Of a stretch of 64,000 bases of DNA, positions 1 through 64,000 are shown in pieces (within the stretch, counting starts at the first letter, position 1; each line of letters opens with the position of its first letter). The stretch spans positions 10,478,001-10,542,000 of the forward strand of contig NC_042999.1 of the NCBI RefSeq assembly GCF_006345805.1. Direction: 5' to 3'. The notes under the pieces were generated by a model. The model made no database searches. It was not told where the DNA came from and saw only the letters and a program-made list of their open reading frames with translations. The position numbers were made by a program, and so were the translations under genes. This stretch comes from Octopus sinensis (taxonomy: Eukaryota).

Positions 1-247
1 TCTGCATGAGTTGGAGGTGAGTGTCACTGTCACACAAGCAGTAGGATTCCCAGTATTTGGCAAGATCATGTCTGGTCATGAGGAAATACGCTGCTTGGAA
101 ACAGGTGATGGTTGGCAACAGGAAGGGCATCCGGCAGAAGTTGGCGCCTCAGTAAACTTTGTCCATCACAAAGAATCATGGACACGGGAACTTCAAAATG
201 GCAATAATGTGTGTATGTATATATATATATATATATATACATATATA

Positions 248-525
248 TGCCAGCCTCGTCTGGCACCTGTGCCAGTGACACATAAGAAAACACCATCCGA
301 GCGTGGCCGTCTGCCAGCCTCGCCTGGCACCTGTGTCGGTGGCACATAAAATCACTCACTACACTCTCGGAGTGGTTGGCGTTAGGAAGGGCATCCAGCT
401 GTAGAAACACTGCCAGATCTGACTGGCCTGGTGCAGCCTTCGGGCTTGCCAGACCCCAGTTGAACCGTCCAACCCATGCTAGCATAGAAAGCGGACGTTA
501 AACGATGATGATGATAATGATGATA
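248..525 (+). mobile_element. RTE 3'UTR-only copy. Same family also at ~8729-9070, 14200-14527, 15940-16294, 25347-25958, 27976-28385, 53511-53765 (+) and ~15083-15235, 40378-40595, 46316-46735, 48167-48267 (-)
   Basis: Shared ggcacgtaaaaagcacc...ggttggcgttaggaagggcatccagctgtagaaa...gcatggaaagcggacgttaaac(gat)n, the same as the 3' end of the RTE at 10806-13933. Confidence 0.85.
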
Positions 526-1172
526 CATATATACACAGTGATCGGGCTAAATGTAAAAGTTGGCATAAAAGGAAAAGAAAACTATATCCTATCCAAAAAT
601 AAAAAATATCAACTAGATTATGGTTGGGAGCTATATATATAGCTCATAATATAAATTCAATATGGAGCAAATAATTAACGAAAAAATAATTTGTGACGAT
701 ATCATTGATTCTGTTATTATCTTGTGTAACAATTTAAAAATGATAATAACAGAATTAATAATATAGGCGATTGCAGGCGTACTGAGGAAGGTTAGGCTAT
801 TATGTCATTCGAGATGAGTCCAAATACTTGAATGTATCCTGAGAGATTGATATCTATAGTTATTATCAGTGTATTTTGGTGATTTAAATAAGAGTTTTGA
901 CTGTTGTTTCCAGCAGGTAGAAATACTTAGTATGTCCTTTGATTAATTTTAATCCTTCAGCTATGTATATATAGAACAAATAGCTGGAGATTATCAATCC
1001 GGGCAAAATCCTTCATAAGCTCTCAGGTGGCACACCTGGCTAACAATATTATTTGGATTAGTGAAGAACTCCAGGTAATCTTTTGGTAGGGTCCAAGGTT
1101 ATGGTCCATCCCAATTCTGTATTTAACTCCAAGGATGGGCTCCAGACAAACTGGTTTTTATTCAGAGTGATA

Positions 1173-1512
1173 GATAAGAGACAAGTTAAAAATAATGGTC
1201 ATTACATATTATTCTTTTATTGGAACAAACTTGGCTTACAGCTGTTTCCAGTAGTCGTTACAGGTTCATTACTGATAGGTTTGGTCAATTGATAAACTGA
1301 GGTCAATTAACAAGCAGAGCACTTATATCCAGAAATGGCTTTGACAAAAGTACCATTAATTTTCTTAAGTCATTCAATTTTCCTCAATAGTCCAATCAAG
1401 TAAACCTATCAGTAATGAACCTGTAATGACTTCTGGAAACAACTGTAAGCCAAGTTTGCTCAAATAAAGGAATTAAATGGAATGACCATTATTTTAAACT
1501 TGTTTCTTATAT
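1173..1512. repeat. Inverted repeat, ~110-bp imperfect arms, ~120-bp spacer
   Basis: 1173-1282 is the reverse complement of 1402-1512 with scattered mismatches. Confidence 0.85.
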
Positions 1513-1536
1513 ATATATAATTTCTTATATATATAT

Positions 1537-2680
1537 AAACACTGAAAATGCTCTGAGACCAACTTTCGCCACATTCCAGGGAGAAAAACTAGAAATAGTT
1601 GATAGCTTCCGTTACCTAGGTGACCAAGTCAGTAGCTGGGGCGGGTGTGCTGAAAGCGTAATTGCTAGAGTAAGAATAGCCTGGGCAAAGTTCAGAGAGC
1701 TTTTACCTCTGCTGGTGACAAAAGGCCTCTCGCTCAGAGTAAAAGGCAGACTGTATGACACATGTGAAACATGGGCCGTGACTGCTGAGGATATGCGTAA
1801 GCTTGCAAGAAATGAAGCCAGTATGCTCCGATGGATGTGTAATGTCAGTGTTCATACTTGACAGAGTGTAAGTACCTTGAGAGAAAAGCTGGACCTAAGA
1901 AGCATCAGTTGTGGTGTGCAAGAGAGACGTTTGCGCTGGTATGGTCATGTGACGAGAATGGATGAAGATAGTTGTGTGAAAAAGTGCCACACCCTAGCGG
2001 TTGAGGGAACCTGTGGAAGAGGCAGGAAAACCTGGGATGAGGTGTTGAAGCACGACCATCAAACTTTAAGTCTCACCGAGGAAATGACTAGAGACCGAGA
2101 CCTTTGGAAGTATGCTGTGTGTGAGAAGACCCGGCAGGACAAGTGAGACCATAACCCGTGGCCTCTACCTGGGATGTAGCCAGTCCACTTATGCATAAGT
2201 TTCCTTCTTAGGACACAAAACTCTACTTGTAAAGCCCTTTTGAGGCAAATCAAAATCAAAATCAAAATCGAAATCGATCAACATCAATGGAAATTGTAGC
2301 TGTGATACCAGTGCCAGTGGTACGTAAAAAAAACCATCTGAACGTGGCTGTTACCAGCGCCACCCCAACTGGCCTCGTACCGGTGGCACGTAAAAGGCAC
2401 CATCCGATTGTGGCCATTGCCAGCCTCACCTGGCCCCTGTGCTGGTGGCGCGTAAAAAGCACCATCTGACCATGGCTGTTTGCCAGCCCTGTCTGGCACC
2501 TGTGCCGGTGGCACAGTAAAAGCACCCACTACACTCATGGAGTGGTTGACGTTAGGAAGGGCATCCAGCCCTAGAAACATTGCCAGATCAGACTGGGCCT
2601 GGTGCAGCCTTCTGGCTTCCCAGACCCCAGTTGAACCGTCCAACCCATGCCAGCATGGAAAGCGGACGCTAAACGATATA
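1537..2680 (+). mobile_element. 5'-truncated RTE-clade LINE (RT C-terminus + 3'UTR)
   Basis: Degenerate ORF LEIVDSFRYLG...RRLRWYGHVTRM...GRGRKTW typical of RTE; closely similar to 12780-13930; followed by the shared 3'UTR. Confidence 0.88.
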
Positions 2681-3379
2681 ATTTAAAACATGTGATTCCT
2701 ACTAGATGTGTTTTATCCACTCGTGTATATATAGTTCAAATTTACAGAAAACAAGATAAGTGTAGGAACAACAAGCAGGTTTATTAGTTTAATGCTCAGA
2801 AAGAATGGGAAAGTCTTTTAGTTTTGGAGCCTATGCTCTTCAACAGAAAGGATTTTAGGGCAAAGCACTGAATTTTTTTGTTTTTAAATAAAGACTATCA
2901 AGTCTATAAGGCAGCTTTGTGCCTGTTGTAAAGAATTTAGATTTTCTCGTCCCATTTTTGATATAACTTTAAATAAACTTCGTTTTTGGATTTGGTTTGC
3001 AAGATTCTTTATATGAGTTCGTGTGTTGAAGCATATTCTGGGGAGAGTCATTTTCTTTTTGTGCCTCATAATATAAAACACTCATCGGTAAAATTGCTAC
3101 TTATTTCTTATTTTTATTTTCCTAAAATTTTCGTTGCGTCTTGCAACCTTCTCAATAGTTTTGACTCTCTTTAAACAAACTTAATTTTGATTTTTGAATG
3201 ATGAAGTTAACCGAAAGGACATAAATGTTTGTTAAAATAAAATATAAAGAAAAAACGGGGGTTATTTCTCGATTAAAAGAAAATTATTGTGCGAAATAGA
3301 TTATGTTTCGAATGAAATATAAAACAGGCTCGAATTTAAAGTTCTGTTCAATTCCTACAAAGCTGGTTTATTCAGTTTT

Positions 3380-3900
3380 CGAGTGGTGTGTGATTGTGGT
3401 GGAAGCCTCCCGTGACAACCTCGGTGGAGGAGCAGCAGTCATACACAACTACAGCATTTCTTGGCAGTCATGGTTGAAGATAGCTGACGACTTTTTCCTC
3501 GGTTCTCGACTGATTCGGACGAAATGAGTGCAAGGCAAACAACGAAGGCGCTTCTCTGTCCACAGTCGGATGGCAGAAGATCAGTTCTATTCTCTTAACC
3601 ATTTCTCAGACTTCTTCTTTCCTGGCTAAAAAGAAAACCCCCCAAAAAATCAAAAAAAGTATCAACGATGGTTCGCGTGTTCAGGTGTTTCGGGTTCAAA
3701 TCCCAGGTCGTCCTCCCCGTGGTCGACGAACCGATATCTATATGCACATCGAGTGATTGTGTGTTCATTGCTACCGTAGCAGGTTCATTGGAAGTATTCC
3801 GTATCCAGGTCGGCAAAGGATGGAAGAATGTCTGTTCCATCAACACAGAAGGCTTGGTCCAGCAGTTGGCTTACAGCGAGAAAGGTAGGAGACACACTCG
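3380..3900 (+). promoter_or_regulatory. CpG-retaining, GC-elevated region around the HPS3 start (probable promoter/5'UTR/first exon)
   Basis: Many CG dinucleotides relative to the CpG-poor AT-rich flanks; immediately precedes and overlaps the ATG at 3668. The TSS cannot be determined from sequence. Confidence 0.5.
3668..3884 (+). CDS. HPS3: HPS3 coding exon 1 (MVRVFRCFGFKSQVV...LAYSEK)
   Basis: ATG at 3668; donor AAG|gtagga at 3885, phase 1; N-terminus resembles HPS3 (MVQLYNLHPFGSQQVVP...LAYSEAG). Confidence 0.92.
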
Positions 3901-5101
3901 AAGAAGACGACCATTCCACTTACACAGGCTTCTGATGCCTTCTTCTAATCATTTGTGTTAATATATATATTAATATCACTCGATTAATATATATATATTG
4001 ATGATTTTCAGTGTTATTATTATTGTCTTAATTAAAAATTAATCAGATTCTTTGTAGAAGAGAATGAATAAGAAAGGAATTTTATTAAGTAAATTATTAG
4101 AATAATTTGCATTGAAGAGAGAAGCCCCGAGTGGAAAGCAAGTGTTTAATTGGTACTTGTATCGCAGAGTACCTGTTTAATTATTGTGTCTTGATTGTTA
4201 ATTTCGATTTTTGGTTTCTTCTTGTTGCCTGAAGAGGAGGAGAGGAGGTTTGTGTGTTGATGGATGACAGCATGGTTCCAACATGTAAACGGGAAACGGT
4301 TTATGGCGGAGCCAGAGAAAGCCAAAACCATTCATTCTTCTGAACAATAATAAATGGTTTTTGGGGGAATCATTAGTTGTAGCAGAGAATAATAATAATA
4401 ATAATAAAGAGAGAAACAAGTGAAGAATATATTTTATGTATCGAGATATTTGTTTCTATTTGAATGACAAACAAATCCGCCCATTTCTGTTAAAATCTCA
4501 TTCCAGGTTCCCCCAGCAAACTCACAGCTTTGGGATGTTGGCTTCACGGATAGATTATATTATTATTATTATTATTTTCATGATTGTTTCTAAATATACT
4601 ACTAAATACTTATTAGCATCTAAATGAAACCGTGGTCGGGATGATGCCTGCTTTCCTTTATTTTGTATTCTCAACATCTATTTTATGTTTACAAACCTGC
4701 GATGCTTTCTCTGTGTCTGGTTAAAAAAAAGGAAATCTATCGGACATTATCAGAAAATATTGATGAGATTCTTGGAAACGAGCCAAATTCATAAAGGATG
4801 GGCTTCCAACTGGCGAAACAATATTTATCCGACACTTTTCTGTGGATTTTATTAATGTTATAGGACTCAGTTGGATCTTTAATTGTATTTCATTCGATTT
4901 AATTAATAAATTTTGTTGGTGTTGGGATTTAAATGTTACCAAAAATGTTACGAAAAGCCAAACAGCAACAAAACAGAACATGGCCACATTTTACGGTTTA
5001 ATTTAATTATTTCTCTAGTCATTTGTATAAATAATGACTAAAAACGATGAATGAATATAAAATTTCAGTTTTATTTTATTAGTAGAAGAGATGGTCTTGT
5101 T

Positions 5102-5455
5102 CAGTGTTTCCAAAGTGGGTTTTAGGGACTCTCAATGTTTCATGAAATAATTCTAGAATCCTTGGAGAGAAAGTGTCTGTTAATAAAAGAAGAAAAAAAG
5201 CCATTTGATAAAAGAGAAATAGTTTTTACCATTTTCAAAATAAGTTATTATAAGCTACTCATATTATAAACATAAAATTATTCCAAAATGTAAATTATTA
5301 TGCTTTCTTATAGAAATATATTCTCATTCTAAAATCATTTTTATTCTGTTTAATTTCTTGTAAAATTAATGCAGTGTTGATATCCATTGAATGTAGATTC
5401 CTAGTATCTGGAATGTTGTCTGGGTTCTGCAATGAGATAAGTTTAGGAACAACTG
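5102..5455. mobile_element. Possible old hAT-type MITE
   Basis: Imperfect termini cagtgtttccaaagt ... aagtttaggaacaactg; no intact 8-bp TSD. Confidence 0.35.
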
Positions 5456-5685
5456 CTCTATGCCACAGAACATGTTGTTGGAGAATTACTTTCTGTCCTG
5501 ACTGGAAATTCTAATTTGCTCGACTGATTAACTTTTATGGTTTTCGTGTTAATTAAGCAATGATCCCAATTGCTGATTCTATTAATGAGGCCCTTCTTTT
5601 TTGACCAGTACAAAAGAAATTGTGATCTCGAATCTAATTTTCTTTTCCTTTTTTGAAAATTGTATTTTTATTTTCTTTTTTCCAG

Positions 5686-6531
5686 ATGATTATTTGGCTA
5701 CTTTAGAAGTGAAACATTTCCGCCATGAGAATCTAACTTTCATAAAGACTTATCTCGATCTGAAAAAATGGGAAAATAAAAAGAATTTTACAATAAGCTT
5801 ACGTGTAGCTGAAAAATACCCCGTTATTATTCCTGGTCAACCTGTCTTTGAAGTCCTTGAAATACCGCAGGAAGAAAAGGCAAATAGTTTAAGCGTTTGT
5901 TCTCATACAGGTACTCTTGCTGTTGCTTGTCACAAAAAAGTTAACCTTTATATGATCCAAGAAAAATATTCTGCTGAATGTTCACGCTCTTACAAAGACG
6001 TTGTTCATATTTTAATTATAAACTGGGGACATGTCGTTAGCAAAGTGGTCATCAATGAAAGTTTCATAGCCTTAATGTCCAACCGCTATGCTCATGTTCT
6101 CAAGTTAAATTTTTATAATGGCTTTCGAAAAGTGGGCCTTCATATGAGTAATCCAGCTTCACAGGCAACATTGGATGCGAACCAACCAAAGGCTTCAAGT
6201 TCCTGCTTTGAGTCAACAGAATTAATTGCAGGGGATTTCGAAAATACTTCCTCACCCCCCTCTTTGTCGTCTAATGAATTACTCTTGCCCTCTGACAGCA
6301 GTTCTATTGTGAATATCAAAAACGACGAAGCATATACCCAATGGGTTTTCAGCTCAGATCAACGTGGAAGTAGAAAGAAACGTAGGAGTTTTGGACAAGG
6401 AACTCGTAATATCGCCGAAATAGCTAATGTTGCAATAACTCCAGACACAATTTATCTTCCCAAACTCCATGGAAATAGTGGAATTAATGGCTCAACCAAA
6501 TCGTTGCCTAAAGTTATGGTTCAAGTCAAAG
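5686..6531 (+). CDS. HPS3: HPS3 coding exon 2 (846 nt)
   Basis: Polypyrimidine tract + ccag acceptor; lies within ORF 5601..6569; DDYLATLEVK...VQVK; donor G|gtaact, phase 1. Confidence 0.92.
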
Positions 6532-7679
6532 GTAACTGTTGTTTCTTTTTTCATAATTTTTACCATTAATTATTCTATATGAACATAATTATGTTTTGTA
6601 AGGTTCTTTTTCTATTTTATCAAGAAGTTGATTATGTTATCTAGATTTTATACTCGAATCCAAAATAGTCTTAGTTTAAGCCCCACGACTGACTTTATAA
6701 GAAGATATCAGTCCTCTTTCTGATCGATCAAGGATTCAGACCAGCAATGGGTTCCTTGGTATTTCTGGCAGGAACACCTTATTTCCCATTGTCTTACTTC
6801 ATCTATTTGTCAGGAATAGTTCCCAGGGGGTAGATTTATCTTTCATTTTCTTCTTGCCATGAAATTGGAGCCAAACCTCAATTCTTGCAAACTGTTCAGC
6901 ATGTCAAGGACACTTCCATTCACTCTTTAATCCTTTCACTCTTTAATCCATTCACCTTTTGCACTCTTTTCTGTCTTTTAGATGAGTTTTTGTATTTCCT
7001 CATCTTTTAGAATCATTTCCAGTCTCTCTCTCTCTCTCTCCTCTTTCACTCAACTTTCTCTAATTTCTTTTTCTATTTTTATCTCTTTTTTTCCATTTTT
7101 CCAGTCTTTTGGATTCTTTTGTTTCTGGTGTTCTAAATTTATTTTTGTCCTTTCTGTTCATTTCTGCTTTTTCATTTCTATCTTCAAATGTGTTGTAATT
7201 ATAAAAAAAGTAATTTAAATTTTAAAGCCAATTTCTTTATTATTTTAAGAGAATTTTGTTCTTGGAAGTTTTCTCGTGGGTTTGTTGTGTCTGAGTTTTG
7301 TTAGAATAGGTATGAACATATCTATTCATTCCAGCAGATTCAAATGTAATCCTGTTGTTTACCCTCAGAAAACACTGCCCCCCATTGTCCCCTTACACTG
7401 GTGAATCTTGTGTGTTATGAACATGCATCATACAAAGGGAGGAGGTATGTTCTGATGATGAAAACCAACAGCAATCAGACAGTCATGTTTGAGTTAGCCA
7501 GAGTGTATTATGAACAAATAGACACATCATTGCTTGGATTCTCCCTCCTGTTCTGTGTGCACCCCATGAATTATTATTATCTGTTTGGCAGGCATCAGCA
7601 GGCATCAGTAAATAATTTATTTGCCGAATTATATAAACAAGAGTGTCTGTTTTTCTTAGTCGTCTGCTGGCTGGGTAGC

Positions 7680-7727
7680 TTTGACTGAGGAGACATACAA
7701 TAAGGATGAAACACTGCAGTGTCTCTG
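7680..7727 (+). ncRNA. Type-I hammerhead ribozyme motif (degenerate stems I/II)
   Basis: ga-CTGAGGA-gacatacaataaggat-GAAA-cactgcagt-GTC-tc; stem III is the perfect palindrome acactgcagtgt. Confidence 0.65.
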
Positions 7728-8121
7728 TCCTTTTACACTGGTGAATTGCGTGTGTTATGGACACATATTTTTTAAAGGGAAGAGATGTTCTCTGAGGACA
7801 AAAAACCAACATTAATCAGGTATTCAGGTTTGGATTTTTTCCAGGGTGTGTTAAGAATGAATAGACACACCATTGTTTCGATTCTCACTGTTCTGTGTGT
7901 ACCCCATGGATTATTTATGTTTGGCAGAGATCAACAAATAATTTGTTTGCTGAGTTCTATGAACACGGACCTTGTGCTTTTGTGTTAGAGTCATTTGCCT
8001 GGGAGGATAACTTTGACTGAGGAGACCTACAATAAGGTTGAAACACTAGGGAATTGCATGTGTTATGAACACACATTATTTAAAGAGAAGAAATGTTCTC
8101 TGATGACAAAAACCAACGTCA

Positions 8122-8155
<34 letters not shown>

Positions 8156-8620
8156 GAATTATTGTGTATTGTGCTCAGGTGCACTACAACTCATCAAAGG
8201 TGCATGTACAGTACATAGAATTATGTAGAAAAGTCAGGAAAGTGAACAGTGTATGAGTCATGATATACAGGTGTGCATGCTTATGGTGGGGGGAGGGATG
8301 TCAGGTGTAGTGTTGGTGAATTTCAGGAAGCATGGAGGTTTTAAAGGATGCAATGTCTTGGCAACTAACAACTGATGCAGGTTGTTTGTTCCATGCTTCA
8401 GCATCTCTGAGTGTGAAAAAATGTTTCCGAAAGGGATGGGAGTTGTGCTGTAGGGAATGCCCACATGTGTATTAGGACACATGGAATTCAAAAAGGTGCT
8501 CAATGTGGTTGTTGGTGCAATGGTCAATAATTTTATGGGTGTTTACCAAGTCAGTTGCCAGACTTTGGAGCTTCAATGTATCCCTGCCCAGAGTATGGTA
8601 GATGCCGGATGGAAGGTATT
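8122..8620 (-). mobile_element. CR1-clade LINE 3' fragment with (ATT)n tail
   Basis: Homologous to 9932-10487; degenerate IPSIRHLP...HKII...EHLF ORF end; inserted into the third unit of the 335-bp repeat. Confidence 0.8.
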
Positions 8621-9931
8621 TGTTTGAATTTGCCAGGATGTTTTTAGAATAAACTGAAACATCATTGTTTGGCTTCTTACTGTATCTCATGGATTATCAG
8701 GTATTAACTTATTTTGTATAATGGCCATAGCCAGTACTGCATCAACTGGCCTCCGTGCTGGTGGCACGTAACAAACACCATCCGATCGTGGCCATGCCAG
8801 CCTCGCCTGGCCTCCGTGCCAGTGGCACGTAAAAAACACCATCCGAGCATGGCCGTTCGCCAGCCTCATCTGGCACCTGTGTTGGTGGCACATAAAAAGC
8901 ACCCACTACACTCACGGAGTGGTTGGCGTTAGGAAGGGCATCCAGCTGTAGAAACACTGCCAGATCAGACTGGGCCTGGTGCAGCCTTCTGGCTTCCCAG
9001 ACCCAAGTTGTACCGTCCAACCCATGCCAGCATGGAAAGCGGACGCTAAACGACCATGATGATGATGATAATCTACTTGCTGTGATATGTATTTCAGTGT
9101 TAAGCTTAATAATGGATCAGAATCAAAGACCTGGCCAAAACCTAATGAAACAGGGTCCTGAATGTCTTAATTTTCCTTAAAAATAGTTTTTCTAAACTCA
9201 TACAAAAGCAAGTAAATTGTGTACAAAACGGTGAAATGCCAGCTTCTGGGTGTGGGTGACACCCCACTGCTGGCGTCTCATGGAATCTCTTGCTAAGTTA
9301 ATCCAACATGTTGCTTGCAGTTCTTATTTAACCCCAGGTTGGTTTACTTGCTAGTCTACTTAACTGCAGTATAGGTATTAATGTTTCGTTTTAACATTTT
9401 TACTTGTTTCAGTCACTGGTATGTGACCATACTGGAGCACCACCTTGTTGGATTTAGTCAACCAAATTGACCGTGCTACTTTCCTTTTTTAAGTCTGGTG
9501 TTTTAGTCTGTCAACCCCTTTTGCCAAGCCATTAGGTTAAGAAGATGGAAACAAAGCAACATTGATTTGTTTACATCCAAAGTGGTAAGGGGACTAGGAC
9601 ATTCTCTCCCCTCCCCTCTCTCTCTATCACATACACACATCTCACAGTTTCTGTCTACCAAATTCCCTGATAAAGCACTGGTTGATCCAGAGCTCTAAAA
9701 AATACTTCTCTGTGGTGCAGTGGGACTGAACCCAAACCATCTGGATACAAAGTAAACCCCTTAACCACACAGCCATGCCTCTGCCTCCGCTATCGAAATT
9801 CTTGTCATATCCCTGTATATTATCCAGGGCAAATATTTATAGCTTATCTCTTCAATTCCTCAGAAATTGAACTTTAGCATGCTAATTATTGGTCTTTTTC
9901 ATTAGAGATAAACTTTTAATTAAACAGCTCT

Positions 9932-10487
9932 GATAATAATAATAATGAAATTATTGTATACAGTGCTCAGGTGCACCACAACTTGTCAGAAAGTGCATAT
10001 AAAGCATATGCAGTAATGTAGAAATGTCTGGAAAGCGAACAATGTATGAGTCAGATACATGCTTGTGTGTGTATGGAGGGGAGAAAATCAAGTGTAGTGT
10101 TGGCGAATCTCAGGAAGCATGGAAGTTTTGAAGGATGCAGTGCTCCGACAACTAACAACTGATGCCGGCAGTTTGTTCGATGCTTCAGCAACTCTCAGCA
10201 TGAAAAAATGTTTCCTGAAGTCATGGGAGCTGTGCTGTTTTCTGACTTTGTAAATATGTCCACGGGTGTTAGATGGGTGGAGTTTGAAAAGGTGCTCAGA
10301 GTTATTGTTTGTAAGATGGTTGATAATTTTATGGGTGTCTGCCAAGTCAGCTGCCAGACGTCGGAGTTTCAATGTGTCCATGCCCAGGGAAGTAAAGCGT
10401 TCAGGATATGGCAAATGCCTGATGGAGGGTATTCTTTTGGTTGCACGTCGCTGAACAGCTTCCAGACGATTGATATGAGTAAACGAC
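9932..10487 (-). mobile_element. CR1-clade LINE 3' fragment (also ~20686-20950 + and ~48645-48970 +)
   Basis: ORF LEAVQRRATKRIP...TRGH...F..RVAEA.NKLP, the canonical CR1 ORF2 C-terminus; ATT-repeat tail. Confidence 0.88.
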
Positions 10488-10805
10488 AGCACAGACAGTG
10501 GAGGGAAACAAATTCTTTTATTAATTAAAGATAATTTTTGAATTTGAAACAATTAATTGGTACACGCATGGCTGTGTGGTTGAGCAGTTTGCTTTCCAAC
10601 TATATAGGTTTAAGGTTCAGTCCTACTGTGTGGCACCTTGGGCTAGTCTTCTGCTATACCCCTGGGCTGACCAAACCTTGTCAGTGGATATGGTAGACAG
10701 AAACTGGAAGGAGCCTGTTATGTGTGTGTGTGTGTGTGTGTGTGTATACATACATACATACATATGTATATATATACAGACATATATATATATACATACA
10801 TACAT

Positions 10806-13800
10806 AACTTCAATGGACATGTTGGACAACTTACAGGGGGCTTCCATGGCGTACATGGAGGCTACGGCTATGGTTCTTGTAATGAGGAGGGAACCAGGCT
10901 GCTGGAGTTCTGCGATGCAAATGATTTTATGGTTTGCAATACTAACTTCAGAAACCTGCCAGGCACCTCGTCACCTACCAATCTGGCAGACACACTAGCC
11001 AAATTGACTACATCCTCACCAGAAAAAGGGAAAGATGGCTGCTTATAAATGCCAAAACCTTCCCAGGTGAAGAATGTACCCCACAACATAGACTGGTGGC
11101 TTGTGACTTCAGGATCAGGGAAAAGTGGATGCCCAGAAGACGACCAGCATGGAGGAGAAGGGTCTGGAAGCTTAAAGATCCTGTGAATGGACAAAGATTT
11201 AGAGACATATTACTCAAAGCCTTTGACGAAATAGAAGGGGATATAGCTTCACATGATGTAGAAGACAACTGGAGGTTTCTACGGGACAACCTGCTGAGGG
11301 CCACTGACCAGATCTGTGGATGGTGCAAAGTCCCCTCTCGACCCAAAATAACGTGGTGGTGAATCAGTGTTTTTGATAGAGCTATTAGAGAAAAGAAACA
11401 GGCTTGGAAGGACTGGAAGAACGGTGGTAGCTGGGAATTATATCAGACTGCCAGAAGAGAAGATGGGAGACAGGTTTATTTAGCCAGAGGGGAAGCAGAT
11501 AAGAAAAAATTTGCCAATGTTCTGTGCCGTGAGGATGAAAGACTTGAGGTATTTCTTGTTGCAAGACAGTGTGTGAGAGAGAATCATGATGTTGTAGGAG
11601 AGAAATGTGTCCGCATGGATGATGGTTCTCTTGCACTAAACGAGGTTGCAAAGAGAGAGACTTGGAGACACCAACCACTATGAATGGTTGCTGAATAAAG
11701 AAAATGAATGGGAGAAAGAGAGTCTGCTGATTGTCAACCCAATAGAGGGACCAGCAATTTAAGTTGACAGTAGCTTGGTAGATAAAGCAATTAAGAGTAT
11801 GAAGACAGGGAAAGCCCCCAGCCCATCAGGAATTACTGCAGAGATGCTCAAAATATCTGGCAGTATCGGCTATAGCCTAGTCACCTGCATAGTTAACCAG
11901 GTGATACACGAAGGAGTCATACCCAATGACTGGTGTAGCAGCATAATAGTGAACTGCTACAAAGGTAAAGGTGACGCTTTAGATATAAATAATTACAGAG
12001 GTATCAAGCTGTTGGATCAGGTAATGAAGGTTACGGAGAGGGTCATAGCCCAACTGATTAGGGAGAGAGTCAGTTTAGATGAGATGCAGTTTGGATTTGT
12101 GCCAGGGAAAAGTACCACTGATGCTATATTTCTGGTAAGACAGCTGCAAGAGAAATACCTAGCCAAAGATAAGCCCCTGTACCTGGCTTTTGTTGACATG
12201 GAGAAAGCCTTCGACAGGGTCCCCTAATCCCTTATCTGGTGGTCAATGAAGAAACTTGGGATAGATGAATGGTTAGTGAGAGCTGTGCAAGCCATGTACA
12301 GGGACGCTGTCAGTAAGGTGAGGGTTGGCAGCAAGTACAGTGAAGAATTCAGGGTAGAGGTAGGGGTCCACCAAGGTTCAGTCCTCAGCCCCCTCCTATT
12401 TATCAAAGTCTTCCAGGCAATAACAGAGAAATTCAGGACAGGATGCCCCTGGGAGCTCCTCTATGCTGATGACCTTGCTCTAATTGCTGAGTCACTATCA
12501 GAACTGGAGGAGAAGTTTCAGGTATGGAAGGAAGGTCTAGAATCGAAGGGCCTCAGAATCAATCTAGCCAAAACCAAAGTCCTAATAAGTAGAAAGGCAG
12601 GCAAACCATAAATCCCTTCAGGTAGATGACCCTGCTCGATCTGTAGTAGGGGTGTAGGTAGAAACTCCATAAGATGTACCCTGTGCAAGCTATGGACACA
12701 TAAGAGGTGCCACAATATCAGAGGAAGGCTAACTAGGAAGATTGTTTTTGTATGTGGCAGATGCTCAGGAGCAATAAACACTGAAAATGTGCAGAGACCA
12801 ACGTCTACCATGTTCCAGGGAGAAAAACTAGAAGTAGTTGATAGCTTCCGCTACCTAGGTGACCAAGTCAGTAGCGGGGGCGGGTGTGCTGAAAGTGTAG
12901 CTGCTAGAATAAGAATAACCTGGGCAAAGTTCAGAGAGCTCTTACCTCAGCTGGTGACAAAGGGCCTCTCGCTCAGAGTAAAAGGTAGACTGTATGACGC
13001 ATGTGTACGAACAGCCATGCTACATGTCAGTGAAACATGGGCTGTGACTGCTGAGGACATGTGTAAGCTCACAAGGAATGAAGCCAGTATACTCCAATGG
13101 ATGTGTAATGTCAGTGTGCATACTCGACAGAGTGTAAGTACCTTGAGAGAAAAGTTGGACCTAAGAAGCATCAGATGTCATGTGCAAGAGAGATGACTTT
13201 GCTGGTATGGTCATGTGGCAAGAATGGATGAGGATGGCTGTGTGTAAAAGTGCCACACCCTAGCGGTTGAAGGAACCTGTGGAAGAGATAGACCCAGGAA
13301 GACCTGGGACGAGGTGGTGAAGTAAGACCTTTGAACATTAGTCCTCACCAAGGCAATGACTAGTGACTGAGACCTTTGGAAATATGCTGTGCTTAAGAAG
13401 ACCTGGCAAGCCAAGTGAGACCATAACCTCTTGGCCTATGCCAGGGGTGTAACCAGCCCACTTATGCGTACCTTTCCTTCATTGGACATTAAACTCTGCT
13501 TGCGAAGACCTGTTGAGGCAAGTGAAATCGAAATCGAATTCAAATTTGATGACTGGCATCCGTGCTAGTGGAGCGCTAAGAGAACCATCCGAGCACGATC
13601 GTTGCTGGAGCAGCTGATGGCCTCCATGCCGGTGGCACGTAAAAAGCAACATTCAAGCGTGATCGTTACCAGCATTGCCCTTCTGGCACGTGAAAAACAT
13701 TTGAGTGAGGTCGTTGCTTGTGCCACTGGACTGGCTCCTGTGCAGGTGGCACGTAAAAGCATCCACTACACTCTCAGAGTGGTTGATATTAGGAAGGGCA

Positions 13801-13933
13801 TCCAGCTGTAGAAACTCTGCCAGATCAGATTGGAGCCTGGTGCAGCCATCTGGTTCGCCAGTCCTCAGTCAAACTGTCCAACCCATACTAGCATGGAAAG
13901 CAGACGTTAAACAATGATGATGATGATGATGAT
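10806..13933 (+). mobile_element. RTE-clade LINE relic, ~3.1 kb (APE endonuclease C-term, RT, 3'UTR, (GAT)n tail)
   Basis: FNGHVG...NEEGTRLLEFC (APE), NYRGIKLL, QFGF, FVDMEKAFDRVP, GVHQGSVLSPLLF, LLYADD; interrupted by stops and frameshifts; ends in gatgatgat. Confidence 0.93.
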
Positions 13934-14529
13934 GTATATATACACACACACATACATACATGCAAGGGGATGTTGAAAAGTTCCTGGCTTTAAGGGTAAA
14001 AGAAAATAGAGGAGGATCAGTTAATTATGATTTTATTCAACATATTTCCCCTCTCAGATTCACACACTTATTGCAGCAGCCCTTCAGTTTTTCTAAGCCC
14101 TGTAAAAGAACTCGGAAGGTTAGGCCTCCAACCAGGACTTTCATAAAGCCAAGAACATGTGTTTGTGTGTATATACATATTGGATCTCCCAGAGGCAAAG
14201 TGGCTGAGTTCCTTTCAAGTTTTGGGCCTCACAGAGGCAATGACCAAGATCTTTGGCATTGTGTCATGCTTGAAAAGAAGAGCCATCAAGCCGAGCAAAA
14301 TTGCAGTTATGGCAGACACTGGTGTCATGCAAATGGCACCTGTGCTGGTGGCACATAAAAACACCCATTGCACTCTCGGAGTGTTTGGCGTTGTTAGGAA
14401 GGGCATCCAGCTGTAGAAAACCATGCCAAATCAGACTGGAGTCTGTTGCAGCCCTTCCAGCATACCAACCCTGGTCAAACTGTCCAGCCCATGCCAGCAT
14501 GGACAATGGATATTAAATGATGATGATTG

Positions 14530-14565
<36 letters not shown>

Positions 14566-17175
14566 TAATGTCCCCCTCATCTCAGCATTGCATGATAACT
14601 GTGAATGAGCACCTTCAATAGAAACATGTTTGACTGTGGGTAAATATTACCTTCCTTGAGAACAGTTAAGGGTTGGTGATGGGAAGAGCATCCAGATGTG
14701 GAATATAAACTCTGTCTACTTCGATAAACACCACCTGACTCCTGCAAACATTGAAATGTGGTCGTTAAAATGATGATGATGCTGATGATGATAAAGAAAC
14801 GTATTTCTCTATGAAATTGTCACTGTAATTTTTTTACTTGTAATAATAAATTAAGATTTTATTATAAATCAATTATCAATTATCATATTTGTTACTCATA
14901 ATAATCAATAACTTAATTATTTATTATAAGGAAAGTTAAATCAAGAAAGTCCCAGATTGTTCAAGGCATAAAACAAGGACACAAAGCAAAAATTAGGAAG
15001 AAAAAAACCAAACATTCTTCCGTCTTTTTTGTTTTTTATTTTTTTTGTATTTTATTTTGTCTTTCATGCCAGTATGGGTTCATCATCATTGTCGTTTAAC
15101 GTCCGCTTTACATGCTGGCATGGGTTGGATGGTTTGACAGGGGTCTGGGAAGCCAGGAAGCTGCACCAAGCTCCAATCTGATCTGGCAAAGATCCACAGC
15201 TGGATGCCCTTCCTAATGCCAACCACTCAGCAGAGTGTACAACAAACTCAACATTCGAATCGGTTCTGTTGCAATAATACATTGCAGTTTCCAACCAGGT
15301 TATTGGCCGACTGTGAGCTCTTGAAAGGAGAAAGTCAGTTTGAACAAGAAACAGTTTGTTGTATTTTGTGCATCTTGAAACCACCAGTTCTCCAGTTGTT
15401 TGACCGATCTACTGATTAGTTCCATAGGTCTGACTGCGGAGTTAACAAGTTTCTTTGCCAACCGCATGCTTCCCGGTTCAGTCTGTCTGTAGCAAAGATA
15501 TTCTACCATAGCTGCAGACTGACCAAAGTCTTGTGGGTGGCTTTGGTAGACAGAAACCGAAAGAAGACTGTCTTGTGTGTGTTTCTTGAAATTATGAAAT
15601 AGTGGTAAATAAGCGTCACCATACAAGACATGTTGCTCGTTTCCAGTTTTCTGTGGAAACGTGCCTGGCCATGAAGAAATATAATCTCATTTGGAAACAG
15701 GTTGGGGTTGGCCACAGGAAAGGTCCCAGGTGATAGGAAATGTGTCTCATGAAAAATCTGTCTGACTCATGCAATTAAAGAAACGTAGGCATTAAACCAC
15801 TTGATGGTTCTGTTTATTTCACAGCCCATCTTTTCCTGATGGTTGCTGTGACTGTCACTGGTTCCAGTTGCCAAACAATCTGGGTTCCTTTTATCAGTTT
15901 TTATTTTTGGCGAATTTAGGAAACTTTTTTATAATGACATCAATTCGAATGGTAATTGTAGTAGTTAAGACACCAGTGCTGGTGACACTTAAAAGCACTG
16001 TTCGAGTGTAGCAGTTACTAGCATCGCCTGACTGGCGTCCGTGTTGGTGACACGTAAAAGGCACCAACCGATCGTGGCCGTTTGCCAGCCTGCTCTGGCC
16101 CTGTGCAGGTGGCACGTAAAAAGCACCCACTACACTCACGGAGTGGTTGGCGTTAGGAAGGGCATCCAGCTGTAGAAACACTGCCAGATCAGACTGGAGC
16201 CTGGTGCAGCCTCCATGGCTTACCCGACCCCGGTCGAACCGTCCAACCCATGCTAGCATGGAAAGCGGATGTTAAATGGTGATGATGATGATGATTGAAG
16301 GGGATTGTAATGTCCCTCAATAGACATTTCTGGTCCTTGTATTATTTTTATTGTGGTATAAAGTAGGATTTCTAATACCAGTACAAGCTGTCAGATTTTA
16401 GGGACCAGTGAAGTCAATTATTTGTGGAGATGCATGGCTGAGTGGTTAGAGTGTCAGACATATAGTTGTAAGATTGTGGTTTCAATTCCTGGACTTGATG
16501 TGTTGTGTTCTTGAGCAGAACCCTTCATTTCACATTGCTCTCTAGTCCACTTGACTGGTGAAAATGAGTAAACGTGTGAGGGACTGGCATCCCATCCCGG
16601 GAGGAATATATTTACACCAGAGAAACTGAGGCAACTGACCCTGTCCCAATCCCCCGTGCTCCTTACAGAGTAATGTGCATTAACCAAAGTCAATTACATT
16701 ATTAATTCCATTACATGACTGACACCTCATGTTATTGACCTCGGTGAGATATGAACTCAGAATGGAAAAAACTATAACCAAATACCACAAGGTATTTGCT
16801 TTAATGCTGTAATAATTCTGTCATTCCAATAATGACAGAGTTATGATAATGGTTTCTAATTTAGGCTTTGATCATATCGGGGCTTTGCCACATTAAGACT
16901 AACCCCCAAGACCACATGCTCAGGAAGCAAGCTTCTTAATGGTTTCTAATTTAGGTTCCAGGCCTAAATTAGTTTTGAAGGAAGAACTCATCATTAACAT
17001 TGACCCCAGCACTTGACTGGTACTTTATTTTATCGACCCCCATTCTCCACAGAGAGATGAAGGGCAAAATGTTGGATTTGAACACAGAATATAGAACCAG
17101 AAGAAATGCAACTTTTCTTTGTTCTGCTCTCTAACGATTCTGCTAGCTCACCACCTTAATAATAATAATAATAAT

Positions 17176-17822
17176 GGCTGCCCAGTCCTGGCTAAGAAGG
17201 AATATATTCACAGACACGACAGAGTTGCGACCTATATACACTGGAAGCTATGCCAACATTATGGAATAACAACAGAAAAAAGATGGTATAGGCACACGCC
17301 AGAAAAGGTCACAGAAAACGAGAAAGCAACCATACTCTGGGATATGCCAATACACACAAATAGAGAAATTAAGGCCAACAGACCAGATATAGTTGTCAGA
17401 GATCATGAAGAAAAAAAATTGCTTTCTAATTGATGTATCAATACCAGCAGATGACAACATGTCTCTAAAAGAAATGGAGAAAATTTCAAAATACAAAATC
17501 CTGGAAATAGAGGTAACTAGAATGTGGAATCTGAAAACAGAAACAATTCCTATCATAGTAGGTGCATTAGGCATGATAAAAAATATTCAGACAAATACAT
17601 AACAAAAACACCAGGACTTACAAACACATATAACACAGAAAATTGCACTACTGGGCACTGCACACATCCTTTGCAAAACACTTTCAATACTGTGAAAATA
17701 AGAGCACCACAACAAACCACAGCACATACCCAAGGCACACAGAGCTGCACTCGGTAGTGAAGTGAAAGCACAATATAAAAATAAGATTACTGAATGATGA
17801 TAATAATAATAATAATAATGAT
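17176..17822 (+). mobile_element. R4/Dong-like non-LTR retrotransposon 3' fragment (restriction-like endonuclease) flanked by (AAT)n
   Basis: GCPVLA..EYIHRHD...ILWD...NRPDIVV...LIDV...EK.SKY...PIIVGALG is the RLE signature; frameshifted. Confidence 0.88.
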
Positions 17823-18201
17823 AATTTGTTTTCACCAAACATCAAGATAAAATGCCTGCTAACTGAATTATCGTGTAATAGATAATAATAACAAAAATGA
17901 TAATTATTTCAACTGTAGGTATGTGATTAAAATTTGGTGGAAGGGTTATTAAAATAAAACTATTTGAGACTTTGATCTTTTGATTCATTTGTATGACATA
18001 TCAAACATCATCAGCTGTTAATCACTGACCAGAGTTAATTAGATCAGCCATTAAGTGCAACTGGATCTTGTGGGGTGAGGGAGTGTTTGTGTTGTACAAA
18101 AATATGAGGAAACTATTGGGATTATGAAATATCGATTCTGTTCCCTGACCAATCAATAAAAGGTTCAATATTTATTGATTCAATCTTTTCTTCTTTTGCA
18201 G

Positions 18202-18309
18202 ATCAAAGCGTTTTTGTAAATGGAAAAATTAAAGCTGACACATTACTTTATAAGATTGGTTTACCTGATATTTCATGGAGACACATGCAGCTGCTATGTA
18301 TATACTCAG
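18202..18309 (+). CDS. HPS3: HPS3 coding exon 3 (DQSVFVNGKIKADTLLYKIGLPDISWRHMQLLCIYS)
   Basis: ttttgcag acceptor, G|gtaagt donor, phase 1-1; matches HPS3 LLYRRFAPDIS...LQLLPIY block. Confidence 0.88.
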
Positions 18310-18338
18310 GTAAGTATCAATGATTATGTTGCCAAGGT

Positions 18339-18552
18339 GGTGGTGAGCTGGCAGAAACGTTAGCATGCCAGGTGAAATGCTTAGCAGTATTTCATCTGTC
18401 TTTGTGTTCTGAGTTCAAATTCTGCCGAGGTCGACTTTGCCTTTCATCCTTTCGGTGTCGATAAATTAAGTACCAGTTGCGTGCTGGAATCGATCTAATT
18501 GACTGGCCCCATCCCCCCAAATTTCGGGCCTTGTGCCTAGAGTAGAAAACTA
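18339..18552 (+). mobile_element. Second tRNA-derived SINE family. Copies also ~43459-43685, 57398-57540, 59950-60135 (+) and ~16960-17157, 26625-26830, 43810-43995, 46060-46230 (-)
   Basis: ggtgagctggcagaaacgttagc...gagttcaaattctgccgaggtcgactttgcctttcatcctt recurs on both strands; B-box-like gagttcaaat. Confidence 0.82.
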
Positions 18553-18786
18553 TAATTCTGTTGGTTGGCCACACTCCCGTCTCCCTGATTATCTCCCTTA
18601 GTTTATGAAATCCAAAATCCTGACAGAACAAAACACCAAATAACAAGAACAACAACCTGAAGACATGGCACTGCGGTTCAGAAGCTTTCTTCCTGACCGT
18701 GTGGTCTTGGGATCAATCCTGCTGCATGGCATTTCGTGCCTGATATGATCAAAGCCTTGTCAGTGATTTTGGTCTTATATAAAAAG

Positions 18787-19025
18787 TGGAGGTTATGTGG
18801 CTTGGTGGTTAGGAGTGTTGGACTCATGATCGTAAGATTGTGGTTTCAATTCCTGGACGGTGTGACATGTTGTGTCCTTGAGCAAAACACTTCATTTCAC
18901 GTTGCTCCTGTCCACTCAGCTGGCAAAAATGAGTAACACTGCGATGGACCTGTGTCGCATCCAGGTGGGGAAGATATATGCCATGAAAACAAGGAAACTG
19001 GCCCTTATGAGCTCGAGAAGGAAAC
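18787..19025 (+). mobile_element. Third tRNA/CORE SINE family (also ~16425-16650, 32493-32800)
   Basis: tRNA-like head gtggcttggtggttagg...ggtttcaattcctgg, then CORE gttgtgtccttgagcaaaacactt. Confidence 0.75.
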
Positions 19026-19674
19026 ATTTTCTTTTTAATATAGATATAAAAGTAGATACACTGATAACAAGGAAAACAAAGAATTTGAGCATTCATTTAT
19101 TTCCTTCTTTAGAAGTATGTGTGTGTGTGTGTGCAGCCTGCACAGTCTCTCTCCTGCACAAATTCATGTACTTCCTCCTCAACCATTCTCATCGTAAAAG
19201 ACCCACTTACACCTCTTCTAATCTTCATAAACCCATTCTGTATACGCCTAATTTTAGGAATGTACAGAAAGCTCTTGCATCTTTCCTAATGGGATGCCTG
19301 CTAATAAATTCGATACTGAATTGGCTAATGAGGACACATTCAAACATTTAGTCAGTTGGAGTGTGCCTGGACCCAGCGCCTGAAACCCTAAATCCAGCAC
19401 CTCTTCATGGATGAGTAGGAATGCTACGCAAAGGCAGGTAATCTGGTTCCATCCGTCTGCTTCCCTCAGTTTTCAAATCCAGAGAATTACAGCCATTTCA
19501 CAACCATCTTCATGTAGCATTTATTTCAGTTCACAAAGAATTCTGCATCCCCTTCTAATGTAAAGTCTTTCTATAATGTAAAGTCTTTCTAATGTAAAGT
19601 CTTTCTATAATGAACTGTAAGAATTATCTTTCCAATGCTAGTTTTTCTTTTTCTTTTTCTTTTTCTCCCCCCAG

Positions 19675-19856
19675 CATCAGGACAAGGAACACCAAGTCAG
19701 TGTGACTCAGATTTCCCCCTACAATCCATTAAATGTGACCCCAAAATGGAAATGTTCTGTTACCTTGGTAATTCCCACGAAGGTCAGCTTTATTCTTTGT
19801 CTCCACCCGCAGTTCAGATGCTTTCCTCCTACAAATATTCTTCTCCTGCCCTTCAG
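19675..19856 (+). CDS. HPS3: HPS3 coding exon 4 (ASGQGTP...MFCYLGNSHEGQLYSL...YKYSSPALQ)
   Basis: Long pyrimidine tract + ccag; CAG|gtaagc donor; phase 1-0. Confidence 0.9.
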
Positions 19857-20236
19857 GTAAGCCAGAATTTCTTTGCATTTCAAACTTGGTTTTAACAATT
19901 TCTTTTGGCTGCGTGGTTAGGAAGCTCACTTCCAAATCATGTGGCTTGGGTTCAGTTCCACTGCACAACATCTTGGACAAATGTCTTCTGTCCTGAGCAT
20001 CATTATCATCATCATCATCCTTTAATGTCTCTTTTCCATGCTGGCATGGGTTGGATAGTTTGACAGGAGGTGATAAGCTGGAGGGCTGCATCGATGCTCT
20101 TCCTAATGCCAACCACTTTACAGGGTGGACTGGGTACTTTGAACATGGTGCTGGCTCTGCTGCTTTATATGTGGTGCTGGTACCATGTTTTTTTTATTTA
20201 CATGGCTTTAGCATGGGTACTATTTTTTATGTGGCA

Positions 20237-20273
<37 letters not shown>

Positions 20274-20348
20274 ATAATATTAGGGAGTATAACTCCAGAC
20301 TTACAGGGAAAAATTCAGTTTAGTATTAAATCAAATTTCACAATATAA

Positions 20349-20665
20349 ATATATAAAATATAAATTAGAGATAAAACCACTATTATGCAACTCAAACAGT
20401 GATAGACATAAACCAACACATAAATAACAAATAATATATATTTTTATAAAACATATAACTTATAACTAGATTTCAAAAGGTATAAAATGAATTCTTTCAC
20501 TTATTATATTATATATTGATCATTCATTTTATACCTTTTGAAATCTAGTTATAAGTTATATGTTTTATAAAAATATATATTATTTGTTATTTATGTATTG
20601 GTTTATGTCTATCACTGTTTGAGTTGCATAATAGTGGTTGTATCTCTAATTTATATTTTATATAT
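20349..20665. repeat. Near-perfect inverted repeat, 144-bp arms, 29-nt loop
   Basis: 20349-20492 versus 20522-20665; two mismatches by eye. Confidence 0.92.
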
Positions 20666-22309
20666 ATATATATTTTATATATATTTTCACACTGAGAGTT
20701 GCTGAAGTATGGAACAAACTGCTGGCATCAGTTGTTAGTTGTCGGAGCACTGCATCCTTCAAAACTTCCATGCTTCCTGAGATTCACCAACACTACACCT
20801 GATCTTTCTCCTCTCCATACACACGCAAGCATGGATCTGACTCATACACTGTTCTTTTTCCAGACATTTGTACATTACTGCATATGCTTTATACGCACTT
20901 TTGACAAGTTGTGGTGCACCTGAGCACTGCATACAATAATTTCATTATTATATTTTATAAACTTTGTGTGCATGCATAGCCTTGTCTTCTTCATATCATG
21001 TGATGGTTGTAAACAAGCATCAAACCAGCATCCAAGTAATGTTGCTCATTTCCAGTTTTCCGTGGAAAACATGTGATTCCACGAGGAAATATTGCCTTGA
21101 TTGGAAATATTGCATTTCTTGGTTGAAGGCTGGAGACAAGAAGAGCATCCTGCTGTAGAAATTCTTCAATGAATTCCATCCAGTCTATGCAATCATGGAA
21201 AAGTGAACCTTAAAATTATTGTGAAAAATGCAATGTCACTTTCTCATGGTTTGGAAAGATCCAAGAATTGATATTCACCTGGAATCTCTAACAAGAGTTT
21301 AACGGTTTTCTTTCTAAGCAGACTAGAATCAATGAAAATAACCTATCTCCGTGTAATCTTGTGTGTTTTCACATTTTCTCAGTTCTCAATCTGCAGACAT
21401 AGATTAGAAAGAGTTAACTAATCTAGATAATCCACATAGGTGCTGGCTTGGCTGTGTGGTTAAGAAGCTCTCTTTGTAATCAAATGGTTTTGGGTTCGGT
21501 CCCACTGTGTGACGCCTTCCACACGGGATTGAAAAATACAAACTAATTCAGTTGACTTCATCTCTAGAAAATGATACAGTTAAATATTTTTAACCCTTTT
21601 CATACCAACACCTTGTTCTGTTTACAGATGACCCCTTGTTCACAGCATCTGCTGTCAGCTGTATGGTCGTGCTAGCTACGACACTTGCTGCTAAGATAGA
21701 AACTTTCTATTTTAGAATAATCTAAAAACTTTCCTTTAAAATTTGATGTTAATTTTTGTTCCAAACACCAACTTAATTAATACTGACGAAGTTGTTTCAT
21801 TAAATTCTTCATTATTTTCGAAATTATTTGAAAGAAAGGCTGTATATTTCCCCAGAAATTCTATATCCCTGGGCTGACTAAAGGCTTTGTTAGGGAATCT
21901 GTTAGACAGAAGCCCATTGTAAACATGTGTGTGTGTTTGTCCCTGCACTGCTTGACAACTGGCGTTGGTTTGTTTGCATCCCTATAACTTAGCAGTTTGG
22001 CAAAAGTGGCTGACAAAGTAAATAGCAGGCTTTGAAAAAGAAAAAGAAAAAAAAAAAGAAGAAATACATACTGGGGTGGATTTGTGAGACTAAATCCCCG
22101 TTCAATGCAGTGCTCCAGCTTGGCTGCAGTCCAGCAACTGAAACAAATACAAGATGAGAGATATGGCTTACAAGTATTAAATCTCATCCAACAAATAACA
22201 AACCTTTGGATATTTCACAAGAATTCTTTAAACTCGTTATTGTGTCCATAATGTTATAATTAAATAATGGAATTAAGAGGAGATTCTTATTTTGTTTTCT
22301 GTTTGACAG

Positions 22310-22426
22310 GCAGTCACTAGTCCGACCATGTTGTTTGTTGTCACAGACACAGGAGTAGAGACGTACACTTCTCGAGGAGCAGCCTTTTCCCTCTACCGAA
22401 GAAACCACTACGATAATATTCAGAAG
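22310..22426 (+). CDS. HPS3: HPS3 coding exon 5 (AVTSPTMLFVVTDTGVETYTSRGAAFSLYRRNHYDNIQK)
   Basis: gacag acceptor, AAG|gtaatt donor, phase 0-0; matches [22 protein letters not shown] block. Confidence 0.9.
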
Positions 22427-22617
22427 GTAATTTAGCAAGTGCCCCACTCGGCTGCTTTGTTCCTTTATTCCAGGGGTTTGCTTTCTGTCTGTTTCAATCA
22501 AATTATTTTCTCATTTGTTCTTCTGAATCTCTCTAATTTAATTGCAAAATAATTTTGACCTTCATAAATGTCCACATTAATGTGCAAAAAACACTGATAT
22601 TATTTATCCTTTGAGAC

Positions 22618-23078
22618 CAGTAAAGCACCAACCGATCGTGGCCGTCGCCAGCCTTCCCTGGCACGTAAAAAGCACCAACCGATCGTGGCCGTCGCCAGCC
22701 TTCCCTGGCACCTGTGCCGGTGGCACGTAAAAAGCACCAACCGATCGTGGCCGTTGCCAGCCTCCCCTAGCACCTGTGCCGGTGGCACGTAAAAAGCACC
22801 CACCGATCATGGCCGTTCCCAGCCTCCCCTGGCATCTGTGCCGGTGGCACGTAAAAAGCACCAACCGATCGTGGCCGTTGCCAGCCTCCCTTGGCACCTG
22901 TGCCGGTGGCATGTAAAAAGCACCCACTACACTCTTGGAGTGGTTGGCATTAGGAAGGGCATCAAGCTGTAGAAACCATGCCAAGAGTGGCACTGGAGCT
23001 TGACACAGTCCTGCAGCTCAAAGACCCTGTCAAACCATCCAACCCATGCCAGCATGGAAATGATGACGACGACTACGA
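22618..23078 (+). mobile_element. RTE 3'UTR copy with five tandem units (four of 62 bp, one deleted 47-bp variant)
   Basis: gatc(g/a)tggcc recurs at 22634, 22681, 22743, 22805, 22867, followed by the standard RTE tail. Confidence 0.85.
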
Positions 23079-24044
23079 TGGTGCATCTGGCCCCTGATCA
23101 TTGTCTTATCTATCTCTCCCCTTCACAACTCTACCTACCCATATATAATGTGGGGTAGCACTGCATCTCCTACTTAACCCCTCTCTCTCACTAATCGCCT
23201 GGCACTACCCCTCCTTTCCCTTCCTATTGCCCTCTTCCATCTTGCCCTTTCACATACTTTAGTCCCCACCCCATATATAACCCTCCCCACTGTCTTGTTC
23301 CTCTCTGACCCTCACTAATATTATTTTTCCCTTTCTTCTCCATTCCCCACTCCCCTCAAAATGTCCCGACCCTTTCTCAACAAACTGTCTTTAACCCTAA
23401 CAAATGGATCACCCATACTGACATAGCAAACAGACTGGTCTGTCCCATCGCTGGGTCCAGTTACTCACCCCATTATTAGGACCACATTGTCTCTACCCTA
23501 TCTCCTTACCCTCACCCCTAACATTGCTCTTCCTTTCCCCCTCCTCTATCTCCTGCTCCCATCTCAACACTCTCCCCTTTGTTACTCTCCCCATTACCCT
23601 CCCCTCACAATAAACCTGTTCCTTTCCATCATGAGCTGCTCTCATTCACTTTTAGCTCATGGACACCTTTACGGACCACCAGGGGTCCACGGACCACAGG
23701 TTGGGAACCACTGGGCTAAAAAGTATTACAGAAGGGACCAGAGCAAAGAAAGGCTTCTTGCTGTTTCTTGCTACACACATTATAGAAGGGGTGGGATTCA
23801 CCTTGGTGGAGCTGAAAAGAGAAATAGAATAAGGGTTTCAGAGTGGCCCCTTCATCAACCATGATACCTACCAACTGTTCATGCACAACCTCATCTGTTT
23901 TGGCTAAATATTGAACTGTATACATTGCAGTCATTTCCAAATAGCGTATTATGCTACTTAATTATGTGTATGTATATATATATGTGTTTATATGTATATG
24001 TGTTATATATATTTTTGTATGTGTAACGTAATAGTTTAGAAAAA

Positions 24045-24930
24045 AACCCATTGGTTTCATATCTAGTGTGAACTCGACATCTCGTCAGTCAGTTCTCTAA
24101 ACAATAACCGTTCTCTGCAAAGAATGTTTTTTTACACACAAGAATGCTGGTGATGGTTCAAGAAATAATCCTCTTAAAAAATTATGGATGGACGAGTTGT
24201 CTTCCTTTGCTTGATAGCTAGGTTTTCCAATTTTGAAGTAAAAATTTCTGAAAATGTGGACAACACCCCACGGCTTCCATCCTGGTGTTCAGGTAGCCTC
24301 CTGGCTTGTGGGTCCATAAAGATTATATATCTTTGTGCCATACACAATTTACACAGCCTTGTTCCATTGTCATAGAGTCCACAAGTTTCCAGTAATTTCC
24401 ACCTGTTGTTAAAGGGCGTATGATCATCCTTTAGGCACCATACGTATGCTGCGAGTGTCGTCGTGTTGCATCACTCCGGGACCCCGAAAGAAGATCTGTG
24501 GTTGTTCAGATGAATTTTAAATTTAGATTCACAAGATCCGACATAAATGTTAGTGTGTGTCCATGCGTTGGCGGCATTGATGTTACTGATATTTGTGCTG
24601 CTTCTGTCTGAGGCTACCTCTGCTTCGTACCCTGTAGCCTCAGTGTTACATCGGCCATCCACTGGGCATTCATTTCCAATCCTGCAGGAACAACCTACCC
24701 CTGTCCGTGGTTTAGGAGTGCTAAGTAGTTTTCATTGGGTGCACAACTGAAAGAGATCCTTAAATTATGTCTGTTAAAGATCTTTCTATATTTGTGTGAT
24801 CACGGGCAAATGCTTATCAACCAACCTAAGAAAAATCTTACCTATACTTGTCCAGACATTTAGGGAGAAGTGGGGAGTGAACCATAAGGTCTTGCGGTAG
24901 CGTTTCCTTTTGTGGTTACCCCATTCTTGG
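24045..24930 (-). mobile_element. Penelope-like element fragment (RT C-term/GIY-YIG endonuclease, 3' end with hammerhead relic)
   Basis: Minus strand: RKTLWFTPHFSLNVWTSIGKIFLRLVDKH, ...YVGSCESKFKIHLNNHRSSF, CKLC motifs. Confidence 0.85.
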
Positions 24931-25072
24931 TGTATATACTAAATAAAATAGAAATAAAGCAGGCACAAATAATTGGCTTTAGACATTTGTGCATTGTTGA
25001 CTTAAAGCTGTTTCATATCTGAATTTTGAGTGCATTCAGGGTTCATTTTAATTTTGTCAGTCCAATAAATTA

Positions 25073-25113
<41 letters not shown>

Positions 25114-25988
25114 AAAAATTATCTTGAATAAGTATCACATTTAAAATGTAAAAAATGTAGTTTGATTATTTTGAAATTATTTCCTTTGAAAATCTTTTCC
25201 CGAGTGATTTTCAAATATTTTCAGTATCAAAACACGTGTGTTTCTCTATTTGATATCATAATTAATCAACTGTCTTAGTCATTAGAGGTGGTTTTTTTTG
25301 TAGTTATTCTTATTTTTAATTGTATTTCAATAATTAATTACATAATTTGGGCCTCACAGAGGCAATGACGAAAGACCGAGACCTCTGGAGATATGATGTG
25401 ATTGAGAAGACCAGGCAAGGAAAGTGTCACATAACCAGCCCATTTAAAAAGTACCTTTGAATCATTGGGTGACATTCCGTGCTTAAGGGGACGTGACATT
25501 CCGTGCTTAAGGGGACCTATTGAGCTAAGTAAATCAAAATCTAAATCAAATCAAATCACAATCAAATGGAAATTACAGTTGTAGCTGTTACCTGTGCTTG
25601 TAGCACACGATAAGCACCATTCATTCATGCATGGACCGCTGGCTCCCCATGGCAGTGGCACATGAAAAGCACTATCCAAACGTGGTCGATGCCAGCACCA
25701 TCCCGACTGGCTCCTGTGCCAGTGGCATGTAAAAAGCACCATCCAAATGTGGCTGATGCCTGTACCACCTGACTGGCTCCCATGCTAGTGGAATGTAGAA
25801 AGCCCCCATTACACTCTTTGGAAGGGTGTCCAGCTGTAGAAACCTTGCCAGATCAGATTGGAGCTTAGTGCAGCCTTCTAGCTTGCCAGTCCTCAGTCAA
25901 ACCGTCCAACCCATGCCAGCATGGGAAATGGACATTAAAAAATGATAATGATGATGATTGTTGACCAAAATATTGTTTCCTTTTCTAG

Positions 25989-26131
25989 GCCATTCCTCCA
26001 GTTGACTTGGAACCTTGTCTCTGTGGAATACAACCATTTTTTAATGCTTCTGAAATCTCTGTAATAAGTTCTCCCAAAGGCACCATGATGGATTCTTATG
26101 TTATTCTTTTATCAAAAGTAACAGAACTGAA
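25989..26131 (+). CDS. HPS3: HPS3 coding exon 6 (AIPPVDLEPCLCGIQPFF...VILLSKVTEL)
   Basis: ttttctag acceptor, AA|gtaagt donor, phase 0-2; matches ACPPVSMDVCAL...IILLTK block. Confidence 0.9.
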
Positions 26132-26972
26132 GTAAGTGTCTCGTTTCTCATTCCTTTTGTTCAATTTAACCCTTTACTTACCATATTTCTGTCAAGATAT
26201 TCTAGCTTTGTTGCGATTAATTTTTTAAAATAATGAATAATTAAAGTCAACAGGTTTCTCATTAAGCTGGAGTTTGAAACCAAAATTAACCTAGAATTTC
26301 AATGGAAGTTTTTCGTTGACTTCACTTTAAAAACTGAGGTTTCTACCATAAAACCAGAAGCAGCATCAAAAGAATTAAAGCACACCATCGAAACAATTTG
26401 ACGACCAATTTTAAAGAAATTCTTATGAAATTATTGAATATTTGTCATTAAAACAATACATTTCCACCACTTTACTCTGCTGGGATGTTTTAATGGTTTT
26501 TTTTTGCTCAAATTTGAAAATTTGGATAATTTTAGAACAAGTGGTTCTACAACTTGTATACCTTTACCACCACCACTACCACCGTAGCTGCCACCACCAG
26601 TACTACTAATAATAATAAGGGTTTCTAGTTTTTCCACAAGGGCAGCCATTTTGGGGGAGGAGATGAGTCGATTACATCAACCCCAGTATTTATCTGGTAC
26701 TTGTTTTATTGACCCTGAAAGGATGAAAGGCAAAGTCGACCTTGGCAGAATTTGAACTCGGATCAGAGTGACGGGCAAATTACCTCTGAGCATTTCGTTT
26801 AGCAGGCTAACGATTCTGCCTGCTCGTCACCTTTATTATAATAATAATAATAATAATGACTCAAATCTGTGGCTTGGTTAGCTCTGACCAAACGGAACCC
26901 TCCCTCCCCCCACACATTGTCATGGAATTTCCAGTCATGACCATCTCTTCTTATTTTCTTTGGATAGTGTAT

Positions 26973-27352
26973 AGGCACAGGCATGGCTGTGTGGTTAAGA
27001 AGCTTGCTTCTGTACCATTGGTCTTGGGTTCAGTCCCATTGCATGGCACCTTGGGCATCCTCTATTATAGCCCCAGGCTAACAAGAGGCTTGTGAATGCA
27101 TTTGGTAGATGGAGACTGAAAGAAGCCCATCACATATGTGTGTGTGTGTTTGTAGCCATGTTTTGACACCATGTGATGGTTGTAAATGAGCGTCACTGTC
27201 ATACAGGCAGTGTTGTTCCTTTCCAGTTTAAGGAAACATTATGTTGTTTTGAAATAGGTGAAGGTTGATCACAGGAAAGGCACCCAGCTGTAGAAAATCT
27301 GCCTAAATAAAACTCTGCCCAACTCCTGCAAGCATGGAAAAGTGGATGTTAA
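26973..27352 (+). mobile_element. tRNA/CORE SINE variant whose 3' half ends in the RTE-type tail (related pieces ~1-200, 14560-14790, 15430-15800, 20960-21215)
   Basis: Same head as the OR-like SINE but ends ...aggaaagggcacccagctgtagaaa...gcatggaaaagtggatgttaa, shared with the RTE 3' end. Confidence 0.7.
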
Positions 27353-27708
27353 TCATTGGCAATGAGTAAACCCCAAAGGGTCTTATCAATTGGGTCATTT
27401 TTTTTAAAGACAGTTGGGTGTAGTTTGAAAGGAATATGGCTGCTATTTTTAGCAAATCAAAAAACCATGTAAAGTCCCTACAACTGTGTCAGTAAGAAAG
27501 GCCCCTATTTTCAGTGCAACAATTTACAGCAAACAGAGGAATGTACCTTGTTTTGCACTCCACCAGATGGCTATAGTTGTCCAGTATTTAAGAAATCATT
27601 TAAATTTTATAATTTTATAACTACAAGTTTAAAGTGCAATGCATTCTTGTAATGTATAATTGTATTACAGTTGTATATTAAAGAGAACCCAGGTCCGAAA
27701 TTCCCCAA

Positions 27709-27755
27709 GGCACCTGATGAAGGCTGGAGGGTACATCAGCTGAAACATTGTGTTA
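27709..27755 (+). ncRNA. Minimal type-I hammerhead motif, Penelope-LTR type
   Basis: cac-CTGATGA-a-ggctg(gagggtacat)cagct-GAAA-catt-gtg. Confidence 0.6.
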
Positions 27756-28542
27756 ACAACAAACAAGATGAGGACAAATATCCGTCAAATGTAAATAATG
27801 TATAATTGTATTGTTATTAATTCAATAACCAATATTGAATATTGTTGATGAGAAAAGGGTCTGTAAAACATATTTTAATGTCTTCTTCATTTCTCAACCA
27901 ACTTCTAAAATCTAATGTTTTCAGTTCTAAAATAACTTCTTCCAAGATCATCCTTGGCCAATTCCTTCAGCTATATGATGGAAATTGCAGTTGTGATACC
28001 TGTGCTGGTGGCACGTAAAAAGCACCAACCGAATGTGGCTGATGCCAGCGCCGCCTTGACTGGCTTCTGTGCCGGTGGCACATAAAAAGCACCAACCGAT
28101 CGTGGCCGTTTGCCAGCTCCATCTGGCACCTGTGCTGGTGGCACATAAAAAGCACCATCCGTTCGTGGCCGTTTGCCAGCTCCGTCTGGCACCTGTGCTG
28201 GTGGCACATAAAAAGCACCCACTACACTCTTGGAGTGGTTGGCGTTAGGAAGGGCATCCAGCTGCAGAAACACTGCCAGATCAGACTGGAGCTTGGTGCA
28301 GCCTCCTGGCTTCCCAGACTCTGGTCGAACCGTCCAACCCGTGCTAGCATGGAGAACGGATGTTAAACGATGATGATGATGATGACTGCTGACCCCTACA
28401 ACTGACATTTCCCCACACTGCAAACCCCTGTAGCTTACCCTGTAAATCCTTGCCCTCTCGCTCAGTTTTCATCCAATCCCTTGGACAATGTATCCTCATT
28501 TTCTGTTCCTGAATCTGTTTTTGTTTTTTCCCCCTTTTCCAG

Positions 28543-28606
28543 TGACACAATGTGGAGTTTGTATGCTCTGGAACCATATAGTGCAATGGATACTTACAAA
28601 GATTTG
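28543..28606 (+). CDS. HPS3: HPS3 coding exon 7 (NDTMWSLYALEPYSAMDTYKDL)
   Basis: Pyrimidine tract + ccag, TTG|gtaagt, phase 2-0; matches WNLY...LYKEM block. Confidence 0.88.
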
Positions 28607-31301
28607 GTAAGTGACTTTTGAGAAGTTTTGCTTAAGATTACAGCTGAATGCAAGAAAATAAAAGAGAAAATTAAACCGTATTAACCCTACTAATCACTAG
28701 TTTTAATCCTTTCCATTAAGATTATTTGAAGATATTATAAGTACAGCTTATTCAATGATTGGTGCTTGAAATAAGGGGTTTAAAAGATGTAATGTAAAAG
28801 GGGGAATTTTAGTGTTGAAGGGGTTTTAGTCTTGTGAACAGCATGTTGACCTCACTTGTGCCATGGAAAATAGCACCAAATACACTTTGTAAAGTGGTTG
28901 GTTTTAGGAAACTGTACATTCTTCAGATTCATATATTCTAAGCATTGTAGACTTCAATTTTGCCAAATAAATAAATAAATAAATAAATAGAAGGGACAGA
29001 CCTTCCTTGACTTTCCATAAGTTTTCAGTTTTGACTTGGCTTTGTTTCAGATTTATCTGAGATTGTGATTCTTCAACAAACTTGCCTATTTGTTTTAAAA
29101 CCATTTTGATCTAACCTCTCCTGAGACCATCCTTTGGTTCTGTGATACAATCTTCCTGTTTGAAAGTAATCTAAATTAGATTAAAAGTTAATTTAGGAAG
29201 GGCTGTAGAAACTTTGCCAGATCAGATTGGAGCTTGGTGCAGCCTTCTGGCTCACCACTCCTCAGTCAAACCATCCAACCCATGCCAGCATGGAAAGCAG
29301 ACGTTAAAAGATGATGGTGATGATGATGATGATCCCAAGCACCAGCTTAATTATGGTAAACTTACTTTAGTTACTTCTTTGTCATTTCTAATTTTAAAAG
29401 GCAATGGATTTCAACAGAAATATAATACCAAAAGAGGTTAAGAAGTAATCCTTCAAATCCTTGAGGCGACCACCACTTTGAACTATGTCTTTTATAGAAA
29501 GAATGAACAGCCTACATCATATTTATTCCTTTCAATCTTTTTTCTGATGATTTCTAGGATTATTTGACCTTCTTGAACAAAAACCAATTGGTAAAGTGAT
29601 TTATAATACTGTATTGTATCAATAATAATGATAATAATATGTTTTACTTTTATTATTATTATTATTAATTGTTATTTTTAATTAACTGTAATTCCTTGCA
29701 GAATGTCATTTGATGATTTCAAAATCTGATCCCCACCCCAAAATTATTCTTTTTGTTTGTTTTTCTATGATTTATCAGATGTGGGTAAGTAAATTATTTT
29801 TAGCAGACATTTCCTCTGTTGTCACTTGTTCAGCATGTAACATGGGCTTGAATTATGTTTTTTTTTTTTTGTTTCCGTCTTGTTTTTTTTCTCTGACAAT
29901 AGCTTGCTGTGTCTTTTTTTCTTGTTTCTTTTTGAAGCAATGCCGTAGTCGGTTCAGTTTCTTCTTGTAAGTCATTGCATTCTGACTTGTTATTGTGTTT
30001 TTATTTCCATTACTTGGCTTAATAATCACTACCCCACCTCCTGGTCCTTGGGTACTTTTCAGTAGGGTACCCTCTGTTGCAAGCATTCAGGCCAAGATTA
30101 CTTCCTCTTACTTCTTACAAATGCCCTGAAAAGGGTCTTCCTCATCAAAGTCATTAATTAGAAATTTCTTTATTAGTCTTTCCCCACCCCAACTTAATAA
30201 AATACTTAAGAAAAACCACAAAGTTTTTCATTTTGATATTCTCATTCTAAAGCATTTAGGATAAGAATCTGCACTCTATTGGCTTCCAGATAATTCATCT
30301 TTCGATATCGTAGTAACTCAAGAACATGAAACGGTTTTTAAGAATTCAGATATAAGACAAATCCTCTTTTTTTTTTAAGAAGTAAAACAAAAAAAAACAA
30401 AACAAAGTAAATCACAGATTTTGTTTATATTTTCATAAATTGCTTCCCATTTCAATCTTTGGCAGTTTTAACGAAAGAAGCAAATTAAAAGGCCAATTAG
30501 AATTGAGTAAGAATGTTTTGAAGAAGTCAGTCAATAATTACGTCTTCATCTACGTTCGATTTACTGAGTTCATACGACAAACCTCCTTTCACTCATTTCC
30601 ATTTGCACATTTCTTGCATGTAGGCATGGAATTTTATCTACCTAATGTGTGAATGTAGTGTGTGTGTGTGTGTTTGTGTATGTGTGTAATGTGTGAATGT
30701 AATGTATGCAGTGTGTGTTTGTGTGAATGTAATGTATGCGTGTGTATTTGTGTAATGTGTGCGTGTGTAATGAGTGAATGTAATGCATGTGTGTGTGTGT
30801 TTGTGCATTGTGGTTGCATGCCTAAAATGCCTTCCCCCAATCTTTCTCCCTCTCCACATCTTTCACTCCATCCTTCATCTTCACCCACGTTTCACCACTT
30901 CCACCCCTCACCTACCAAATTATCTCTCCTTCTCCACCACCATACACCTGCCCCTCCCACACTCATGCAACATCTACACACCCAAACTCCCTTTTCGCCT
31001 ATCCACACTTCCTTCTCACATCATACCTTGAGCCCTGTCCAGCATGGAATATGAACGTTAAGTGATGATGTTGATGTATGTGTGTGAAATAAACTGCCAA
31101 AGCACATTTTTCAAAGGGCCAGCCTCGTCACATTCTGTATCACACGAAAAATCTCAATGAGAATTATGCTGAACGTATGTGTAGCTGTGGAGCACTCAGC
31201 CATTTGCACGTTAATTTCATGGATCGGCTGTTTTTGTTGATTGGATCAACTGGAACCCTTTTCATAACCAATGGGGTGCCAGATTTATGTGTGTGAATAT
31301 G

Positions 31302-31500
31302 TACGAGGGGCTGTCGGAAAGTTCCTGCCTTGAATGGTCTCATGAAAGGCCTGGCTGGAGGTCCGACCTTCCAAGTTCTTTTACAAGGCCTTAGAAAACT
31401 GAAGGACCGCTGCAATAAGTGTGTGAATCTGAGAGGGGAAGGTGTTAAATGTAACAATTAACTGATCCTCTTGTATTTTCTTTTACCCAAAACCAAGAAC
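31302..31500 (+). mobile_element. Mariner-derived MITE (second copy ~13960-14156, opposite orientation)
   Basis: TA-CGAGGGG...GAAAGTTCCTG terminus and the transposase C-terminal relic LQGLRKLKDRCNKCVNLRGE. Confidence 0.75.
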
Positions 31501-31531
<31 letters not shown>

Positions 31532-34088
31532 GTGTGTGTGTGTGTGTGTGTTGTGTGTGTGTGTGTGTGTGCTTGTTTTTCTTCTCCAAATGAAAAAATA
31601 TTCAGGTGTGTGACGAAATGAACCCAGGCTTGAAGATTTGATGGTTGTACGAGAGATCTGATCCTGCTTCTCTGTTGTTTCAGTTTGTTCTCTTAGAATT
31701 AGGTTTGCTTAAAATGTCATCACATATTTTCTATAAATTCTCAGACATAGTTAGAAAATGATTGTGAGACTTCTAAGAAGCGACAATTAAAACATGTTTA
31801 ATTAAGATAAAGAAACTTATTACTAATAGGCTAAAGAAGATATTAGGACCATGTATTTGATGTTAATTATTTCACTCCGACCAACCCCTGTCTCCCTGTT
31901 GAGATGTGGCTTGCAGGTATGTCCCAACACTTCACCACCACCACTTTCTCTCCCCCCCACTTCTGGGTAGTGTAACCATGTGTCTCCTCTTCAGCAAGAC
32001 ACTTACCTCTGTCCCTCCATCATATTTTAGCCTCTCATCAACTGGCACGAAATCACCTTCCTCAATACTACAGGTTGAGGGGTCTTTGTCTCGCAGGGTA
32101 CTCGGCCACTCTGCAGGTACTGGTACCACATAAAAAAGCACCCAGTACACTCTGTAAAGTGGTCGGCATTAGGAAGGGCATCCAGCCATTGAAACTATAC
32201 CAGCATGGGAAATGGACATTACTTGATGATGATGTTTGTTCTTTGATGGAAGAAAGCTTTACCAGTTCCAAACTCTTTTACTTTGTATCTGCATGGAATT
32301 CATGTAACTTTGGTTAGGAATGAAATGGTTGGGATGTGAATTGTTTTGGTTTTGCATCCTAACTTTGTTCACCACGAATAGCCTCTAACACAACTCTATA
32401 AACCTGTAAATATTTGGTGTCTGTCTGCTATGATTTTGAATTAAATGTCTTTTTCTATGAAAGTATTAATTACTGGTATCTATTCTCCATATGTGAACGC
32501 CTGTGCCCTGGTGGTTAGGGCACAATCACTCACAATCACTCAATCAAGGGCTTCACTCCTGAAGCAGGTGTCACGTGGTGTTTCTTGAGCAAAACACTTA
32601 ATTCCACATTGCTCCTGCAGTCCACTCGGGCGTAAACGGGTCATTCTGCAACAGACTAGCCTTCCACTTGGGGTGAAATGTTGGCCTGCTCACCTTGCCA
32701 TTGGGGGTGGGTGGGGTTCATCCAAAAGCTAAAACAATGTGAAGCGCATTGTGACCAGTGATGTATAACAACATCCAAAATAGTCTATTTGATGCTGTGA
32801 TTTTCCATCTCCTCCTCTCTTTGTATCTTGAGAGAATCCGTTGACCAACATTTTAATCTTTCTTCCCCAGCCACTCCCACAGACTCTTGTATAATGCAAG
32901 GTAGAGCCATTTATCTCTTCTATAGCAAGGCATCATACTTGAACCCCTCAGTGTCTGGTGTAAAAGCCCCTCCCCCTCTACTATACTCTCACTCAGTGGA
33001 AAGGTTCTCTTTTGTATTGAAATTTACTTGGTGATGGTCTCACTATGGAGTACCCAGTACATTCTGTAAAGTGGTCGGGGTTAGGAAGGGCACCCGGCTG
33101 TAGCAACCCTGCCAAAGTAGATATTGGTGCTAAATGCAGTCCTCCTGCTCATTCGTGCCAGAATGGATGACAAACGGTAAAGGATGATGACGATGATGTC
33201 ACATTGGAGATCAGGAAGCTAAAAATACTCACCACCATCTTTATTCAACATCCCTTTTTCTCTGCTGGCATGGGTTGGAATGGATTAAAAGCAGCCAATG
33301 AGCCAATGGAGGAATAGGGGAGAGAGAGAGGGAGAAGAGTGTGACAAGTGAACTGAAATGGGGATTGAGGGGTTGAAGAAGAAACGAGGAGGGAGTCTGG
33401 AAGGAGGTGATGAGGAACAGTAATAGGGGAAACCTTGTGAAGTGTTGGGGTGGAAATAAGGTGTTGTTATAGTGACTGAATGAGTTGTATCAGGGTTAGA
33501 AAAAGAGGGACTGTAAATATGATTTCTGTTTCTGTAAAATCAAAGTTAAGGGGTTACCTAAGTCAGTATTGTTTATTGCGATACCAGAACATATTTAGGG
33601 AGCAGAAATAGGGCCAGGGATGGTGGATAATATATTAATCAATGAGGTATCTGGGGTTTGATTTGAGTTGAAACTTTATAAGTAACGAATCAAAATAATT
33701 GGATAAAATATGAATGTTATTACAGAAAATTAATTAGGGATTGTTTGGGAGTGGATGCTATGAATTTGATTAGAAGACTAAATGTTTAATTAAAAATTTC
33801 AAAAAGCAAGTTCAAATGCTTTTTAATGTAGCAATTAAACTTTTGTTAGAGAAATATATCATGAACTAATTATCTAATTATGGTCTTTAAATATTATTTT
33901 ACTTTTAAATTAATTAGGAAGAGCATGAGGGACATCATTGCTTGCAATTTAACGAACCTTGTACTACATTATTAAGTCTTGGTGTATCTCATTGTAACAG
34001 AATTAAAATAAAAATAGCCATCTATATATCATAATGTATATACACCATAATGTATGTATGCCATCTATGTATCATAATTTAGTGTATG

Positions 34089-34289
34089 TATACACCGTTG
34101 AAGGAGAGGATGCTGTGGTTCTTTTGTCTGAGATAAGTTCCAAGAAGGCCAAAAAGTGTCCGATGCTCTCACGAGTCATTGCTGAGACAATATTTGCCTT
34201 GCTCTAATATTGTTTTTTACTTGACATCTCCCTGTAAAGATTTTCTTTCAGACAAAAACCACAGCCCCATTGCCTTTTAATGTTGTATA
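34089..34289. mobile_element. TA-flanked MITE with ~40-bp imperfect terminal inverted repeats
   Basis: tatacaccgttgaagg...gctgtggttcttttgtctga versus tcagacaaaaaccacagc...ccttttaatgttgtata. Confidence 0.5.
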
Positions 34290-34751
34290 TATTAATATGG
34301 TTCACAGTTGGCTATTTCATTATCAAGTCTGTTCTATAGAAATGCATTTTCTCATCAAATTGTCTGAATGTTCACTGATCTTTTGCTGAATCTGTTGCAC
34401 CTTCTTACTAACAACAGAAATGAAACGAAAGTGTTTTTACATTTTAAATGTTTTTTGCCTCTGAATCTTGATGGGTTGGTCGTTTCTTCAAATCTATAAA
34501 TTAACAAAAGTTGTTAGAGCCTCTATCTTGACTATTGGATTCTAATTGCTTTATGAAAAGATGGAAATATGATGCCTGGATAATGTATAAAACTGGTGAA
34601 ATCAATTTTGTTTAGGTAAAGACTTTGACAATTCCAGTTTTCTGAAGTTTTTAATCTTACTTAATGATTCTTAATTTACTTTGGATTAATTGACTTGTCT
34701 CATGGAATTCTTTCTTTCAGTTCTAAACATCAATTCTACACACACACACAC

Positions 34752-34786
<35 letters not shown>

Positions 34787-37094
34787 TGACTTTTCTTCAG
34801 CAACCAGTAAATAGTTAATAACTAGTAGCCATAGTAACCATTTAAAAAAAAATATATGTATTAAGAAACAGTTTGTGTTAACTGGAGTAGATGGGTTCAT
34901 CTCATCACTGCATGTGTGTGTGTGTAGGGGGAGCACTGCCATTACCATCATTTTTACAATGGCCTTTCTCTTGTGGTTGGCAGCTTCTGGTGGAGGAAGG
35001 GGTTTCATATTATTTGCTCTTGTTTGAGTTTCTTGTTACCATGTACGTCCATCTGGGATCTTGGAGTGCAGGAGGTCACGGTGCTTCTTGGAATCATCTC
35101 TCCCCACCTTATGGAGATTTTCCAGGTGTTTTTGGCCAGACATTACATAGCTGTAGACCTTTGATTTGCCGTATCTGGTCCTTATTTAGATGGAATGGGT
35201 GGGACCTTTGCAACAGTGTAGTGGCATCCTGTTCAGGGGCTGGTGTAACTCTCTTTGCCAAAGTTTGGTGCTGCCTTCCATACTCGGCATCTTTACAATA
35301 TCACATTCCATTTTTAATTCACTTTTAATGTTTCTTAATAAATGTGATGAAACGATCATATTTTTGTGGCTTCAGCTTTGCTTTTTCCTTTGTGAAATCA
35401 GTTTTATTTGGTTTGTTGTGTTGCCTTTTTTCCCCCCCTCAATGACTTCATTTCGATGTTTTATCCCCCCCCCAGCTATTATCAGGCATTCACGTATGGT
35501 GTTTCATACACACCTATACATTTGCATACAACTGAGCTTCCATACAAAACCAATGAGAACTTCATACGTCCACCTGCTTCCTCAGCTTGTCCCCATTCGT
35601 ATCAAACAGTTGACCCCTGGCCAGCTTCATTCCCCTCCATCCTCTCCACTCTCTCTCGCTGCTGTTGCTTTCCATCCTGCATCTCATCATCACCCTCTCT
35701 CTCTCTCCAATCAACTCATTCTCATTGCCTTCACACTCGACCAGTTCTTGGCAAATATTTTACTTTTTCTCCCTTCCTCTTTCACAATCCTCTCAGTCTC
35801 TCTCTCTCTCTCTTCACGAGAGCGTGAGTGCATCGTTTTATTCCTCTAAAATAATTATTACAGGAGAACTGAGTCACAGCAGAATCAACTCAAAGTTGAA
35901 GGTTTGTATTTTGAATATAAAGAAAGACAGTTTTCCTTAGCATCTTCTTTCAATGGTCCAGTCTGTTTGGCTGTAAATGGGTACCATACTAGCTACCACC
36001 ATTTGTGAACCTAATTATATAGCACACCTTATTAAGCAAATTCTCCAAGTACAAAATACCCTGACTAACCTTGGTTAGTCAGGGTATTAGAGATAGATAT
36101 AGAAATGGTTGAAAGAATTCTTGATCTTAAATCTCTTTCCAATGCAATTTCACGATTGGTCACAAAATGGCATCAGATTTGCAGCGAAAAATTAACCAAG
36201 AAGTCAGGATAAATCTCTAGTTTTAATTTGTCATTGTCCCCATCAATATCTACCGATCTTGAACTATCTGGGTCCTACATTAGTCAAAGAGGTCTATTGG
36301 TTTATGTTGCCCCTTCCAACAAGGTGCACACCTGAACATAGTTGTTTGTAGAAGACTAGCAGATGGCCATACATGATAGCAGTCTCTCTCTCTCTCTCTC
36401 TTCGGCTACCAGGCACCAGTGCCATCATAGCCATTACAACAACAACCACCCCCCCCCAAAAAAATGATCCTTAAACAGTGTCACCAATCAATCATCCAAG
36501 ATTGGTAGTTTTTTTTTTCTTTCTTTTTTGGTCTAGAGAGGCTGGAAGGCAAAATGAACCTTGGCAGAATTTGAACTCAAAGCCTGGAAACTCCGAGCAA
36601 ATACTGTGGAGCAATGCATCCAGTGACTCTGACAATTAATTACTTTTATTACTATCTTCAATATCCGCAATATGATTTGTGACGGAAGCTATTGAAAATA
36701 TGATGGATTAACGATAACAGTTGAACTATTTAGAATTATAGAATAGCTGAACGGTTTTTAATAAATAGATTAATGTAGAAATTATGCAGAGAGATTTATG
36801 TATCAGTTATATTCTGTGATTGTTTTGTTATTAACTCATCAATATCGACATATTCTCTACAATGTCGATAGTTTGATATTGTCTTCATCTCTGGCTGCTG
36901 TCAAGTGAAGATGGAAATGGATTTTAGTGATCCTGAAAAGAATTGCCTTAGTATTAGTATTATTATTTCCCTTTTTTATTGACAATGCATTTTTATCTTT
37001 AATTTTGACAATAATAATAAAAACTGAAATTGTATAATTTTTCACAATAACACCTATTTATTCTCATAATATTCTGGTAAACTCAAGTGGGAAT

Positions 37095-37445
37095 ATGCTG
37101 ATTTGTTGTCAGAGAATGTCTCTTCTCTTTAGATGATGTGCATTGATAACACATGTGATTCATCGATGTCAGGGGACTTTCAGACACTGTTCTGTTTCAA
37201 CCTTCTTGTGTGTCTCCTCAGTCTAAACTATACCTCCAGACCAATGAATCTACCGACCTCTTCTTTATAAAAATCAGCAGCCAAATTATCTGCTGATGCC
37301 TGCCAACAGATTATAATTGATGGGGTACACACAGAACAGGGAGAGTTCAAACAATAACATATCTGTTCATTCTTAATACATCCAGGCAAATTCAAACATG
37401 AAGATCTGATTGTTGTTGTTTTTCATCAGAACATCATCTCCCTTA
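37095..37445 (-). repeat. Dispersed inverted copy (about one unit, spanning the junction) of the 335-bp hammerhead repeat
   Basis: Reverse complement matches units at 7.4-8.1 kb, including aga-CTGAGGA-gacacacaagaaggtt-GAAA-cagaacagt-GTC. Confidence 0.75.
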
Positions 37446-37664
37446 ATTAATTTTTTCAATTCCACTGAAGTAAAATTTATCCAGGTAAAAACTGGGGACA
37501 ACAATCCCTCATTAAACCTGGTTTAAATTTTATTTCTCTTTTACTCCCTTTAACAGTTGTGATATTTAATCCCAAACAAGATCTGCAATCCTCTTGGAGA
37601 TTCTTTCTCTTCTCTTTTTGTTGAGGAAAGTTCCAATGACTTTTTTCTTTGAAATTTCTTTTAG

Positions 37665-37837
37665 ATTGTATTCTCTACGAAATATCAAGACAGCGTTCAA
37701 GAAGCATACCTTCATGTGCTCCAAGAAGCCAACCTGATTCTGAGGGGTCCAGTCGTAGACTCTGAGATCGAATATTTAGAAGAATATCAAAATTTATTTG
37801 CCGAATCCTGCCAGAAACTCGGAGATTTCTATGCCTG
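37665..37837 (+). CDS. HPS3: HPS3 coding exon 8 (IVFSTKYQD...HVLQEANLILR...ESCQKLGDFYA)
   Basis: ttttag acceptor, TG|gtagtt donor, phase 0-2; strong match to HLLSEAHLLVR...ESCGHLGDCY. Confidence 0.92.
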
Positions 37838-37960
37838 GTAGTTTAATTATATTTCTATTTAAATTATTCATTTCATGTGAGATTAAATGATGCCTTAACA
37901 TAAAAGATGTAATTATTCTCTGTGCAGCAAAATTGAAATGTTCTCTTTTCATTTTACCAG

Positions 37961-38066
37961 GCACCCTTGTTCAGACTGGAAACTTTGTCTACCATATTAC
38001 AACATGGCTGGGATCACTCTAAAAGATGCTTTACAGAAAGCCTCGAACATTAATGAAAAGGATCAG
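37961..38066 (+). CDS. HPS3: HPS3 coding exon 9 (WHPCSDWKLCLPYYNMAGITLKDAL...DQ)
   Basis: accag acceptor after a 123-nt intron, CAG|gtctgt donor, phase 2-0. Confidence 0.88.
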
Positions 38067-39128
38067 GTCTGTATGCAATGGGTTGCAGAGGTTTTCATAA
38101 ATAAATTGACTGAGTGTGGAACTTTAGCTTCCTAAGTTTAAGACAATAGAATTAAGGCTTTGTTTTCATTCTTTAGTAACTGCGAAGTGTGTAAGGGAAC
38201 TTCTTCAAAAGTCTCTCTTTAATTACTCCTTGTTTCAAATTGTTAGATGGGAATATAAATATCACCAGGTATATGTAAATACATACAGTATGAGGTAAAG
38301 AATTCACATAAATGGTTATATTACATGATGATGTTGCATTATGTCTTTTATAGAATAAAGAATCAATGATACCTAATTGATGACTCAATACAGGTGATTG
38401 ATTTTATTGAGATATCAAACTTTCCTCTTAATATTTGATTTTGATTTTTCCAGTTTCAGCTAATGAGCTGTGGCCATGCTGGGGCACCGCCATTTGAATG
38501 ATAAAATTCAGAAACACTTAAGTATATTTGAATTGATGTTATACATTTTAAATTGAAGGAAGAGTGTCCTTGTCTTGTGTAAATCACAGACATTTCACAG
38601 ACAGAACTCAATTTGGTTCACACATTCCACACTTTCCTGCAAACACTTTGAATTTGGTTCTCTTTGCAGCACAATATGCATATTTTTCCAAATACAAGAA
38701 CAAACATTTCTCTTTTAACAAAACTTTGTCCATAACCACAAAGTTTCCACTTAACTCCATCATTTTGGTTCTAAGAGACATCAGCAGATTTAGATTCTAC
38801 AAAAAATCCAGACTCTGTTGCAGTTTAAAATTCTCTCCTAATGTCATGTGACATATTTCTGATCAATGAAGGATATTGTTCCACCATCTTTGATCTGTGG
38901 GATGTCTATCAAATGTCTTTGATAAAGTCAGTCATATGCTACAAACTGTCTGGTTTCAACATAGCTGGCAATTAGGGGACAGCATGGCCTTTCAAAAGGT
39001 ACAAGTCAGATAAGAAGCATTTTTGTCAAAGGAAACTTTAATCCTGAGTGAAGTCCCTTACGAGATTATCCAAAGCTTCAGCAGTGTTTATTATTTCTCT
39101 GTTTAATCTCTCTTATTTTATATTTCAG

Positions 39129-39215
39129 GGCATCTCCTTTAAACATGGGAAAGGGTTTCTCCATTATCTAAAAAGGAAGATTTTTGGAAATTCTGAACCT
39201 TTAAATCTAAGCACT
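39129..39215 (+). CDS. HPS3: HPS3 coding exon 10 (GISFKHGKGFLHYLKRKIFGNSEPLNLST)
   Basis: tttcag acceptor, ACT|gtaagt donor, phase 0-0; matches KYERGLIFYINHSLY block. Confidence 0.85.
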
Positions 39216-40302
39216 GTAAGTATAATCTCTTTTACATAGGTGTGGCTGTGTGGTAAGCAGTTTGCTTCCCAACTACACAGTTCTGGGGTCAGTCCCACTG
39301 CATGGCACCTTGGGTAAGTGTCTTCTATTCTAAACCCAGACTGACCAAAGCCTTGTGAGTGATCCAGTGACTGAAACAAGTAAAAGATAAAATACATCTG
39401 TCTGTGTGTCTGTTGGTATTCTTCGTAGCATGTTTACATGAAGGGTTTTATGGTTTCTTTTGCGATAACATCTGGGGAAGGAAAAGTATCAAATGGACTG
39501 TTCAATGGGATCCCCACCCCCCAAAACTGGAATCGGTTACAGTGGAGGTGGGGGTCAGGTCAAAGAATATGATTGGTAAATATTGAAACTTCATTAAATT
39601 CAAAGTATTCAAATAGAAATTCATCCTCAACTGATTGAGAAAATCGGTTGAGAATGAATTTCTATTTTCAGGTCATGCCAACCTAATTGTAGAAATATTT
39701 AACCTTCATAGGAATCAATTATATATTAATTATAATTTTATGAAACAAATAAATGAGTTTATATTTCGACGGTCTAATTATACCTAGCTATCATCTTACC
39801 TGTCTATCTTTCTACCTAGCTATTTGCATACATGCATTTGTCTGTATCAACCTCCCTATCCATCCCCCCTCTCCTTCCTTCCCTCCATTCTCTTTCTATT
39901 CACTCTTCCAGCCACCCGTCCCACCCCGTCCCCTCTCCATCATCAATAATTTAAGCCATAATTACCAAATATCCTTCCACAAGTCAGCAAATTCTAAAGA
40001 AATAAACCACAGCTCTGTTTGCAACACAAAAGCAGTGTTTATTCCGTCATAAATAAATTATTGACCTTCCATTTACGACGGAGATGTCAACTTGACTTGC
40101 TTAGTCTATATTTGGTTGCAATGTTTATTTGTTATCATGTGACATGTTAATTAGTGTCTCAGTTAATTACACCACGAGAAGGAGGCATAAATATAATGAA
40201 TGAGTTTCAATTAGTCAGAGGAATTAACATATTAAATTTTCAGCATTTTTTTCTATTCACATGACAATATATTGATGTTGTTGACCTTCAGCCATACTTC
40301 TT

Positions 40303-40344
<42 letters not shown>

Positions 40345-42460
40345 TGTGTGTGTGTGCATTCATGCATGCACATGTACATCATCATCACCGTTTAACGTCC
40401 GTTTTCCATGCTAGCATGGGTTGGACGATTTTGATTGAGGGTTGGCAAACCAGATGGCTGCACCAGGCTCCAATCTTGATCTGGCAGAGTTTCTACAGCT
40501 GGATGCCCTTCCTAATGCCAACCACTCTGAGAATGTAGTGGGTGCTTTTAACGTGCCACCGGCACGGGGCCAGTCAGGCGATACTGGCAACGACCTCTCT
40601 CGAATCTTTTTACAGATGCACTCATACATAATATGAAAAACTTATTTTTTGTGCATTTCAACTGAGTGTAATAGTTATCCTAATAGTACAAAATATATCA
40701 TCATTGTCATTTGATGTCTGTTTTCTATGCTGGCATGGGTCGGAGGGTTCAACATGATATGAAGAATCACAGAATTGTATTGTCTTCTAATGCCTGCTTT
40801 GACCTGGATATTGTTCCTGATGCCAACCACTTTACAGAATGTAATGGGTACCTTTTCTTTTCTATTTTTCAAGTGGCACCAGCACTAGTGATGTCTTCTA
40901 ATAACAGCCTAAAGGGAGGCCCCTATAATTGATGGTGAATAGAGGAAAGGATACCCATGAAGTTTGCTAGATCCTGTCAAACTGTCCAACCTAATTCCAG
41001 CATGGAAAACAATGATGTTTATCATCATCATTTAATGCCCATGTTCCATGCCAGCATATGCCGGATGGTTTGACAGGATCCAGTGTCCCCAAGGGTTGCA
41101 GAGCACTCCGATGCCTGTTTTCACATCGTTTCTGCAACTGGATGCCCTTCCTAATGCCAACCACTCAACATGTGTACAGCTTGCATTTTTTGTGCCAGCA
41201 GCACTAATGCTCTCACCTGATAGCTTCCAAGTCTACAAAATCCAATCGGTTGTGCACAAATGTTTGTGAATGTTGTTATTCCAGATTTGTCACCAGTTGA
41301 GTAAAGTGGTGATGACGTTGACATTCCCCATTGACATTACGTCTGGTTACTTTGCCCTTTCTAAGAACTGTGGAGTAAAAATATAACTCAGTTGAAACCA
41401 AGTGAGGCTGGTAACAGGAAGAGTATCGGGTCATAAGAATTTGTCTCAAGTAACTCCTTGTTTGAATCAACCATCATCATCATCATCATTTAACATCCAT
41501 CATCCATGCTAGCATGGGTTGGACACTTTGACAGGAACTGGTAAAGTTGAGGAGTGTCCCAAACTCCAATGTCTGCCCTGGCATGGTTTCTATGGCTGGG
41601 TGCCGCCCTTCCTAACACCAACCACTTTACAGAGTGGACTGGGTGCCTTTTATGTGGCACCAACAATGGTGAGGTCACCAAGCAGCTTGCAAGACAAAGA
41701 TCCTTCAACTGAGAGGGGAATAATATTGAGGGAGGTGGCTTTGTGCCAGGTAAAGTGAAGTTAGAGAAACAGGTGTCTTGCAGTGGAGGAAATACATGGT
41801 GACCCCTGTCAGAAGGCAGGAGAGAGAGAGACAGAGCGATAAAGATGTTGTGTCAGGTGGGGGGGATACTCTCAAGAGTCAGTGGGGGAGGGGAGTGTGA
41901 AAGTAGGGAGTTTGCAAAAGTTCAACGGGGAGAAGGGAGGGAAGGGGGAATTTGGTCAGGGTGGGGACAGCAACGGAATAGCAATGATACAGTTAACAGG
42001 AGGAGGAGGACAAGAGGGAGAGATGACAGAAGTGTTTGGGCTGCTGGAGTGAGGAGGAGGTACGAAGGAAAGATGGAGTTTGGTTCATTGGGGTGTGGTG
42101 TGTGGGTGTGTGAATTAATGTGGGTGGAATGCACAGTGCTTCCAGAACTTAGTTTTGCTGAGGTGGGTGGGTCTTTTTAGCACCAGGCATCTCAGTCCAT
42201 TCTCATCTCCTCGGTGAGGCCCAGCATCTTCAGATTGGGCTTCACTACATCATCCCATGCCATCCCGTGTCTTCCTGGCTCACCCACTTCCGCAAATGCC
42301 ATCACACACACACACACACACACACGCACACGTGATGAACAGTATTGTAACTTAACCAGCTGACATCTCTTCTTTGGGTTGAATGTTATAAATAAATCAG
42401 GTTCTTTGTTACTTGAAATAAGCAAACCGTTGAGGTTTATAGGTTTGCAAGATGAAATAG

Positions 42461-42624
42461 GTCTCTCTCTCCCCCTCTCTCTCATCTCTCCCCCTCTCTC
42501 TCATTTCTCCCCCCTCTCTCTCTCATCTCTCTCGTTTCTCTCTCTCTCTCTCATCTCTGTCTGTCTCTCTCTCTCTCTCATCTCTGTTTGTCTGTCTGTC
42601 TGTCTCTCTCTCATCTCTCTCATC

Positions 42625-42659
<35 letters not shown>

Positions 42660-42761
42660 CATCTCTGTCTGTCTGTCTCTCTCATCTCTGTCTGTCTGTC
42701 TCTCTCATCTCTGTCTGTCTGTCTCTCTCTCTCTGTCTGTCTGTCTGTCTTCTCTCTCATC

Positions 42762-42795
<34 letters not shown>

Positions 42796-42931
42796 ATCTC
42801 TGTCTGTCTATCTGTCTGTCTCTCTCATCTCTGTCTGTCTGTCTCTCTCTCTCTCTCTCATCTCTGTCTGTCTGTCTCTCTCTCTCATCTCTGTCTGTCT
42901 GTCTGTCTGTCTCTCTCTCATCTCTCTCATC

Positions 42932-42969
<38 letters not shown>

Positions 42970-43122
42970 ATCTCTGTCTGTCTATCTGTCTGTCTCTCTC
43001 ATCTCTGTCTGTCTGTCTCTCTCATCTCTGTCTATCTGTCTCTCTCTCTCTCTCTCTCTCTCTGTCTGTCTGTCTCTCTCTATCTCTGTCTGTCTGTCTG
43101 TCTCTCTCTCATCTCTCTCATC

Positions 43123-43168
<46 letters not shown>

Positions 43169-43357
43169 ATCTCTGTCTGTCTATCTGTCTGTCTCTCTCA
43201 TCTCTGTCTGTCTGTCTGTCTCTCTCTCTCTCATCTCTGTCTGTCTGTCTCTCTCATCTCTGTCTGTCTGTCTGTCTCTCTCTCTCTCATCTCTGTCTGT
43301 CTGTCTCTCTCATCTCTGTCTGTCTGTCTCTCTCTCTCGCTCTCTCTTTGTCTCATT
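42461..43357. repeat. Compound (TC)n/(TCTG)n/TCA microsatellite, ~0.9 kb
   Basis: Directly visible; explains the spurious SLSVC ORFs. Confidence 0.95.
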
Positions 43358-43995
43358 ATTACATGAATTGTGCATGAAGATTCATTATTTTGTTGTAATA
43401 TGTTCAATAAAAGTTTGAACTCATTACTATTATTATTATTATTATTGTTATTATTGTCAGGGCAGTGAGATGGCAGAACGGTCACTGCTCTGGACAAAAT
43501 GCTTTGTGGCACTTCTTCCAGCTTCATGTTCTGAGTTCAAACTCCACCAAGTTCCACTCTGCTTTTCATCCTTCTGAGGTCAGTGAAAATCACTACCACT
43601 CATGTACCAGGTTCGATGTAACCGACTTCCTCCTCCTCCTCCTCCTCAGAATTACTGGCCTTGTGCCAAAACTTAGAAAGAATTATCATTTTGGTCTTCT
43701 TGCCATAGAATATATTTAGATCTCAACAAGGCTGTATAAAGGAATTGGTTTCTGGGAAGGATGAGACTAATCCATGCCATGCTACCGACTCTGCCTCAAC
43801 AACAAAATTCCTTTCTACTATAGGCCTGAAAGTTTGAGGGGAGGGGCTACTCAAATGGTTCTTATTCTATTTAGCCGTGAAAGGATGAAAGGCAAAGATG
43901 ACTGTGGCAGCAGGATTTGAATTCAGAACATAAAGATGAGCAAAATGCTTCATTCTGTCCAGCAGGCTAACAATTCTGTCAGCTTGTCCCCTTAA

Positions 43996-44388
43996 TAATA
44001 ATGTCCCTTAGTGGCTGACGATATGTGCATCTCTGATCACGAGCAGAAGTAGTGGGGGAGCATCATAGCCGTGTGATGAGAGGGATTCTTTGGGGTTTGA
44101 ATAATTCACCTCTGGAAACATGGGTGGTTCTTTCAATATCTTTAAACAACCCTTATTCAGGGACCTTTTGTGTGGGATGGGCCACTCAACCTGAAGAAAA
44201 TTCTAACTGGGCCCCACCTGCAAGGTCATGTGCTGTTTATCTTGATATGAGATCACCATGTCGTGCACATATGGTTGTGTTGCATGTGCCTGGTGTGCCC
44301 TTATCAGACGGGTAGTCATGATGAGTATACTGGGTTTCGTATATTTTACCCCAGTGTCACTTTGATGGCATGCACTGCTCTCTCACTC

Positions 44389-44426
<38 letters not shown>

Positions 44427-44480
44427 TAATAATAACAATAATAATAATAATAATAATAATAATGATGATGATGATGATGA
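43996..44480 (+). mobile_element. Unclassified ~400-bp retroposon with long (AAT)n tail
   Basis: GC-richer block bounded by aataataat on the left and a long (AAT)n then (GAT)n run on the right; no recognisable ORF. Confidence 0.5.
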
Positions 44481-44501
44481 TATATATTTTATATTTTCCA
44501 G

Positions 44502-44598
44502 GACGAAAGCAATCTGATATTGTCCGTGTTCTACAAATGTTCAGCTCAGGATGTTTCCAGTATCATCTTATTATCCAGATTGAAAAATTACTCTCCTG
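44502..44598 (+). CDS. HPS3: HPS3 coding exon 11 (DESNLILSVFYKCSAQDVSSIILLSRLKNYSP)
   Basis: ttttccag acceptor, G|gtatgt donor, phase 0-1. Confidence 0.85.
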
Positions 44599-44788
44599 GT
44601 ATGTAAACACTCCCCCCACACATCCTGCCCCCTGTTGTCATTCATTTTGTTCTTACTTTGCATAAACAATCCCTTTGTCTTAAAAAGTGCACAAAAGGGC
44701 AACACATCTTCTCAAACTATGAACAAATTTGAAACTTAAAAGAGAAACTGAAGGTTAGATATATTATTGTTATGTTTATTTAAATAAT

Positions 44789-44982
44789 TTAACCCTTTTG
44801 ATAGCACCCCACCACCCTCACACCACCACCGCCCCTGGTCCCATGATACAAATTTTCCGTTTTAAAGTGATCTAAATTAGAACTTCCATCAGAATTTTAA
44901 ATTAATTAATGTTGTCATTATTTTCAAAATTAAAAAAAAAAAAGCAGCAGATTAAAACAGAAATATGATTACAAAAGTGTCA
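44789..44982 (+). mobile_element. piggyBac-type MITE family (also ~21590-21860, 26167-26380, 29110-29441)
   Basis: TTAA-CCCTTT start, ...AAAGAGG-TTAA end in the 29.4 kb copy, shared AT-rich interior. Confidence 0.55.
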
Positions 44983-45029
44983 ATAGATGTTGTTGGGGTT
45001 CATCTTTTATGTATGCCCCCTCCCCCCTA

Positions 45030-45745
45030 GTTTTAACTAGTTTGTTTGCTTTACTGATCTCTTCAGGATTCTGGCTTTCTTAGAAATTACTGAAGATGAA
45101 ATATGGAGTGAATTTTAGGGCTTATAAATCTAATATTTTCCAATCCTTCCTTAAGACCGGTTCCCATATGCTGTTCATATCTGCACTCAGTCTGCTTAGG
45201 AGGTTGTTGTGTCCTAATATAAGTGCTGCCTCTTTTAGTTTTCATATTTTCCAGTGGTGTTCTCTGTCTATTATTTTAACTTCATCCCACAGGGGGTAGG
45301 TGGTCTCCATTTTCCCATACATGATCAGCTATACCTGATTTATCAATATCTCCTCATGTCACAGCTTTGCGATGTTCCTCTACCCTTATTTTGAGGGGGA
45401 AGCATGTTTCGCTTTTGTATATCCTACCACAGCTGCATGGGATGGAGTATACACAGTCTTTGGTCAGTCTTTGGTCATATTCTCTTTGATTGGTGGTTTT
45501 ACTCAAAGGAGATATTTACAAAGCATTGTACTGCTCTTGAATACTGTCCTGATGTCATATGGGCCACATATCTTTTGTATCTTTTCGGAGAGGCCTTTCA
45601 CATAGGGTAGACGGACTGTTGACAGTTTATTGGTTTCATCCTCTCTTATTTCATAATTGGAGTGGAGAGTATGTTTTTGGGGTTGTTGTTACTTAATAGA
45701 TTGTTACTGAGCTTGATCATTTCTTCATGGTGGGTATCACGATTG
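45030..45745 (-). mobile_element. Second Penelope-like element fragment (GIY-YIG)
   Basis: Minus strand: LPYVKGLSEKIQKI..., CVYSIPCSCGRIYKSET..LKIRVEEH, SGIADH, KLKEA. Confidence 0.85.
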
Positions 45746-45927
45746 CTACTTATATTCATTGCTCAATGTTTTAGGCACTGAGCAATCCCTCTCTTTAGGG
45801 GCTGAGCATTCCCACCATCCATACAGTGTAATGTATCTTTTTTGTTGTTTGAAACTCTCCCCCCCCACCCTCCGTCCAACACCCTTCTGCTTACATTCCG
45901 TTCTGATTTCACTGACTTTTATTTCAG

Positions 45928-45997
45928 AAAAAACTCTTGCCTTGATGGGTGACATTAAAAAGCGGGATTTGAAATTTGGAAAGAAATCCAAACTAAG
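45928..45997 (+). CDS. HPS3: HPS3 coding exon 12 (EKTLALMGDIKKRDLKFGKKSKL)
   Basis: atttcag acceptor, AG|gtaagt donor, phase 1-2; fits the frame between exons 11 and 13. Confidence 0.8.
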
Positions 45998-47139
45998 GTA
46001 AGTTGGAATCAATAAACGAAAGGGAAATAGGTTTCTAGAAATAATAATAATTATAGTAATGGTTTCAAATTTTGGGGGAAGGGCTAAGTTGATAAAATCA
46101 ACCCCAGTACACAACTGGTACTTATTTTTATTGACCCCTAGAAAAATGAAAGGCAAAATTGGTCTGGGTAGAATTTGAACTCAGAATGCAAAGACAGTGG
46201 AGAAATGCTGTTAAACATTTTGTCTGCCAGTTTAGCATTGGAGATCTTTTGCCTCATCCATTGATGAAGAGTGTGACTACTGGCATGAAAGGATGCAATT
46301 GATAACAACAATAACGATCATCATCATCATCATCGTCGTTTAGCGTCCGTTTTCCATGCTAGCATGGGTTGGACGGTTCTACTGGGGTCTGTGAAGCCAG
46401 AAGGCTTCATCAGGCCCAGTCAAATCTGGCAGTGTTTCTACGGCTGGATGCCCTTCCTAACGCCAACCACTCCGTGAGTGTAGTGGGTGCTTTTTACGTG
46501 CCACCCGCACAGGTGCCAGACAGAGCTGGCAAACGGCCACGAACGGATGGTGCTTTTTATGTGCCACCGGCACAAGGGCCAGGCAGGGCTGGCAACAGAC
46601 ACGAAACGGGGCGGTGCTGGCAACGGTCGCGAAACGGAAGGTTCTCTTACATGCCACCGGCACTGGTAACACATCTACAATTTCCATTGATCACTTTCCA
46701 TTCTGATCCTCACTTGCCTCAACGGGTCTTCACAAGTAGATATTAATAATAATAACAATAATAATGAAATAACGGTAAATGAAATTTCTACTAAAAGTAA
46801 AAAAAAGAAAATGTGTTGAGTTTAGATTATTTTCAGGTAAATTATAATATTCTTGGCACTGTTAATTCTTCTGTTGCCATGTCGTTGATGAGAAATGGCT
46901 CAGGTAAAAAATTGATTGGTGGGGTGGGTGGGGGTCTGTAGATGGAGAATAAAAGATCACCTGTAAGTCAAAGAAGATGAAATATCTTAGAGGAGTTTTA
47001 AGGAACAAGAAAATGGTTTTCTTGTCCTTTCCTTGCTTCTCAGAAAGAGAAGTTCAGCTCAGTATGTTAACAAAGAAACACTTGTTAGTTATACGGTGGG
47101 ACTTACTTGTTATAATAGTAAGGACTTCCTTTACTCCAT

Positions 47140-47720
47140 GGCAGCGCCTTAAGGGGCTGTGAACTGCCTGTTTGAGACAAGTAAACTCTTTAGGCATAGA
47201 AGCGCCAACAGCTGAACCTACCCATGGAGGGAGATGAAACCATCCTGCATGCAGTCCTTCTGTGTCTGTGCATTATTAGAGAGGGGTGGTCTTGTCTGGA
47301 GCAGCTGCTGTCTCATGTCAGACAGATTCAGTTGCCTTTAGCAGAATGAAGATCAATGCATCCGCTTCCTTCAGCAGAGAAACCAGGCAGGTCTTTCTCT
47401 GCTGAGTGGCTGAAGCGAAAGAGGCTGTGTGGTGGACATGTCTGCAAGCTTTGAAGACAGGCACTTTCCTGTCTGGCCAAGCCCTCATTTGAAGAGTGGG
47501 GTGATGGTAAAGAGGGAGGTGCTGCCTCCTGCTGAGAGTAGCAAGACTGGTGAAACCAAATGGACTGACTCTGAGAATGTTTTTCTAAATAGGAAGAAGG
47601 AAACCAGAAGACGGTACTTCCCCATTCCTTGGGGATGACAGAGTAATCCAGGACTTTTGTGTGGGGTTTACCCTGGATTACCCTAAGTGGACTGCCCTGC
47701 TATTGAGGATTCTAGTTATT
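47140..47720 (+). mobile_element. Probable Tx1/L1-clade LINE ORF2 3' relic
   Basis: Degenerate GDETILHAVLLC...W..LEQLL...AKEAVWW resembles the zinc-knuckle end of Tx1/L1 ORF2; GC-richer than its flanks. Confidence 0.45.
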
Positions 47721-47947
47721 TATTTATTAATTATTTATTTCTATGTATATGTGCTTTGTTATATCCTTTGATGTGGTAGTGTCTCCCTTTGATCGATGTA
47801 ACCTTCATTTGTGTTTTTTGCGTGTTGTGACTTGTCCTTTGATATTGTCCTCAATGTCTTGGGCCCTTGTGGACAATGAAAGAAATCATCATCATCATTA
47901 TTATTGTTATTGTTATTATTATTATTATTATTGTTATTGTCTTTCAG

Positions 47948-48035
47948 CTACCTGAACAATTTAGCCTGTGTTGTTTTGTACTTAGACCTCTGTGACTTAG
48001 ACGCTGCTGAGCTGGAACTCTCGAATATACCAAAA
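47948..48035 (+). CDS. HPS3: HPS3 coding exon 13 (SYLNNLACVVLYLDLCDLDAAELELSNIPK)
   Basis: ctttcag acceptor, AAA|gtaagt donor, phase 2-0. Confidence 0.82.
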
Positions 48036-49758
48036 GTAAGTCCCCAATCATTTATCTACGAATAACTAATTCTTATAATTAAACACAATCCCAATACCTG
48101 CCCCACCACTTCCACCTGATATATTTGTATCTATTTTTATAAACTCTGAAAAGGTGTGAGTTAATGTCATCATCATTATCATCATCGTTTAACGTCCGCT
48201 TTCCATGCTAGCATGGATTGGATGGTTGGACTGAGGACTGGCGAACCAGATGGCTGCACCAGGCTGGCCACAGTCTGTGAATTCTAATCCAATCTTTTGT
48301 TCTGAACTGTGACGTATTGAGGGACAAAATAAGACATATCTGTGTATGGTGTGGGTCCCATGATTGATTGGACCCTGGGAGTTCCTCAGAAGGCTTTCAA
48401 TAATATCTCACAAAATCTTATCCGGCAACAATGTGTTTCTATTGATGGGGATTTCCTTTAAGAATTAAGAATGCCTTTGTCTTGAGATGACCAGAGATGG
48501 ACCGTCAAACATTTCACTTGTAGACTGGTCCTTGTTTCAGTTGCCCTGCGTCAACTCTTATTAGCAAAAACACATTCAGCCAGAAACTACATTTTAGGTT
48601 TACTGCATTTTACATACATACATACATACATACGTACGTACGGTAAACACCCACAAGGTTATCAACCACCTCACCAACAACAACACTGAACACCTTTTTG
48701 ATCTCCATGTGTCTAACACACGTGGACATGCCTACAAAGTCAGAAAACAACACAGCTCCCATGACTTTCGGAAACATTTTTTCACGCTCAGAGTTGCTGA
48801 AGCATGGAATAAACTGCCTGCATCAGTTGTTGACTGCCATGACACTGCATCCTTTAAGGCCCTCATGCTTTCCGAAATCCGCCGAAACTACACATGATTA
48901 TATATACACTTTAGATGAGTTGTAGTGCACCTGAGCACTGTACACAATTATTATTATTATTATTATTATTATATACATACATACATACATACATAGGCGC
49001 AGGAGTGGCTGTATAGTAAGTAGCTTGCTAACCAACCACATTGGTCGGCTATAGCCCCGAGCCGACCAATGCCTTGTGAGTGGATTTGGTAGACGGAAAC
49101 TGAAAGAAGCCTGTCGTATATATGTATATATATGTGTGTGTGTGTTTGTCCCCCTAGCATTGCTTGACAACCGATGCTGGTGTGCTTACATCCCCGTCAC
49201 TTAGCGGTTCGGCAAAAAGAGACCGATAGAATAAGTACTGGGCTTACAAAGAATAAGTCCCCGGGGTCGATTTGCTCGACTAAAGGCGGTGCTCCAGTAT
49301 GGCTGCAGTCAAATAACTGAAACGAGTAAAAGAGTATATATGAGAGAGAGAGGGGCACAAGAGTAGCTCTGTGGTAAGAGGTTTGCTTCCTAACCAGTGG
49401 GTTCTGGGTTCAGTCTCACTGCATGGCATCTTGGGCAAATGTTTTCTATCATAGCCTGTCAGTGGAATTGGTAGACGGAAACTGAAAGAAGCCCATTGTG
49501 TGTGTATCTCTGTTTGCCCCTCCCCACCATTTGACAAGTGGTGTTGGTGTGTTTACATCCCTGTGACTTAGTAGTTTCACAAAAGAGAATGATAGAATAA
49601 GTATGAGGCTTTAAATAAGGAAGTGCTGGGGGGGGGGTCGATTTGATTTTAAAAAAACCCTCAAGGTGGTGCCCCAGCATGGCCACCATCAAGTAAAAGA
49701 TAAAAGATATATAAAAGTATAAACCTTCATTTATGTGTCCTAATTATCTTAATTACAG

Positions 49759-49836
49759 ACAGACCTTGTACAGATTTGTGTTGAACATTCACGACTAATT
49801 CATGAAAATATGGATAAACTAACTCCATTTGCTCAG
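49759..49836 (+). CDS. HPS3: HPS3 coding exon 14 (TDLVQICVEHSRLIHENMDKLTPFAQ)
   Basis: aattacag acceptor, CAG|gtaaac donor, phase 0-0; aligns to KLVCGFILEPRLL...PTELA. Confidence 0.78.
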
Positions 49837-50884
49837 GTAAACTCATCCTCTTCTTCTTCCTCCTCCTTCTTCTTCTTCCTTTAAAACATTTTTTTATGAA
49901 GTGTTCCAATTCTGTTTACTTTTGTTTTTCTTGTATTTGTTTCTGCCCCAGCTGCAGCAAACTCCTTCAAAGCTTCTAATAGACATTATCAATCAATCAC
50001 CTGATCTATAATGCTTTAAGGGTTAATCCATCGTCATCATCATCATTTGTGTTCCATGCTGTGATGGTTTGGATGGTTTGATGGGACCCACTGAGCCAGT
50101 TGGGTCCATGGAGCTTCAGTTTCTACTTTGGCAGGGTTTCCATAGCTGGATGCCCTTCCTAATGTCAACCACTTACAAAACGTATTTGGTGATTATTTCT
50201 CTTTTGTTGGCACCAGCACTTGTGAGGTCACCAAGTTGTTTGCAAGACGAGGCCCCTTCACAGAATGAGGATGCCGTATTGAGGGTGATGGCTTTGTGTC
50301 TGGTGTTGAGAAGTTGAAGTATGAAAGAGGGACTAGTACGAGTGTCTTGCTGTAGAGGAGATACATGGCTACCCAGCCAGAAAGGGAAAAAGGACTGTGA
50401 AGTCAAGGAGTCATAGTACATTCTCTATGGGGTTTCGGTTGCGCATACCATAGGAGTCACAGGGCACTGCTCTATGTAGTCTTCATGTTTCCTTCTAACT
50501 AGGAATATTAGGGTCCCATCCATTGTCTTGTATTCAAGATCCTCTGCATGACATCCTGCTAGTTCAAAGCCAGGAATCTGGTCTGTTTGGTCCCCTGCAG
50601 ATAACTAAATCCATGCCCTGCTGCCGACGCTTCGATTTATTGTCATTGAGGTTTACTCCTCTGATGGTTAAGGTTTTGTCTGTCTCCTACCCTTTGACCT
50701 GTCAGGCCTGGTAAGACCTGCCTGAAGATTTCTCAAGGTACAAGAAGGTAGATAAAGAGAGAAAGGGAACAGAGAATGAAGGATGGCTGGGTGGGTAGTT
50801 AGGTTGTGAGTTTGTGAAAGGAGAATAAAAGATGATTTGAGATGAGGGTGGATATGAATGCATTGAAGTGAATGGTGAACAAAC

Positions 50885-52579
50885 CTGGGGGCATGGATAA
50901 GGGTGAATCTGGGGGCAAGGATAAGGGTGAATCTGGGGGCATGGATAAGGGTGAATCTGGGGCATGGATAAGGGTGAATCTGGGGGCATGGAGAGGGGTG
51001 AATCTGGGGGCATGGATAAGGGTGAATCTGGGGGCATGGATAAGGGTGAATCTGGGGGCATGGAGAAGGGTGAATCTGGGGCATGGATAAGGGTGAATCT
51101 GGGGGCATGGATAAGGGTGAATCTGGGAGCATGGATAAGGGTGAATCTGGGGGCATGGATAAGGGTGAATCTGGGGGCATGGAGAAGGGTGAATCTGGGG
51201 CATGGATAAGGGTGAATCTGGAGGCATGGATAGGGTGAATCTGGAGGCATGGATAAGGGTGAATCTGGGGGCATGGAGAAGGTGAATCTGGGGGCATGGA
51301 TAAGGGTGAATCTGGGGGCATGGAGAAGGGTGAATCTGGGGGCATGGAGAAGGGTGAATCTGGGGGCATGGATAAGGGTGAATCTGGAGGCATGGATAAG
51401 GGTGAATCTGGAGGCATGGATAAGGGTGAATCTGGGGGCATGGAGAAGGGTGAATCTGGGGGCATGGATAAGGGTGAATCTGGAGGCATGGATAAGGGTG
51501 AATCTGGGGGCATGGAGAAGGGTGAATCTGGGGGCATGGATAAGGGTGAATCTGGGGGCATGGAGAAGGGTGAATCTGGGGGCATGGATAAGGGTGAATC
51601 TGGAGGCATGGATAAGGGTGAATCTGGAGGCATGGATAAGGGTGAATCTGGGGGCATGGAGAGGGGTGAATCTGGGGGCATGGATAAGGGTGAATCTGGG
51701 GGCATGGAGAAGGGTGAATCTGGGGGCATGGAGAAGGGTGAATCTGGGGCATGGATAAGGTGAATCTGGAGGCATGGATAAGGGTGAATCTGGGGCATGG
51801 ATAAGGGTGAATCTGGAGGCATGGATAAGGGTGAATCTGGGGGCATGGATAAGGGTGAATCTGGGGGCATGGAGAAGGGTGAATCTGGGGGCATGGATAA
51901 GGGTGAATCTGGGGGCATGGATAAGGGTGAATCTGGGGGCATGGATAAGGGTGAATCTGGAGGCATGGATATGGGTGAATCTGGAGGCATGGAGAAGGGT
52001 GAATCTGGGGGCATGGAGAAGGGTGAATCTGGGGGCATGGAGAAGGGTGAATCTGGGGGCATGGATAAGGGTGAATCTGGGGGCATGGATAAGGGTGAAT
52101 CTGGAGGCATGGATAAGGGTGAATCTGGAGGCATGGATAAGGGTGAATCTGGAGGCATGGAGAAGGGTGAATCTGGAGGCATGGATAAGGGTGAATCTGG
52201 GGGCATGGATAAGGGTGAATCTGGGGCATGGATAAGGGTGAATCTGGGGGCATGGAGAAGGGTGAATCTGGGGGCATGGATAAGGGTGAATCTGGGGGCA
52301 TGGATAAGGGTGAATCTGGGGGCATGGAGAAGGGTGAATCTGGGGGCATGGATAAGGGTGAATCTGGGGGCATGGATAAGGGTGAATCTGGGAGCATGGA
52401 TAAGGGTGAATCTGGGGGCATGGATAAGGGTGAATCTGGGGGCATGGATAAGGGTGAATCTGGGGGCATGGATAAGGGTGAATCTGGGGGCATGGATAAG
52501 GGTGAATCTGGGGGCATGGATAAGGGTGAATCTGGGGGCATGGATAAGGGTGAATCTGGGGGCATGGATAAGGATGAAT
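50885..52579. repeat. 24-bp G-rich minisatellite (ggcatggataagggtgaatctggg), ~70 units
   Basis: Directly visible, with ata/aga and ggggg/ggagg variants and occasional 23-bp units; explains the [16 protein letters not shown] ORFs. Confidence 0.97.
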
Positions 52580-54185
52580 TATACCAAAATAGATGCTTGG
52601 TTGGCTGTAGCAGGCTTTCCTAATACCTGAATGTAAATTCAGATTTCACTTGACCCGGGGAATAAGTGAATGTTAAGCCATCTGGCAAGAATCTTAATCT
52701 GAAACTGAGTGTCATATTTCAGAAGAATCATATTTAATAAAATATATAAAACCATTCACCGGTTGATGTTTATCTATATTTCACTTTTTCTTTTTCCAAA
52801 GCAGTTGATGTTTTGTCTATGTTCACCAAAGTATTTCAACAACATCAATCTGTTTTGGAAAAAGAAGTGAAAGAAAAACAACCATCCTAATCGTTTAACG
52901 TCCTTTCTTCCATGCATGCCTGGCTTGGACCAATGTGTGTATTTATAGGTTTTATAAGTATGACTCTTTCCTTGTGAGAAACTGTGTGATTTGGCATAAG
53001 ATTCCAAAGACTGAGTAAAGAAATAACAACTTTAATTTAAATTTAATGGGTTTTTTGAATTAACATTTGAAGAAATATTCTACAATGTCCACCAAAAATC
53101 ATCCTTTTGTTTTTACATCCACTTCTGTGTTTCCATGTCTGCATGGGTTAGATGAATACATTACTGAGGTGTTGGTTTACACCAGGATGCCTTTCTTGAT
53201 GCTAACCCTTAACTGTTTTTCAAGTTAGGAGTTGCTTATTCCACACAGTTTCAAAGGCATGATGGTGAGCAAAGAAGTTGTTTTATTTGACATCTGTTTT
53301 GCCAGCATGGATTGGACAAACAAATATATACTTTTGAGGTATTCATTTCAAGCCAGATGCCCTTCCTCTTGCCGACCCTTAACTGTTTTTCAAGAAAAGG
53401 GATTCTTTGTTGATTCCACTTGAAAAATACAGAACTAGATTATGATTTGTTGATGGGGAATCTTAAGAAATGTCATTGATTTTAGCTCAAAGCTAAATGC
53501 ACGTATACATAGGTGGCACATAAAAAGCACCATCCGATCGTGGCCGTTTGCCAGACTCGTCTGGCACCTGTGCCGGTGGCATGTAAAAAGCACCCACTAC
53601 ACTCATGGAGTGGTTGGCGTTAGGAAGGGCATCCAGCCGTAGAAACATTGCCAGATCAAACTGGGCCTGATGCAGCCTTCTGGCTTCCCAGACCCCTGTT
53701 GAACCGTCCAACCCATGCTAGCATGGAAAGCAGACGCTAAACGATGATCATGATGATGATGATGACATAGGCAGGTGTGTGTGTGTCTGTGTGTCCTTAC
53801 ATCATCACTCATAACAGTCCTTAATTATGCCAATTGCTGACACATATTTCATTAATTAAAGTATTTTAGATCAGGAAGGTCCTTTCAAGGCACAAGCTAT
53901 GAGAGTGACGAGGGTTAGACTTCGTCTCATCAGTATTTAGCTTTTTCTTCTGATATTGGTGAGATTTCAACAATAAAAACAAAATAAATATTGTTTATTG
54001 CTTGACTGCTTCTACCAGGCCACAGTCTTTTAATTTGTTTTCTCCTTGGTAGACTTAGACAAGTAGTGTAATAGATTTGATGCAGAATATATCTCTATGC
54101 CTGTTGCAGGACCCAAACAAAAGACAATATTTTAAATGTGGCAGCATTCTTGGTGTTTCACTTAGATTTTTGGTTTCTTTTGTAG

Positions 54186-54284
54186 CTGCTGAGAAAGAGT
54201 TGTGCAGACATTTTGTTAGAGATTTTGGTCTGTTTCCATGACCAAGGTAACTTACCATACACTGCTTGCTTACAACTTCTTCAA
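54186..54284 (+). CDS. HPS3: HPS3 coding exon 15 (LLRKSCADILLEILVCFHDQGNLPYTACLQLLQ)
   Basis: tttctttgtag-type acceptor, CAA|gtgagt donor, phase 0-0. Confidence 0.8.
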
Positions 54285-55425
54285 GTGAGTATATATACAT
54301 TGTTTCCTTGTAATTGTAGCTGTATGTATAGTTTATATGTTCAGCATTGTTATATAACGATGATTATAATTACGATAATTCTTAGATCCATCCTCAATAT
54401 TTCTTTCTTTCCGTGATTTGGTCGGATCCTTTGAGGCAACAACTTTTCATTTGTTTTGATTGTTTGACATTTCGTCTTTAAAATCTTATTTTCCCAAATG
54501 TTATTTAATTTTAATCAAGTCTTCCTTGGTATACACCTGCTGCAGGTACCTGTTATCACTGACTTGCTTTGGTATTTTTGAAACTTGTCACTTCCCACCC
54601 ATTTCACCTCATCACCTCGTGCATTCCCATCACTATGGTTAACGGTGCTTCACACCAACCAATGTTGTTCTTCTTATTTCTTGTCCTCAACATTATTTCT
54701 CCAAGTCAAATGTTGTGTCCCAGCAGAGACCAAGCATTCTTCGCTTCTCTCGAACCAAGACAGATCATCTGTATTCACTATTTCAGTTTGTCTGTTATAC
54801 AGGGTGCAACAAACCCTCTCAGATTCAACATTCTTGATATACATTTCATCAACAACACCACAGGGGTTCAAACTATGAAAGCAACCAAGAAAAAGTCAGT
54901 AAAATGTCAGCTACACGAAGACACCATTAACATCTGCCTAACTTCAATAGAGTTGCATCAATGTCTGTGTAAAATGGAGGGGGTGTTTCTGCCGCACTTT
55001 GTATCCCTTGAATATCCTCACCCAGCCTCCAACCCTCACAGCTAAATTCAGTATCGCCAGATTCTCTGACAGGCATTCGATTTTAGTCTGACACCTCAAT
55101 GCATCTTTTACCTTCTTCAGTGGAAAAGATTTAAAATGGGGAACTCTCTAAACATGATTGCCTGGGGGTCAGACTTGACAATAGTGTTTGTTAAATTGTT
55201 GATCTAATGAATCCTGTCAGGTATTTGCCAAACCCACCTGGCACCTAGTGACACTTACTAACATCACCTAACACCTTATGACACCTAATCACTTCAACTG
55301 AGGTAAACGGTCTTAAGCCTCAACCAAATTACAACTTGCTCTTCCTTTATTGTAAAAAGCTGCTGAATTAAGTTTGATTTTTCTTAAAACTTTTTCCCCC
55401 TCTTTGTTTTCTCTGTTTTTTTCAG

Positions 55426-55486
55426 GGCGATTATGAAATACACCAAAACACACACATAAAAATGTTTCTGGAAATGTTACTTAAAG
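55426..55486 (+). CDS. HPS3: HPS3 coding exon 16 (GDYEIHQNTHIKMFLEMLLK)
   Basis: Long pyrimidine tract + ttcag, G|gtaagc donor, phase 0-1; aligns to LLVDFWEAQL. Confidence 0.8.
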
Positions 55487-57058
55487 GTAAGCATAAAATT
55501 TGATCTTTAATTTGCTGAAAAGAAAACCCACAATCACCAAGTTTTTATGATTATTTTGTATGATTGGGGTGGGATGGGTGGGTGGTCAGAGGTAAAGAGA
55601 TGGTCATTCACAAAAATAGGAACACATCATCATTATTGATTTGATGTCCACTTTCCCATGCCTGCATGGATCAGATGACATTTGTGGAGGCAGGTTTTCT
55701 GTGACTGGATGCTCTTGCTGTCACCAAGCCTTACCTGTTTCTTCAGGTTCTTTGATCACAAATACAAATGACCAGACCTGTTTCTTGGAATCTTGCAAAT
55801 AATGGGGACACTTGTTTACAACCAGCACTTAATCTCAAGACAATGTTACACACAGACACACAGACACACACATACACACATCTGTATTGTTTATGAATTG
55901 AAGAGATGGAGGTGCTTTTTTATGTTGGTATAGGTAGACAGACAGACAGACAGACAGGTTCTTTCATTTTCCACCTACTAAATTCACTCATAAAGCTGTG
56001 GCCAACCTGGAGCTATAGTAGAAGAGATCTTCCCGAAGGGCTTCATGGTGAGGCTGAACCTGAACCCATGAGGTTGGGCTGTTCACATGTTTATTTAAAA
56101 GAATATTTTCTTAGATTGACAAATATCGTAACCCATTTAAATATGTCAGACATGATTGGCTTAGAAAACGTTGATTAAGGAATGGTGTCACCATTTAGCA
56201 AGACTGGTAAATACAAGCTTTGGCATAAAACCCTCTCTGATTCTCTATTCTTTATAAACATTTCAGCACTAAACACACAGTGTACACTGGTTCAAGCCAT
56301 GATGGCAACAGAAAGAAACGGTAAAACATTAGCTTCTCGAAAACACCATTCCGCTTTCCCTAACTTCATTAGAATTACATTAACGACCGTCTAAAACAAG
56401 GGAGGTTTTTCTGCCGCACCTTCAATTATTTACTACTTGTAAGACACATTAACCTCTTTTTCATCGTCTAAGATAACTGCCTGAGCATAACTTTTGTTCT
56501 TAGATAATTAGCACCTAGATATTGAAAATAACAGGTGAAAATATGTCTGCCTTTGTACTTAATTAGTATTAATTACCTTGACATTCTTCCTATCAGTTGC
56601 TACTTGCTGAAATAGTTGGTTTATACCTGTAAGAAGATACACTTTGGGAAGAGAAGAACTGTATTCGCTGTCAGTAATTTTACTTTTGCTCTGAGTTACA
56701 TCACCACCACTACCACGACCACCACCACTGCTGCTACTACTATACACTATAAGTGTAGTATACTGGTTTTTGTTGTTGTTAATTTCCTTCATTGGCAGAA
56801 AGTTCCTTCCTAAGAATGAGTTGTTCCAAAGAGGGAAGCCATTTCGCAGCATTCCCATGTCCAACCATTTCAGGTGGTATGATGGTTTACTGGAGAATTG
56901 AACCTCATTCTCCAACGATGATAAAACTGGTGCACTTTTTATCTTTGCTGCTGGGCAGCTCCTCATCCCTGACGTCTCAACTTTTAAATCAGCTTATTTA
57001 CAGATCTTTTCTACTTCCTCATCCACAATATTTACTACTACTACTACTACTACTCTTA

Positions 57059-57364
57059 TTACCTCTGCCTTAGCGAAGGCAGAGGTATTGTTTTCAGTTG
57101 TCTTTGTTTGTTTGTCCGTGGACAAGATATCTCAAGAACCGATGGATTGATTCAGATGAAACTTTCAGGATGTTTGGCCTCATGACTGGCACGAATTGAT
57201 TAGATTTGGGAATTGATCTGGTACCGGACAAAGATTCTGGATTATTTAATTTTCAGGAGCAATCGGGTTCATTTTTAGTATTCTCATTTTAAAAATCATC
57301 TCTGGCTAATCGTTGAGAGGTTGTTGATGTTGCCTTGGTGGAGGTTTGCACTCTCTGAGTGCTC

Positions 57365-57368
<4 letters not shown>
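57059..57368 (+). mobile_element. Helentron-associated interspersed element (HINE/DINE-1-like)
   Basis: 5' palindrome acctctgccttagcgaaggcagaggt, (GTTT)n microsatellite, 3' sub-terminal ggtggaggt and terminal hairpin gcactctctgagtgc. Confidence 0.8.
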
Positions 57369-57397
<29 letters not shown>

Positions 57398-57544
57398 GGG
57401 TGGTGAGCTGGCAAATTTGTTAACATTCTGGGCAAAATGTTTAGTAGCATTTTATCTGTCTTTACATTCTGAGTTCAAATTCTGCCAAGGTCGACTTTGC
57501 CTTTCTTCCTTTTGTGTTCAATAAATTAAGTGCCCTGCCCAAAT

Positions 57545-57860
57545 CAAGATCACAACATATAGGTACACTGCAGCACAATTTCTTTTCCTCAACAGGCCCT
57601 GCCCTATTTAACATTGTCCCGAAACAGATCAAAGAGAAAAAGGATTCCTTCACTTTTTAAATGGAATCTGGACAAATTTCTTCAGGGAATGCCAAATAAG
57701 TCACCCATACCAGGATACAACTCACTCAGCAAGAACTTGAATGGACCATGATACCACGAAACTTGACTTAAAAAGGATTTAGATAATCCTATCAAGCTGT
57801 GCCATTAAGCTAGCCATGGCCCCTCGACCAATCTTTGATCAAAACATCTAAATTTTATTT
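57545..57860 (+). mobile_element. Second CR1-like family, ORF2 C-terminal relic
   Basis: Degenerate HNFFSSTGPALFNIVPKQIK / KWNLDKFLQGMPNKSPIPGY resembles the CR1 GP.LFN.LP...FK..LD.FL..IPD.P motif. Confidence 0.55.
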
Positions 57861-59352
57861 AAGTTTTACCAGTGAAACATTGGGTGGGGTTGCCTGTTCC
57901 CCTTCCCTGCCAAGACTTCAGGCATTATGCCTTTAGTAGCAAGCATTATTAGCAATAGTAGTGGTAGCAGCATGGCTATTAAGTGCTACTTTAGTGAGCA
58001 GGGATGTTGTTTTGAGGCTTAGGGGTTGTGTTGAGTGCACCACTTACCATAATTGTCCCCTTTTTTGGTGTTTTATCGAAGTCCTGGGGCTCTGCCTTTC
58101 TAGATTTGGCTGCAATGGTTCTTTTCACCATTTTCCCATTGTTTTCTTTCATCGAATTTTCTGTTCTGTAATTGTTGTTGTTGTTTAACTCCTGTTATGG
58201 TTGAGTAGACTTATAATAATGAGACAGTCTAACTGTGACCATCCCCAAAACTGTTTTGTCCAATGTCTTGTGTGTGTGTATGTGTGTCAGCCACATGATT
58301 TTGAGTTCCGTCCCACTGCATGGCACCTTGGACAAGTGTCTTCGATTATAACCCCGAGTTGACCAAAACCATGTGACTGGATTTGGTAGACAGAAACTGA
58401 AAATCCATTTATATATATATATATACATACACACACACACACACAGAGCATATTATGCTTTACATACACTTGGTAATGTAATTTCAATGCAATAAAAAAC
58501 ACTTGTGCATTAATAACTGGGTATTCTACCAGCAGTGTATTGGATAGATATTATCCCTTAGTTGGTTGGATTCACAACCTCTAACTTTCTTGGAATAAAT
58601 ATATATATAAGAGAGTGAGAGTTGTCCAATTTTTTTGGGGGGGCAATTGGACCCCAGGGTTTGCAGCCAATGCTTCAAGGTTGGAGCTGGGTAATGTGTT
58701 GCTGCAGATCCCAGACTAGAGATCTGCTTTCCTCAAATGGGAAGAGGGTTATCATCTCATCAGGGTACTTCCCATCTCCATCATCAAGACCTGCTGGCTC
58801 GTGTTGAGACAGGAAGCCAGCCATGTCAGGGTCTCTTCTGGTTATGCTATATTCAGAGTGGCATGGCAGGGGAATCGACCTGCACTAAAGCACTAAAAGA
58901 TGCAGGCCGAATTCAGTTTCTACTGCTTTGCCGCAACATTTGTGCAGGTCACACACACACAGAGGCCAAGTTGTTGGACCACAGAGCAGAGGAATAGAGC
59001 TTCTAGCAAATAAAGTCATTTCACTTCACCAATATTTCTAAGGACAACCCTAAGATGTTGCACATTATCAAATTACAGATTTCTTTACGAAACAGACAAA
59101 ACAGATCAAAAAAAGGAAAAAAAAAGAATTGCATGAGAGGAAAATAAAAACAAATTTATTTCTTAAGTAGTCACAAGATTTGAGATTTCAGGAAATGGGA
59201 TTGTTTGGTTTCCCTCACAGTGTTAATGCCATTAGTAAAAAAAAAACTCATCTATATATATATATCATCATCATCATCATCATCATTTGGTGATGCAAAC
59301 AGGAAAAATAGAACTCAAAATATGAGCATATGTATGTTTTTATTAATATTAT

Positions 59353-59765
59353 AGGCATAGGAGTGGCTGTGTGGTAAGTAGCTTGCTTACCAACCACATG
59401 GTTCCGGGTTCAGTCCCACTGCATGGCACCTTGGGCAAGTGTCTTCTACTATAGCCTCGGGCCGACCAAAGCCTTATGAGTGGGTTTGGTAGACAGAAAC
59501 TGAAAGAAGCCCGTCGTGTGTATGTATATATATGTATATATGTGTGTGTGTGTATGTTTGTGTGTCTATGTTTGTCCCCCCAACATCGCTTGACAACCGA
59601 TGCTGGTGTGTTTACGTACCCGTAACTTAGCAGTTCGGCAAAATAGACCGATAGAATAAGTACTAAACTTACAAAGAATAAGTCCTGGGGTCGATTTGCT
59701 CAACTAAAGGTGGTACTCCAGCATGGCCGCAGTCAAATGACTGAAACAAGTAAAAGAATGAAAGA
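59353..59765 (+). mobile_element. Full-length tRNA-derived CORE-type SINE (octopus OR-like). Other copies ~10566-10720, 39236-39390, 48996-49335, 49353-49710, 58280-58410
   Basis: A box tggctgtgtggtaag, B box ggttcagtccc, CORE-like ggcaccttgggcaagtgtc, internal (TA/TG)n, A-rich tail. Confidence 0.85.
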
Positions 59766-60164
59766 ATTTAGCAGAAGTAAGAGAGTGACTTCAATGCACG
59801 GAACTCTTCGACCCTCAGCCACTCCGTTGCTTCCGTTGGATCTGTTTACCAATTTTATAACTCTAAGCATTTATATCTCTTTGAAAAAAAAAATGAATTC
59901 TTCTTCCTTTTCTTTCTCCTCCTCATTTTATTTATTATTATTATTATTTTGGGGGGTCAATAAAAGTAGTAGTTAAGTAGGGGATTCAATGTAATTGAGT
60001 GGCCCCTGCCCTTGTGCTAAAAATGATTAAGGCAGCAATCTGGCAGAATCCTTGAGATGCTCAGCAACACTGGGGTCGATGTAATCAACTTACGAATCCC
60101 CCAAAATTGCTGGCCTTGTGCCAAAATTGGAAACCGTTAATATTGTTGTTGTTATTTTTTCCAG

Positions 60165-60199
60165 ATAAGAAGAGAATGGATATTTTCCCAGAAATCTCA
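60165..60199 (+). CDS. HPS3: HPS3 coding exon 17, 35-nt micro-exon (DKKRMDIFPEIS)
   Basis: tttttccag acceptor, TCA|gtaagt donor; the only candidate I found that converts phase 1 to phase 0 with the expected ~12 residues. Confidence 0.72.
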
Positions 60200-60957
60200 G
60201 TAAGTCCAGACTTTCCTTTCTTCGTCCTCTTCCATCCACCACAAATAAGAGAACCATGGACTTTTCCCAATGGAAGAAACTAGAATGTTCTTGAATTAAA
60301 ATGTTTTAAGAGATGGAATGGCAGGTTTTTCACAAAACCACTTTTATAAAACCCTTCCTCTAACTTGTGTTTCTCTTTCTCTGTTGGTGTTGATATAACT
60401 AGCGCCATCTAAGTTGGGTCAGCATGAAAAAAAAAATGTAAAAAAAAAGAGCAAAAACAATGGTTTGTGGAGAGGGGGAGGGGGGACGTGATTTTGGTAA
60501 TTCTGCTACAAACCTAATTCAATGCCACAACCTGAGAATTACTAAAGAATTTCTTCAATGTTGCTGCTTTATTTCTTTTTTTTTGTTTTGCTTGTTGCGA
60601 AAGCCCTGTAAGAGATGGAATCGGTTGATTTGAATTTAAGGGCCGGACAGCTTATCATTGTGCTTATAAAAATTAATTTAAACTAATAAAATTTTCCACC
60701 CATAGAATAAAGTTAATTAGGCTCACATCTAATCCCCAACAAGGGCTGGGTACTGGATTTGTGTGGCCTCTTCGGCTGAAATTTTAAAGCAGATATCTTG
60801 TTTATAATGGTGAAATTATCTAAACAGTATTTTGGTTGACGACCAAATATAATTGAGATATTCTGGGTCATAACAAAATATTTAACCCTTTTTTTTTTTC
60901 TTTTTATCGTGAGTGAAAAGAAAATATTTAATATAATTCTTTTAATTTTTATTTTAG

Positions 60958-61050
60958 TACCAACTTGTAAATATTTATCTGCAGAGGCTTCTTCAGTGGA
61001 GGCCACCAATAAAACAGTCCATAACTGGAAGTCCCTCCAGCCAACCTTTG
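60958..61050 (+). CDS. HPS3: HPS3 coding exon 18 (YQLVNIYLQRLLQWRPPIKQSITGSPSSQPL)
   Basis: attttag acceptor, TTG|gtatgt donor, phase 0-0; aligns to KLTSQYIWRLSKRQPP. Confidence 0.8.
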
Positions 61051-61989
61051 GTATGTAAACAATAAAATCTTATACAGATATATGTAAACAGAGATATTGC
61101 TTTTAAAGGAGAATTTGTTTTTTCTAATTTCACAAAGTTAAGATTTTGAGTTTGACAATTATAAAAAATGAATCACAATTAAAAGAAATTAAATTATATA
61201 CAATTTGTTTTTTTTGTCAACTGTGCTGCAAAATCAAACTTTTGTGAGATTTTATAAATAACAGAATGTTTTTCTTTTAAGATCTTTCACTTCAACAGAG
61301 CAGCCGAAGAAAGTTTAAAATGGCAACTGTCTGATTCCTGATTACTTAGTCTTCGTTAGCTAAGTCTTGAAACAAGAATAGTCTTCGTAGCTCGTTTTTA
61401 TTTATGATTGCTACAAAATATAATTGTTGATTAATTATGTGATTGAGCTTTAAGATAATGTCGAATGTTACAGTCTTTCACTTGCAGGGGTCACTTTCAT
61501 CTCCTGTTTAATAATGAAGCAGATAGAAGAGAAAGTGGTTTTAAAATAGACGACCCCAAACTATAGACTTTATTCTTAATTACAATATGTTCCAATAAAA
61601 CTATATAAAACAATAGATTATGTGCTTCGTTATATATCCAAAAAGGCTTTGGTGATGTCTAATTTTAATTGGGATATGCATCCTTTTGGGTGTATATGAA
61701 TGATTTGAACAAGTGAATTGTTGGCTGATGTTGACCAACCTCAGCAACGTTGGAATAGATCTTTGGTAAAGAAGTTTCCTCAGCAAACACACAAACTACT
61801 TCTGGTTGTTCTCCATTCAGGTAGGACTAAACTACAAACCCCAAAACATTGGTTCGCAGTTTCGTTCCGTCTCTGTTCACTTTGATAGGACTAAAATGAG
61901 ACGTTGAGATATTTCAGGACTAAAATGAGACGTTGAGATATTTCTTTCACAAATCTAATTTCAAGATTTCTGTTTCTCTTTTCTCTCAG

Positions 61990-62166
61990 ATTCAGGAGGT
62001 TGGTCATTTTGCTTGTCGCTATCCTTGGTTAGATCTTCTTCCACCATTTCAAGGGATCAAATCTTACAGGACTGCCTGTCATTACTTCCGTTCACCTTCT
62101 GCGACCCCTGTTCAGCCTTTCATTTGTCCTTGCTACTTTTGTAATGAAGACTTATTAAAACTTCAG
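61990..62166 (+). CDS. HPS3: HPS3 coding exon 19 (IQEVGHFACRYPWL...CNEDLLKLQ)
   Basis: ctctcag acceptor, CAG|gtaagt donor; matches HYGLIYPWV...EDLSKLQ; the protein continues beyond the window. Confidence 0.88.
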
Positions 62167-62615
62167 GTAAGTTAGTTTCTTTATTATTCTGTTCAACAGA
62201 TTTACATCAACATTTCCTATAAATTCTAGAAAGCAAATTACCATTTTAATGCTAAATTGATCAATTTGGTAGGTTCTTAGAAAGCAAAATTATTTACCAG
62301 AAACAAAGCAAAAAAAATGAATGAATTGGGTTCTTTTTTCCCCTGATTGCAACAACTCAACTAATATTGATTGATTAAAACAATTACGTCTTAGTAAATC
62401 ACCTGCATCACTATTTTGATGTCCACTTTTCCATGCTGGCATGAGTCGGACAGGATTTTCTATGGCCGGATTCTCTTCGCGTCCTCAACTCTTTCCTCTT
62501 TCTACCCAAGGGAATATTTCTCCATGGCCTGACATGTTTTTCACAGAAGACTGCAAACAAACTTTATTGCTTATTTGACAGTGATGATAGTTTCAAATCC
62601 TCATCTATTGCAAAG

Positions 62616-62657
<42 letters not shown>

Positions 62658-62896
62658 TTCCTATCATTCAGAAGAGTGGATACTTGAAATATAAAAAAAA
62701 AACATTTCCTTTCGTTTTTTACTCATTTACTAAGTATTAACCTAATACACACTGTTTGTTCTTTTTTAACTTGTCTTTGTATTATACTTTTGCACTGTGT
62801 ATATATTATATATATACATCTTCATATATATATATATAATGTACTGTCCCATGATACTAAGATCAACAAAAAAAGGACTCCATCTGATTTGTTGTT

Positions 62897-62953
62897 TGTG
62901 CCTGATGAATATGTTTGAGATATTTCTCAACATATGAAGCTATTAGTAGCACA
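62897..62953 (+). ncRNA. Type-I hammerhead motif with one core substitution (GAAG)
   Basis: tgtgc-CTGATGA-atatgtt(t)gaga[tatt]tctcaacatat-GAAG-ctatta-GTA-gcaca: 5-bp stem I, 11-bp stem II. Confidence 0.7.
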
Positions 62954-63357
62954 TAAAGACATGTATTGTGTCTATTAAGTAATTATATATATGTGTGTGT
63001 GTGTGTGTGTGTGAATAAAAGAAGGGTAAAAATACTGCTTGCCAAAGATGAAAGCTTCAAAAACCACCAATCCTACGATAAATACACACACGAGCAACAA
63101 CGCAATGAATATCTTAAAAAATAGGCCTACCTTCAGGATGGGATAGGACGGCAGTGAATACCCACCCCAATGTCAATTGATTTCATGCTGTGTATGAGAA
63201 ACCATGCTTTGCAATCATCAGTTGGCAAGAGTATTTAACATCTATTTCTAAAATATTTATTATGTCAACTCATGTGAGTTTCTAACTTTAAATGTCCTGC
63301 TCTGTTTAAAGAGAAAACTATCCTAAACAATTTACTTTTTTACTGTTTACCCTTCTT

Positions 63358-63400
<43 letters not shown>

Positions 63401-63619
63401 AATTTGAGGACATGCACCTCTTATAGGGATGGTCCCATCCAAGTTACACTGGTTTAATATACATTATACTTTGAAGAGTATTTACTCTTCAGTAAATATA
63501 TTATAAATATCCTATATTATTAAGAATGTCTCAACCAATCAACATGTGACTTCGTTAATGTCCTTCCACCCTCATCATATTTCACTCAAAATCTTCAAAA
63601 TGCTTACTTATTATTATTA

Positions 63620-63981
63620 TTACCTCTGCCTTAGCGAAGGCGGAGGTATAGTTTCCAGTTGTGTTTGTTTGTCCATGGACAAGATATCTCAAGAACCACT
63701 GGATGGATTCAGATGAAACATTGAGATGTTTTGCCTCGGGACTGACACAAACTAATTAGATTTTGGGATTGATTCAGTACCGGAGAAGGATTCTGGATTA
63801 TTTTTCTGTTTTTTTTTTACTTAATTTTTGAGAGCGGTTGGATTCATTCTTAATATTCTCGTTTGTGAGAGCAGTCGAGTTTATTTCAGATATTCTCATT
63901 TTAAAAATCATCTCTGGCTAATCATTGAGAGGACGTTGGTGTTATGTTGGTGGAGGTTTGCGTTCTCTGAGTGTTCTTGTT
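63620..63981 (+). mobile_element. Second copy of the HINE/DINE-1-like element
   Basis: Homologous to 57059-57368, with an extra internal segment. Confidence 0.8.
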
Positions 63982-64000
63982 GTATATGTTTTCTAATTTG

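Follow-up and report, generated by a model that had tools for sequence, protein, structure and literature searches.

The window analysed here is a stretch of 64,000 nucleotides of the Octopus sinensis genome (NC_042999.1, positions 10,478,001 to 10,542,000), and all the positions given below refer to it. It contains coding exon 2 of the host gene HPS3 at 5685..6545 on the forward strand, identified by protein identity (100% to the Octopus vulgaris protein and 97% to that of O. bimaculoides), and the next coding exon at 18138-18320. A tandem array lies between these two exons in the sense orientation, and thus the placement in HPS3 intron 2 made by a previous sequence-only reading of this DNA is correct, the intron being numbered by coding exons, with 5' untranslated exons left out of the count. 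The array consists of 2.6 head-to-tail units with periods of 340 and 332 bp, the same spacings that had been reported; of the segment 7368..8700, described as a tandem repeat, the part from about 8121 to 8613 is instead composed of (AAT)11 and an unrelated repeat.

The features of the array all lie on the forward strand. It opens at 7368..7386 with GAAA and the start of stem III, a stretch below the profile threshold that, read against the family junction, is likely the decayed remnant of a hammerhead 3'-half and the start of a probably 5'-truncated insertion. Unit A (7387..7723) is a full monomer that spans one cleavage site to the next, with profile positions 1-316 matched at 7387-7714; unit B (7724..8047) is also a full monomer, defined by its profile match and by the alignment to unit A, with which it shares 71-80% identity, depending on the aligner. 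Unit C is split into a first part (8043..8120, profile 9-86) and a last part (8614..8698, profile 96-186) by the (AAT)11 tract and the high-copy repeat (8122..8591, no strand assigned), both outside the family. This repeat (8141-8591) is seen again in the window at 9933, 20681 and 48642, and its depth in run X10 is about 10^5, compared to about 10^2 for the unit. The array ends at 8698, at the long 3' terminus of the family, and its last nucleotides, from about 8670 to 8698, are a Penelope-type tail; no target-site duplication of 5 nt or longer is found in its flanks. The unit had been described as lacking coding capacity and, indeed, the two stop-to-stop frames of about 110 aa that cross it give no Pfam match. 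A second, independent copy of the family is present in the window on the reverse strand (37044..37446); it is 5'-truncated, was recognized by its profile match, has a hammerhead core at 37221 and stops at the short 3' terminus (profile 147). The window also contains a Penelope endonuclease remnant (24174-24731), which carries its own, different hammerhead.

Both internal junctions display the CTGAGGA-stem II-GAAA motif already noticed at 7685 and 8017, and both hammerheads are broken. In the first one (7679..7729, forward strand, core 7685-7711) the palindromic stem III ACACTGCAGTGT is found as originally read, and so is the GTC triplet, whose last base is 7723; stem I forms three of six pairs and stem II two of three, with one mismatch. 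The second one (8011..8047, forward strand) has a core at 8017-8043 that includes stem II; alignment to its sister locus L133, which is 95% identical, reveals a 26-nt deletion that took the 3' side of stem III, the cleavage triplet and the 3' strand of stem I. Stem II of this copy had been called intact: GACCT/AGGTT is found, but the fourth pair is a private substitution, the sister having an A. The proposal that the two copies jointly give a complete type-I hammerhead fails, because the 3' strand of stem I is in neither of them and is supplied by other loci only. The suggested hammerhead search, performed on the window with Rfam, found none, with chance matches only. The window locus is predicted not to self-cleave and to be intron DNA without catalytic activity. 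Li, Clavereau and Pollet (2026) define an "active" retrozyme by two consecutive complete hammerheads, and here both are broken; this makes the window copy a fossil, while the family stays in the non-LTR retrozyme class.

Searching the genome with unit B produced at least 58 DNA matches, with 40 of 300 candidates scored. The hammerhead core pattern has 60 exact matches in the genome, compared to none for the reversed control, and thus the motif occurs beyond chance. When the first 167 nt of another copy served as query, most of the loci found were new. This set and that of the pattern matches (37 and 57 loci, respectively) were combined in a Chapman estimate of about 730 loci, a rough figure resting on an overlap of two loci, one of which is the window itself; an Rfam hammerhead search of the genome scored 74 of 265,813 candidates and therefore gives no copy number. 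A profile derived from natural copies was used to map 90 non-redundant loci, 14 overlapping fetches having been discarded, and 25 replicate loci. The genome-wide homology search that had been recommended for copy number thus reveals a dispersed family, with at least 115 loci examined and about 700 estimated. Full units (n=23) are 313-347 bp long, with a GC content of 33-41%. Divergence from the column-wise commonest letter has a median of 20.5% (range 10-35%, n=110 pieces) and is 16.5% for the window units; matches at many loci and a median decay of 20% support the reading that these are aged copies of a dispersed hammerhead tandem family. Long homogeneous arrays were not seen, most arrays having 1-3 units, and the median identity within arrays is 69% versus 66% between contigs, a comparison that is uninformative about rolling circle at such age. 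The family is a dispersed, old and non-coding tandem repeat of about 330 bp with a type I hammerhead.

The ribozyme was analyzed at the family level on 54 junctions from homology-selected loci, 53 of them distinct. The standard pair is the commonest state at all the 18 proposed stem positions, and 76% of the stem cells are paired, compared to 27-47% with the partners slid. Stem I is composed of 6 bp (CTTTGA/TCAAAG) with a 4-bp extension past an internal loop, and stem II of 3 bp, while stem III reaches 5 bp at most, with 74% of its cells paired; at the 12 core positions, taken one by one, 42-53 of the 54 copies show the catalytic letter. The commonest letters of the family form a full type I hammerhead, and this includes the pairing of stem I, whose lack had been indicated as a reason to abandon the interpretation. 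Among 12 loci scanned with Rfam, L033 reaches 37.4 bits on Hammerhead_1 (RF00163), above the gathering score of 34, whereas L081 (30.0 bits) and L110 (24.6 bits) are below it and the window copies have no match. No covariation beyond shuffles is found in the stems, 98-287 of 500 shuffles reaching the observed values. The palindromic stem III had been taken to favour dimeric cleavage; this argument is weak, because a family stem III of up to five pairs exceeds the 1-2 bp said to force it. The palindrome variants are not read as selection, since CpG-type decay dominates the variation. Plant-type LTR retrozymes, with type III hammerheads in their LTRs, a PBS, a PPT and a 4-bp target duplication, were considered as well; the type I topology and the head-to-tail units do not agree with this type.

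Core and stems are kept in three of the 54 homology-selected junctions and in 12 of 59 from pattern-selected loci; L033, L027 and L031 are examples of naturally intact copies. These 15 of 113 junctions from other loci, together with the sense orientation of the copy within an intron, could suggest that the locus or the present-day family is an active source of a circular RNA of about 335 nt, comparable to the mussel and axolotl retrozymes. However, both window ribozymes are broken, the median divergence is 20% and even the least-diverged piece is at 10%. Moreover, the C11.1-G12 dinucleotide is TG in 30 copies, CG in 12, CA in 11 and TA in one; 12 of 54 copies keep the CpG and 12 of 54 have lost the catalytic G12, with a CpG-decay pattern such as neutral decay would give, and ongoing activity is thus very unlikely. 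As for folding, the natural monomers treated as circles (n=23, decayed) have a mean z of -0.65 in sense and -0.49 in antisense, with one at -5.1, and thus exceed the shuffles in stability only barely. A decay of 20% could erase the self-pairing signal of a circular monomer. Alignment folding of the units gives one 6-bp hairpin, neither single hammerhead regions nor unit B reach a significant z-score when folded, and in thermodynamic folding intact copies favour an alternative hairpin over the ribozyme fold. In runs X1 and X2, presumed to be RNA, contigs with a depth of about 7 cover 7438-7893 with variants of the paralogue L004, the unique flank of the window being uncovered; assembled contigs of this kind cannot reveal ends or circles, and they speak neither for expression of the window copy nor for its silence.

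The ends of the insertions show a defined anatomy. Arrays end elsewhere than at the cleavage site: among 159 pieces ending before the ribozyme, 46 have their 3' end at profile 138-149 (6.7 expected) and 43 at 180-193 (8.1 expected), where the expected counts derive from simulated random truncations whose units also helped to build the profile. In the replicate of 25 further loci, a set chosen on positions 1-167, the same two sites account for 11 and 10 of 47 ends. Two 3' termini are thus present, downstream of the cleavage site by about 147 and 188 nt, and they define a tail of about 40 bp; their sequences are approximately ATTGTT and GAATTATTA, and the DNA that follows is visibly unrelated. 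AT content just past the 3' ends is 74%, versus 64% further out (n=99), an excess that may partly reflect imprecise end calls inside AT-rich termini. Conversely, the 5' ends are variably truncated and scattered along the unit, with one bump at profile 186-200 (16 of 96 versus 7.1 expected, p=0.002; 3 of 19 in the replicate). A 5'-5' inversion junction is found in 31 of 90 loci and a convergent junction in one; of these 32 junctions, 14 could be classified at both outer ends and 18 were left out; of the 14, 12 carry the tail at a single end (p=0.005), the other two being short at both ends. Family insertions carry the Penelope signature, with two termini, a tail, 5' truncation and inversion. 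This anatomy was absent from the sequence-only reading and is the strongest feature of the family.

LINE-driven insertions also show 5' truncation and inversion, and fragments of LINE reverse transcriptases (RT) are frequent here; one could then envisage that a LINE mobilised a SINE-like element, the inversions being due to twin priming and the hammerhead being incidental. Against it, a common poly(A) or simple-repeat tail is absent from the 3' ends, the two termini are 40 bp apart within the unit and remote from the cleavage site, with a one-ended tail, and, according to the accessible text of PMC11167929, such a signature is exclusive to Penelope-like elements; a LINE-driven origin has only a slight chance of being correct.

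Spread at the DNA level, as for a satellite, through unequal exchange or ectopic repair and with no RNA step, is favoured by the distribution of the loci, which are clustered (25 of 79 lie within 2 Mb of another locus, versus 10.3 expected), and by a recent transfer that looks DNA-level. Indeed, among about 16,800 between-locus comparisons, only 10 exceed 86% identity, and all of them are between the window and three loci within 2.4 Mb on contig C3 (L004, L133 and L134), which contain a near-identical tract of the A-B segment of the window inside or beside an older copy. The L004 tract corresponds to 7438-7878 and is 99% identical; it extends precisely as far as the short terminus, after which comes a different tail. 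The L133 tract (7660-8043) is in register at both sides, while that of L134 (7472-8019) stops inside the ribozyme. No monomer circle took part in this local transfer, because a diverged A-B dimer with a broken ribozyme was moved whole. The simpler reading of the three tracts is ectopic conversion between neighbours; older copies may also have taken up new cDNA by homing at the tail site, in register, which the L004 tract could indicate. Local gene conversion explains the L004 tract too. As for the family as a whole, fixed 3' ends, ragged 5' ends and 31 divergent inversions versus one convergent largely refute a satellite-like spread, since DNA recombination would not yield such end polarity, and this is the least credible of the explanations considered.

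The Penelope signature raises the question of autonomy. A Penelope protein profile, for which those of 120 Penelope-type proteins with 600-800 aa were used and which represents one group of clades, matched none of 118 family stretches (508 kb), compared to 29 of 30 control loci; the 118 include two wider re-fetches of counted loci and have flanks of 1.5 kb in most cases. Since no Penelope coding sequence lies beside these stretches, the element is non-autonomous. A tblastn search for an autonomous partner was negative, as was a Pfam partner scan of the 148 longest of 445 frames, which counts little because it also missed both Penelope positive controls. Possible helpers exist in the genome, where several Penelope families have frames of 700-960 aa that are free of stops. 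Comparison of 50 Penelope loci with the unit, by unit profile and RNA model, found none alike (best profile E 0.57), and 30 Penelope endonuclease loci have no pLTR homology to it, these 30 and 50 being checked among thousands of candidates.

These data also bear on the possibility that the unit is pLTR debris of an extinct or unsampled autonomous Penelope-like element and was never mobile itself, close to the objection, raised with the first interpretation, that it might be only the LTR of an autonomous Penelope; no autonomous ORF was found attached. The insertion anatomy is of the Penelope type, most Penelope insertions are heavily 5'-truncated (PMC8557442; 10.64898/2026.07.22.740005, in the parts available), and the profile spans one clade group with a 1.5-kb flank at most loci, all of which would fit with debris. 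Nevertheless, whole units recur at a fixed period of about 330 bp (23 full units), the upstream neighbour of a unit is another unit or unrelated DNA, and 87 upstream flanks have no common extension, the few shared stretches ending short of the boundary or linking two or three loci; together with the absence of Penelope coding sequence from all 118 stretches, this makes debris improbable. A pLTR ancestry of the unit is compatible with the best explanation.

This best explanation is that the window array is a decayed insertion of a non-LTR retrozyme family, which was likely copied by a Penelope RT and endonuclease. The Penelope-type ends and the lack of an ORF of its own agree with the earlier suggestion that the family spread in trans, and there is good reason to infer that mobilisation was due to a Penelope RT/GIY-YIG protein starting inside the unit. 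A tandem array would be transcribed and its RNA bound by the Penelope protein; this would nick AT-rich DNA and start reverse transcription about 147 or 188 nt past the cleavage site, and synthesis would then run back across the ribozyme junction for 0.5-3 units. Since the copies cross this junction, the template would be a circle, self-cleaved and then ligated again, or else a linear multimer left uncleaved, with about even chances for the two. The bump of 5' ends lies right after the long terminus, as expected for one lap of a circle, and a possible, tentative scenario is that the Penelope RT copied circular retrozyme RNA, starting at the tail site, proceeding across the ligated junction and tending to stop after exactly one lap. 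If true, the family would supply evidence from a genome for the model in which animal retrozymes pass through a circular intermediate. The same peak at 186-200 is expected from a transcription start near position 190 on uncleaved linear RNA.

Non-LTR retrozymes, including those of mussel, were defined by Cervera and de la Pena (2020, PMC7229834), whose accessible text indicates Penelope elements as a strong candidate mobiliser and reports units of 350-390 bp in Mytilus, 330/350 bp in axolotl and 220-245 bp in Acropora. The octopus family resembles them in its non-coding tandem unit of a few hundred bp, with a GC content of 33-41%, in carrying, once per unit, a canonical type I hammerhead whose stem I has 6 bp, and in being dispersed alongside autonomous Penelope elements. 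It differs from the retrozymes described there in being old, decayed, mostly arranged in 1-3 units and known from DNA, and in a stem III of up to five pairs instead of one or two; furthermore, that text proposes Penelope mobilisation without reporting tails or inversions. Li, Clavereau and Pollet (2026, 10.64898/2026.07.22.740005), in the portion available, consider retrozymes as Penelope derivatives, drawing on how the two co-occur and on the phylogeny of pLTRs across 31 vertebrates, three insects and one coral, a set that includes no mollusc. The conclusion for octopus is the same, a non-autonomous and Penelope-dependent element, whereas the evidence is insertion anatomy, without a homologous pLTR partner, rather than co-occurrence and phylogeny.

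As for endonuclease-bearing Penelope elements, the accessible part of Craig et al. (2021, PMC8557442) describes partial tandems, an inverted 5'-truncated copy and a tail of 30-40 bp, often one-ended, in Penelope-like elements. In vitro work on the Poseidon PAc element (Frangieh et al. 2024, PMC11167929, as far as its available text goes) places the tail between two internal reverse-transcription starts, both downstream of the hammerhead, with a nuclease that prefers ATT; ribozyme cleavage was dispensable in vitro. The octopus family shares with these elements partial tandems, 5' truncation, an inverted copy, a one-ended tail, two 3' termini past the hammerhead and AT-rich targets, and differs from them in having no RT/GIY-YIG ORF. 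Its termini are about 147 and 188 nt past the cut, compared to about 85-92 nt for the first PAc site, a value obtained by subtraction from PMC11167929, and they are AT-rich (ATTGTT, GAATTATTA), in contrast with the AC-rich stem-loop given for PAc in the same text. A further comparison is with Chlamys MRC1, also non-autonomous and of the Penelope type, the Chlamys elements having pLTRs and head-to-tail copies; unlike the octopus family, MRC1-type elements are green algal and their 3' ends resemble those of autonomous partners, and Chlamys elements are mostly without hammerheads (PMC8557442, in the part available).

Octopus, squid and cephalopods are absent from the main text of PMC7229834, whose supplement may list more invertebrates, and no cephalopod appears in the accessible text of Cervera and de la Pena (2014, PMC4209133). 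For the giant squid genome, 235 Hammerhead_1 matches were counted and are not further described in the available text of PMC6962438. No description of an octopus retrozyme was found in the literature searched, the earlier reading likewise having known of no described octopus family with this sequence, and Repbase or Dfam may list the repeat as Penelope or unknown; likewise, tails and inversions in retrozymes were not found described in the literature.

The octopus family is thus a previously undescribed, as far as searched, fossil of the non-LTR retrozyme or non-autonomous Penelope class, and it extends retrozyme-type repeats to octopods. Its value is in the Penelope footprint found family-wide rather than in the window copy, which is likely inert intron sequence. 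The partnership between Penelope elements and retrozymes in animals has been proposed, in the sources available, from the shared ribozyme type, co-occurrence and pLTR phylogeny; in the octopus family, a non-coding tandem unit that bears a ribozyme shows the physical footprint left by Penelope integration. It also delimits the RNA segment that a Penelope protein would need to recognise, from about +100 to +190 past the cut, and the combination of tail and inversion provides a simple, genome-only test that is usable on any retrozyme family.

Near-identical tracts of window 7438-8043, which lies in the A-B segment (units A and B of the array in HPS3 coding intron 2), are found at three other loci of the octopus genome (G000), either within old copies of the 330-bp hammerhead family or adjoining them. 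These tracts, at L004, L133 and L134 (contig C3, 10.90, 9.70 and 8.54 Mb, respectively), are recent, and all three loci fall within 2.4 Mb; the end of one tract coincides exactly with the short 3' terminus, one of the two fixed 3' ends of the insertions of this family. Genome-wide, the 330-bp family is clustered, with 25 of its 79 mapped loci having a neighbour at 2 Mb or less, versus 10.3 expected. In the hammerhead regions of L031, L032 and L033, all intact copies, predicted folding favours an alternative hairpin, with GAGACA and UGUCUC paired across the cleavage site and z-scores that are not significant; this hairpin may be an off-state of the ribozyme.

The window contains several other repeats. 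One of very high copy number, linked with AAT microsatellites, occurs at 8141-8591, 9933-10387, 20681-20951 and 48642-48897, and its depth is about 10^5 in sequencing run X10. Recurrent tandem units of 61-67 bp, part of a common SINE-like repeat, are present at 2359-2526, 8742-8903, 22622-22924, 25639-25803, 27998-28219 and 46486-46605, and a GC-rich 24-bp minisatellite (71 copies, 95% identity) occupies 50885-52579 in an HPS3 intron.

On the reverse strand, 24174-24731 is the 3' remnant of a Penelope-like element, a GIY-YIG-type region called from motifs and relatives, which is unrelated to the 330-bp unit. It carries its own hammerhead about 85 nt past the ORF, with the core at 24088. The family is abundant, with 9071 candidates in the genome, and its copies usually end about 45 nt beyond the GAAA, within TA microsatellites; 3 of 19 ends share a further, tail-like extension. 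Several multicopy Penelope-type families (L176-L222) have stop-free frames of 700-960 aa, and in some of them hammerhead-like motifs recur both upstream and downstream of the ORF.

An isolated hammerhead at L136:1501-1547 (contig C5, 60.04 Mb; 41.9 bits), with stem II GUCC/GGAC, is unrelated to the other hammerhead families and is possibly a conserved single-copy ribozyme. Loci L135, L138, L139 and L140/L141/L144 form a second hammerhead family, which has a related core, passes Rfam Hammerhead_1 and includes a 431-bp tandem with 96% identity as well as inverted arrangements; L144 also has, about 790 nt downstream, a weak remnant of a Penelope endonuclease. This family looks younger and makes a better candidate for a live retrozyme.
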